From contig NC_134034.1 in the NCBI RefSeq assembly GCF_964204645.1, forward strand, positions 434,001 to 498,000: a stretch of DNA of 64,000 bases, given 5' to 3'. Position numbers and translations under genes: made by a program. Each line of letters begins with the position of its first letter. Position 1 is the first letter of the stretch. Below the pieces are notes generated by a model that searched no databases, was not told the DNA's origin, and saw only the letters and a program-made list of their open reading frames with translations. This DNA is from Tubulanus polymorphus. Lineage: Eukaryota; Animalia; Nemertea. This document shows positions 1-64,000 of the stretch, one piece after another.

Positions 1-486
1 TTGCGACAACAGATTCTTGATTCAGAGATGATCTTACTGTAATGCTATCTGCTATTAGAGTGCCTGCTACAATTTCCACCTAAAGCTCAATCATCTATCA
101 TTTTCTAAATGATTCATTTTGCGCACTAGTGACGTTTTGTAAATGGTGAAATCAATTTCAAACTGCCGATGATTATTTGAAATCATCCTCTACCGGTTGA
201 GGGCAGACATAAAAATATCAGACACTCGTAACGGTCTTATGTCTATATTTCTACTTGTTTGAAAAGATTTTGTCGGGGCCGCAACTCATTGAATTCTGAC
301 CTGACATCGCGTCGAACCAGCACGGACGATGGGCAGCCGAACTAAAACATAGGGATATTTTTCGGTGTTTTGTGGTTTGAATAACCTGTAGTACCCTGAT
401 TTGAAACCCTGCGAAAAGCTGCAATCAGTCGATCTGTGACGTAACGATTCATGTTGCTATATCGAGCTAGTTGATTAAGTTCAACA

Positions 487-1026
487 ATGTTTTCTGTTAA
501 ATGCTCAAAAATGTTGATGCGCGTGGATGTTATTAAACACGACTCGGATGAAGATGAAATCATCAACGTTGTTGATGATGATGATGATGATGACGATGCC
601 AGTGGTCCAGCAGCAGCAGCCGCTACAAAGCGGCAACTGGTCTCGGGTCCTAGCATCCACACGTCACCGGCAAAACCTACACCTCATAGGCCCGATACAG
701 GCCTAAACCGTCACCAAAACTTTCGACGATATCTAGCGCCCCCTAGTGGTGATCGCGTATGTCGTCTGTTGAAGTTAGCGCGCGATCTCGGTCGATTACG
801 TCATCAAACTACACCACGTGACGGAACTACGGCGCAAATGACTGATAACCTTCACCTTCCAAACTTGCAGGACGAAGCCAGGAGCGGAGCCTCGGGAATT
901 CCAGATGCAAAAAGGCCCGAAACTACTGATAGAACTACCGTCTGCGGAAGGAGGAAGGTCTACAGCGTCGCAGAGAAGTTGGATATTGATGTCGACCATT
1001 CAGTTTTCAAAGGTGATGAAATTTAA
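487..1026 (+). CDS. Orphan single-exon ORF (179 aa), acidic/Ala-rich, probably disordered; product unknown
   Basis: ATG at 487 with A at -3 and an in-frame TGA at 472; 179 open codons; CpG-rich composition like the real exons in this window; AATAAA at 1381-1386. No recognisable domain. Confidence 0.35.
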   Translation: MFSVKCSKMLMRVDVIKHDSDEDEIINVVDDDDDDDDASGPAAAAATKRQLVSGPSIHTSPAKPTPHRPDTGLNRHQNFRRYLAPPSGDRVCRLLKLARDLGRLRHQTTPRDGTTAQMTDNLHLPNLQDEARSGASGIPDAKRPETTDRTTVCGRRKVYSVAEKLDIDVDHSVFKGDEI

Positions 1027-2822
1027 GTCAAACTTTCAACACGGTATTCGTGGGGAATGAACCTAAGGTCTGAAGAATCACGTCTACAATTTATCAAAAA
1101 AAGTCGTCCTAAATCTATTTGCAGAAAATCTGGGAATTCCTTTTCACATGAATTTAGAGAATATCATCGCTGCTGATTCCATTCCGGCAGTGCAGGTTTA
1201 GACCTACTGACACTGACCCTGGGGATTGACAGCCTGTCAACGGAATATATCAGGCCCGAGAATGATTCCAGTGCAACCCTAGTGACCCGGGGGGTTCGGA
1301 GAAATTTGAATCACATCTTACGCAGTGTTTGCAACAAAAACTTCAGACAAAATTTACATTTATTTTGTAAAAAAAAGAACAATAAAATCATAATCATTTA
1401 TTTCTACTGTAATGTGATAAAATGTAACTAATAGATTATAACAAAATATCAATTTCAGGACGAAATTTTCGTCCCGACTTCTCTGAGATATAGACGAGTA
1501 TGTCGAGATCTGAAACTCATTAGAGATAAAATCTCAATATGTAAATCAGCTCGTCATTTGCATAAAACAAAATGTAACATAAATAATTCGATATTTGAAT
1601 AATACAAATGTGAATCAACTTTTTGCGATTTCGTTCATTTGTTTCAAGCACTAATACAAACTTTACAATACAATTAAAATTCAAATCAGAATATTAATGA
1701 ATCATGTTTTCTAATGTAGCTGGGTTAATTTCATTGCAAATGAATTTTTCCATCAAGAGTCTGACGTATAATCTTCGTCTGCCGTTGCCTCGCTTTCGAT
1801 CTCAGCCTCGTTATCATCTCCTCCTCTCACGTACTTCCGGTGTTTCGACAGGACCTTCAATCGACAAAATACGAACGTAATGAATAAAATCAACGATAAA
1901 GAAATTTGAAAAAAAGTTAAAGAAAAACAATAATTTGTGATAGACGTATCCTTAGTGTCAAGGTCATTCGGCAGCAGAATCTTACAAATCGTAAACAGTT
2001 GAAGCTGACGACCACGAAAACGATGACAATCGCGCAGATGAGAAAAGTGTCTTGAGCACCGAAATGAAAGACGAGAACGCCACCTACGAAGCCGCCCAAA
2101 CCTGAATTGGAAATAAATCAAAATCAGAGTGACGTCATTCACTAACATTGCCAAGGACTCCAAACAGAGAGCCTGCACGGGCTTACCTGCTCCGACGCCC
2201 CAAATAAGCCCAAACAGAATGCCCATGATGGATCCGATAGTACTCTTGGGCATACCTTCACTAACACAACATATCAAAGCTGACCAAACTGCAGCGAATG
2301 TCATGCCTGAAATAAATATAGGTTAGATAATGTATTTAAACCACCCGCGTGCCAGCAGAAATTCCGCTAGGGGGCCGTTACGTGCTGCCACCAACTATTA
2401 ATAACATACCGGTGAAAAATTCGGTAGGTAGCGATACCCAGTGTGACTGGACCAGGTAATACACGAATAGCCGCACAACGAAACATATCATACCAAACGA
2501 CAACAGAGCCGCGTGGCCGTCCGTAACGATTCACGAAAATTGTCGACGTCATAAACATCACAACTTCACCGACAGCAGACGACAACCCAGACAGTCCGAT
2601 CACGGTGTAAGATACCCCTAGAAATGAGGACATTTAAATCAGAAATGGCCGATAGAGGTCGTCACTCGGGTCAGACTATGTTTTTAAGTCTGTTCTAGGG
2701 CTTTAAGGTTGTTGCACATGATGACCAGTAGGGGGCGCTTCATCCCATATATCGTCACTTGTCAGACCTCGGATGAAGCCATCGGGGACACTTTTTGGAC
2801 GCAGTAACCACCAGGGGGCGCT
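735..2822. promoter_or_regulatory. Cluster of CTCF-consensus-like motifs
   Basis: agcgccccctagtggt at 735-750 (reverse), ccgctagggggccg at 2364-2377, ccagtagggggcgct at 2725-2739, ccaccagggggcgct at 2808-2822. They match or nearly match the CCASYAGRKGGCRS core. Confidence 0.5.
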
Positions 2823-4356
2823 CAGCGCTTTTGTAACTAATCGCGTCTCTGATTGGTCGATTGCTCACCTATATCATGTAAATGCCAGTTCAGAAAAGAC
2901 CACATGACTCCCATCACTATGGCAACCATAAGTGTTGATACTATATAGGAACCGTTGTCAAGGCGATACAAGATCGATAACAGTCGTTTAATTGAGTATT
3001 CTTCGAGGGAGAGGAATTTGTGAGAGTTGTGTCGACCGGTGTAGTCTGTATCGATTCCGCCGAGTTTTATAGGTATAGCGATGAAACAGGCCAATACGAA
3101 TAGAACAGAAGCGACAATAAACGCTGGTCGAAATGTAGGGTCGAACCCGGGACCGCCTGTCGCTGGAGTCAGAGCCGTATTAGATAACATCAATCCGACA
3201 GTGCAATAACTGAAAAACAAAACATAAATTGGTAGAAAATTCTGATATCGATATAGATTTATATAGATGTATATTCTATGATGTCATAGGAGAATCATGG
3301 AGGAAGCCATCATTATTATATGTATCGACTATTGAGGTTGTGTTTCATCAAGGGGATATGTGCAGGAGCATGGAGACAGAAGCAGCAATCTTTTCCAGGA
3401 GAGTCTTTAGATCAAATTACTTTGTAGGCAATTTGATGATGTCATAGGGGGATTTATGGAGGCAGACATCTTTTCTAGAAGTGTCTATAGATAAAATAGT
3501 AGACAATTTGATGATGTCATAGTGGGATTTATGGGGACAGAAATCTGTTATAGAAGTGTCTATTGATGGAAAGGTAGACAATTTGATGATGTCATAGTGG
3601 GATTTATCTAGAAGATAGATACCTGAGGCCGTATCCGCATGTACCGAGCATCCGGTATCCTCCATATTGCCTTCTCGAGTCGCTGGAGTCGTGTATAACC
3701 TCCAGAGTTGCGGTATCCACTAACGGCACACACGGACTCGAGAATAACGTCGTCACAAATATCATAGCAACGAGAATCGTAAATTTCACTTCTAAACTGA
3801 TTGGTGGTGATGAAAGAATGTTTGCACTCGGCTCCGAGTTTAATGAGGAAATATTTGAATTTCGACCGTTATTTTCTGGCGGTTTAACACGTTTTGATTG
3901 GTTCGAGCTTATCGTCATATTCAAATTAGTATATCCAGACGAATGATGATTGGTGGAATTATCTGTATCACGTGCCGCCATTCTTGTAATCGATTGGTTC
4001 GCCGCGCCTTGCGTCGACGTCACGTGTGAGAAGCCGAAGAAAGTGGTCGCCAACAGTAAACTAGTCAACACGATCCAACCAGTGAGCGACACGAACAGAA
4101 TTAGTTTACGACAGCGGAAGTAGTCGGCCACACAACCCCAAACGGGGCAGACTACCGCGAATATAAATGTGCGTCCTCCTGTTAGAATACCGATCTGTTT
4201 CGCGTCCATTCCATAACTTTTATAGAAAATCGATAAGTAAGGGATGACAGCGCCAATAGCGGCGAAAACGAGAAAATATAACATTTTAGGCAGCGCCCTC
4301 TCGCGGGCAGTCGTCTTCGACTTCCGGTTCTCTTTCAATATCGCTACGTCCTTCAT
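1753..4356 (-). pseudogene. MFSD6-like major facilitator superfamily transporter, 6 coding exons; frameshifted allele or pseudogene
   Basis: Exons 4356-3623, 3209-2869, 2617-2410, 2306-2187, 2101-1986, 1854-1753, all GT-AG. MFS_1-like motifs: KMLYFLVFAAIGAVIPYLSIFYKSYG, PVWGCVADYFRCRK, PLVDTATL...YGGYRMLGTCGYG, TFAAVWSA, GLIWGVGAGLGGFVGG. Total 1621 nt (3n+1); removing the 4-bp duplication at 2517-2524 restores a 538-aa frame. Confidence 0.8.
3275..3612 (+). repeat. ~82-bp dispersed tandem/foldback repeat family (gatgatgtcatagggggatttatggaggcagacatcttttctagaagtgtctatagatc...), copy in MFSD6-like intron
   Basis: The same unit recurs at about 15385-15700 (40-bp derivative), 24775-24990, 30320-30490, 37230-37360, 41610-41965, 45680-45970, 46315-46885, 52395-52670, 54340-54600 and 57770-57965. 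Confidence 0.9.
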
Positions 4357-4743
4357 CTTGCGATCCTGGTACCTATATAGGGGCTACCTGCAAAATAGAG
4401 CAGAAAAATGCACTAAATCATTTTCATTTCGAATGCGCCATGGTTTACGTTTACGGTTACGTTTAGCTATTGCTCGCCAAGAACCACTGATGCACTTTTA
4501 ATGATTAATCAGATATCATCCATGTATTGATGTCTATTGAATTGAGAAGCGACATCGCTACAGCTGTTAGTGAAATATAATGGGTAACATTCGGCGTGGA
4601 GTTCATGAACTAGAAAATTATCGTTTTGGCGTCCAATCAATATCGTACATACAACATAGGTCTGAGATATAACCTCGGGTGCCATACACGACCCACGCTT
4701 CAGACGGGCAAACTCGACTTAAAACCTAACTATAACCGTATAA

Positions 4744-5039
4744 CCCTGATCACACGGAGTCAAATTTGGCCCGATTGAAATTTGGTCCGTACCCAATTAG
4801 AGAGCGGGTTCACGCGCAAACTACTCACTCGATACTAAACAATGCTTAAACAAAGCGAAGCGAGTCACTTCCGGAACCATTTGCAATTCAAACGCTGATT
4901 ATTCCGGTGTTAAATTTGGCTCTGACCTGGTCCGCCATTTCTGGTCAGGCCAAACAGGCACTAGTCAATTTGGCACCCGTGTGAACAGTTGTTCCGGGCC
5001 ATATTTGGCCCGTGCCAAACACGCGCGTGTGATCGCGGC
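4744..5039. mobile_element. Putative MITE with imperfect terminal inverted repeats (...gatcacacg / cgtgtgatc...)
   Basis: Left ccctgatcacacgg...aaatttggccc; right end reverse-complement gccgcgatcacacg...aaatatggccc; repeated internal aatttggc motifs. Confidence 0.5.
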
Positions 5040-7711
5040 TTGTGAAACTCTGTTGACAGCAGCACATTCGTTAGAATATCTCTACGAAATTTGATACAAT
5101 ATTGATAATTGGACCTTACATGGAGTATTAATATCTAATTAAATGGACACAATTAAAACCAAAGTAAAGTGAGTCAATAATACCGATATATAACGACAAA
5201 GATGGAATCCAAGAAAGTTTGATTTAAACTTATAATCTATAGATTCGATGTTAGTCATCCTTATGAATACTGATTTCCTAGTTCTTTCACATCATTCTCT
5301 CGGCGTTTCACCATTGTTAACAAAGAAAGGATTGTGTCATGTAGAAAGTTCAGTCAAACCACGTACCTGGAATAACAATCGCATGAAGTCGATTATCACA
5401 TGTTCATTTACTGTTTTTCCTCTCTGAATTCGGCCGTTATTTTTGTAATTGACGGAGCAGACGATCGACTATCACGAACCGCCGACATGCGGTGACTTGT
5501 AAAACATCGGGGACACATCTCGCGCATCTGTTCTTCACACAAGTAATCAATACATGACAAATGACGATACTAATTAACCAATCAATACTCGATCGTTTCG
5601 TAAACAACTTACATAAATGATTTCTCTCGTGACGTCACTGTGTTGTTGTGTTCAAATTGTTTTATTTAAAAGGTAGTTCCGGAAATTTCGACACTTCGAC
5701 CATTTCAACACTTTCCATAATACCTCGCTGGTAACTGTAATATGTACAAGTCGTTCAACAATAGCGTATCCGGCAACAGGTGTATTGTGGGTATTGTCCC
5801 AGGTGGTCGATGGGAATCATTTTGAATTTGAAGAAAGTTTGGGTTATTACATCATCCTCACTTGCCAGGGTTTGTGCTGGATAACCTTCGAAGACAGTTG
5901 ACCGCCCAGCAGAGGCTACACTCCTCTCATCCCTCTCTCCTCTCCTCTCTCTCCTTCTTCCTCTCTCCTCTTTCCAACCCAGACTTTGAACCAATAAATC
6001 AAAAATAAAAACATCTAATTTCAAACAAATCATTTATAAACTAAATCTGCATTTATTTATCTATTCTTAGCGCTTTGATTTTATCATCTTTTAGAATCAG
6101 TTTAAAACTGGAAATAAAAATTCAATTTCCAATGAATTCTTGGAACAACTTGTTAAATATGAATACTCAAAACTATGCCTATAAGCTCATAATGTAAAGG
6201 TAAAGGAAAGTATCTGAGAGAAGGGTACCGGAATATATAATTGGGTGCAGTTGCACAGTCGTTAATCAAGTCCAAAAGTCGTCTTAAACCTGGCTGAGGG
6301 GTCGGTACAAGTTTTAAAGGTATAGCGCAGAAAAATGTTAAAATCATTTCTAGTGATGCGGTCTTCGGGACTAATTAGAGCAAAACATAATAACTAAACA
6401 TAATTTTATTGAATCGTTGAAGTCATTGAGAATTAGAAGGTCGTCATTAGTAATTATTTTACTGGCTTTGATCATAATGATTCCTATATTGTAGATATAT
6501 ATAATACATGTGATATGATATTTATTCAATTTTCAAAAACATCAGCAAATGTAAGTGCAGCAATAAAGCCGTGCTTCACATTTCGGCTTCATCCCAAACA
6601 CTGACACCCGAAACCAGTGATCAGTTTAACAGAATCGACTTTTAAATCGATTCTGTGAAACGATTATAATTTGTAATCGGTTATTATGCAATTAACACCT
6701 TTTACTTTATCCCGACATTGACCGAATTGAACCAGTAGACCTTGTGAGAAATCAGCCCTTTCAAATTCGGATTCTGAAAATGCATGAGCTTTAGACTCCT
6801 TAAAACTGATCAGCTGAACAACCATTGGTCAGGAAGTTGGGCGGAGAGACAAGCAGTAGGTCTGAGAGCTATTACACTGCATACATGGCTCGGTAAAAAC
6901 TGATCCGATGATTCATCGGGCAGACAGACAGACTTGTACACAAATAGACAGACATACAGACAGACAGCAGCTAGACAATAGGCTAGACAGTTACACATAC
7001 CGGTACATAAATTACAGACAACGAGATAGACAGACATTACATACAGCAAGAAAGACAGCAGACAATTAGACAGGCAGACAGTTCAGACACACGAGTTCAT
7101 TAAGCTGTGTACACAATGCTGCATCGCAGCTAACAGGTAGAACAAAGTACACTGAACAGGTAGAAGGCTCTGGTCCAGTAATGATTCAACTACAACCAAT
7201 TAAACAGTACAATGTTAATATTCAAGGCTTTTAAGAGAAAGTTTGAGACTAAACCAGCCTCACTGAAATTATAAACAGTTAATCGCAGGACATCAACGAT
7301 TTTTATGATTAGTTACTTATGACGACCTTCTCATTCTCGATGACTTCTATGATTCAGTAAAATTATGATTAGTAACTAATGATCACCTAATCATTGTCAA
7401 GACTTAAACGATTCAAGAACAGTTACATATTAGAGAAAGCGTGAATTAAATCTTTGTTAAAACCGTCCAATATTTTGTATTTTCAGCTCCGAGACAAAGG
7501 AAATCAATATTCTCTACAGCTGCCTAATTTCAATGTAATGCGATATTATTTGACAGTCGTCTGAGTGGTTGTGAGAATTAAAACCAATTGAAACCGTTCT
7601 ATTGATTTAAAACCGCTATAATCAATTTGTATTCGTACATGCAGTAAAACATATTTTTAATATCGACTTCACAAACACGGGACCTGAAATCTACAGAATC
7701 GTCGGAGCAGA

Positions 7712-8301
7712 ATGTTGTCATCAAAGGTAATTTGTTAATAGTTCTCTTCTGTTAAACTGTTGAATCCTCTATTGTCGCAGTAGTTGATGTCCTAGTGCAC
7801 ATAAGTGACACCTGGGTATTAGCGACACCTGGTGGATCCTCACACAATTAGAATCATCTATTATTGCCGCAGTAGTTGTGGTCCTACACTGCACACGAGT
7901 GACACCTGGTGGATCCTCAATTACTTTAGGTGCCCGGGCGACTACATAGTCCTCAGTTGGAATGCCGTGGGCTGATTTCTTTTCTTATTTCCACAAGATC
8001 ACTTTGAATCTAGTTTTTGTAGAAATAATGGTTGAAAATACAGAGCTTTCATATCGAGATACTTTCCTTTCAGCATATGGTCGTTTTAGTTCTGATGATG
8101 GTCGCTAGCGGCGCTTATTCCAAATTCCAATTCCTTGTTCGCTTGTGTATAGAATGTGTTGAAAAATGTATTTCTCAATGTGCTCTTCAATTTGAAAACA
8201 CTGAGCAGCGTAAATGTATTGACGACTGTAGTAACAGTCGTTGTCGAAATCTAAACTGCGGTCTTGTGAAGTATGTGGTCAGGTTCCCTGGTGGTGTGTA
8301 G
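7712..8301 (+). CDS. Putative small secreted cysteine-rich peptide (80 aa; ~21-aa signal peptide plus 59-aa 8-Cys mature region)
   Basis: Exon 1 7712-7726 (ATG TTG TCA TCA AAG|gtaatt) joins in phase 0 to exon 2 8074-8301 (ctttcctttcag|CAT ATG...). Product: MLSSKHMVVLVLMMVASGAYS-KFQFLVRLCIECVEKCISQCALQFENTEQRKCIDDCSNSRCRNLNCGLVKYVVRFPGGV*. AATAAA at 8313. Confidence 0.75.
7760..7920 (+). repeat. ~73-bp dispersed tandem repeat (gaatcctctattgccgcagtagttgatgtcctactgcacac..gcgacacctggtggatcctc)
   Basis: Two copies in the peptide-gene intron; about three related copies at 56905-57110 in a PPIP5K intron. Confidence 0.75.
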
Positions 8302-8633
8302 AGATGAATACAAATAAATAGCACCTAACGTAAATTCGTTTCGTTTGGTAGTTTTTCAATTTATGCTGGAAATTAGATCGATACGCCCTTTAGTGGTAGA
8401 TAAATCGATGGAAAACAATGATGACGTCACTCGTTCTTAGTTGAAGATTGGTTTTAGACCTAAAATGAGCTTAAACCGGTCTTAGTTGTTAGATTGACCA
8501 TAGACCAAATTGAGCTTAGACCACCGGTCTTAAATTGTTAGATTGGTTATAAAAACAAAATGAGCTTAAACTGGTTTAAAGTTGTTAGATTGGTTATAGA
8601 AATATAGGAAAGTGTTAGACTGGTTTTAAACAC

Positions 8634-13449
<4,816 letters not shown>

Positions 13450-14299
13450 GACGACAACGGATAATAGCAGAAACAATTAAACTTAATAGACACAATGCGA
13501 GTTACATATTCCAGTTTGGACCGACTATCTCCTCGATCCTCAGTTCATCCCACTCACTGTCATACGAAGGCATGAGCCCTGCAGTCCAAGGGCTTTTCTT
13601 TGAACAGTACTTTAAAGCTTGACCGCCTTGCTCTCAGACCCTATAGGCAGGGATTACTTGATCAATAAGTTGCTGCGATGGTACCAGCTCTTCACTCTGT
13701 GGAGGGAAGATCGATCAGTTCGGACACTCACGCCTCGCTCCCGGTTCCGTCGTGAGAGTCCAGTCAAGTTACCATTACACACCCTGTTTATAATTTCACT
13801 TTCTATAATTTTCTCCTATGCGTGATATTCACTATAGTGTCAGTACTATTCCCCTGTTCTGTGTCTGGGGATGATGAATGCTGTTTGTACCGATACGGGT
13901 TCTGTGTGTGCGGTGTGTCTATCTGAATAGCTCGTTTATGATATGAAGCATCATTCATTATGTACTCTACACTAACAGTGGCAGTACACAGTACACACTC
14001 ACTCATACCGATAGCTCTACGTGCAGCAGTTTGTTTGCCTTTTTTTCTGCAATTATAGAATGTGGCGGTGCGGTAGAACAAGTCACGTGATAAAGCGGCC
14101 AGTAACAAGCGCGGAAGACACTCATTCTACCAGTAGTAGTGTTTTGTACTATAGCGAATGGAACCCAATTTTGACAAACCTCTGGCACCAAAATATTTTA
14201 CTGTCTGATAAGGCCGATACTACTATTGAAGTCGGCGAACTACTGAACAATTAGTACTGTAATTAATGAATTATTGACAACTGATTTTTATCGCAGATT

Positions 14300-14490
14300 T
14301 TAGCCGCACGACAGATCTGGACCGGCAAGTGCTGCCCCTATGTTTATCGTTAACGGTAAACACGTAAACTAACTAATCTGCACGATATTCCTACTGCGGC
14401 ACGCGAGTAATAAGTTAGTTCACACATTCACCGTCAACGATATGTATAGGGGCAGCACTAGACGGTTGAGATTTCACATGGCTCAATATT
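14300..14490. mobile_element. Palindromic MITE-like element
   Basis: agtgctgcccctatgtttatcgttaacggtaaacacgtaaactaacta (from ~14329) is the near reverse complement of taagttagttcacacattcaccgtcaacgatatgtataggggcagcact (to ~14459). Confidence 0.65.
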
Positions 14491-15384
14491 CCTTCTGTGG
14501 CATGCGAATAAAACAAAATTTTTGAAATGTATGAATTCTTTCATTGATATTCATGAATACTATTTTTTTTCTAAATTAGTTTCAGCCTCTATAGAACTCT
14601 TACACGAGGCCCTATGCAGGCTTTTCGGACCACGGAATATATATTTATATTTATAAGCACCATCAGATTCTAACAGCAGCAACAGCAGCAGCTCCAGCAC
14701 CAGCAGCAGCTCCGGCGACAGTGGATGAGACAAAAATAACTCACAACAAAATCAATAATATTTAGTATTGAGGAATATTATATTTCAATAGAACCGGTTT
14801 TTATATTCATATTGTACATATTACATGTACATGTACATATTACATGTACATGTACATATTACATGTACATGTACATATTACATTTACATATTAAATGTAC
14901 ATGTACAATGTACATGTATAGACAATGGAATCATTGTATCAATCACCACATTACAATATAGGGTTTATAATTATACTAAATCGTTGAAGTCATTGACATT
15001 TTCTTTTTGAAGTCATTAAGAATGAGAAGGTCGTCATTAGTAACTATATAGTCATACTTTTACTGAATCTTTGAAATCAGTGAGAATGAGAAGGACTTAG
15101 ATTTATAGTTACTTCAAACCCTGATCAATATAAATCAGTTAAAGCTATTATTTTGTGACACCCGGACACCTTTGTGAATAGTAAATTTGCTGCTTATTTC
15201 TGGTGAATTTATTTAAAACACCCAGTGTTCAATTTATAACTAAAATAAATATATCTATTTTTGACATCGCACTTTCACCATTTCCTATCACAGAACTTAT
15301 AATTGATCAAACCCTCAACAAAAAAATGTTTATTTTACCAGTGTATAATATTCAAGTATATAATTTTTTCCAGAATAAATGAAT

Positions 15385-15700
15385 GCCTCCCCCTATGACA
15401 TCATCAAATCTTAATGGATCTTATAAATCCCCCTATGACATCATCAGATGTTAATGGATCTTATAAATCCCACTATGACATCGTCAAATCTAAATGGATC
15501 TTATAAATCCACCTATGACATCATCAAATATTAATGGATCTTATAAATCCACCTATGACATCATCAAATCTTAATGGATCTTATATATCGCCCTATGACA
15601 TCATCAAATCTTAATGGATCTTATAAATCCACCTATGACATCATCAAATCTGAATGGATCTTATAAATCAACCTTAAGACATCATCAGATGTAAATGAAT
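15385..15700 (+). repeat. 40-bp minisatellite (~8 copies), a shortened derivative of the 82-bp family
   Basis: Repeated cctatgacatcatcaaatcttaatggatcttataaatcc. Confidence 0.9.
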
Positions 15701-16399
15701 CTAAAGGGATGACAATATAGGGGGATTTACTGAATTAGTCATCAGGTTCTAGAGTAAAGACCGATATAGTCACCGTGTAAACTGTCTGTTTGAAGTGTTG
15801 AGGTTTAAAAATCCCAGTTGCCAGATTCATTTAACATAATTACATATCTTTAGGGCCCAGTTCACTGGATCCAAATTAAAAACTCGTACCCAAGTTAAAC
15901 TGGATTCAAATTGATTACATAATATACATTGAACCATATCATATACAATTTACAATGCTGCAGACCCAGGCATACCCGACACAAACCCCGGGGTAGGTCG
16001 TTTAACCGTTGAAACCGGGTTCACTATTTCTGTTCAGGTATTTCTTCAATCAAATCAACAACAATAATAAACTATTTATAACATTATGAATTATTTACAA
16101 TATATATATTTATAATGTTTTATACCCGGCACTGAGTAATATTTATATAGGTAACAATAACGAATGAACCATCGATGATCAGAGACCAAAACAACTGCCG
16201 TACTTACAGACTCAAAACATGTATTAGTTTGGAATATATGTTTGACCCTCAGATAAAGAGCATGCAATAATACAGAACTGAACGTAGTTTTATCTGACTC
16301 GCGTTCTTAAAGCAGGAAAAAAAACAATGAAATAAAGAAGAATTCTCGAATAAAGTTAAATGAACTGAAAATAGTGAATCTTTCATCTCTATACTATAC

Positions 16400-17040
16400 A
16401 GCTTATAACCCACTATTTACACCTTCCCCTGCCTGACACAGCTTTTAACTACTTACACCTCCCCCTGCCTGACACAACTAACTACTTACACCTCCCCCTG
16501 CCCTACCCTACACAGCTCCTAACCCACTACATCTTCCCCTGCCTGACACAGCTAACTACTTACACCTTCCCCTGCCTGACACAGCTAACTACTTACACCT
16601 TCCCCTGCCCTACCCTACACAGCTCCTAACCCACTACATCTTCCCCTGCCTGACACAGCTAACTACTTACACCTTCCCCTGCCCTACCCTACACAGCTCC
16701 TAACCCACTACATCTTCCCCTGCCTGACACAGCTAACTACTTACACCTTCCCCTGCCCTACCCTACACAGCTCCTAACCCACTACATCTTCCCCTGCCTG
16801 ACACAGCTTTTAACTACTTACACCTCCCCCTGCCTGACACAACTAACTACTTACACCTCCCCCTGCCTTACACTACACAGCCCCTAACCCACTACACCTT
16901 CCCCTGCCAAGCTCCTAACTCACTATTTACACCTCCCCTGCCTGACACAGCTTACTGCTTACACCTCCCTCTGCCCTACACAGCTCCTAACTCCTAGACA
17001 GCTCCTAACTACTTACCCCCTACTGCCCCACCCTAGACCC
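16400..17040 (+). repeat. C-rich composite minisatellite downstream of the MON2 stop (likely in the 3' UTR)
   Basis: Repeated cttcccctgcctgacacagctaactacttacac / ccctaccctacacagctcctaacccactacat units. Confidence 0.9.
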
Positions 17041-17208
17041 CAACTCACCACTTATCATTATATATGCCCCTTAATTATATAATAGACTACAAAGTATTTG
17101 ACCGACGTAAAGCTAGAATTCTCCCCAGCTCTAGACCCCCAAATAATTCAGCTCTACACTTAACGCTACGACAGTCAATTCTAACATCACATTTGTTCGC
17201 GGTAATTT

Positions 17209-19075
17209 TTATCGTCCGTTTTGAATTTCGAATTTTCCCGGTTGCATCAGATCTTTATATTCGTGAAGAGCTTCTCGTAACGCGCGACACACCTGCGGAC
17301 TGGTCGACGTGATACAATCAACCAGATACGGATATAAATCGATCACCTGATACCAGATCTGTTTATCGATATTCTTCTGCGGAGCTTTCTTCAACGATTG
17401 GATCAACGTAGCGATCGCTTTCAGAACGAACGCCATCTCGGACATACGTGGTCGAGGTAGCGGACACTTTCCGCTCAGTTTCTCATCCTCGACGTATTTA
17501 CGTAAAACGTCTTGACAACGTTTCAACAATGAGTTGACGGCTAGTTTAGTGATGGAGCCCTCCGGCGACGACGAGCTGTTGTTCGTGATGAAGCTGAATT
17601 TCAGCAACGTTTCGAAGCAAGTTTTCGCGAATTCCTCGCGTAGTTTTTTACTGGAATCGGCGTCAATGAAACTCTCGCTGGTCGCCGAATGAATCGAACC
17701 ACGATTCAAAATATTCATAATCATCTCGACGAACTCGCGAGGGGTATTCCCTGCGTGAGGGAGGATATCCTCGCCGATTACGCGCACCAGACGACAGTCG
17801 ATATTCTCGTCTCGTTGGCAATCCTCGACGGTCATCGTCGGCGGCGGGGGATTCCCCGAAAACAGGAATTCCTCGATCGCCGAGGCCAACTCCGTCCACA
17901 TCCCGTCGAACGCGGCGCGGTGTTTCCTAGCGACCGGTAATCCGATTGTTAGAGTTTGAAAGAGAACGGTAACGGCGAGGTTCCACGTCGTCTGCGACAT
18001 ACAGCCGTATTTCATCGCGAGCGGAACTCGTAGCGTAGTTATAATATCCTGCATGACGTGATCGTGGATCACAGCCGGATGTCGCGCCGTTCTCTCGTAC
18101 ATCGCGATCACGAGATTCAACGATTTCTCGGCGAACGGAACGAAATTCATCAACACGTAATCGACCGACGGACCTCGAACGGCGTTGATACTTTTCGCGT
18201 CGATTATACCGTATTTAGGAGATTTAACGGCGTATTCGGCAAACGTGAGCAACTGATTGAATAATTCCGGATACATCGACTGCATCGACTCGGGTCCGTT
18301 CATGACGGCGTTCTGTAGAACGTCGACGGCGTTCAGAACAGCTTCCTGCAACGCCGTCACGTTCGTTTCGTTTATCGCCGGTAGAATAAACGGTGACGCG
18401 TCGCCTTGAACCGGAGCCGACAGCGCCCCCTTTAAAACGGCCGATAATTTCTGTAAGTCCGCCGCGACGAACCGATGTTTTATGTGCTCGAATAACGGCG
18501 GAAATATCTGTATGAGAGCGGTGAGGAACGGTTGAGACGGCACGTAGATATCGGTCGATGATTTCGAGTCCGGGGGTAACGTAACCTTACCGCCGATACT
18601 GAGCCAGACGCGCCACGCGTTCGACCACAGCTGAACCGAGTCTATTTTAATATCGTCGTTCTTCGTCGATATCATATCCTGCAACGAACGAAACATTTTC
18701 TCCTCGCTAGGCGCGGCTAGATCGGTACCGGTGGCGCCACCCGTCGCCGCGCGTGAATTACGCCTCGTATCCGTGTCGTTGCCGCTGGAACTGCCGCCAC
18801 TGCTGCGGTTGATCTGTAGAATCTCCTGGAAACTTTTCAACGCTGCGAGCGTTACCTCGGCGTTACGACATAAAGCAGACGCCTCGATGAATTCTAAAAG
18901 TAGCGCCCACGCTCGCGGGAAATCCCCGAGTTGTTCGAGAATGAATCGTTTAGCGTTGAAGACTCGCGCGACTCCGGCCAGCGTTAGAACCTGTGTCTCG
19001 GCCCATTGTTTCTCAGCAGTATCACGTGAGTGATGAATCAGAATATTCACCTGTAATTATAATAATAATAATAAT

Positions 19076-19132
<57 letters not shown>

Positions 19133-22100
19133 TCAATAAAAGCGCTTTACATTAAAAGAACGATCTCAAATCTCTTTAGGGATCAGTCATTAGGTATAGC
19201 TCGAAGCCATAGGTAGAAACTCAATGTCAAAAGTCTAGTATAATCTGCGTATACATCCAAACTAGGGCAGCTACAGTATCTAAACAAACCATAAGTAATT
19301 CAATGAAGACTTTTGCCACCCTGGGTCCAGTTCCACAGTTGTGAGTTAAGATTTAACTCAAGAGTTAACTCATTGAAAATGAACTAACTTTAACTCAGAG
19401 TTAACTCTAACTCACAACCGTGGAACTGGATCCTGTATGTTCATCTACGTCCACAGGAATGACACAGCCTTAAAAACAAATGCTCTATTTTCTGTGTGAC
19501 ACATACTTTTGAGTCCCTTATCTTAAAACAATCTACACCAAGATCAAAATTAATGATGCAGATAAAATCAATGATTATAGAAATCCCGAAATGAAACTGT
19601 TTGTTTATTACTGACCTGACCAGATTCGACCTTCGTGGTCGGAGCGCTACTCGATAACTTCTTCACCTTGTCCAACAACGGGAACAACACTTGCCACAGT
19701 ACGATCTGCCAGGTTTTCTGTTGTAACAATGATCCGTGCGCGCCGATCGTCGAGAACAACGTCTGCCCGGCGCTCTTACGAACGGGAGGTCGAGGATCGA
19801 CGCATAAATCGCCGAGCTTCGAAAACAAACACATCCACAGCGAATCGAACGGCTTCATTTCACCGACAGCGGTGGCGCCATCTTTTTTCTTATCGTCATC
19901 CGCGGCTGCCTCTGATTCGTCTTTCTCGAGGTCAATCTGAATTTGTTGTTGATTCTGATAGAAATAATCGGATATATTCCACATGAGACCGATCGCCGTC
20001 AGACTGATATTAACGTCCTGATTCTGCAGGCCGAACTTCGCCGCCACGGCAACCACCGATTGTAGGCAAGCAGATGGCATTAACGGCAGGAAATCTGTGA
20101 CGACTAACTGTAAACACTGGAACGCGATACGGATCAGATTCTCACCCTGATCGTTATTAACGGCTCCGATCACGGTGAGTATCAGCGCCCAACCGTGACC
20201 CAGACGATCTCCGTTATTGTGCAATATCTGCAGCACGCATTCGAGTTGTTTCTGTCGTATATCGGAGTGTTGTATCGCGGAGAGCTCCTGTAACGGGTTT
20301 AACAACATACCCTGGCGAGCGGGGTCGGCGTCTAAAGCCGGTTCGAACGCGTGCATCAACGCCGCTTTAATCAACGAGGTCAACGCCTCCGCGCCCCAAC
20401 CTCTCATACCGGCGTGCGGGTGCTGGCAAACTTCCAATAAATGAGCGGTCAGCGGTTTCCAGAGAACGCCGACGCGCGGTAAATTAACGAGTCCCGTCTC
20501 GAGGAGTTTCGCGACGGCGAACAACGACGGTTCACGATTGGAATACGCGAGTTCCATCGATTCGGCGGAGAGTTTACAGAGCGCGTCGATCAGATGATGT
20601 AACGCGACGTCGTCGAGATATTGAGAACTCTCGAATAATCGAGATAACATCGACGATAAAACCGGTAAATCAGCCATAACCGCCGTCGTTATAACCGCGT
20701 TTGAACCGTCGCTAGCCTGTTTCGAAGCTCTCATACTCCCGCCGGCCGCCGGCTTCAAACCTAAAATCCAAACCAGATGCTGAAGCGTCGTCAGTACGAG
20801 GTGCCACGCGTTGCCTAGGATACCGCCGTGACAATGAGCGACGCTGAGAATCGAGCGCATGCACTGAATGTTTTTCGCGGTGAGCATCACCGGATTCTGA
20901 TGAGCGCCGACCGGCGATGAAGCGGTCGGTAAAGCCGTACCGACCGCGACCACCTGACTCCTCTCGATCGCGTCCGGGTTAAAGAAGTCGTTTCCGCTCG
21001 GTGTTTTTTGATGCCCTTTCGGATGATGAACGGCGACCATGTTGAGAACGGTGAGAGCGTAGTGAGGAGGTAACGACGCTTTACACAGAGCTGTAATAAA
21101 CGCGTCGCGTGGAATATTCTGACCCAGTCGACCGGCGAGACTCGCGAACGTCTGCTCGGATTTCAGGATGGCCTCGGTGGCACTCTCGTCGGTACTCGCG
21201 TCGAGTAACAGCGACATCGCCGCGAGTACCCCGCACCACGACGAATTCAACAGTTCCTCGACGAGGGGTCGATTCTCCTCGTCTATTTCCAACGTCGACA
21301 TCGTTTCGTGCGCCGACGAATTTCTACGTTCCGTCGGTTTCGCTTTCGTCGTCACGGCGACGCTATCTACAATCTGTTGCACGGCTCGGATGACGTCGAG
21401 GAGGCACGCGAACGCGACCGAGATTCCGTAACCCTCCGAGATAACGGGTGGCTCCGTTTTATCGATCATCTCTAGATAAATCTGTTTAGAGTTACCGAGC
21501 GGGATGTTAGTCATTAACGGGATCCAGATACCGCGGTAGATGAACGCGGGCTGCGGGGAAACCCCGCCCCCGACGGGCATACCGGCGACTAACGCGGGAG
21601 GGGTACCCGTCGTATCGGGTACCCGCGCGCCCGGCTGATTCCCGCCCGTACCCACGCTAGACGTCGAGTTGAGAAACAGCGATTGGATGAACGCACCTAA
21701 CGCGTTAACGATATCTCGGAATATCTTCGTCGAATGCGGTTTCATATCGTAGCTGATGCAAAACGATCGCAGGTGCGCGGCAGATGCGCAGAACAGGTGC
21801 AGTACCTCTAACGCTAGCGCCCTCTGCCACATCGGTTTATCGCAATCGAGAAACTTGACGAGCAACGAGAGGAAAATCTCGCATTCGGTAACGAGTAGCG
21901 AGTAGTAGGATCGCACGAGGACGGCGACCATTCTGAGCAGACGCATCACAATCGGGAAGTGAGGTTTCTCGACCGGTGTCGGAGACGCCGGAGCCGGTAA
22001 CCCCTGACGATATTTCAAACTCGGCGAAAACAATTTAATTACGAGCGGACAAACTTGTTCTTTAACGAGGAAACTGAACTCGGAGTGACGTCGGAATATT

Positions 22101-22933
22101 TCGGGGAAAGCGGTGAGAACGGATTCCATCAATTCGAGACCGAACGTACGAGTCATCTCGTTAATCCCGTGCAGCCAGTGAGGCTGATCGGCGTTCACTA
22201 ACTGACACAGATCCTGAAACAACATGAACGCGTCTTGAGCGCACGGTCTCAAGGTCGGCGGAGGTTGTTTACCGAACGATTTCAACTGTTCGCACGTGGT
22301 GGTCGTCGCGAGCGCGTCGTCGTGGTCGGTGAACGCTCGATCCTCGGTTACGGCTCGTTCGAACACGCAGCTGACCAGCTGCCGTACGGTAGCTGCAGCT
22401 GTGTTTATCGTCGTGTTGTCCTTCGCGAAGTGAAGACGGAAACATAAAACGATCGCTTTAGAAAGAGCCTCGTGTTGGACGATCGAATTCGTCGTTAGCA
22501 ACAGAATCGTCGTCTGCAACAATTTCAATTCCTCGATTCCCGATTCCATTAACGACCACAGCGTACTGATCACGCTAGTGGCGCCACCTTTAGAGAGAAC
22601 CTCGTGAGATATGAGGCGTTGAATCGCTTGTAAACTCAACTGAACGAGTTTCGTGTTTTTCGTGTCGCAGCCGAGGACGAGAGGTTGTAAAATCTCCGCG
22701 TTGTGTTTCGATAGATTCGCCGGGATTTCTTCCGGTTTCGTCGAAATCGTCCGCAGTTTTAGCATACCCGATTCGGCTGCGTCTTTAACCGGTCCGTATT
22801 TACGTCGCGACTCGCTACTCAACTGTCTCAGATCCGTCAGCAGATTATCGATCAGTTTTTTCGAGATGATCAATTTCTGATCGACGCTCAACGAGCCTCC
22901 GCTCAATCTCGGGTTATTCTTGTTCGACGCCAT
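17209..22933 (-). CDS. MON2: Protein MON2 homolog (Sec7/BIG-like DCB and HUS domains, HEAT repeats), ~1719 aa, 2 exons
   Basis: Exons 22933-19616 and 19050-17209 (phase-0 GT-AG intron of 565 bp). Motifs [77 protein letters not shown]. Length is close to vertebrate MON2. Confidence 0.96.
19057..19133 (+). repeat. (AAT)n microsatellite at the 3' end of the MON2 intron
   Basis: About 25 AAT units abutting the acceptor AG on the minus strand. Confidence 0.95.
19324..19432. mobile_element. MITE, TIR ggtccagttccacagttgtgag, 3-bp CTG target-site duplication (PIF/Harbinger-like)
   Basis: ctg|ggtccagttccacagttgtgagtta...taactcacaaccgtggaactggatc|ctg. Related copies at 42941-43035, 44894-45000 (CTG both sides) and ~25140-25262. 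Confidence 0.8.
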
Positions 22934-23014
22934 GGCGACCGCGACAGCAACCGTCAGTATTGTTGAAGTATTTCTTTTAAAAATTCGACTCAAATTGTAC
23001 TGATTTCGACGCAA

Positions 23015-23460
23015 AGTCGAAATTATATGAATTTATTCACCCGATATAGGAATAATTATCTAGGCTAAAAAATAAGTCCGTTTTCGGAAGCATTATCGAT
23101 TTTTGACAACTGTCACCGGAACCCGGAAGTGATTTCGACACATTTAAAAAATCGAATTTCGACCGTTTATAACCGATTAATCGTCGTTATATCAAACGGA
23201 ATACTGTTTGCTGAACAGTCCACCAGATGTTCTCACGTTTAAACGGGTCGACGCCGCTTTTAAACCGTGATATCTACGTCAGAATTCGTGATTAGACAAC
23301 ACCCCAGATTACGTGGCCGCCATCTTTAAACACACTTGCCGCAGTCGCTGCAATACAATTCAAATGAAATATTGCTACTCGAGTTCCTCGCCTGCCGCAG
23401 ACCATATTGAGCTATATAGAATCGAAATAACGTAAACAAATATCGGTGTTTAATAGAATT
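23015..23460. promoter_or_regulatory. Probable bidirectional promoter of MON2 (-) and SNX13 (+)
   Basis: Head-to-head genes; CpG-rich; ETS-like ccggaagtg at 23123-23131; YY1-like gccgccatctt at 23316-23326. Confidence 0.55.
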
Positions 23461-24329
23461 ATGATTTCATATTTATTCACATCCAAATTTTACAAATAAT
23501 TTAACTTTGTTTTTGGCGACTGGTCTGGTGGCTTTGGTCACTGTTGTAATTCGATCTGCTGATTCAGTTTTGGTCTCCTATAACAAACTCATTATCTCAC
23601 TCTGAGGTGTGCAAGGACAGTCCAATAATATCTAGAATAAAAATTGTATAAAAACACAGAAATGTTCATTTTTATATGTATCGCGTGTGGCGCGTCAGGT
23701 CTAGGGCTGCTGAGTGTGATACACGGATCCTGGTTCCGCCGCGACTGTATCTGCCGTTGTTTAGAATGATAGCTGTGTACATTTTTCAGGTGTCGATACT
23801 GGAGATGTTTTAAAACATGTTGAAATCTGGTGGTGAAGATCGCAGTAACGAGCCAGTGGTTATAGATTGATGCCGTTAGTCGGGGTTGGTGGGGTCGAGC
23901 AGGAACGACAACAGCTCACGACCACAGCAGCGGCGGCAGGCTCTGTTTTAAACTGTTGTTGTGCAGCAGACAAACTGTCAAAAAAACATTCATCATCGGT
24001 TAGTGGTCTGTTCTGCGTCAACCAGAATCGAAATTTGGGAATCCCCCAGCAGATCCCCTTTCTAAATGATAACCCTGCCTCTAGGCCCCATGAAATGACC
24101 CCCTTGCCTTGTATCCCTACCTGGGCCCCTCTGTGAATTGACCCCCTTGCCTTCTTGTATTGTTTATACCTGGCTCTGCAGATAAATTTGTTTGTTTTCA
24201 TTCTCTTTTTGAGTCTTCGTTTGCTTTGATCGGCGTCCGTTTGACTGTCCCTGAAATATAGAAAATAAAAGTGACATCGTTAATTTCAGCAGATGTCCTT
24301 AAAGGCTTAGCTGGTTAAGATGTCGGTCC

Positions 24330-24670
24330 GGTTTATTTTCAGATGTCCTCAGCTGGTTTAGATGTCGGTCTGGTTTATTTTCAGATGTCCTCAGCTGGTT
24401 TAGATGTCGGTCTGGTTTATTTTCAGATGTCCTCAGCTGGTTTAGATGTCGGTCCGGTTTATTTTCAGATGTCCTCAGCTGGTTTAGATGTCGGTCTGGT
24501 TTATTTTCAGATGTCCTCAGCTGGTTTAGATGTCGGTCCGGTTTATTTTCAGATGTCCTCAGCTGGTTTAGATGTCGGTCCGGTTTATTTTCAGATGTCC
24601 TCAGCTGGTTTAGATGTCGGTCTGGTTTATTTTCAGATGTCCTCAGCTGGTTTAGATGTCGGTCTGGTTT
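24330..24670 (+). repeat. 42-bp tandem array (8 copies plus a degenerate one), each unit containing a splice acceptor and the SNX13 start codon
   Basis: Unit gtttattttcag|ATGTCCTCAGCTGGTTTAGATGTCGGT(C/T)G; ATGs every 42 nt from 24343 to 24637. Confidence 0.95.
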
Positions 24671-27600
24671 GTTGGTTTACTCTAGGATTAGGATTATGTG
24701 GTGCGACGTTTGGATTAACAGGAATAACGTTCATTATTGTAATGAGCGTTACTTTCATTGTTGGGTGAGTTATTCTGTGATGTCATAGGGGGATTTATAG
24801 AGGCAGACATCTTTTCTAGAAGTGTCTATAGATCAAATCACTAGTAGTCAATTTGATGATGTCATAGGGGGATTTATGGAGGCAGACGTCTTTTCTAGAA
24901 GTGTCTATAGATCAAATCACTAGTAGACAATTTGGTGATGGGGGATTAATGTAATCAGTATTTGATGATGTCATAAGGTGATTTAATGAAGGTAGACATG
25001 TTGTTTTGGTGATATTTTACAGAATGTTGACAAGTATTTATCACTACAGCTCCGAGCGTTGTGACCAAGTGGATCAATCTCCGAGGAGACATCCACCTAA
25101 ACCACAACCGGGATTTAAAAAGGTAAACTTACACTCCTCAACCCGGTTCCAGTGAGTTGTGAGTTAACTCCTCGACCCAGTTGTGAGTTAAGATTTGAAT
25201 CACTGAAAATGAACGAATTTTAACTTGCAGTCACAATTCACAATTGTGGGCGGAACTGGATCCTGCCGCAGTGGTTTATATTAGTTAAACTCTTATTTTT
25301 GTAGTTGATCGATGAAGTGACTGCGAAGAAACCGATTTATAAAACAGATAAACGTTTGACAGGAGCGAATATGATCGATGAAGTTTTACAAGATGTAAGT
25401 TAAACATTCAAAAAAATATTTATATTAAATTCCTGAACCCAACCGCCTGAACCCAACAGCCTGAACCAAGTAGTCTTGAGCCCAACAGCCTGAACCCAAC
25501 AGCCTGAACCCAGTAGCCCGAATCTGGTAGCCCTGAACCCAGTAGCTTGAGCTAGGTAGCATGAACTCGGTTTTAAGCTTGTGTTAATCCGCAGACTGGT
25601 ATCAACTTTAACCCGGGTTCCACTCAATTCATAGTCAATTAGTTCCATAAAATGTAAACCAGTGTTTAAGTTAATACCAGTATTACACGGGTTGGTTATG
25701 TGTATTTGTAGGTTTTACAATACGCGTTCCGTGATTTCATTAATTCCTGGTATCGACGAATCAGCGAGAACGAAATATTCCTGAACGAAGTCCGACAAAC
25801 TACCCAACAAATAGTGGTAGCGTTCGCCGAGCGGTCGAAACAGGTGGATTGGGTGTCGTTCACGACGAGGAAAGCTGTCGACGACGTCGCTTCGCATTTA
25901 AAACTTTATCGCAAATCGTGCGAAAAAATAAACGAATTGAAAAAAGACGGTAAATATTCAAATTTCGAATTTAGCCGACGTTTTAAACTGTTGATATTAT
26001 TGACGACGTTGTCGTGTAGGGTTGAAACCGTTGCCCGATTTGGAGGCGATATTTTTCGATTTGGAAACTGATATGGAGGACAATATGTGTCGGGATCATA
26101 TCTGTCTCAATCGCGACAAAGAACAACGTAAGTTACCGTAGCAACAACTCGAACATCAGCGTCTGTTTCTAGCGGACAATTGTAGATGTAACGCTGTTTG
26201 TTCTATTTTTAGAATATTTGGCTGATTTGTCCGAATTATTGTTGTTTCTGCTGTTGCCTAGAGATGATTTCAATAATAAACCATTCCGTTATATTTTAAA
26301 GGTACGTTTAAAGCGGGGCAGGAATTCAAGGGTGTTAATTTCCGGGTCCTGCACCCCTTCTAGATCTGTCCTTAGAACTGTTGCGCCCCAGAGTCAAACT
26401 GGTCAAACATATTCTCTGGTTATTTCTTTTTGCAGGAAGTTTTAGTGACTAAAGTATTTTTACCGACTATAGATATGTTATCAGATCCGGACTACGTTAA
26501 TCAGACTATATCATGGCTTGTAAGTAGTTAACCACACAATGATAGGAGTTTCTGTATCCATGGATCCTGTTTCCATGGGTCCTGTATCCATGGTTTCCCT
26601 GTCTGCGGTTGAATCTGATTTGTTCTATATTTCTAAGTGTAAAGATTTCGCGATCAGCACCGAGATGTTCATGACTGTGATTAAAATGACCGATTGCGTC
26701 GACGAGTTGACAGCCGTTAAAGAGAAAGTTGACGCGGACATCGTGCGTCAACGTTCGAAGGATACGGGCGGAGATGATGGTAAGAGATACTAGAGGGTGC
26801 TTGAATTCCGGGCTACACTAAACCTCGCAGCCTAACTCCGACTACTGGATACTCTGGCTACAATGAAGTATAAATCAGACACATAACTCAGAGCGGCAGA
26901 GACCGGCGCTAGATTTGGTGCATCAGAATTTGTTACTTAAAACATTCAAGAATGTCTATAAAGCCAGGTCCAGGATCCAGTCACGAAGTCGTCACTTCCA
27001 AAAACTGTCTTTACGCTTGTCTTAACTTGTTTGATTGACCATAGAACTGAGATTCATCTTCAATTTTAAATCTAAGCCATGACTATAGAACGAGCCCCTG
27101 ATTATTTTCATTTGAATGAATTGAAAGTTGATACTTCTAGGAAGGATGAAACTTCTAGGAAGGATGAAACCAGGGCCTGGTTTCATTGACCGGTAATAAC
27201 TTTAACCTGTGGGCTAACTCAATTCATTTCCAGTTGAGTTAACCCCCGGGTTAAAGATGATACCAGTCTATAAAACTGGGCCCAGGGCAGGGAGAGGTAT
27301 GAAACCCGGGCAGCATGCAAGAGAAGAGAGAGAGGGATATAACTAATTGTCAAGTTGTATATGTGTATTTGTAGATATACTCATTAAAGCTCAACTCAGT
27401 TCATTGCATCACGTGAAAGAAGTTTGTGAATATAAGATACAGAGATTACGAGATGGAAATGAAGACACTTTAGAATCGGTAATTCCATTAATTACTCTTA
27501 TTCTATTTTCCTGTTAAACCAGAATTTCAAAATCTTCACCACATATTTAATGTAGTTTGATGTCATGATTATCGAGTTTGTAAATATGTTGAAATTCTAC

Positions 27601-30600
27601 TTACTGATAAACTGCAGAGGAGAGGTTGTTGGTAATCCTAATCCTTTAATCTCGTATATCTGAAGTATTAATCCTAATCTTGTAGCTCAATTAATCCAGG
27701 TTCGATTGATTTTTCAAGTAAATGTGGTTTTGATCAGGCAGTAATGCAGGCCGGTGGGTACACTGTACTAACTGCTGGTATATACTGTCTATGGGTCTGT
27801 AGATCACTGTGTAGTGGACCATGGTCAGTCAGTGATTGAGTAACTAACTGACTGACTCTCAGTCACCTGACACCTCCACCTGTCAATTAGGGTTAGCCAG
27901 TGGCCAATCTAGCCCTAAGGTTAGGGTTAGCTCCTCCCACCAGTAACCCTAGGTTTCTGATTGGCTGACAACTGGGTGGGACACCTATTCATTGCCCAAT
28001 GCTGAATATTCAATGTAGGTTTTGATGAAAATGAAGCAATTTAGAGTGAAAGTCCTTGTGCTATATTTCATTTGAAAGGTCCAGGGAGAGTTTTGAAGGG
28101 TCCTAGGAAAGTCTAGAGGGGTCCTGGGAGTCTTGAAGGTTCTAGGAGAGTCTTGAAGGGTCCTGGGTGGGACCAACAAGACTCTAGAACAACTTTGAGA
28201 AGGATTGTAATATAACCAATGATGAAACACTTAGAGTTGAATGAAAATATAAAATTCCACATAATGAATAAAAAAAGATTAGTTTGTAACAGTTTCGCTG
28301 TTTCGCCCTGAGTCTGTTTTACTTGATGAGTCTCTATGTTCTGGATTGTAAATATAGTGTTATAACTCTGGATTCACTGGATAAATGTGAATTTTGATTA
28401 ATATTTTTCAGCTTGATTTTACGAAGTTGATCGTTCCCGGTCAGAAGTTGTATTCGTTACCGTTTGATGCCGTTTTACGCAACAATGTCGCGTTAGATTG
28501 TTACATGGGTGCGTGTTACCGGGCGTGGATTATACTCCGTTCATTCAAACACTCGTCGTACTCTACTCTAGTTTATATAATATTCACTAACATTACAGTC
28601 AAACTGTGGAACTAGGTTCAGGAATTTAAAGAGGCCAGTTGCACCATTCTTAGTAGGGGATCATTCATTTATTACGTTTAAAATTTGAATTTTTCAACCC
28701 CCCACCCCCTCTGTACGCAAAATCGGCCATTTTCTCATATACATTAAGCATTACAGTACGCAATTGCACTGACCCCTCCCCCCTCCCCTAATGCGCACGT
28801 AATAAATGAATGACCCCTAGTCAGTAACCTGTTTGTGGTTTAGTTTCACGACCGGATATTTTCACAAACCACATTGGTGGGTATAAGCCCATCCAATTAT
28901 AAAAAGCTAACCACCAATGATTAGGTAACTAACTACATTCTTGGCTGAGTTAGATTCAAACAGTTAAAATCAGTTTGTTTCAAATTCAAACAGCTCTCAG
29001 AACTGCGAAATTGTAGTCGTGTTGTTTAGAATATTTTAAGAACAATTTCGAATAAATTCTATTTTCTAATTTCAGAGTTTCTCACGACTATCGGCGCACA
29101 GGGTTATCTATTCTTCTGTTTTCATTGCGATGTAAGTACGCCCCCTATCCACCTGCCGCGTCTGCTCCCAACAGTTGACAGTTGAATTTGAATTTTAAAC
29201 CGATGTTTTATATTTGTATGATTTTGAACGTTAGGGTTTTCGTTCGATGGTTGAACAGCAAATGTCCGACGTTCATCAAAAACGTTTAAATAACGTTCAC
29301 ACAGAAATAGACGTGGAAAGCATTCGTAACATGGCTTTCTCAATCTATGAGCAATATCTCTCTGACAAGGTAAATCATCCATCCCTCCCTCTAAGCAATT
29401 ACTTATCCCTAAATCATCCATCCCTCTACACAATACTTATCCCTTTACTACTGAAAACTTACAAAGACACATGTCCTGAAATTCCACCCTAATCTACCTA
29501 ATCTAAGGAACCTGTCCTCAGGTTTCTTCCTTCTAGGGAACCTGCTCCCAGATTTCAGCTAGCACTTAAAGGTTGTTGTGTATTTCTGCATCTAACAGTT
29601 CCAAAAGAGGGGTGCAATGTATTCAAAGGAACAACATCTTAGTAAATAGAGCCCTTCGTGGTAACTTTCAATAGATAGCTGGTCACCATTCACACAGTTA
29701 AATGTATACCTTTCTAGGGTACCCACCGGCTAACTCACACAGTTAGTGATATCTCTCTAGGGTACCCACCGGCCGACCGGCCACACAGTTAGTGATATAT
29801 ATATCTCTCTCATTATTTTCAGTCATCTCAAAGAATCAATGTCGATGACGCGCTGATTAAACGAACGTACGAACGAATTAAAAACGGAAATTCTTACGTG
29901 GATGTTTTTGATGAAGTCCAAGCGAGGGTAAGGGTTACAGCTCTAACCACCACCGTCAAACTTAAACCACAATAAGTGTACACAAAAAGTAGTTTTAAAT
30001 CATAAAATTAGTCGTAAACTGTAAGATTGAGTATAGAATTGAGAAGATCTTACACTGGACTTTAAGCCATAACTATACATATAACCACTGATCTCATCAC
30101 CTCACTAACTGAAATATTTGTTGTTTTTTTTTCCCTCGGGGACGCGACAGGTTTACGACAAATTACAAGAAGATCATTTGTTCGTCGCGTTTAAAAAGAG
30201 TCAGAAATACATAGAACTTCTCGCTGAGTTGGATCTGTTGGAAGAAACGAGTAATTCAGATAATGAGATAGGTACGTGTGAACTCAGGGGCAGACGGGCG
30301 AAACATGGCTGACCTCTATAATCACCCTATAACATCATTAAATTTATCTATGAATGAAGCCTAGAAAGAAGTCTCCTCCTAAAAATCCCTCTTTGATATC
30401 ATCAAATTGTCTACTATTGATTTCATCTATATAAGGTTCTAGAAAAGATGTCTGCCTTCATAAATCCCCCTATGACATCATCAAATTGTAAATTGTATTT
30501 TGTAGAAGATTTCCCGTCTATACCGAGCAGTGTTAATGTAAGTATACTGAGTCGGACCGAGTCTAAACCGTGTTTAAACTCTCTTTACATTTTGTTCTAA

Positions 30601-33600
30601 ACAAAAAGAATTGAAATAATCTATAAAATCACTGTGCGATAACGAATGTTGCTATGGTTAACGGTTTCGTGTGTTGTGTGTGTTGTATTTTTAGTCAGTT
30701 GAAGATTTGAATTCATCGAAGGAAAGCATTTCATCGAATGAGTTACAGAAAAATAACATGAATAACACAATGATGAGTTCAACGAGTGCAGCAGCTTTAA
30801 CCTTTACACTGAAGGCTAAAATAACTCAATCTGGTAAAATATCCCTCTACCCCTCCCCTGGCTGGCCCTCTCCCATACCCCCCTCCCTCGGGCCTGACCT
30901 TCTCCTCTACCCCCTCCCCTTGGCTGGCCTCCCTCACTATCTCCTATACCCCCCTCCCTGACTCTCTCTACTGACTTTTAACGTTAACACTGAAGACTAG
31001 AATCACTTAATTCAGTAATATTGCCTATATTCTCAGACCGCGATCACTGATCACTGATAGTCTCAGACCGCGATCACTGATCACTGATCACTGATATTCT
31101 CAGACCGCGATCACTGATCACTGATAGTCTCAGACGGCGATCACTGATCTCTGATAGTCTCAGACCGCGATCATTGATCACTGATATTCTCAGACCGCGA
31201 TCACTGATCACTGATAGTCTCAGACCACGATCACTGATCACTGATAGTCTCAGACTGCGATCACTGATCACTGATATTCTCAGACCGCGATCACTGATCA
31301 CTGATATTCTCAGACTGCGATCACTGATCTCTGATAGTCTCAGACCGCGATCACTGATCTCTGATATTCTCAGACCGCGATCACTGATCACTGATATTCT
31401 CAGACCGCGATCACTGATCTCTGATAGTCTCAGACCGCGATCACAGATCTCTGATAGTCTCAGACCGCGATCACTGATCACTGATATTCTCAGACCGCGA
31501 TCACTGATCTCTGATATTCTCAGACCGCGATCACTGATCTCTGATAGTCTCAGACCGCGATCACTGATCTCTGATATTCTCAGACCGCGATCACTGATCT
31601 CTGATAGTCTCAGACCGCGATCACTGATCTCTGATAGTCTCAGACCGCGATCACTGATCACTGATTTCCTCGTACTATTGTTGTAGGTATCGCTCATGAT
31701 GAATCTAGTCAGAGAAAAGAGTACGCGTTGTACGCAGTGAATGTGATGAGAATAAACTATGATGGAACAGAAGAGGAGTGGCCTGTTTATCGGCGATATA
31801 GCGATTTCCATGACCTTCATATGACTATCAAAAACCAGGTATGTAACACCACAGACCCTACTGGCTGAAACTTTACACTAAGATTCCACAGTTGACTCTG
31901 AACCCAGTTCCACAACTCTGAACCCAGTTCCACAATTGACTCTGAACCCAGTTCCACAACTCTGAACTCAGTTCCACAACTCTGAACCCAGTTCAGCAAC
32001 TCTGAACTCAGTTCCACAACTCTGAACCCAGTTCCACAACTCTGAACTCAGTTCCAAAACTCTGAACCCAGTTCAACAACTCTGAACTCAGTTCCACAAC
32101 TCTGAACCCAGTTCCACAGTTGACTCTGAACCCAGTTCCACAGTTGACTCTGAACTCAATTCCACAACTCTGAACCCAGTTCCACTACTCTAAACCCAGT
32201 TCCACAGTTAACTCAGAACTCAGTTCCACAGTTAACTCTGAACCCAGTTCCACAGTTAACTCTGAACCCAGTTCCACAGTTAACTCTGAACCCAGTTCCA
32301 CAGTTAACTCTGAATCCAGTTCCACAGTTGTGTTAGTTTAGAGTTAACAATTCATTGCGATTAGTTAATTTCCAATGTTTTAAATGTAAACTCTGTCAGT
32401 CATAGAAAACTAATTATTCTAAAAACTCCACGATCCGCCATGTTTGATTATGTTGTAGTTTGAAGATCTCGCTGGGCTGCATTTTCCCGGTAAAAAAGCT
32501 TTCAATAACATGAGTAAAGAATTCGTGGAGAAACGTCGCAAGGATTTAGATTTATATTTACAATCATTACTACAACCGAATACACTGCTTCAACATAAAG
32601 GTCTCACGGACGTTTTGTTGAATTTTTTCGAGCCCGGACAGTGGGAAAAATGTCGCGGCAATTTAGTCCAAAGGGTGAGTTTACGTGGTTTAATGAAATT
32701 GTCTACAGTAGACTCCGCTCAAGTCCAGGGGCCAGTCGCACGGTCATGACTCAAGTCCAAAAGTGGTCTTAAATCTTAAGACTGGTCTTATGCTGTTAGA
32801 TTGGCTATAGAACTAAGTGGTCTTAAACTGGTCTTAAGTCTAAGCCATGACTATGCAACTGGCTCCAGGGACCGGTTGCATAGTCATGGCTTAGACTTAA
32901 GACCTGGCTAAGACCGACTTAGTTCTATAGCCAATCTAACAACTTAAGACCAGTCTTAAGACTTAAGACCACTATTGGACTTAAGTCACGACTGTGCAAC
33001 TGGCCCCAGGTCTTGTGACTTGTTGAAAGTGATATAGATGACATGACTTATCTGATGACTTAGATGAAGACTTTAAGCGAGTGAGAATAAGTTTCTGTTT
33101 GTTTTACAGATGAATAGTTCAATAATGAACCCGTTTAAGAATTCTGTACGCAGTGTAAGCAATGCCGTCAAATCCGTCCCTGAGAATTTAGTAGATGGCG
33201 TTGTTAAAGTAGGTGGCGGTATCAGTCGTCTGCCCGGGAACGTCGTGGACGGCTTCGGAAAACTGTTTACATCAGGAAAAACGGTAAGTGGGTGGCTCCG
33301 TGTGAATAACTATTAGAGGGTGGCTCCCAGAGTATTCACATCAACCATCATAGGGTGGCTCCCAGAATGCTCAAATCATAACATCTGCAACCATCATAGG
33401 GTGGCTCCCACAATGTTCAAATCATAACATCGACCATCATAGGGTGGCTCCCAGAGTATTCAAATCAACCATCATAGGGTGGCTCCCAGAATGTTCAAAT
33501 CATAACATCTGCGACCATCAAAGGGTGGCTCCCAGAGTATTCAAATCAACCACCATAGGGTGGCTCCCAGAATGCTCAAATCATTGCGTCTGCAACCATC

Positions 33601-35947
33601 AGAGGGTGGCTCCCAGAATGTTCAAATCATTGTGTATTATTGTGTAGATGAATTCAACAATACCAAATGAGATGAAAGACTCCGCGTCTGATGTGATATG
33701 TGATAGCAGTAAAGTAGGAGCGAGTTTAGATGAAGACGATGATGACAATATTCCTCTACGTATCATGTTACTGATGATGGATGAAGTCTTTGATCTGCGT
33801 AATAAAAATCAATGGTTGCGCAGACGCATTGTGGCCATCTTACGTCAGATCATTAAAGCTACGTTCGGGGATCGGATTAACAGGTACGTGCTGCCCCCTA
33901 CTGAACCATGATTGTCAGGAACAGTCTCTGAAAATGGTTGACTGTCCCCTGATTGTCAGGAACAGTCTCTGAAAATGGTTTACTGTCCCCTGATTGTCGG
34001 GAACATTCTCTGAAAATGGTTTGCTGTCCCCTGATTGTCAGGAACAGTCTCTGAAAATGGTTTACTGTCCTCTGATTGTTAGGAACAGTCTCTGAAAATG
34101 GTTTACTGTCCCCTGATTGTCAGGAACAGTGTGTGGGTTTACTGTCCCCTGATTGTCGGGAACAGTCTCTGAAAATGGTTTACTGTCCCCTGATTGTCAG
34201 GAACAGTCTCTGAAAATGGTTGACTGTCCCCTGGTTGTCGGGAACAGTCTCTGAAAATGGTTTACTGTCCCCTGATTGTCAGGAACAGTCTCTGAAAATC
34301 GTTTAATGTCCCCTGATTGTCAGGAACAGTCTCTGAAAATGGTTTACTGTCCTCTGATTGTCAGGAACAGTCTCTGAAAATGGTTTGCTGTCCCCTGATT
34401 GTCAGGAACAGTCTCTGAAAATGGTTGACTGTCCCCTGGTTGTCGGGAACAGTCTCTGAAAATGGTTTACTGTCCCCTGATTGTCAGGAACAGTGTGTGG
34501 GTTAACTGTCCCCTGATTGTCGGGAACAGTCTCTGAAAATGGTTTACTGTCCCCTGATTGTCAGGAACAGTCTCTGAAAATGGTTGACTGTCCCCTGGTT
34601 GTCGGGAACAGTCTCTGAAAATGGTTTACTGTCCTCTGATTGTCAGGAACAGTCTCTGAAAATGGTTTACTGTCCTCTGATTGTCAGGAACAGTCTCTGA
34701 AAATGGTTTACTGTCCTCTGATTGTCAGGAACAGTCTCTGAAAATGGTTTGCTGTCCCCTGATTGTCAGGAACAGTCTCTGAAAATGGTTTACTGTCCCC
34801 TGATTGTCAGGAACAGTCTCTGAAAATGGTTTACTGTCCTCTGATTGTCAGGAACAGTCTCTGAAAATGGTTTACTGTCCCCTGATTGTCGGGAACAGTC
34901 TCTGAAAATGGTTTACTGTCCTCTGATTGTTAGGAACAGTCTCTGAAAATGGTTTACTGTCCCCTGATTGTCAGGAACAGTCTCTGAAAATGGTTTACTG
35001 TCCCCTGGTTGTCGGGAAGAGTCTCTGAAAACGGTTTACTGTCCTCTGATTGTCAGGAACAGTCTCTGAAAATGTTTTACTGTCCTCTGATTGTCAGGAA
35101 CAATCTCTGAAATCTTTTCTGTATGAAATTGTAGGAAAATTGTCGATCAGGTCGAGTGGTTGACGTCTGCCGAACAGATGGCTGAATACGTGAAATCATT
35201 CAGGGATAACATGTGGCCTTGTGGAATATTAACAGACGTTAAACCGACCAGAGATTTAAATACGTGTATGAGGACGCGGGTAGCTTGTAAAACGAGGATG
35301 TTAGCCACGCTATCAGGTGAGTCCTCTCTTCCCTCTCTCTCTTCCCTCGCCCTCTTCCCTCGCCCTCTCTCTCTCTTCCCTCGCCCTCTCTCTTCCCTAG
35401 CCCTCCCTACCCTTGCTGTCTGATGAGCTGGCCCTCTCTCCTCTCCCTCCTCTCTACTCTCTCAGCCACACTATGAGGTGAGCTCTCTCTTCCCCCTCCC
35501 TCTCTTCCCTCGTCCCTCTCTCTTTACTCTCCCTCTCCCCTTGTTGTCTGATGAGCTGCTGAGCCCTGTCTCAATACTTCTCCTCTCTCTCTTTCCTCTT
35601 TAACCTAATTTGAAATCAATCTCTCTCCTCTCTCTCCCCCCTCCCTCTCTCTTTCTCCTTGTCTCTCACTCTCATCTCTCTTTCTTCATCTCAGTATTAT
35701 CTCGTGTACAGTAAGTGTTGATATATTTACAGATGAGATAAAGACACTGATGGGAACCGATACGACGAGACTCGGAGTTCATCGAGTATTTAACATGTTT
35801 CAACACGAATGCCTCAATCGACGTTTGGTTTACGTTTTTCTCGAGGGATTCCTCGAAACTTTATTCCCAGATAACAAATTCCGTGATGTTTTCCGTAAAA
35901 TACATTCTCAATCAGGTCGTGTGAAACCGGACGCCGGGATTTCCTGA
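24637..35947 (+). CDS. SNX13: Sorting nexin-13 (N-terminal TM, PXA, RGS, PX, PXC domains), ~980 aa, 22 coding exons
   Basis: Exons 24637-24764, 25023-25122, 25305-25394, 25712-25949, 26020-26127, 26213-26301, 26436-26519, 26638-26779, 27375-27478, 28412-28508, 29076-29131, 29235-29369, 29823-29927, 30151-30271, 30506-30537, 30695-30833, 31687-31838, 32459-32674, 33110-33283, 33648-33883, 35135-35316, 35733-35947 (2943 nt). SNX13-type motifs DKRLTGANMIDEVLQ, YRRYSDFHDLH, DNIPLRIMLLMMDEVFDL..NQWLRR, LNRRLVYVFLEGFLETLFP. Confidence 0.93.
27174..27282. mobile_element. MITE with CAG target-site duplication
   Basis: cag|ggcctggtttcattgaccggt...accagtctataaaactgggcc|cag, with an internal taactttaacc / ggttaaaga inversion. 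Confidence 0.7.
28657..28817. mobile_element. PIF/Harbinger-like MITE, ~21-bp TIR, TAG target-site duplication
   Basis: tag|gggatcattcatttattacgt...acgtaataaatgaatgacccc|tag. Confidence 0.8.
31025..31665 (+). repeat. 30-bp minisatellite (~21 copies) in SNX13 intron 16
   Basis: Unit ctcagaccgcgatcactgatc(a/t)ctgata(g/t)t. Confidence 0.97.
31880..32330 (+). repeat. 20-23-bp minisatellite (ctgaacccagttccacaact), MITE-terminus-like, followed by a degenerate MITE
   Basis: Direct reading; the array runs into ...ccagttccacagttgtgttagtttagagttaac. Confidence 0.92.
32729..33006. mobile_element. Two ~137-bp MITE copies in inverted orientation forming a ~280-bp palindrome
   Basis: cag|gggccagtcgcac...gcaactggctc|cag|ggaccggttgcat...gcaactggccc|cag. 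Copy 1 is 32729-32865, copy 2 is 32869-33006. Family fragments also lie at ~8430-8630, 9700-9805, 26960-27100, 47195-47360, 56165-56355 and 58540-58730. Confidence 0.85.
33315..33630 (+). repeat. Intronic minisatellite (agggtggctcccagaatgttcaaatca...)
   Basis: About eight units fill SNX13 intron 19. Confidence 0.9.
33908..35112 (+). repeat. 41-bp minisatellite (~29 copies) filling SNX13 intron 20
   Basis: Unit ctgattgtcaggaacagtctctgaaaatggtttactgtccc. Confidence 0.97.
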
Positions 35948-36140
35948 AACTTGCTGAGCGTGGGGATTCCCTGAGCACGGGGATTCCCTGAGACTCACTG
36001 AGCACGGGGATTTCCAGAGACTGAGCGCGGGGATTCCCTGAGCGTGAGGATTCCCTGAGCACGGGGATTCCCTGAGACTCACTGAGCGCGGGGATTCCCT
36101 GAGACTCACTGAGAGTGGGGATTCCTTGAGACTCAGCCAT
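35935..36140 (+). repeat. 18/27-bp repeat starting at the SNX13 stop codon
   Basis: ggggattccctgag(actcactg)agcac units resembling the CDS end gggatttccTGAaacttgctgagcgt. Confidence 0.85.
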
Positions 36141-36765
36141 TGGTGAAAATGTAGATATCTTTAATCGGCCTGTGTCTTAAAAACTGATATTCACTTGTAG
36201 CAGAAACCATTGGGGGGAATGGGGGGTCGGTCGGGAGGATGGGGGGTCGGGGGATATCTCGGGAAAGGAAATTCTCAAAAACAACATTCATTCCGCGGTA
36301 ATTATTTTAATAAGAAAAATGAACCAACTGTAAAAACGACAACAATTGTAAAACATATTTTAGCTGATGTTTTTAATGTATAGTTTTATTGCATATCAAT
36401 CTGTAAATCGTTGAATTATGTGATTATTAATATTAATATTAATATTATTTGTGGCCAGTTTTGTAGGTGCTTTGAGAAATGTCCGCTGGGTTTGGTTTCA
36501 CTAAAAAAAGGTTAAATTCGAATTTTTGTCGTAATCGCTATTGGTTACTTCATTTTGTCGATGAGGACAACAATTCATACTTAAACTGTTTTAAGTTGAA
36601 AGGTTTTTGCGAAACGAGACCCTAAACGAGAGAAGCTCCGGTTTAGAATGTTTTAGCTTCTGTTTTATTGTATTTATACAAGATATTCAATAGTTTTCAA
36701 TACGTGATGAATTTCAACTCATTTCGGGATTGTCGATATTTATCTTTAATCGCGTTGGCGAAACT

Positions 36766-36981
36766 CAGGGTTTTTACAGATCAGGGGATTCCAGATTCAT
36801 TTTTCCCTGTTGGTAAAACTGGGGAAATCTGACTTTTCTTGAAACTCTAAGAAAAGTCAAGGAACTTAAATTTTTGTTAAAAAAACCCCCCTGAAAATAT
36901 CTTATAATTCGAACAGGGAATTTTGGTCAAGAATCAGAAATATCGGGACATTTTAAGATTCTCTGATCTGTAAGAAGCCTG
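36766..36981. mobile_element. MITE with CAGG-starting TIRs
   Basis: cagggtttttacagatcag...ctgatctgtaagaagcctg. Related elements: 60696-60949 (cagggtggcgccact...agtggccatcctg) and ~53755-53990. Confidence 0.65.
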
Positions 36982-38089
36982 GTAATTCGTCTGGTTGGTT
37001 GCTATGGTTATTACTGTGATACGTGCGTCTGCCAGTTCGAAAACGATGATAACATATAAGAATCGTCGTCATAGCAACATTTATTTGATTTTAGATATTA
37101 TTCGGGTCGTTGATGTCGGTTGAATTCAAATATCGCGATGAATTTCGATTCAATTAATTTTTTTTTCTGAAAATCGATTTTAAAAGATCTTCGTTGATAT
37201 TGTTCGTCGGTGTTGTGCATGTAGAAACCTCGTCTAGAAGAGATATGTCCGCCTCCTTATAATCACCCTATGACATCATTTTATCGGTAACCAATTCGAT
37301 CAATCCACGTAGATGATATGATGATGTCATAGGTGGAATCACGGAGGCAGACATATTTTTCGGGCAGGGATTGTGTATGATTAAGTTTTTCAGAGTATTT
37401 TATTTTTGCATAATATATGAAATTGTGTAAGGATAGGGGGGAGTAGGGAGTAGGGGGGAGTGAGGCCGAGGGGGGGTTACATGCGTTAGTATGTATAACC
37501 AGCCAGTATGACCTACCAGATAGAAGCTTACACGAATTCATGACTTAAATTAATTCAATCATTTTGATTATGAAGTACTTATAATTAATAGGAAGCTTAC
37601 AGTGGCAAGTGAGTAATATTGTTCAGTTTCCACGAGTGATATTTGTATGATACGTGTATTTTATTCATTTCCTTCCATGACGTAGAAATTTTCTCACTGA
37701 ACGTGAATTAATTGTTCTTAAAATGGAAGCATTTTGAGTTTTGTTAATGTGGGGAGATATTCAACAGCAGTTTCAGGGGGGAGTGAGGGAGCTGTGTGTA
37801 CTAATGTATAAAACCATATGGATGGAAGGGAGGAAACACCGGGGGGGGGGGGGTGAAGATTAGAATAATGTGATAAATCGAAGACCTTTTAAAACTTATG
37901 ATTGTTTTTAGAATTCTGTTAGGTTAACTATAGCTTTAAACACAAATTGAGATTGTCTTGGCCTTAGTATTTGTTTATTGTAAGGTTTGTAATTTGTTTG
38001 GCTTTACGTGAATCTAATTAACCCTTTCCATGCGGCTACCTATCATTAGTGGCTATTTAAAATATATGTACTTAGAGAAACACAGAGTC

Positions 38090-38410
38090 ATCTATCAGGG
38101 GTCCTGTGGGGGTTACAATTCCAGAGTCAGGGGGTCCTGTGGGGGTTACAATTCCAGAGTCAGGGGGTCCTGTGGGGTTACAATTCCAGAGTCAGGGGGT
38201 CCTGTGGATTTACAATTCCAGAGAATCAGTTGGTTAACTTCAGTCCACGTGTCTGGAAACTAGGAACTACCTGCTGCCATGTTTTGTCATACGGTGCACC
38301 ATTAGGTAGTACAGTGTACGGTGTACCATAAGGTAGTACAGTGTACGGTGTACCATTAGGTAGTACAGTGTATGGTGTACCATTAGGTAGTACAGTGTAC
38401 GGTGTACCAG
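38090..38410 (+). repeat. Two short minisatellites (~31-bp and 27-bp units) between the SNX13 and GPR155 3' ends
   Basis: tcagggggtcctgtgggggttacaattccagag x4; ggtgtaccattaggtagtacagtgtac x4-5. Confidence 0.9.
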
Positions 38411-39430
38411 TTTTGAGAGTACCGGGTATAAATATATGTATGGGTATTTTGTGAGGGGGGGGGGAGGTAAACTGGCTGGAATTATTTGTTATAAGAAAAT
38501 ACATGTTTACTGCACACATACTGTAGTCAAAAATGTTACAAATAAAAAATTACTATTTCATGTAGGTTAGTCTCATTGTTTCCTTCGTGGTACCGATATA
38601 CACCAGCTGCACGATTTCTGGCCTTTTCGGACACCAGTGCCGTGGATAAAGCCTCTCAGGACACTGGCACCCCTCAGCTCAGGACACCATCAGCCCCCTG
38701 GACTTAAACCCATTGAAAAGAAGCATGAGGCACCACAGTCAATAGGGCGTTAAAAGGTTCCACAGCAGGTCAACGAGCTCTTCAACAGCAACCCTTCCTC
38801 GATATAAAACCCTAAACCGACGTTACAAACAGTCTCTGTTGTATTTACACAATTTATTCGGATTCTTATAAACAAATATCACAACAGCTCAAAAACGGTT
38901 CACAATATTACGTACAATACTTCTATATATATTTACATCTGAGTTATAAAGCTTTCGTTCGTTTTTCAGTTTGTGAGCGAATTTAAAACAAAAATATATT
39001 CTCACAAAAAATACTGTCTCTCTTAAACGATATCGACGGGTATTCAAAATAACAAATGATTTCATTCACGAGAATCTCGACTAGATTATCGATATCTAAT
39101 TCATATTTTGATTTTTCTGATTTGAATCAAATGCTTTGAAGTACAATCCGGGTTAAGTAAACAATAAAGGAGGTCACATAGAAATAGATAAAGCCTTTCT
39201 CGAGGACGTCAGATAGAAATAGCTTCCTTCACCTCGCCTCATAATTATCTGAAATAGAATTAGGAATCTGTCCGACTCGCTGCGAGGTCAGAGAAATAGC
39301 TTCCTCTTCTTTACAGAGAGGTTGCTGACAAAAACATACCTCCCTTTTTACTCCCGGGGAACGTAGAAAGAATTAAGCGGAGCCAACCTCGGTATAAATC
39401 ATGAGGGCAAGAACACAATCAGGGGTGAAA

Positions 39431-42400
39431 CTATACAGTATTACCGGAGAGTATTTGCTGACGACATCCACCGACCGTAACCGTGCGAGGACACTCAATA
39501 ATGTCGACCGTTTCGTTGTCGAGGTCGCCGTATTCGGCGAATCGGTAAAAATACGGTAAATCGTAAAATAAATGTTCGCGGGTGACGTGATGTAGAACAC
39601 GCGATAGAAGCAGACGTCGTCCGTACGCGATCGCTTCCATTCGTCCGGACGCCAGTCCAACACGCAGTAACCAGTCCACTAAATCAGTACCAGTGAAAAC
39701 ATTCCTATACAACCGAAATCTATACCTACAAAATATATATATATATATATATCAATTCATTCTAAACATTGTTCACACACAATGACATCACAGGACCTAG
39801 TCACAACACCTGGGTCCAGTTTCACAAAAAAGATTAAGGCCTAAATCGATTTTAGATGAACTGAATTAATGAAGAAAATAAATCGATTTAAGAGTTAAAC
39901 CTTTTTGTGAAACTGGGCCCAGGGCTCAGACCTTGGGCAACAACACCTGGGCTCAGACCTTGGGCAACAACACCTGGCCACAGGACTAAGTTCTTGGTTA
40001 AAATTTGGCTCTCACCGCGGAACTGGGTCCCAGAGCCAGTCCACTGTGGAACTGACTCGGGTCCCCAGTTCACTGTGAAACTGGGTCTTGGGTCCCCAGT
40101 CCACTGTGGAATTACTGGGTCCCAGAGTCAGTTCCACAGTTACTGGTATAGATTTGACCTTTGAGTTATAACATTGGGAATGAACTAATTCTCGTAGCAC
40201 ATCTCAAATATAACAGACACTCGTCAGAATCTGGAGTCACATTTTAGTTTTGGTTTTTCATGTACTGTAGTGTGTGTTTTAAGTGTATAAGTCGTTTGTT
40301 GAAGCAAAAAATAGAAATTGAACCAAACATAATAAATCTAGGAGCAACATAAGAATTTAGACACCTTGTTTGATATATGGAACCTGATATAATAATAAAG
40401 CAAGGATGAACCGCAGTGAACCGCTGTTAACCGCAGTGAACCGCAGTGAACCACAGTGAACCGCAGTGAACCGCATACCCCAAACATTTAAACCCTTTAC
40501 AAATCATCCATTTATTACACAGGCCCCCAATTACACCGTGGGTTTACTCTCAACCTAGTTCCACAGTTGTGTGGGTTTACTCTTGACCAAGTTCCACAGT
40601 TCAGATGTGGATTCGACCCCAAAGTTCCACAGTTCAATCGTGGATATTTCTCCACCCGACCTTGCACGTCTCTACGTACCGGTAATAAATGGATGATGCT
40701 TAAACCAGAAACATAGAGGAGTTTTTTTTAGTTGCGTTTAAAACATTTACCAAAATATCGTTTCTCAATTTTGTATCTCAGTCATCTCAATAACTGCAGT
40801 TTCCCTAGTTTAAAATATATTCATTGAGAATAACTCGATCTGAGCAGACGTTGTTACGGTATCGTCAACAGTCGCGTCGGTTGAATTTAAATTTTACCTT
40901 TTATCGGCGACGATTTCCGCTTGACAATTGCTCAGATGATATTTCTTAAACTGATCTCGCGTTTGCGTAATCTCCGAGTCCAAATCTTCTTCCTGCGGTA
41001 AATGTATCTCTTCGACTCCGTACCAGAACCTGCGCCACCTGGTGACGAATACGAGAATTATTAAAATTGTCTTTCCGTGCGTCTTACTTTCTAAATTCTC
41101 CCAAATAGTTATGTAATGAACATATAATAACATCAAGTTTTAAGATAATTCTGTAAATTCGACCACCGATCACCCAACTATATCTTAACTTCAAATCAAA
41201 TGACCTGTTTCACTCCTGGCAGGTGCGGTGCTTCCAACCAAACTAAGTAACAGGTTCAATTATTATTTCAAGATAATATCTAAAGAAACTCCTATTCCCC
41301 TGCCAACACTTAGTGACCTTGACAATGAAGAAGGGAACTCACCGTTTAACGAATGGAAGAATAATTAAATCGGTGTCCAGACCAAACGTCACAAATACAA
41401 AACAACTCTACAATAAACACATGTGAAATATAGCATCCAATCAAATTATAATTGAGCTATCTTAATCACAGGTCATTAATTACTGATTGTTAATTACCTG
41501 CCCAAAATTAAAAGCGGCATCTAGAAATTCTAATTCTACATAAACTCCACCCATCACTTCATTAGACATTCTCCATATACACAACACTATACCCTGTAAA
41601 ACATATATACAATGATGTCATAGGGGGATCTATGGAGGCAGACATCTTTTCTAGAAGTGTCTATAGATCAAATCACTAGTTGGTATAATTTGATGATATC
41701 ATAGGGGGATCTATAGAGGCAGACATCTTTTCTGGAAGTGTCTATAGATCAAATCACTTAGTAGACAATTTGATGATGTCATAGGGGGATTTAGGGAGGC
41801 AGAGATCTTTTCTAGTAGTGTCTATAGATCAAATCACTAGTTGGTAATTTGATGATGTCATAGGGGGATTTAGGGAGGCAGAAATCTTTTCTAGTAGTGT
41901 CTATAGATCAAATCACTAGTTTGAAATTTGATGATGTCATAGGAGGATTTATGGAGGCAGAGAGAACACTTACTATAAACATGGACAGTATAAGCAGTAG
42001 TATAAGTACTAAATGTCTGGTGAGTTGATATTCAGAGATTCGTTGTGTGACTAACTCATCTCCCAGAATTCCACCAACAGACGTCTGCAGGTTATATCGC
42101 CTCAATCTCATTATACACAGACGTCGCTGTTCCTGCGAACAGTTCGTTTCTAATAAACACGTCTGCTCCTCGAGCGTCTGCCCGTTTACACTAACGACGC
42201 CGAATTCAGAACTACACGACGAACATTCGCTACTGCTGCCACCTGGTGTTAGTTTACACTCCACGCTGGTAGACGACGACGGCGGTATTGTTGCGGATGT
42301 CGCCGTGGACGCGGCAGCTCCGTACGTTTGTCGTTTGACGCCGCGGGATTTCGGAAGTGTCGTATCAGGAACTAAATCTTCGATACTTTTTACTGAAATA

Positions 42401-45400
42401 AAGTTAAAACGATTTTCGATAAATACCGGTAATAAAGAAACTGGATCCAGAACTGTGGAAGTGGATTTAGAGTGGAAGTAATCTGTGAATAATTATCTTA
42501 TAACTCACTTGGACTTTCACAGTTATCACAGTCATTACAATCACCGGCGCCATCTACTGGACTATTGATAGCAGACGGACAATTTCTCCCGGCGGGAGAT
42601 CGGATCAGTTTCGTCGAATCGAAAAATTCGTCATTGTCGTCGTGGTGATGATGTAATTTATTGCGGTCGTGACGATGTTGTATGACGAGGCAACTGATAG
42701 CGGTAACCGTACAGATAATCAATATCACCAGGGATACTATACTCTATAGTAGATACAGATAGATATCATCATTGATTAACATAAATTTGCATAATTAAAC
42801 AACCAATATCGATAGCACATCCATAAGATAATGAGAATCCCGTAACCTCAGATATTAGTCGCAGCAAACACATGAATCAGCCGCCCCTTAACCTGGCACC
42901 AGCTGGATGAAAGTACTGTCCAGGAAAATTGTAAGCCCAGTACCCGGTCCCACAGTTGTTAGAGTTAAAATTAGTTCTTTTTCAATGAGTTAAAACTCTG
43001 AGTCAAATCTTAACTCACAACTGTGGAACTGGGTCCTGATGATCAAAAGCTCCCCCTTCTATTAACAGCCCCCCTCCCTCTGAGACACATACCTGAACTT
43101 CTCCATATTGGAAGAGCATATCACCTAAATCTTCATCTTTCCTCACAAACATCAACATTACTCCAGTTATTATAGTCGGCAATCTGTAATCAATCAAACA
43201 AGTATTCGTAGAAATTGAATATTCAAGTCACTGTTGTTTCGTTAGTCGGTTATGATTTTAGTTTTACCCGAATCCGAAGAACATCATCCAAACTCGCAGA
43301 CGCAGAACGCAACAGAGACTGCGTACGCGCAACAAACAAACGGCCATAGCAACCATCGCCGTCCAGCAACGAGCACTCATTGTTCCGATGAAGAACAGTA
43401 TGAATTGTATATAGTGCTGCCACATAACGGTGGAATCAATCGCGAATACTAGAATCATTCCTATACACGACACCCCCTATAACAGATACAAACAACCAAA
43501 CTGATAAATCAGTGTATTCCTTACTAGAGAGGGGAGGGGAGGGGAGGTGAGAGGGGGTGAGAGGGGAGGGGAGAGGGGTGAGAGGGGAGGTGAGAGGGGT
43601 GAGAGAGAAAGGGGAGAGAGATGGAACGGAGAAGGAGGAAGATATTGGGAGAGGGAGAGGTGGGAGGGGAGAGAGGAATACATGAAGATTGAGAAGGCAA
43701 GAGAGGAAGAGAAGATATGAAGACTGAGATGGGATAGAAAGAGAAGAGAGGGTGATAGATAGAAAGAGAGATGGAAGAGAGAGGAGGAGAGCAGGAAACT
43801 TACCTGAGCAATAACTAAACAGAAAGTCATTTGATGTGGAATATTCTTAAAACGTCTGTTTAAAGTTAAAACAATTATCACCCAAAACTGAAATCAATAA
43901 AGTATCGATATCAATACACACAGTTGTATAATAGAGGAACTATCCCTGGCATGCGTGGGAGAGACCGACTTACGCAACAAATCAATCCTAGAATGCTGAT
44001 GTCGAATGAAGTAGTTTTGATGGTTTGAGTGTATTCCTCGGAGGATTTCTGAGATAACGTTACCATATTCGCTGAGAGGAACATGAACGGTGCCGAGATA
44101 AACGTACAAACAACCATTCCAGACGCTATCTATAAATAAAATACAAACAACCATTCCAGACGCTATCTATAAAACACAAACTAATACTCACTGTTCGCTA
44201 CAACTAATAGTGCTCACGGGCCTGAGACTTCTGGATCCAGTTCTACAGTTCTGGATCCAGTTCCACAGTTCTGGATCCAGTTCTACAGTTCTGGATCCAG
44301 TTCCACAGTTCTGGATCCAGTTCTACAGTTCTGGACTCAGTTCCACAGTTCTGGATCCAGTTCCACAGTTCTGGATCCAGTTCTACAGTTCTGGACTCAG
44401 TTCCACAGTTCTGGACTCAGTTCCACATTCCTGGACTCAGTTCCACAGTTCTGGATCCAGTTCCACAGTTCTGGATCCAGTTCTACAGTTCTGGATCCAG
44501 TTCTACAGTTCTGGACTCAGTTCCACAGTTCTGGACTCAGTTACACAGTTCTGGACTCAGTTCCACAGTTCTGGACTCAGTTACACAGTTCTGGACTCAG
44601 TTCCACAGTTCTGGATCCAGTTCCACAGTTCTGGATCCAGTTCTACAGTTCTGGACTCAGTTCCACAGTTCTGGAGCCAGTTCCACAGTTCTGGATCCAG
44701 TTCCACAGTACAGGATCCAGTTCCTCAGTTCTGGATCCAGTTCAACAGTTCTGGATCCAGTTCCACAGTTCTGGATCCAGTTCCACAGTTCTGGATCCAG
44801 TTCCACAGTTCTGGATCCAGTTCCACAGTTCTGGACTCAGTTCCACAGTTCTGAACTCAGTCCCACAGAATTGGACCCAGTTCTACGGTTCTGGGTTCAG
44901 TTCCACAGTTGAAAGTAAACTTAACTCTGAGTTAAAATCAGTTCATTTTCATTGAACTAACTCTGAGTTAATTCTTTACTCACAACTGTGGAACTGGGTT
45001 CTGGACTCAGTTCCACGGTTTAGACAAACATATCTATATATTGACTCACCAGGTCAGTAACGATGTTATACTGCGTTGCGTATATAAACACAGTCGGAGC
45101 AGACGGAATCGTACCGTACAGAAATCCAAACGAACTCAACTCATCGGTGATCGTGGAATTCGCTCCGGCGTCAAATACAATCACAAACTCACGGATTATA
45201 AATGGTAGTAATACTCTGTGTGAAAATATCAAATAGAAAATACAAATTTACGATCAGGGAATTGACGATCAAAGGGATAAAATCAGAGCGTTCTTCGCGT
45301 GAGGTCAGCGGAGGAAGACTGCTACCCCATTAATTTAACATCCATCACTTTAAAAACCTGCTGCCCCAATAGATGAGTTGATGTCAATATTCTATCATTG

Positions 45401-47737
45401 CTTACAACAACAATTGCATTTGAAGCTTAATTTTCAATATATCAGAAGCTTAGCTTTAGACATCCGATCTTACGCGCCCCATAAAATCCCAGCATATGGA
45501 GAAAACAGCGTATGAGCAACGGACAGGGATTGAATGAGGTACTTACAGTTTAGCGAATATGAGTAAACTAGGTGTAATAAGAGCTGTACCGAGTTGAGTC
45601 TGAACTTTACCAACAAGTGACAAACCAAGAAAGAACAGAGCTGTAGCGCTGAACGAATTAGCTGCAAAACAAATGTGAAATCTGATGATGTCATAGGGGG
45701 ATTTATAGAGTCTGACATCTTTATATCAGTGAATATAGATGAAATCAATGGATGATGTCATAGGGGGATTTATAGTCGGACATCTTTTTCTAGTAGTGAA
45801 TATAGATGAAATCAATGGATGATGTCATAGGGGGATTTATGGAGGCAGACATCTTTCATAATGGGCTTATATATCAAATGAAAAAAAAGATAATAACCAT
45901 ATGATGTAATAGGGGGATTAAAGGGAGCTCTATGAGTGTCTATAGATCAATTTGATGATGTCATAGGGTGAAACTACTAACCGAGTACAACGAGTATTCC
46001 GCTGATGATATTCGGTATGTTGTGATGGAAGATGAAATTCGCAATAATACCGACGATCGTCATGAGAACGATCGGGTTTAAAACGACTCCTCTAACGACG
46101 TGTAGAATAATCGCTCCGGTCCGTCTGCTCGTCGTAGTGGCACCATCTGACGACGACGACGCTGTTCGCTGATGATCGATCTCGAGTAACGTGAAACCAA
46201 TCGGATTTAGAATCATGAATGAGATCGGAGCAGCGAGGTAAATATACTGCAGGAAATCTGGGTTAGACTGTTCATATAGAGCTTGTACTGAAATATACCC
46301 GTGTAAACACTACTGTGATGTCATAGGGGGATCTATGGAGGCAGGCATCTTTTCTGGAAGTTCCTATAGACCAAATCACTAGTAGACAATTTGATGATGT
46401 CATAGGGGGATTTATGGAGGCAGATATCTTTTCTAGAAGAGTCTATAGATCTAATCACTAGTACACAATTTGATGATGTCATAGGGGGATTTATGGAGGT
46501 AGACATCTTTTCTGGAAGTGCCTATAGATCTAATCACTAGTAGACAATTTGATGATGTCATAGGGGGATTTATGGAGGCAGACATCTTTTCTAGAAGGGT
46601 CTATAGATGAAATCACTAGTAGACAATTTGATGATGTCATAGGGGAATTTATGGAGGCAGACATCTTTTCTAGAAGGGTCTGTAGATGAAATCACTAGTA
46701 AACAATTTGGTGATGTCATAGGAGGATTTATGGAGGAAGACATCTTTGCTAGAAGTGTCTATAGATCAAATAACTAGTAGACAATTTGATGACGTCATAG
46801 GGGGATTTATAGAGGCAGACATCTTTTCTAGAAGTGTTTATGAGATAAAATTATTAGTAGACAATTTGATGATGTCATAGGGTGATGTAATGAAGGTACT
46901 CACTGATTGGATAACCGAGTGCGAAGTCGTTGCTTTGCGTGGCGAATATCGCGAATATTCCAGCTTTCCCCAAACGGTTCAAACGCGTTAAAATTAACGT
47001 GAAAATAATCACTAGGAAAAATACGATTGATTTACCGATCAGTAAACTAGACAGGAACTTCCAGTTTACAGCTGAAAACATAATACAACATCATCATCAG
47101 CATTTCATCAGTTCAATCTGGAACCAGTTTCACAGTTTAATCTGGAACCAGTTTCACAGGGTGGCGCCCCTTTCCGCCCATTTATAAATACCCTTGGGCC
47201 GGTTGTATAGTCATGGCTTACATTTGAGACCAGTCCAAGACCAACTTAGTTCTATAACCAATCTAACAACCAGTCATAAGATTTAAGACCACTTTTGGAC
47301 TGGATGCATTGACATGGCTTAGATTTAAGACAAGTCTAAGACCAACTTAGTTCAATAGCATTATTTCCAGGTTTTTGGTAAAATTTGTCACATTCCCTTA
47401 AAGTTTTCTGCTATTTCTCTGATTCACTTAGTTTTTCCAGGTCAATGGTCTCCCCGCGACGACTTAATGCCAAATTCACTAAATTGCGGATTCCGGACTT
47501 ACTTTCAAACTTCAATTCGATCATACTCTTCAGGACTAAAGCCGGTAGAGCGAACTTTGAGATAAACGTTCCGATGCCTTTCGATTGGTTGCTGGAAATG
47601 AGGTTGAACCTGCCGGCGATGTAACCGGCGAGAATAATGAAGAAACACTGCACGATCGCCGGGTAAAGATTCTCGTACGCGTGGCCGCCTGATCGGTCGT
47701 GGTGATGACCGTGAGATGGCTTAGCAACCGAATCCAT
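39431..47737 (-). CDS. GPR155: GPR155/LYCHOS lysosomal cholesterol-sensing protein homolog (PIN/Mem_trans permease-like domain, GPCR-like TMs, C-terminal DEP), ~926 aa, 15 coding exons
   Basis: Exons 47737-47503, 47071-46904, 46287-45982, 45661-45547, 45215-45050, 44129-43974, 43887-43804, 43476-43268, 43183-43093, 42743-42509, 42392-41974, 41593-41498, 41407-41343, 41038-40898, 39725-39431 (2781 nt). Motifs LYPAIVQCFFIILAGYIAGR, FATQSNDFALGYPI, YLAAPISFMILNPIGF, FTGTDLVDWLL..GLAS..EAIAYGRRLL (DEP). Confidence 0.94.
39813..39919. mobile_element. MITE with ggtccagtttcac TIR flanked by CWG
   Basis: aacac-ctg|ggtccagtttcacaaaaa...tttttgtgaaactgggcc|cag. Confidence 0.7.
44228..44893 (+). repeat. 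20-bp minisatellite (~33 copies, ctggatccagttccacagtt) abutting a full MITE at 44894-45000
   Basis: The unit equals the CTG target site plus the first 17 nt of the MITE TIR. Confidence 0.96.
46315..46885 (+). repeat. ~82-bp family tandem array (~7 copies) filling GPR155 intron 2
   Basis: Direct reading. Confidence 0.95.
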
Positions 47738-48299
47738 TGTTGCAGCAGATTTCTCTAAGCTGAAAATATCAATCTTAATGTCATTTGTGATCGGTGTCAG
47801 AGTTTAGAAGTTGAATTCGTCTAGGTCCTTGGCCCAGGGGCCGCCCTGCCCGTACAACTATACAATGTCGCCTGGATCTGGCTTTATTAAGCAAATGTTT
47901 AAGTCGCACCTCAAAAAGTAAATTCCAATCGAGGCAGGCTGTAGGCCTACCAGGTTTTAGTCCGCCTGCCGTGGAAGCACCCTTGGCCTTACCAAGCCCA
48001 AGACTTGCGCACCTAGGCTAGGCCTACCATATGGCACTGTCAAATTACGTAATAAACCGGATTATCCAGGACAATCCAATCAACACGAGTAACACCGATC
48101 AACTCAGCATATAAACACAGTGTGTGTTAACTTTGAACTTTATCATTTGAAAATGTCAAATTGGAGTCGAGCTTTTCAGATCAAATATAAATAAATGTCA
48201 CGTTATTCATTTGTTTATGAAATTATGACTTCGAACAAGAACAGGCCTAAATTAGGCTATCAAATCACCTTTTGTCCGTCAAACCGGTCAATAAATACT

Positions 48300-48960
48300 G
48301 GTTTTTAGTTTATTGTTCGCGAGGTCGATAAACTCGAATGACATAACACAACAGCGACTGATAAACCCCGGTTCATAGTCCACTTTCACGCGCTTATCTT
48401 CTCAATCGGCGGCCATCTTACCGCTGGTCAGCTGCTCGCTACTGAGAGATGTCGAGTGAGGATTCCGGGTCGTACGATCCATCTCGACTCATCCTAACCC
48501 TAACCCTAGGGTTAAGACTAGAATCTGCATGGATTGATGAGATGAAACGATGGACAATATTTGCTGTTGGTTCTCTTTTAAGATTTCTCTTTTAAGGTTT
48601 TTTTTTCATCTAAACCACCAATAATCCAATATATAGGATATAGTGACTGTTAGAAATGACTCCCTATGATTTTTTTATTAAGTTCCAACTTCAATATTCA
48701 TCGTCGTTCCGTCCTACTGGTACACTATGATTAGTCGTTTATGAATCTCCCATTCGTCTATGCTTGACATGCTCATAACCCTAACCCTAGCTCTGACGCC
48801 GCGGAGACCTTCGGAACAACCCTAAATCGGATCTGTTTTGGTATACACGATATTTTCGGAGCTACCCCCAAATAATTCAAATTTAATGTGGTTTGATAAT
48901 TTATGCTAAAATCACCGATTCTTATCAGTGACAACTCATAAAACTGAGGTAAGTGGATTC
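48300..48960. promoter_or_regulatory. Probable bidirectional promoter and non-coding first exons of GPR155 (-) and PPIP5K (+)
   Basis: Minus-strand donor G|GTAAGATGGCCGCC at ~48421 overlapping a YY1-like motif (48409-48419); plus-strand donor GAG|gtaagt at ~48948; acceptors at 47760 (-) and 49358 (+). Confidence 0.55.
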
Positions 48961-49421
48961 TAGAGGTTATATTCGAAGTACTAAGGTTAATTTCAGCTGG
49001 TTTATCGTGCATTAAATCTGTTCAATATCGATCGAAAGTTTACTGTCCCCAATCAAATTCAATTCAACAACTTTATTATTCCCAACTGACTGAATCAGGG
49101 GGTAAGCAAGTAATTTTATTTAATACAGGTTGTTGTTAACTTGTCCAGGTCTCGTTGTTTAGTTAGGCTTCGTATTGAGTAGGCCTACAGCTACACTGTA
49201 GCTCTTAGTCTTAGTCCTGAAGTTGAAAGAGCTGATACCAGAGTAAAAAGCTTCTCGCTATTTAGGAATTTCATGCAGTGCTGAATGAATAAAGCTTAAG
49301 AAAGAGTCGACCTGTTATGTAAATTCATCATTGTTGAATTTTGTTGTTTGATTTGAAGGTTGAAACTAGATGGCGCCTGTTGTTGTCTGATAGAAGCCGA
49401 GGAGGAGGCGGTACTCGTATT

Positions 49422-52400
49422 ATGATTGACGGACAGGAAGTAGCCGGTGGTCTCGCCGGTGACCAGGCTTCCTTTTACATCGGAGGTGGAGAGGTAAGTG
49501 TTGCAGGGTGTGGGTTGAGAGGGGGTTGCACAGTCCACAGACTGAGAGGGGTACAGGATGAACGGCTGATGTAGATCCTGGTTTAGGGGGCTGAGTGGAT
49601 CCCGGTTTAGGGGGCTGAGTAGATCCCGGTTGAGGGGCTGAGTGGATCCCGGTTTAGGGGGCTGAGTAGATCCCGGTTGAGGGGCGGAGTGGATCCCAGT
49701 TGAGGGGCTGAGTAGATCCCGGTTGAGGGGCTGAGTAGATCCCGGTTGAGGGGCTGAGTAGATCCCGGTTTAGGGGCTGAGTAGATCCCGGTTGAGGGGC
49801 TGAGTAGATCCCGGTTGAGGGGCTGAGTAGATCCCGGTTGAGGGGGCTGATGTAGATCCCGGTTGAGGGGCTGAGTAGATCCCGGTTGAGGGGGCTGATG
49901 TAGATCCCGGTTGAGGGGCTGAGTAGATCCCGGTTGAGGGGGCTGATGTAGATCCCGGTTGAGGGGCTGAGTAGATCCCGGTTGAGGGGTCCAATCAATA
50001 TTTTATTCTGTATATTTATTTTAAGGATCAAGATGATGATTGTAAACGTAAAGTTGTTATCGGAATTTGTGCAATGGCTAAAAAATCTCATTCTCAACCG
50101 ATGCGCGAGATTCTCGAACGTCTCGAGAGGTTTCCGTACATATCGATACTGGTATTCGATGAACAGGTCGTTTTGAGTGAACCGGTCGACCGGTGGCCGG
50201 TCGTCGACTGTTTAATATCGTTCTATTCGAAAGGGTTCTGTTTGGATAAAGCTATAGAATACGAGAGACATTGTAAACCATACGTTATCAATGATTTACC
50301 GATGCAGTATCAAATCATGGACAGGTAAGTTTGTATTAGATCAGTTTTAAAAGTGTTCGCGGTGATGAGAGAGTGTTGTCGAGATATTAGTTTTAAAAGT
50401 GTCCCCGGTGATGAGAGAGTGTTGTCGAGATATTAGTTTTAAAAGTGTCCCCGGTGATGAGAGAGTGTTGTCGAGATATTAGTTTTAAAAGTGTCCCCGG
50501 TGATGAGAGTGTGTTGTCGAGATATTAGTTTTTAAAGTGTCCCCGGTGATGAGAGAGTGTTGTCGAGATATCAGTTTTAAAAGTGTCCCCGGTGATGAGA
50601 GAGTGTTGTCGAGATATTAGTTTTTAAAGTGTCCCCGGTGATGAGAGAGTGTTGTCGAGATATCAGTTTTAAAAGTGTCCCCGGTGATGAGAGAGTGTTG
50701 TCGAGATATCAGTTTTAAAAGTGTCCCCGGTGATGAGAGATTGTTGTCGAGATATCAGTTTTAAAAGTGTCCCCGGTGATGAGAGAGTGTTGTCGAGATA
50801 TCAGTTTTAAAAGTGTCCCCGGTGATGAGAGAGTGTTGTCGAGATATCAGTTTTAAAAGTGTCCCCGGTGAGGAGAGAGTGTTGTCGAGATATCAGTTTT
50901 AAAAGTGTCCCCGGTGAGGAGAGAGTGTTGTCGAGATATCAGTTTTAAAAGTTCCGGGTGATGAGAGAGTGTTGTCGAGATATCAGTTTTAAAAGTGTCC
51001 CCGGTGATGAGAGAGTGTTGTCGAGATATCAGTTTTAAAAGTGTCCCCGGTGATGAGAGAGTGTTGTCGAGATATCAGTTTTAAAAGTGTCCCCGGTGAT
51101 GAGAGAGTGTTGTCGAGATATCAGTTTTAAAAGTGTCCCCGGTGATGAGAGAGTGTTGTCGAGATATCAGTTTTAAAAGTGTCCCCGGTGATGAGAGAGT
51201 GTTGTCGAGATATCAGTTTTAAAAGTGTCCCCGGTGATGAGAGAGTGTTGTCGAGATATCAGTTTTAAAAGTGTCCCCGGTGATGAGAGAGTGTTGTCGA
51301 GATATCAGTTTTAAAAGTGTCCCCGGTGATGAGAGAGTGTTGTCGAGATATCAGTTTTAAAAGTGTCCCCGGTGATGAGAGAGTGTTGTCGAGATATCAG
51401 TTTTAAAAGTGTCCCCGGTGATGAGAGAGTGTTGTCGAGATATCAGTTTTAAAAGTGTCCCCGGTGATGAGAGAGTGTTGTCGAGATATCAGTTTTAAAA
51501 GTGTCCCCGGTGATGAGAGAGTGTTGTCGAGATATCAGTTTTAAAAGTGTCCCTGGTGATGAGAGAGTGTTGTCAGTTTGATTTAATTGTATTCTCTGCA
51601 GACGGACGGTTTATAAGATTCTACGACGAAACGGAATCCCGCATCCTCGATTCGAAATTCTGAATCGTCGCGAAGACCAACCAGGAAGTGAGTACACTGA
51701 TCTAGTAGTACCCTAATACATCCTCAGAGTACCCTAATACATCCTCAGAGTACCCTAATACATCCTCAGAGTACCCTAATACATCCTCAGAGTACCCTTA
51801 TACATCCTCAGAGTACCCTTATACATCCTCAGAGTACCCTAATACATCCTCAGAGTACCCTAATACATCCTCAGAGTACCCTTATACATCCTCAGAGTAC
51901 CCTTATACATCCTCAGAGTACCCTTATACATCCTCAGAGTACCCTAATACATCCTCAGAGTACCCTAATACATCCTCAGAGTACCCTAATACATCCTCAG
52001 AGTACCCTAATACATCCTCAGAGTACCCTTATACATCCTCAGAGTACCCTAATACATCCTCAGAGTAGCCTAATACATCCTCAGAGTACCCTAATACATC
52101 CTCAGAGTACCCTTATACTCCCCTCACTGAAGATCTGTATTATTTTCAGCTTGCATTCCCGGATGTTCATTGGTTGAATCCGATGATCATATCGAGGTCA
52201 ATGGCGTCGTGTTTCACAAACCGTTTGTTGAGAAACCGGTTTCCGCTGAGGATCATAATGTATTTATATATTTCCCGACAAGCGCTGGTGGCGGCAGTCA
52301 GAGATTATTCAGAAAGGTGCGTGCACGAACAACCAAACACCTGAATAGGGACACTTTAAAGTTAACGTAAAGTTTTTGAAAAGTTATTAATCCTTGTAGA

Positions 52401-55400
52401 AAAGATGTCTACCTCCATAAATCCCCCTATGACATCATCTAATTGTCTACTACTGATTTGATCTATAGACCCTTCTAGTGTCTGCCTTCATAAATCCCCC
52501 TATGACATCATCAAATTGTCTACTACTGATTTGATCTATAGACACTTCTAGAAAAGATGTCTGTCTAAATAAATCCCCCTATGACATCATCTAATTGTCT
52601 TCTAGTGATAAGATCTATAGATACTTCTAGAAAAGATGTCTGCCTCTATAGATCCCCCTATGACATCATAATGGTTGTAAGTTATCTATTACAGATTGGT
52701 AGTAGAAGCAGTGTTTATTCACCGGTCAGTCGAGTCAGGAAAACTGGGTCGTTCATTTACGAGGATTTCATGCCGACAGACGGAACCGACGTAAAGGTAA
52801 AAACCGGATTCGGACTTCATCTCTCGTACTAGAGCCAGTTCTACAGTCCAGTACCAAGTTCTAGTGATTGAACTGCAGTAGCTGTTGAAGCTGGTAATAA
52901 TTGAACGGTTTCTCGGTTACAGGTATATACAGTAGGACCGGAATACGCTCACGCCGAGGCTCGTAAATCTCCGGCCCTCGACGGTAAAGTCGAACGCGAC
53001 CACAACGGGAAAGAGGTTCGTTACCCGGTGATACTCAGCGGACCGGAGAAAACAATGGCGCGTAAAGTCAGCCTCGCTTTCACTGTAAGTACTACGACAT
53101 CTAGGGAAGGGTTGATTAAGAGCAAGTGTCTATATATGTCTCTCTCTCTCTGCGTTTCAGCAAACAGTTTGTGGTTTTGATTTACTACGAGCGAACGGAG
53201 AATCGTTTGTCTGCGACGTCAACGGTTTCAGCTTCGTTAAAAACAGTCAGAAATATTACGACGACTGCGCAAAAATTCTCGGGTGAGTTGAACATTCTCA
53301 AGTGAGAGTTTAACATTAATCAGGTGAGAGTTGAACATTAATCAGAGGAGAGTTGATGATTCTTGGGTGAGAGTTGAAAATTCTCGGCTGAGTTTCACTT
53401 TGATTAAGCCACTAGTAGAACTGTTATTGTTAAGGCATTGATTTGATTTTTAGGAATATGGCAATGCGTAAAATGGCGCCACAATTATCGATACCATGGT
53501 CAATAACGTTTCAGCCGGAGGATATACCTATAGTACCGACTACTTACGGCACAATGTACGTCTCAAATATCAATATCGAATCTCAAAATGTGACGAGTAG
53601 TTTTAAGAATTTGATATTTTACCCGTTACATTGTGGTGATATTTCAGGATGGAATTGCGTTGCGTAATCGCTGTTATACGTCACGGAGATCGAACCCCGA
53701 AACAGAAAATGAAAATGGAGGTCAAGCATAAAAAGTGAGTGAAATATAACACGATGGCGCCACTTACCCGGTGATCAGGGAGAAGTTCGGGAATCTTTCT
53801 TTTCATTAATTAAAGTCTGGGAATTTTGTAGAAAAGCTGAAAATCAGAGAAATTTGTTGAAATCATGGGTGAAATCAAACAGTATCCATTTATGTTTTTA
53901 TATTTGTGTTAATTGATTGGATTCTGAGTAGATCAGGGAAAACAATGTGGATGTCAGGGAATAATCGAGTCGAAATAAAGTGGCCCCCAAACCGGGTCCT
54001 ACTGGTCGTGATTGTTGATGTTTTGTAATTTTTGCTTTTTCTCGATAGATTTTTCGAACTATTCGAAAAATATGACGGCTACAAGAACGGCCATCTTAAA
54101 CTGAAACGGCCGCGTCAGTTACAGGAAGTACTCGATATCGCTCGGTCGTTGCTAGCGGAGATCGATCAGAACTCGGCTCCGGAGATTGAAGAGAAACGAT
54201 CGAAACTCGAACAGTTAAAGGCCGTTCTAGAAATGTACGGACATTTCTCCGGAATCAATCGTAAGGTGCAGTTAAAATATCAACCACAAGGTCGTCCGCG
54301 AAGGTCATCCAGTGACGACGGTACGTTGTATTTCACATGAATCCCCCTATGACATCATCGAACTGATACTAGCCTTTGTACTATTTATCCATCTAGAAAA
54401 GATGTCTGCCTTCATGAATCCCCCTATGACATCATCAAATTGACTAATAATGATTTGATCTGCCCTTCTAGGAAAGATGTCTGCTAGCATACATCCCCCT
54501 ATGACATCATTAACAAATAGGCAACTTTGCAATTTGATTTATACTGGTGTAGTAGATCTTTAGACCCATACCGGTCTATCGATGATGTCATAGGGGGTAT
54601 TTAATGCCGGATTTTAGTGTATTCTACTATTTTACAGACAACACTATTTGGTGGAGCAGTACTAGTGATGATGGTATGTCTATTGTCTCCGCTGCAATCA
54701 ATCAAAACTCAACCGAATAAACAACAATCACTTTTTTTCGATCTTCGCTTTGCGTGCTTTTTATTTTATCGATCCTAAAAATTCAGTCAATTTTCTTTCT
54801 TAAATCTAGACCTGGTTTTAGAGAGATTTTACGGACAGTAGCCTAACTAAAATAGATCTAAATTCAAGAGCTTTGTACCCCCTCCTCTGATCATCATTAT
54901 CACAGGATTTGATCTTTCTTGTAGTGGAACTAGTGTTCTACTGTTGAGCTCAGTATGGGCCAGTCGTCAATAACTAGAATATGCTTAAACTGGTCTTCAA
55001 TCTAAACCTGACTGTGCAACTGATGTGAAATTCAGATACTTAGATTAAATCTTGACTTCCGAACCCGAGTCAATTGCTCAAAAGTTGCTTAACCATCAGA
55101 CCGAAGTTACCCCTTGGAGTAAACCCTTTAACCAGGGCCAATTTTTCATAACTCAATCTTGAGTGAGTTCCACAAATACCATTGTTGCAATGCTATTTCA
55201 ATCATTACTATGGCATTTATACACTTGTTAAATTTAACCAACTTTTGAGCAACTGCAGCGCCCCCTGCGTGACAACCACAAACACCGTAGCGTAACAATG
55301 ATAAACTATGGTTATAATTGATGATTCCCAGAGATTATTTTGGCCAGATATCCATTCAGTTTTAATCAGTTTTATCCCCTGGTTTAATTCGAACCCGTTT

Positions 55401-58400
55401 TTGAGAGTAACTGATTCTAATTTCGAGAGTGATATTTCTATGTATTTCAGATTCTCCTCGTGAGCCGTCGTTGGTATTGATATTGAAATGGGGCGGTGAA
55501 TTAACGCCGGCCGGACGCGTACAAGCTGAAGAACTGGGCAAAGCGTTTCGTTGCATGTACCCTGGCGGTGAGGGTAAGAATTAATAGACATATATCATAC
55601 CGTTTACGCATTGCCACATTGTTATCGCTACGGCAACCGGCATATTTATTTAAACGGAAAGTTGCGGTCCACGGCACACGAGAGTACAAGAGGTCAGTTT
55701 CACCTTGGAATTATCAAATGATTACTCCAAGGCTTCACAGACGAGATTTAACACCGGTTTAAGCTCATTTTAGTTCTACGGCCAGTCTAACGACGTTAAG
55801 ACCAGTCTAAACATAGTTTTCTTACTAATCTTACAAATTCAGACCAGTGAAACATGTGTTGGACTGTGAATCGACCCCTCTCCGTTGTGCTGTGGGTTTT
55901 TTGAAGTTCCTCTATGCCGGTTGTCGTCTAATAAAGCACTTTCTACTAGTGTGTGATGATTTCTCTAATAAGCACTGCCGCCGGAGATGATGATGGCTGA
56001 CATCTTGTTTTTGAAGTTTTGCCCCATTACACTAAGACTTCACCAGTCTTTTCTGCAATGCAACTAATAGTCACATCTTCCTTACTAGATCTGTTGCTTT
56101 CTATTCAAATATTTGACTGGGGGGGGGGGGGGTAAGGGTAAGGGGAGAGGTAGTAGCATCACTAAGTGAAGACTTAGATTTAAGACTAGTCGTAGTCTGT
56201 CATGATCTAATGTGGCACTTAGGGCCTAGTTGCACAGTCTTGACTTAAAGTCCAAAATGGTCTTGAAATCTTAAGACCTGTCTTAAGTTCCTAGATTAGG
56301 TATAGAAGTAAGACTGTCTTAGACTGGAGTTAAATCCCGTACAGCTGAGCCCCTGAATTCAAGATTTTAAGTCTATTCAAAATCTGAAACCAGAACTAGA
56401 AATGAGAAATGCAGAAACAGTTTGGCAATGTTCAAGAATTGATATTGTCTGTTAAAATTCTTTTGAAAAAAGTGTTTCTTTTATTCGAAATGTTTTGCAT
56501 GAATTACGCTATCGTTGTTACTCGCTGCTCCCTGGCAAACTGAAACTATTAAATACTCGCTGCTCCCTGATACTTATATTAATGAAAGTGTTATTGGTGG
56601 AATGGAATAGTTTGAATTTAAAATCTTTAGATTCTGCCGATGAATTGATAGCTGGACGTATTTAAAAAAAAGTTTTTTTTTGGGAGCGCGGCCTTCAGTT
56701 ATCCATGATTTAGTGTTGGATTTATCGTTTTATCACAGGCGACTACGGACATTCTCCGGGACTCGGGTTGCTACGGTTACACAGTACGTATCGTCACGAT
56801 CTGAAGATTTACGCGTCCGACGAAGGTCGTGTTCAGATGACCGCAGCAGCATTCGCGAAGGTAATCATCATCATTTCTCCGCTCGCCGGGAGCGGTCAGT
56901 AGCATGCAAACTGGTGCCACCTGGTGGATCCCCACTTGCCTCAAGTGGAATCCTCTATTGCCGCAGTAGTTGATGTCCTACTGCACACTAGCGACACCTG
57001 GTGGATCCTCACTTGCCACACGTGGAATCCTCTATTGTCGCAAATGTTGATATCCTACTGCACACTAACGACACCTGGTGGATACTCTATTGCTTGATTG
57101 GTGGATCTCTCTCTGATTGGAGTGTTTGTATTATTTTGCAGGGTTTGCTCGCTCTCGAAGGTGAATTGACTCCGATTCTAGTTCAAATGGTAAAATCAGC
57201 GAACACGAATGGTTTACTGGACAACGACAATATCAGTTTATCTAAATATCAGAATCAGTAAGTTCTTCCACTAACGAGATACACAGCAGGTAGTGGACGG
57301 GAAAGTGGAAATTTGTTTAAATATGTCATCCATTTCCGGGTATTATTTCGTTTTAAGTGAATTGAGAGAAAGAAAAAGTTGCGATTTTTGGAAAAATAAA
57401 ATTGTCGTTTCTACATAAATTTGTGAATAATTTCAGAACGGATGATAATAGATTCATGTATGTATCTAGAATGCACTTGATTCTCATTAGAGATTTGTTA
57501 AGGATGTGTAGTGATAGGGGAATGGGGGAGGGGGTGTATAGATTGGGAGTGTGGGGAGTAGTGATAGGGAAGAGGAGTGTGGAGTAGTGATATGGGGAAT
57601 GGGGGAAGGGAGGATTGATGGGGAGTGGGGGAGTAGTGACAGGAGTGGGGGGAGTAGTGAAAGGGGAGCCAACACAGATCTCCTATAAGTCTCTAGTGAG
57701 GATCGTAATCTTTATAGGAATATCTCAGCAAACTGATTGATGCAATGCATGAGAAACTGGGTCCTGACAAGATGGCCGCTTCCTTAGAATCCCCCTATGA
57801 CATCATACTGGTCGAAGCAATAATTGTAATTCATAATTTCAATGGTATTCTAAGGTATTTTGATGATGATGTCATTGGGGGGATTTATGGTGGCAGTTAT
57901 CTTTTCAGGAATTTGATAATGTTGATGTCATAGGTGGATTTTATGCGGGCAGCCATCTTGTCTGGAAGGCGGGGTCTAGTGCATTTTACTTGTACCGGTA
58001 TTGTACGTCTGCGTGAAACAGAACTATTGTATTTCTACGCCAAAAAAATATCTGAGAAAAGACTTTCGAAAAATGCTAAAATGCTTGTTATTTTCTTGAT
58101 GCAGCGCGAGCAGACGTTCGTCAGCGGACGTGAAAATTGTTTCCAGAAATTTAAGATCATTCAGGCCCTTTTTAATTGTGCTCTCCTAAAATAGAAATAA
58201 TTTAATATCACTTTCAATTATACTGTGTTCGAAAGTTTTGGCCCTAAATCTTACTGTTTCTGGTCGCAACAGAAATTTCCCATGGAGAATAATCTTCTGT
58301 TCGAGCCCAATTGAAAAGTGCCTTAATTATTTGCATGTGTACAAGAAATTCTGCTTGTCTATGTGTTTCATCCATTGAGTCATGGCCCCGGGTCACGGCC

Positions 58401-61400
58401 CGCGGATCGCGATGGGCAATGATTTTCAAGGCAATTTTCTGTTTTATTCAGAGCTAAAGAAACTCTACGCGAGATGCTTCACGTTGATAGTGATTTCAGT
58501 AATAAACAGTCGTATGATAAGGTTTGTATTGTTCGAGATACACAGCTCAGTTAAACAGTCATTAAGACTTCTGTGCAAAAGATGTCTTTGAATCTTAAGA
58601 CTGGTTTCTCTAAGTTGTTAGATTAACTATAGAACTAGGTTGAGCTTAGACTGGTGTCTCTTAAGTTGTTAAATTAACTATAGAACTAAGATGAGCTTAG
58701 ACTGGTCAGAATATTAATTATTCAACCGGCAAGAGCTCCCTTTTAGATCGACAGTTCAAGTAAAGTTCATTTAGAACCGTAAGAGATTGAAATATGTGTT
58801 GTTTTGTTTTTCAGTTGGCCCCGACCGGTAGCATGGCTCTCATCAACGCTATGCAGTTCGTTAAGAATCCGTTCCAGGCTTGTAAACTGCTTTATGAGTT
58901 AATACGAAAACTGAACGCTAGAATCCGCACTTTAAAACAAGACCCAGCCAGTAGAGGTGAGTACAGGGGGCCAGCCAGTACCAGTGAGTAAGGGTTAGTA
59001 TAGGGGTCAGCCAGTAGAGGTTAGTGGGAGTGTTGGCCAGCCAGCAGGGGTTACTACACAGGGTCAGCCAGTCAGGGTAGTGGTAAGTACTGGGGGTCAG
59101 CCAACTAGTAAGGTTTAGTACTTTGGGTTTATTCAATAATTGGTAAAAAAAAGTTGAAACAATTCATCTGTTCGTTCTCTAACATTAATCTGAAAAAAAT
59201 AGATATCTCACTGTTGTCGATGTTTATTTGCACAGATCTGAAACTGTATCACGGTGAAACCTGGGAACTGATGACTCGTCGATGGAGTAAACTAGAGAAA
59301 GATTTCATGCAGAAAAACAATCGTTTTGCAATCTCTAAAATTCCCGATATTTACGATTGTATAAAATACGATCTGCAGCACAATCAATCAGTTTTACAGT
59401 TCGATCAGGCAGATGAACTACATACGTATTCTAAAGCATTAGCTGATCTTATCATTCCACAGGTACATTACTAATTCCCTCTCTCCTCCTCCCCTCCCCC
59501 TCCTCTCACTCCCCTTTCCCTCCTCTCTCCTCCCTCCTCTCATTCCCCTCCCCCCTCCTCTCCCCTTCCCCTCTCTCTCCCCTTCCCCTCTCTCTCCCCT
59601 TCCCCTCCTCTCTCCCCTCCTCTCACTCCCCTCCCCCTCCTCTCACTCCCCTCCCCCTCCTCTCACTCCCCTCCCCCTCCTCTCACTCCCCTCCCCCTCC
59701 TCTCACTCCCCTCCCCCTCCTCTCACTCCCCTCCCCCTCCTCTCACTCCCCTCCCCTCCTCTCACTCGCCTCCCCCTCCTCTCACTCCTCCCTCCTCTCA
59801 CTCCCCTCCACCTCCTCTCACTCCCCTCCCCCTCTCGCCGAAAAACTGCATGAATGTTGCCAGTTTCATAGGCAACATTTTAATAGTTAGTTTATTTTGT
59901 ATTGTTTTGATTTTCCGTACAGGAATACGGGGTCACAATGGAACAGAAAATACAAATAGCTCAAAGTATTTGTACGCCATTACTGCGTAAAATAAAGGGT
60001 GATTTACAGAGAAATATTGACGAGGAAAGCACTAGACTGGACACAAGGTAGGCTCCTAGAATATATAAATCATGGATCCGTCTCGGTATTGAGTGGTTGG
60101 CTCCGTGTGGATTTGATTTCCGCGTCTGCTCAAGTTGTTTCTATGTATTAATGTATATTTGTATGATTGTACAGGTATTCTACGAGCGTACTGACTCCCG
60201 GCAGACACGTTCGAACGCGGCTGGCGTCTGCTCAAGTTGTTACTCCAGGCAGACACGTTCGAACGCGGCTGGCGTCTGCTCAAGTTGTTTCTATGTATTA
60301 ATGTATATTTGTATGATTGTACAGGTATTCTACGAGCGTACTGACTCCCGGCAGACACGTTCGAACACGCCTATATTTCACCAGTGAATCACATATACAT
60401 TCATTACTGACTCTCATCAGATACGGAGGATTGTGCAATAACCAGGTGAGTGCTTTTAGAATTACTCGGATAAAACCTGTCTATCGGCAAACATCCACCA
60501 GCAGAGAGTGGGAGGGAGAGGGAGAGGGAGAGTCAGGAGAGGGAGAGGGAGAGTCAGGAGAGGGAGAGGGAGAGTCAGGAGAGGGAGAAAGGGATAGGTA
60601 GAGGGAGAGCCAGGAAAGGGAGGGGAGAGCGGGAAAGGGAGAGAGGGAAGAGGGGCAACAATTTGAACACTTCTCTGACTCTCCTAGTACATACTCAGGG
60701 TGGCGCCACTTACCTGGAAATTAGAGAATAGTCAGGAAATTTTATTTTCTTTAAAAAAGTCCGGGAATTTTGTTTAAAACAGCAAAAAAAACAAGTGAAA
60801 TATGTGGAGATTGACGAATCAGACGTAAACTCAAACAGTTTCCATCTATGTGTTACGTATTTGACTGCGTTAATTGTTTGGATTCTTAACAGATTGAGTC
60901 AGGGAAAAACAACATGTCAGGGAATAGTCAAATAATAGTGGCCATCCTGATGGATAATGATTAGATGGAGGTTTTCATTGACCTTCATAAACGTCCCTGA
61001 ACTTTTCGAAGATGTTTATTTATATTTGAATGTAGAATGATCCTCAGTGGTTGAGAGCTATGGATTACGTGAGTGCGACCTCAGAGTTGAACTATATGAC
61101 TCAAATTGTTATCATGATGTATGAAGATCCAAATAAGGTCGGTTTATTAAAATGATTATCTAATTATTAATTCAATTAATTAATATTTTATTTGTTTAGT
61201 AATTCTGTATTGTTTGTTTCTAGGATCCGTCGTCGGATGACCGGTTCCACGTGGAATTACACTTCAGTCCCGGAGCTCAAACTTGTGAAACGGATCCGAA
61301 ATATCCGCTCGGGTTCGGATATCGACCTCAAGGGATCGATCGCGGCAAGGTACGTCACAATTCCACTGTGGAACTCAACCCAGTTCCACTACGGAATTCA

Positions 61401-64000
61401 ACCCAGTTCCACTGTGGAACTGAGTCCAGAACTGTGGAACTGGATCCAGAACTGCAGAACTGGATCCAGAACTGTCTGACTGGGTTCAGAATTGTGGAAC
61501 TGGGTTCAGAATTGTGGAACCGGGTCCAGAACTGTGGAACTGAGCTCAGAATTGTCGAACTGGATTCAGAACTGTGGAACTGGATTCAGAACTGAGGAAC
61601 TGCTCTTAAAATAAAATTCATATCAGTTTTATTTCTGATTTTCTATAAAAAGCGAACGACATCGAAATCATCTCAATCAAATCAGAACGCTTCCACTTGT
61701 AAAGACTCATCGGATATAAAGAAAGTCCGGATAATCTCTCCGTCTGTTACTCCAGACGATGACTCCGACGTTACTAGCGCCGCTGCTGCTATAGATGATG
61801 ACGATCCAGTTGATGATGATGATAGTGATGATGATGAAGGCCCAGAGGTGGCGCCTATTGCAACCCCGCCCAGTAAGTAAAGTGTGAAACTGTGCACTCT
61901 AAATTCACCCTTTTTGGTTCATCTTAGATTTCTCAAAATTTTTTCAAAATTCAAAATCTAAATGGGTTATGCGTATTTCAGGGAGTCCGCCAGTTTTATT
62001 CTCGGAGACTAGCCGTGATATTCTACTTGGATCCGGGCCAGCTGGATCCACGGGGCCAGCTGGATCCACGGGGCCGGTGTGTCGTAGCATAGCAGAACAT
62101 TCCGAAACTAATGTCGTAAGTTATGCTTTATCAATTCCTACTTATCTCGATCAGCTTATCATTCATTTTAATATCTTATCATTCATCTTTCTGTCTTATC
62201 TCTTATCAATCAAATCTTTCTCCTATCCTCTCACAACATGGATCCAAATCTGCTCTGCTTTTATGAAGTCTTTTTCAGAAACGTTTATTTGGGAAGTTTT
62301 GTTCCTATCATTTTGCTAAAAGTTCTCAACTCAGTTCCACAGTTCTCATTGGACACACCGGGTCCTGGTTGTACGCACCGGGTCCTGGTTGTAAGCACTG
62401 AGTCCTGGGCTTTTAGTCATATTTCAGTCTTTGTTTTGAATTGAGGTTTAATCATAGATTTTCATGCGTTCAGGGAAATGTTTTATTTAGTTTTTGATTT
62501 TGACTGTTGTTTTGTTGTTGAGACTGACCACAGTTTATTGAGATTACTGACACGCATAACACAATCCCTGCCCTCCTCACTCCTCCCTGCCCACTCCACC
62601 TCCCTGCCTCCCTCCCCACTCCACCTCCCTGCCTCCCTGCCCACTCCACCTCCCTGCCTCCCTCACCGGAGGATGAGCGCAGTTAAACCATCGTCTTTCC
62701 AGGAGCCACTGAACTCAAACGTGGAATCCCCGCAGCCCGGAAATCAGATGGTTGTTGATATCGATCTCGTTCCCGATGAAGCTTTCAGAGAATTTGCACG
62801 CCTGCTCGTTGATGAATGCGTGTCAAGGTCATTGAAAAATTATGAAATGGAATCCGTCTGCCGGATGCATGTAACAAATACCAGTAGTGACAATCGAGAC
62901 GATACCGAGCTGAGTTTGAAAGCAGCTGAAATTTTTGACGTCGAAAACATAGAATTCACAGACGTGGGCTGCATTACGGACTGCGTTCCGGACTACGTTC
63001 CGGACTGCGTTTTGGATTATTTCCAGAAATCCGAAGTTCGTCTGATTCGTAGCGCATCATGTGACATCGTATTCAGCAGTTCATCATCGAATTCTTCGGG
63101 AAATCCCGCGACACGTCTGTCTACATCGGTAACCACGGTTACAGCTGACTGCTGGAGCGACGCGACTGATCGCACAAAATCAACAAAATTAAAACAATTC
63201 GCGTCGGATTTAGGTATCGTCACAACAGCATCTGGTCGTCGTAGTAACGACATGAACGTGTCTAATTCGTCGGATTTGATGGCGACTGACGGTAGAGTCG
63301 ACTCCTCGTCGCGACTCCGGGAGTCGTGGAAGGAATTCGTGGAGAAATACAACGCGACCGCCGGACGGAAATCAGAAGCAGACGACGGAGACATCAGCTG
63401 CTGCAGCGACGACTCGTTCTACGACGCTCTTCGTCCGGAGGATTGCGACTGGTTTCAGAGAATCACTCGTTTAAAAACGGCCGCGCTACGCGAGACTGAG
63501 GCTGCCGCCGCGGTCGCCGTGGCAACATCGGCGAAAAAACAACGACGATTGTTGAAGATACGAAAAAAATGTCGCTGCGAATCGACGAAAAAAATCTCCG
63601 ATTCGCAAGATTCGTTCAGCGAAGGCTTCTACGAATCATCGGTTAGTCCGAGTAGCTGCGATTGGTACCACCAGGGGGCGTTGAAACCGGCGTCCGAGTC
63701 GAGTCGTTTTAATTTCGCCGTCGATTTTCATCAACTCGGCGTCGAATTAGACATCGTCGATAGCGACCCGGAGATCGTAACCATAGCGACGGCAGATGGA
63801 CGGAGTTTACATCGAGTGAGCGCTCACGAGGAACTCATCGTCGACGATGACAGCTCCGATCCGTTATCTCTAACGAGTCTATTCCTGGACGGTGGCGCCA
63901 TCGGTGGCGGGAAAACGACGAACGACGACGGTTTCAAACTTCATAAAACGCGAAGCGTCGAAAAACTTTTCAATTTGATCGAAAACGAAACGAATTCGAA
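49422..64000 (+). CDS. PPIP5K: PPIP5K/VIP1 inositol hexakisphosphate and diphosphoinositol-pentakisphosphate kinase (ATP-grasp kinase plus histidine acid phosphatase), 3' incomplete
   Basis: Exons 49422-49493, 50026-50324, 51602-51687, 52150-52316, 52695-52796, 52923-53084, 53161-53282, 53454-53555, 53648-53734, 54049-54320, 55451-55573, 56739-56860, 57142-57257, 58452-58521, 58815-58956, 59236-59462, 59923-60047, 60325-60445, 61036-61137, 61224-61349, 61653-61872, 61982-62115, and probably 62523-end. Motifs [74 protein letters not shown]. Confidence 0.95.
49565..49990 (+). repeat. 21-25-bp G-rich minisatellite in PPIP5K intron 1
   Basis: gtagatcccggttgaggggctga units. Confidence 0.95.
50338..51575 (+). 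repeat. 44-bp minisatellite (~28 copies) filling PPIP5K intron 2
   Basis: Unit gatatcagttttaaaagtgtccccggtgatgagagagtgttgtc(ga); near-identical copies. Confidence 0.97.
51706..52118 (+). repeat. 20-bp minisatellite (~20 copies) filling PPIP5K intron 3
   Basis: Unit gagtaccct(a/t)atacatcctca. Confidence 0.97.
59475..59836 (+). repeat. Polypyrimidine ~20-bp tandem tract
   Basis: (tctcactcccctccccctcc)n. Similar purine/pyrimidine tracts at 35320-35690, 43525-43795, 57510-57670 and 60505-60655. Confidence 0.9.
61360..61600 (-). repeat. 20-bp MITE-terminus-like minisatellite in a PPIP5K intron
   Basis: gaactgtggaactggatcca units, the reverse complement of the 44228-44893 unit. Confidence 0.9.

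Follow-up and report, generated by a model that had tools for sequence, protein, structure and literature searches.

A probable lineage-specific cassette exon in the disordered PPIP5K tail of a ribbon worm

What is encoded by a very long open reading frame that lies within an intron of the PPIP5K tail in the ribbon worm Tubulanus polymorphus? The frame runs off the end of the stretch of DNA analysed here (64,000 nucleotides, hereafter the window), and the original prediction proposed that it belongs to a PPIP5K isoform, or to a nested gene, that scaffolds protein kinase A (PKA) at ER contact sites by means of an anchoring helix and a VAP-binding FFAT-like motif. How PPIP5K is positioned for local InsP8 pools is an open question, and a naturally occurring isoform that carries an anchoring helix of its own would allow PPIP5K placement to be tested directly. 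The prediction also held that nothing of the kind had been described for PPIP5K. This agrees with the literature search, which found no PKA-anchoring or VAP link and no paper joining PPIP5K with FFAT or VAPB; the papers that mention PPIP5K together with AKAPs look, by title, like gene lists.

The PPIP5K gene around the frame

PPIP5K occupies the + strand from about position 49400, and its kinase and phosphatase exons can be read individually in translation. The N-terminal exon is 56% identical to a full-length homolog, while exon 59154-59471 matches His_Phos_2 in Pfam, and 80 related loci align to this exon at 57-78% identity. Thus, an N-terminal kinase region and a histidine-phosphatase domain occur in one gene, as in PPIP5K/Vip1, when the gene is followed exon by exon. 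Because the exons were treated one by one, the isoform lengths given below are arithmetic. Positions above 64000 are window-extended (L002 position + 60000). The parts of the gene upstream of the giant frame are as follows.

50026..61349, + strand: about 20 small kinase and histidine-phosphatase exons, identified by their translations, the His_Phos_2 match and homolog identity
61653..61872, + strand: probable first exon of the disordered tail, acidic, phase 0 to 1, predicted from splice sites and frame
61982..62115, + strand: second tail exon, phase 1 to 0, placed by splice sites and frame; its donor would either feed the giant exon or skip it in frame

The gene continues past the giant frame with eight further exons from 65042, which add about 380 codons. 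The conserved tail motifs of animal PPIP5Ks, which are also found in the homologs, lie downstream of the giant frame in exons L003:799-918 and L003:2851-3072.

Several other features of the locus were recorded. At 60150-60325, a phosphatase exon has its acceptor and beginning partly duplicated in tandem, immediately ahead of the intact copy at 60325-60445; the extra copies are decoy acceptors. GCT-type microsatellites (L002:4429-4486 and L003:950-985) each stand right behind a PPIP5K donor and mimic Cys-rich tails. A Mem_trans (GPR155-like) exon on the minus strand (47411-47737) is head to head with PPIP5K, and glycyl-tRNA synthetase-like exons, assigned by eye, are tail to tail with it (L003:4978-10000, minus). 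Further away on the minus strand are class C GPCR-like exons of the glutamate or calcium-sensing receptor type (8634-12628, by eye) and what we take to be a MON2-like gene, consisting largely of two very long exons of about 1150 and 610 codons (17209-23014). At 18 kb beyond the window end, the DNA codes for a protein identical to an NCBI entry labelled Tubulanus polymorphus. An OSGEPL1-like gene contains a single-exon piggyBac-derived protein of 813 aa (L004:2211-4652; PF13843; NCBI LOC141912046), with relatives at 48%.

Extent and coding status of the frame

The more than 490 stop-free codons of the original prediction were recovered as 492 codons without a stop at 62523-64000. The open frame begins no later than 62478 and ends about 510 bases beyond the window, at L002:4514 (window-extended 64514), giving 678 codons from the ATG at 62478. 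Each of the remaining five frames contains 21-47 stops, and in shuffles of the region (n=3000) the longest open run was 262 codons, with a mean of 116. The ATG at 62478 is disfavoured as a start because one haplotype carries a 4-nt insertion at 62504.

The predicted phase relationship also holds: donor 62115 is of phase 0, and its frame is continued by the GAG acceptor at 62522. Three in-frame acceptors compete for the start of the exon: 62523 (GAG, score 6.3), 62703 (CAG, 6.8) and 63027, the strongest (13.8). At the other end, a phase-0 donor at 64415 (L002:4415) scores 6.9, and most of PPIP5K's own donors score 3-11; all these scores are rough, since they come from a matrix of PPIP5K's own sites in which two training donors are probably misplaced. 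Acceptor 65042 is of phase 0, like donor 62115, so the giant frame could be skipped without loss of frame. Both of its ends have canonical splice sites of matching phase, as in a cassette exon. The original prediction included neither the two better acceptors (62703 and 63027) nor the donor at 64415 and the conserved tail exons beyond it. The acceptors divide the frame into three parts.

62523..62702, + strand: extends the frame at its 5' end, behind the weak GAG acceptor; made up largely of a C-rich tandem repeat with a 25-nt unit, and probably intron
62703..63026, + strand: optional 5' part of the giant exon; CAG acceptor (6.8), frame open, CpG at exon level, no evident constraint
63027..64000, continuing to donor 64415, + strand: constrained core of the giant exon; acceptor 13.8; acidic, Ser-rich, predicted disordered

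The frame proposed for the exon stands, but a start at 62523 is improbable. The first part is C-rich over 62523-62672, with the tandem repeat at 62575-62663, and both its CpG frequency (0.013 per base) and its codon score (-0.3) are intron-like. The Pro-rich start of the frame was judged intronic. The exon is most likely 571 or 463 codons long, and not 631. It is reasonably likely that 62703-63026 is included in some transcripts, because the frame is still open there and the CpG level is that of an exon.

The composition of the DNA changes at the edges of the proposed exon. CpG is 0.05-0.14 per base in the exon stretch, compared with 0.013-0.042 in introns, with drops at about 62700 and 64415, and both CpG and GC are at exon level throughout 62703-64415. 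By codon usage, the giant frame did not stand out from the other frames. Among the variants listed, 40 of 86 rows that cover 23 of the 25 in-frame differences of the fullest run, 13 of the 23 substitutions are silent where 7.1 are expected (P=0.008, DNA runs), the counts being small and mostly from one haplotype. The core at 63027-64415 contains 13 silent and 6 replacement variants among those listed (pN/pS 0.13, P=1.6e-5), which shows purifying selection on this part. The stretch 62703-63026 has no silent and four replacement variants among those listed; the contrast with the core (P=0.024) falls at the acceptor position, but it was noticed after both had been seen, and four variants cannot show neutrality. 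Two indels within the frame, a 6-nt deletion and a 3-nt insertion, both keep the frame, whereas most intronic indels do not.

Three sequencing runs over the stretch are of genomic origin, reading through introns with zero splice joints, and an RNA-like run had no reads on the giant frame and none on the neighbouring small exons either. A multi-copy mobile element was ruled out, the frame being single copy in the genome, and a repeat scan revealed no tandem array apart from short internal repeats. The encoded insert contains 20% Asp+Glu and 13% Ser. A single-sequence AlphaFold2 model, made with no alignment, has a mean pLDDT of 36 and consists of low-confidence coil with scattered helices.

Relatives of the giant exon were sought in several collections. 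None was found in a word search for products of 347-1104 aa, among all 1.84 billion 50% representatives, or elsewhere in the worm's own genome, and the exon has no match in Pfam or in PDB sequences. Atlas matches at 0.76 with low recognition were taken as noise. When a natural mite-like homolog of full length served as the query of a word search, the matches listed were all arthropods. These searches suggest that the exon is probably lineage-specific. The range of 347-1104 aa would include a stand-alone product of 613 aa as well as a tail-only form of about 960 aa made by splicing; since the NCBI proteins of T. polymorphus are within the searched collection and none was found, such a product is probably not annotated. 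Probably, the public gene model skips or lacks the giant exon, a conclusion that for the full-length isoform of about 1900 aa is based on the blank search of representatives.

The lack of RNA, annotation or relatives among these results would fit a decayed or never-used intronic open frame whose motifs arose by chance. There is only a very slight chance of this, given the silent excess, the frame-keeping indels, the exon-like CpG, the matched phases at both ends and the single copy.

The ATG at 62673, which is located where the original prediction put it, could serve an alternative first exon or a nested gene encoding a non-catalytic, tail-only scaffold. It has a purine at -3 and is placed where the exon-like composition starts. 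Such a start is nevertheless very unlikely, because no product of 347-1104 residues was found and the in-frame acceptors account for the frame without a new promoter. Of the two forms in which the prediction was cast, a large tail exon is supported by frame, phase, composition and polymorphism, while a stand-alone nested gene is disfavoured.

Alternatively, the transcript could read past 64415 into a Cys-rich stretch and stop at 64514, making the frame a terminal exon. The resulting PPIP5K would be missing the conserved tail motifs and would end in a tail that is possibly lipid-modified. The 32 further open codons, which are Cys-rich, and poly(A)-like hexamers at 64923, 65004 and 65069 are consistent with termination here. 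The Cys run is, however, a 3-nt microsatellite with a similar repeat behind another PPIP5K donor (L003:950-985), and CpG falls at donor 64415, whose score is normal, which makes a terminal exon unlikely.

The best explanation, and a probable one, is that the frame forms a large cassette exon, frame-symmetric and lineage-specific, within the disordered tail at the C-terminus of ribbon-worm PPIP5K. From its frame, phases, composition and purifying selection, we infer that this phase 0-0 exon is spliced and can be skipped. Inclusion, through acceptor 63027 or 62703 and donor 64415, would insert 463 or 571 residues, acidic and rich in Ser, after the phosphatase domain and ahead of the conserved tail motifs. 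Skipping, by joining 62115 to 65042, would keep the frame and make the ordinary enzyme. The exon would probably serve one isoform as a spacer and docking platform, which would shift the location or the partners of the enzyme and leave its catalytic domains untouched.

Candidate docking motifs

A docking role would depend on short motifs within the exon, and four candidate sites were located.

62781..62843, + strand: AKAP-like helix with an FA motif from 62793; hydrophobic or small residues at 5, 6, 9, 10, 13 and 14, aromatic at 17
63414..63434, + strand: borderline FFAT-like core with a partly acidic flank; 3.0 suboptimal elements, or 2.5 if Tyr3 is unpenalised
63534..63569, + strand: basic cluster where a predicted helix ends (model residues 246-268)
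63624..63644, + strand: second FFAT-like string, poor; score 3.5-4.0

The best motif candidate is the putative PKA-anchoring helix, which would be present only with the upstream acceptor. Helices that anchor the type-I (RI) subunit of PKA have F/Y at position 1, Ala at 2 and hydrophobic residues at 5, 6, 9, 10, 13, 14 and 17 (PMC12083921). Counting from the Phe at 62793, the ribbon-worm segment follows this rule under a pattern that accepted Cys, found at position 9, and Ser, found at 13; position 17 is Tyr. The helix was correctly placed by the original prediction, but its spacing is not that of RII anchors; RII-specific anchoring was dropped, and the segment is better read as a candidate RI or dual anchor. 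The type-I pattern occurs in 0.2-0.4% of exon shuffles, having been fixed after the sequence had been seen, and it is absent from 135 of 135 other PPIP5K tails in a largely redundant set. The same pattern also turns up in ordinary proteins of this genome, both folded helical ones and membrane proteins (background 280 kb). Type-I AKAPs have an amphipathic helix 14-18 residues long; the ribbon-worm segment is helical in both AlphaFold2 models, but its hydrophobic moment is only 0.2. Pfam and PDB gave no match for it. Whether the helix anchors PKA in vivo is doubtful.

The FFAT-like core was also found where predicted, and is borderline. In the published score table (S2), the cut-off is 2 suboptimal elements, and targeting is lost at 2.5-3 (PMC3261905). 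The ribbon-worm core exceeds this cut-off, mainly through the penalty for Arg at 7. Its score is reached in 6-15% of shuffles, the bare four-residue core in 2%, and a score of 3 or better in 9 of 135 PPIP5K tails (largely redundant). It is the best FFAT-like site in the exon and lies within the constrained part, where its sole variant among those listed is silent; in the low-confidence AlphaFold2 model it borders on a short helix. Real but weak VAP binding by this candidate is a tentative possibility, and such a site would bind VAP weakly at most.

The remaining predicted sites fared unevenly. The second FFAT-like motif is in place but scores poorly. The basic cluster, located as predicted, is a possible membrane-binding or nuclear-import patch. 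The PKA-type RRMS site exists at 62667-62678; it lies upstream of both better acceptors (62703 and 63027) and was judged intronic as an RRxS site. A further PKA-like site occurs near 64017.

Once RII is replaced by RI, the original proposal amounts to one particular version of the cassette exon: the long isoform would anchor PKA and be tethered to the ER through VAP, coupling cAMP and inositol-pyrophosphate signalling. If true, cAMP signalling and InsP8 synthesis would be physically linked at ER contacts. In line with this proposal, the helix conforms to the FA rule and to the published hydrophobic spacing and is rare in shuffles and in other tails, and the single listed variant in the FFAT-like core is silent. 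RI, RII and MSP-domain genes are all present in the genome, and the pairing of an AKAP with an FFAT motif is known in AKAP220 and AKAP110 (PMC3261905). Against it, the FFAT score is in the range of lost targeting and is readily reached by chance, the helix has a low hydrophobic moment and a pattern that was picked post hoc and is shared with ordinary proteins, and the strongest acceptor, 63027, leaves the helix out, in a stretch where all four listed variants are replacements. Altogether, a PKA-ER scaffold is very unlikely. A choice between acceptors 62703 and 63027 that switches PKA anchoring on and off in a VAP-docked PPIP5K isoform is similarly improbable. As it stands, the locus probably holds an unannotated large exon in one species, with one good-looking motif and one marginal motif.

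Comparison with known systems

Members of the PPIP5K/Vip1 family, such as human PPIP5K1 and PPIP5K2, likewise have a kinase, a histidine-phosphatase and a disordered C-terminal tail, and are alternatively spliced. The ribbon-worm gene differs in having an insert of 460-570 codons without a relative. Long internal exons preferentially code for disordered regions (PMC9825244). The PPIP5K1 tail binds the exocyst, and a docking-surface role for the insert would be in line with such partner binding (PMC13573052).

Long inserts are also found in the PPIP5K tails of other animals. Five metagenome loci share a tail exon of about 280-330 codons with 27-39% mutual identity.

L052:5059-6102, L058:3910-5103, L063:3377-4339, L071:6118-7221 and L084:6417-7676: metagenome tail exon, probable annelids

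These loci presumably come from gutless marine oligochaetes. Their tail exon is fast-evolving with short conserved ends, and a later exon carries a long His run. In four beetle PPIP5Ks (P0107, P0112, P0114 and P0120), a conserved tail segment has about 260-290 residues extra when compared with a fifth (P0110). The beetle and metagenome inserts resemble the ribbon-worm exon in being long, fast-changing and disordered and in following the phosphatase end ahead of the conserved tail motifs. In contrast, they are about half its size, contain no type-I helix and at most a borderline FFAT motif, and share no sequence similarity with it (best E 0.007 in 135, outside the insert). Sequence comparison thus suggests that long disordered inserts in the PPIP5K tail arose separately in other animals. 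Two further metagenome loci (L079 and L086) resemble vertebrate PPIP5K2 and were left out of further comparison. Intronless PPIP5K genes with His-rich N-termini and long tails (L029:1549-6393, L030 and L034) are close in sequence to an entry from the gall mite Aceria.

Among known PKA anchors, AKAP220 (AKAP11), AKAP110 (AKAP3), SKIP/SPHKAP and smAKAP have an FA-type helix for RI (PMC12083921), as does the ribbon-worm candidate, and AKAP220 and AKAP110 carry FFAT-like motifs too (PMC3261905). These AKAPs are non-homologous scaffolds with tested binding and conserved motifs, whereas in the ribbon worm a putative site, accompanied by a weaker FFAT-like motif, lies in an insert within an enzyme.
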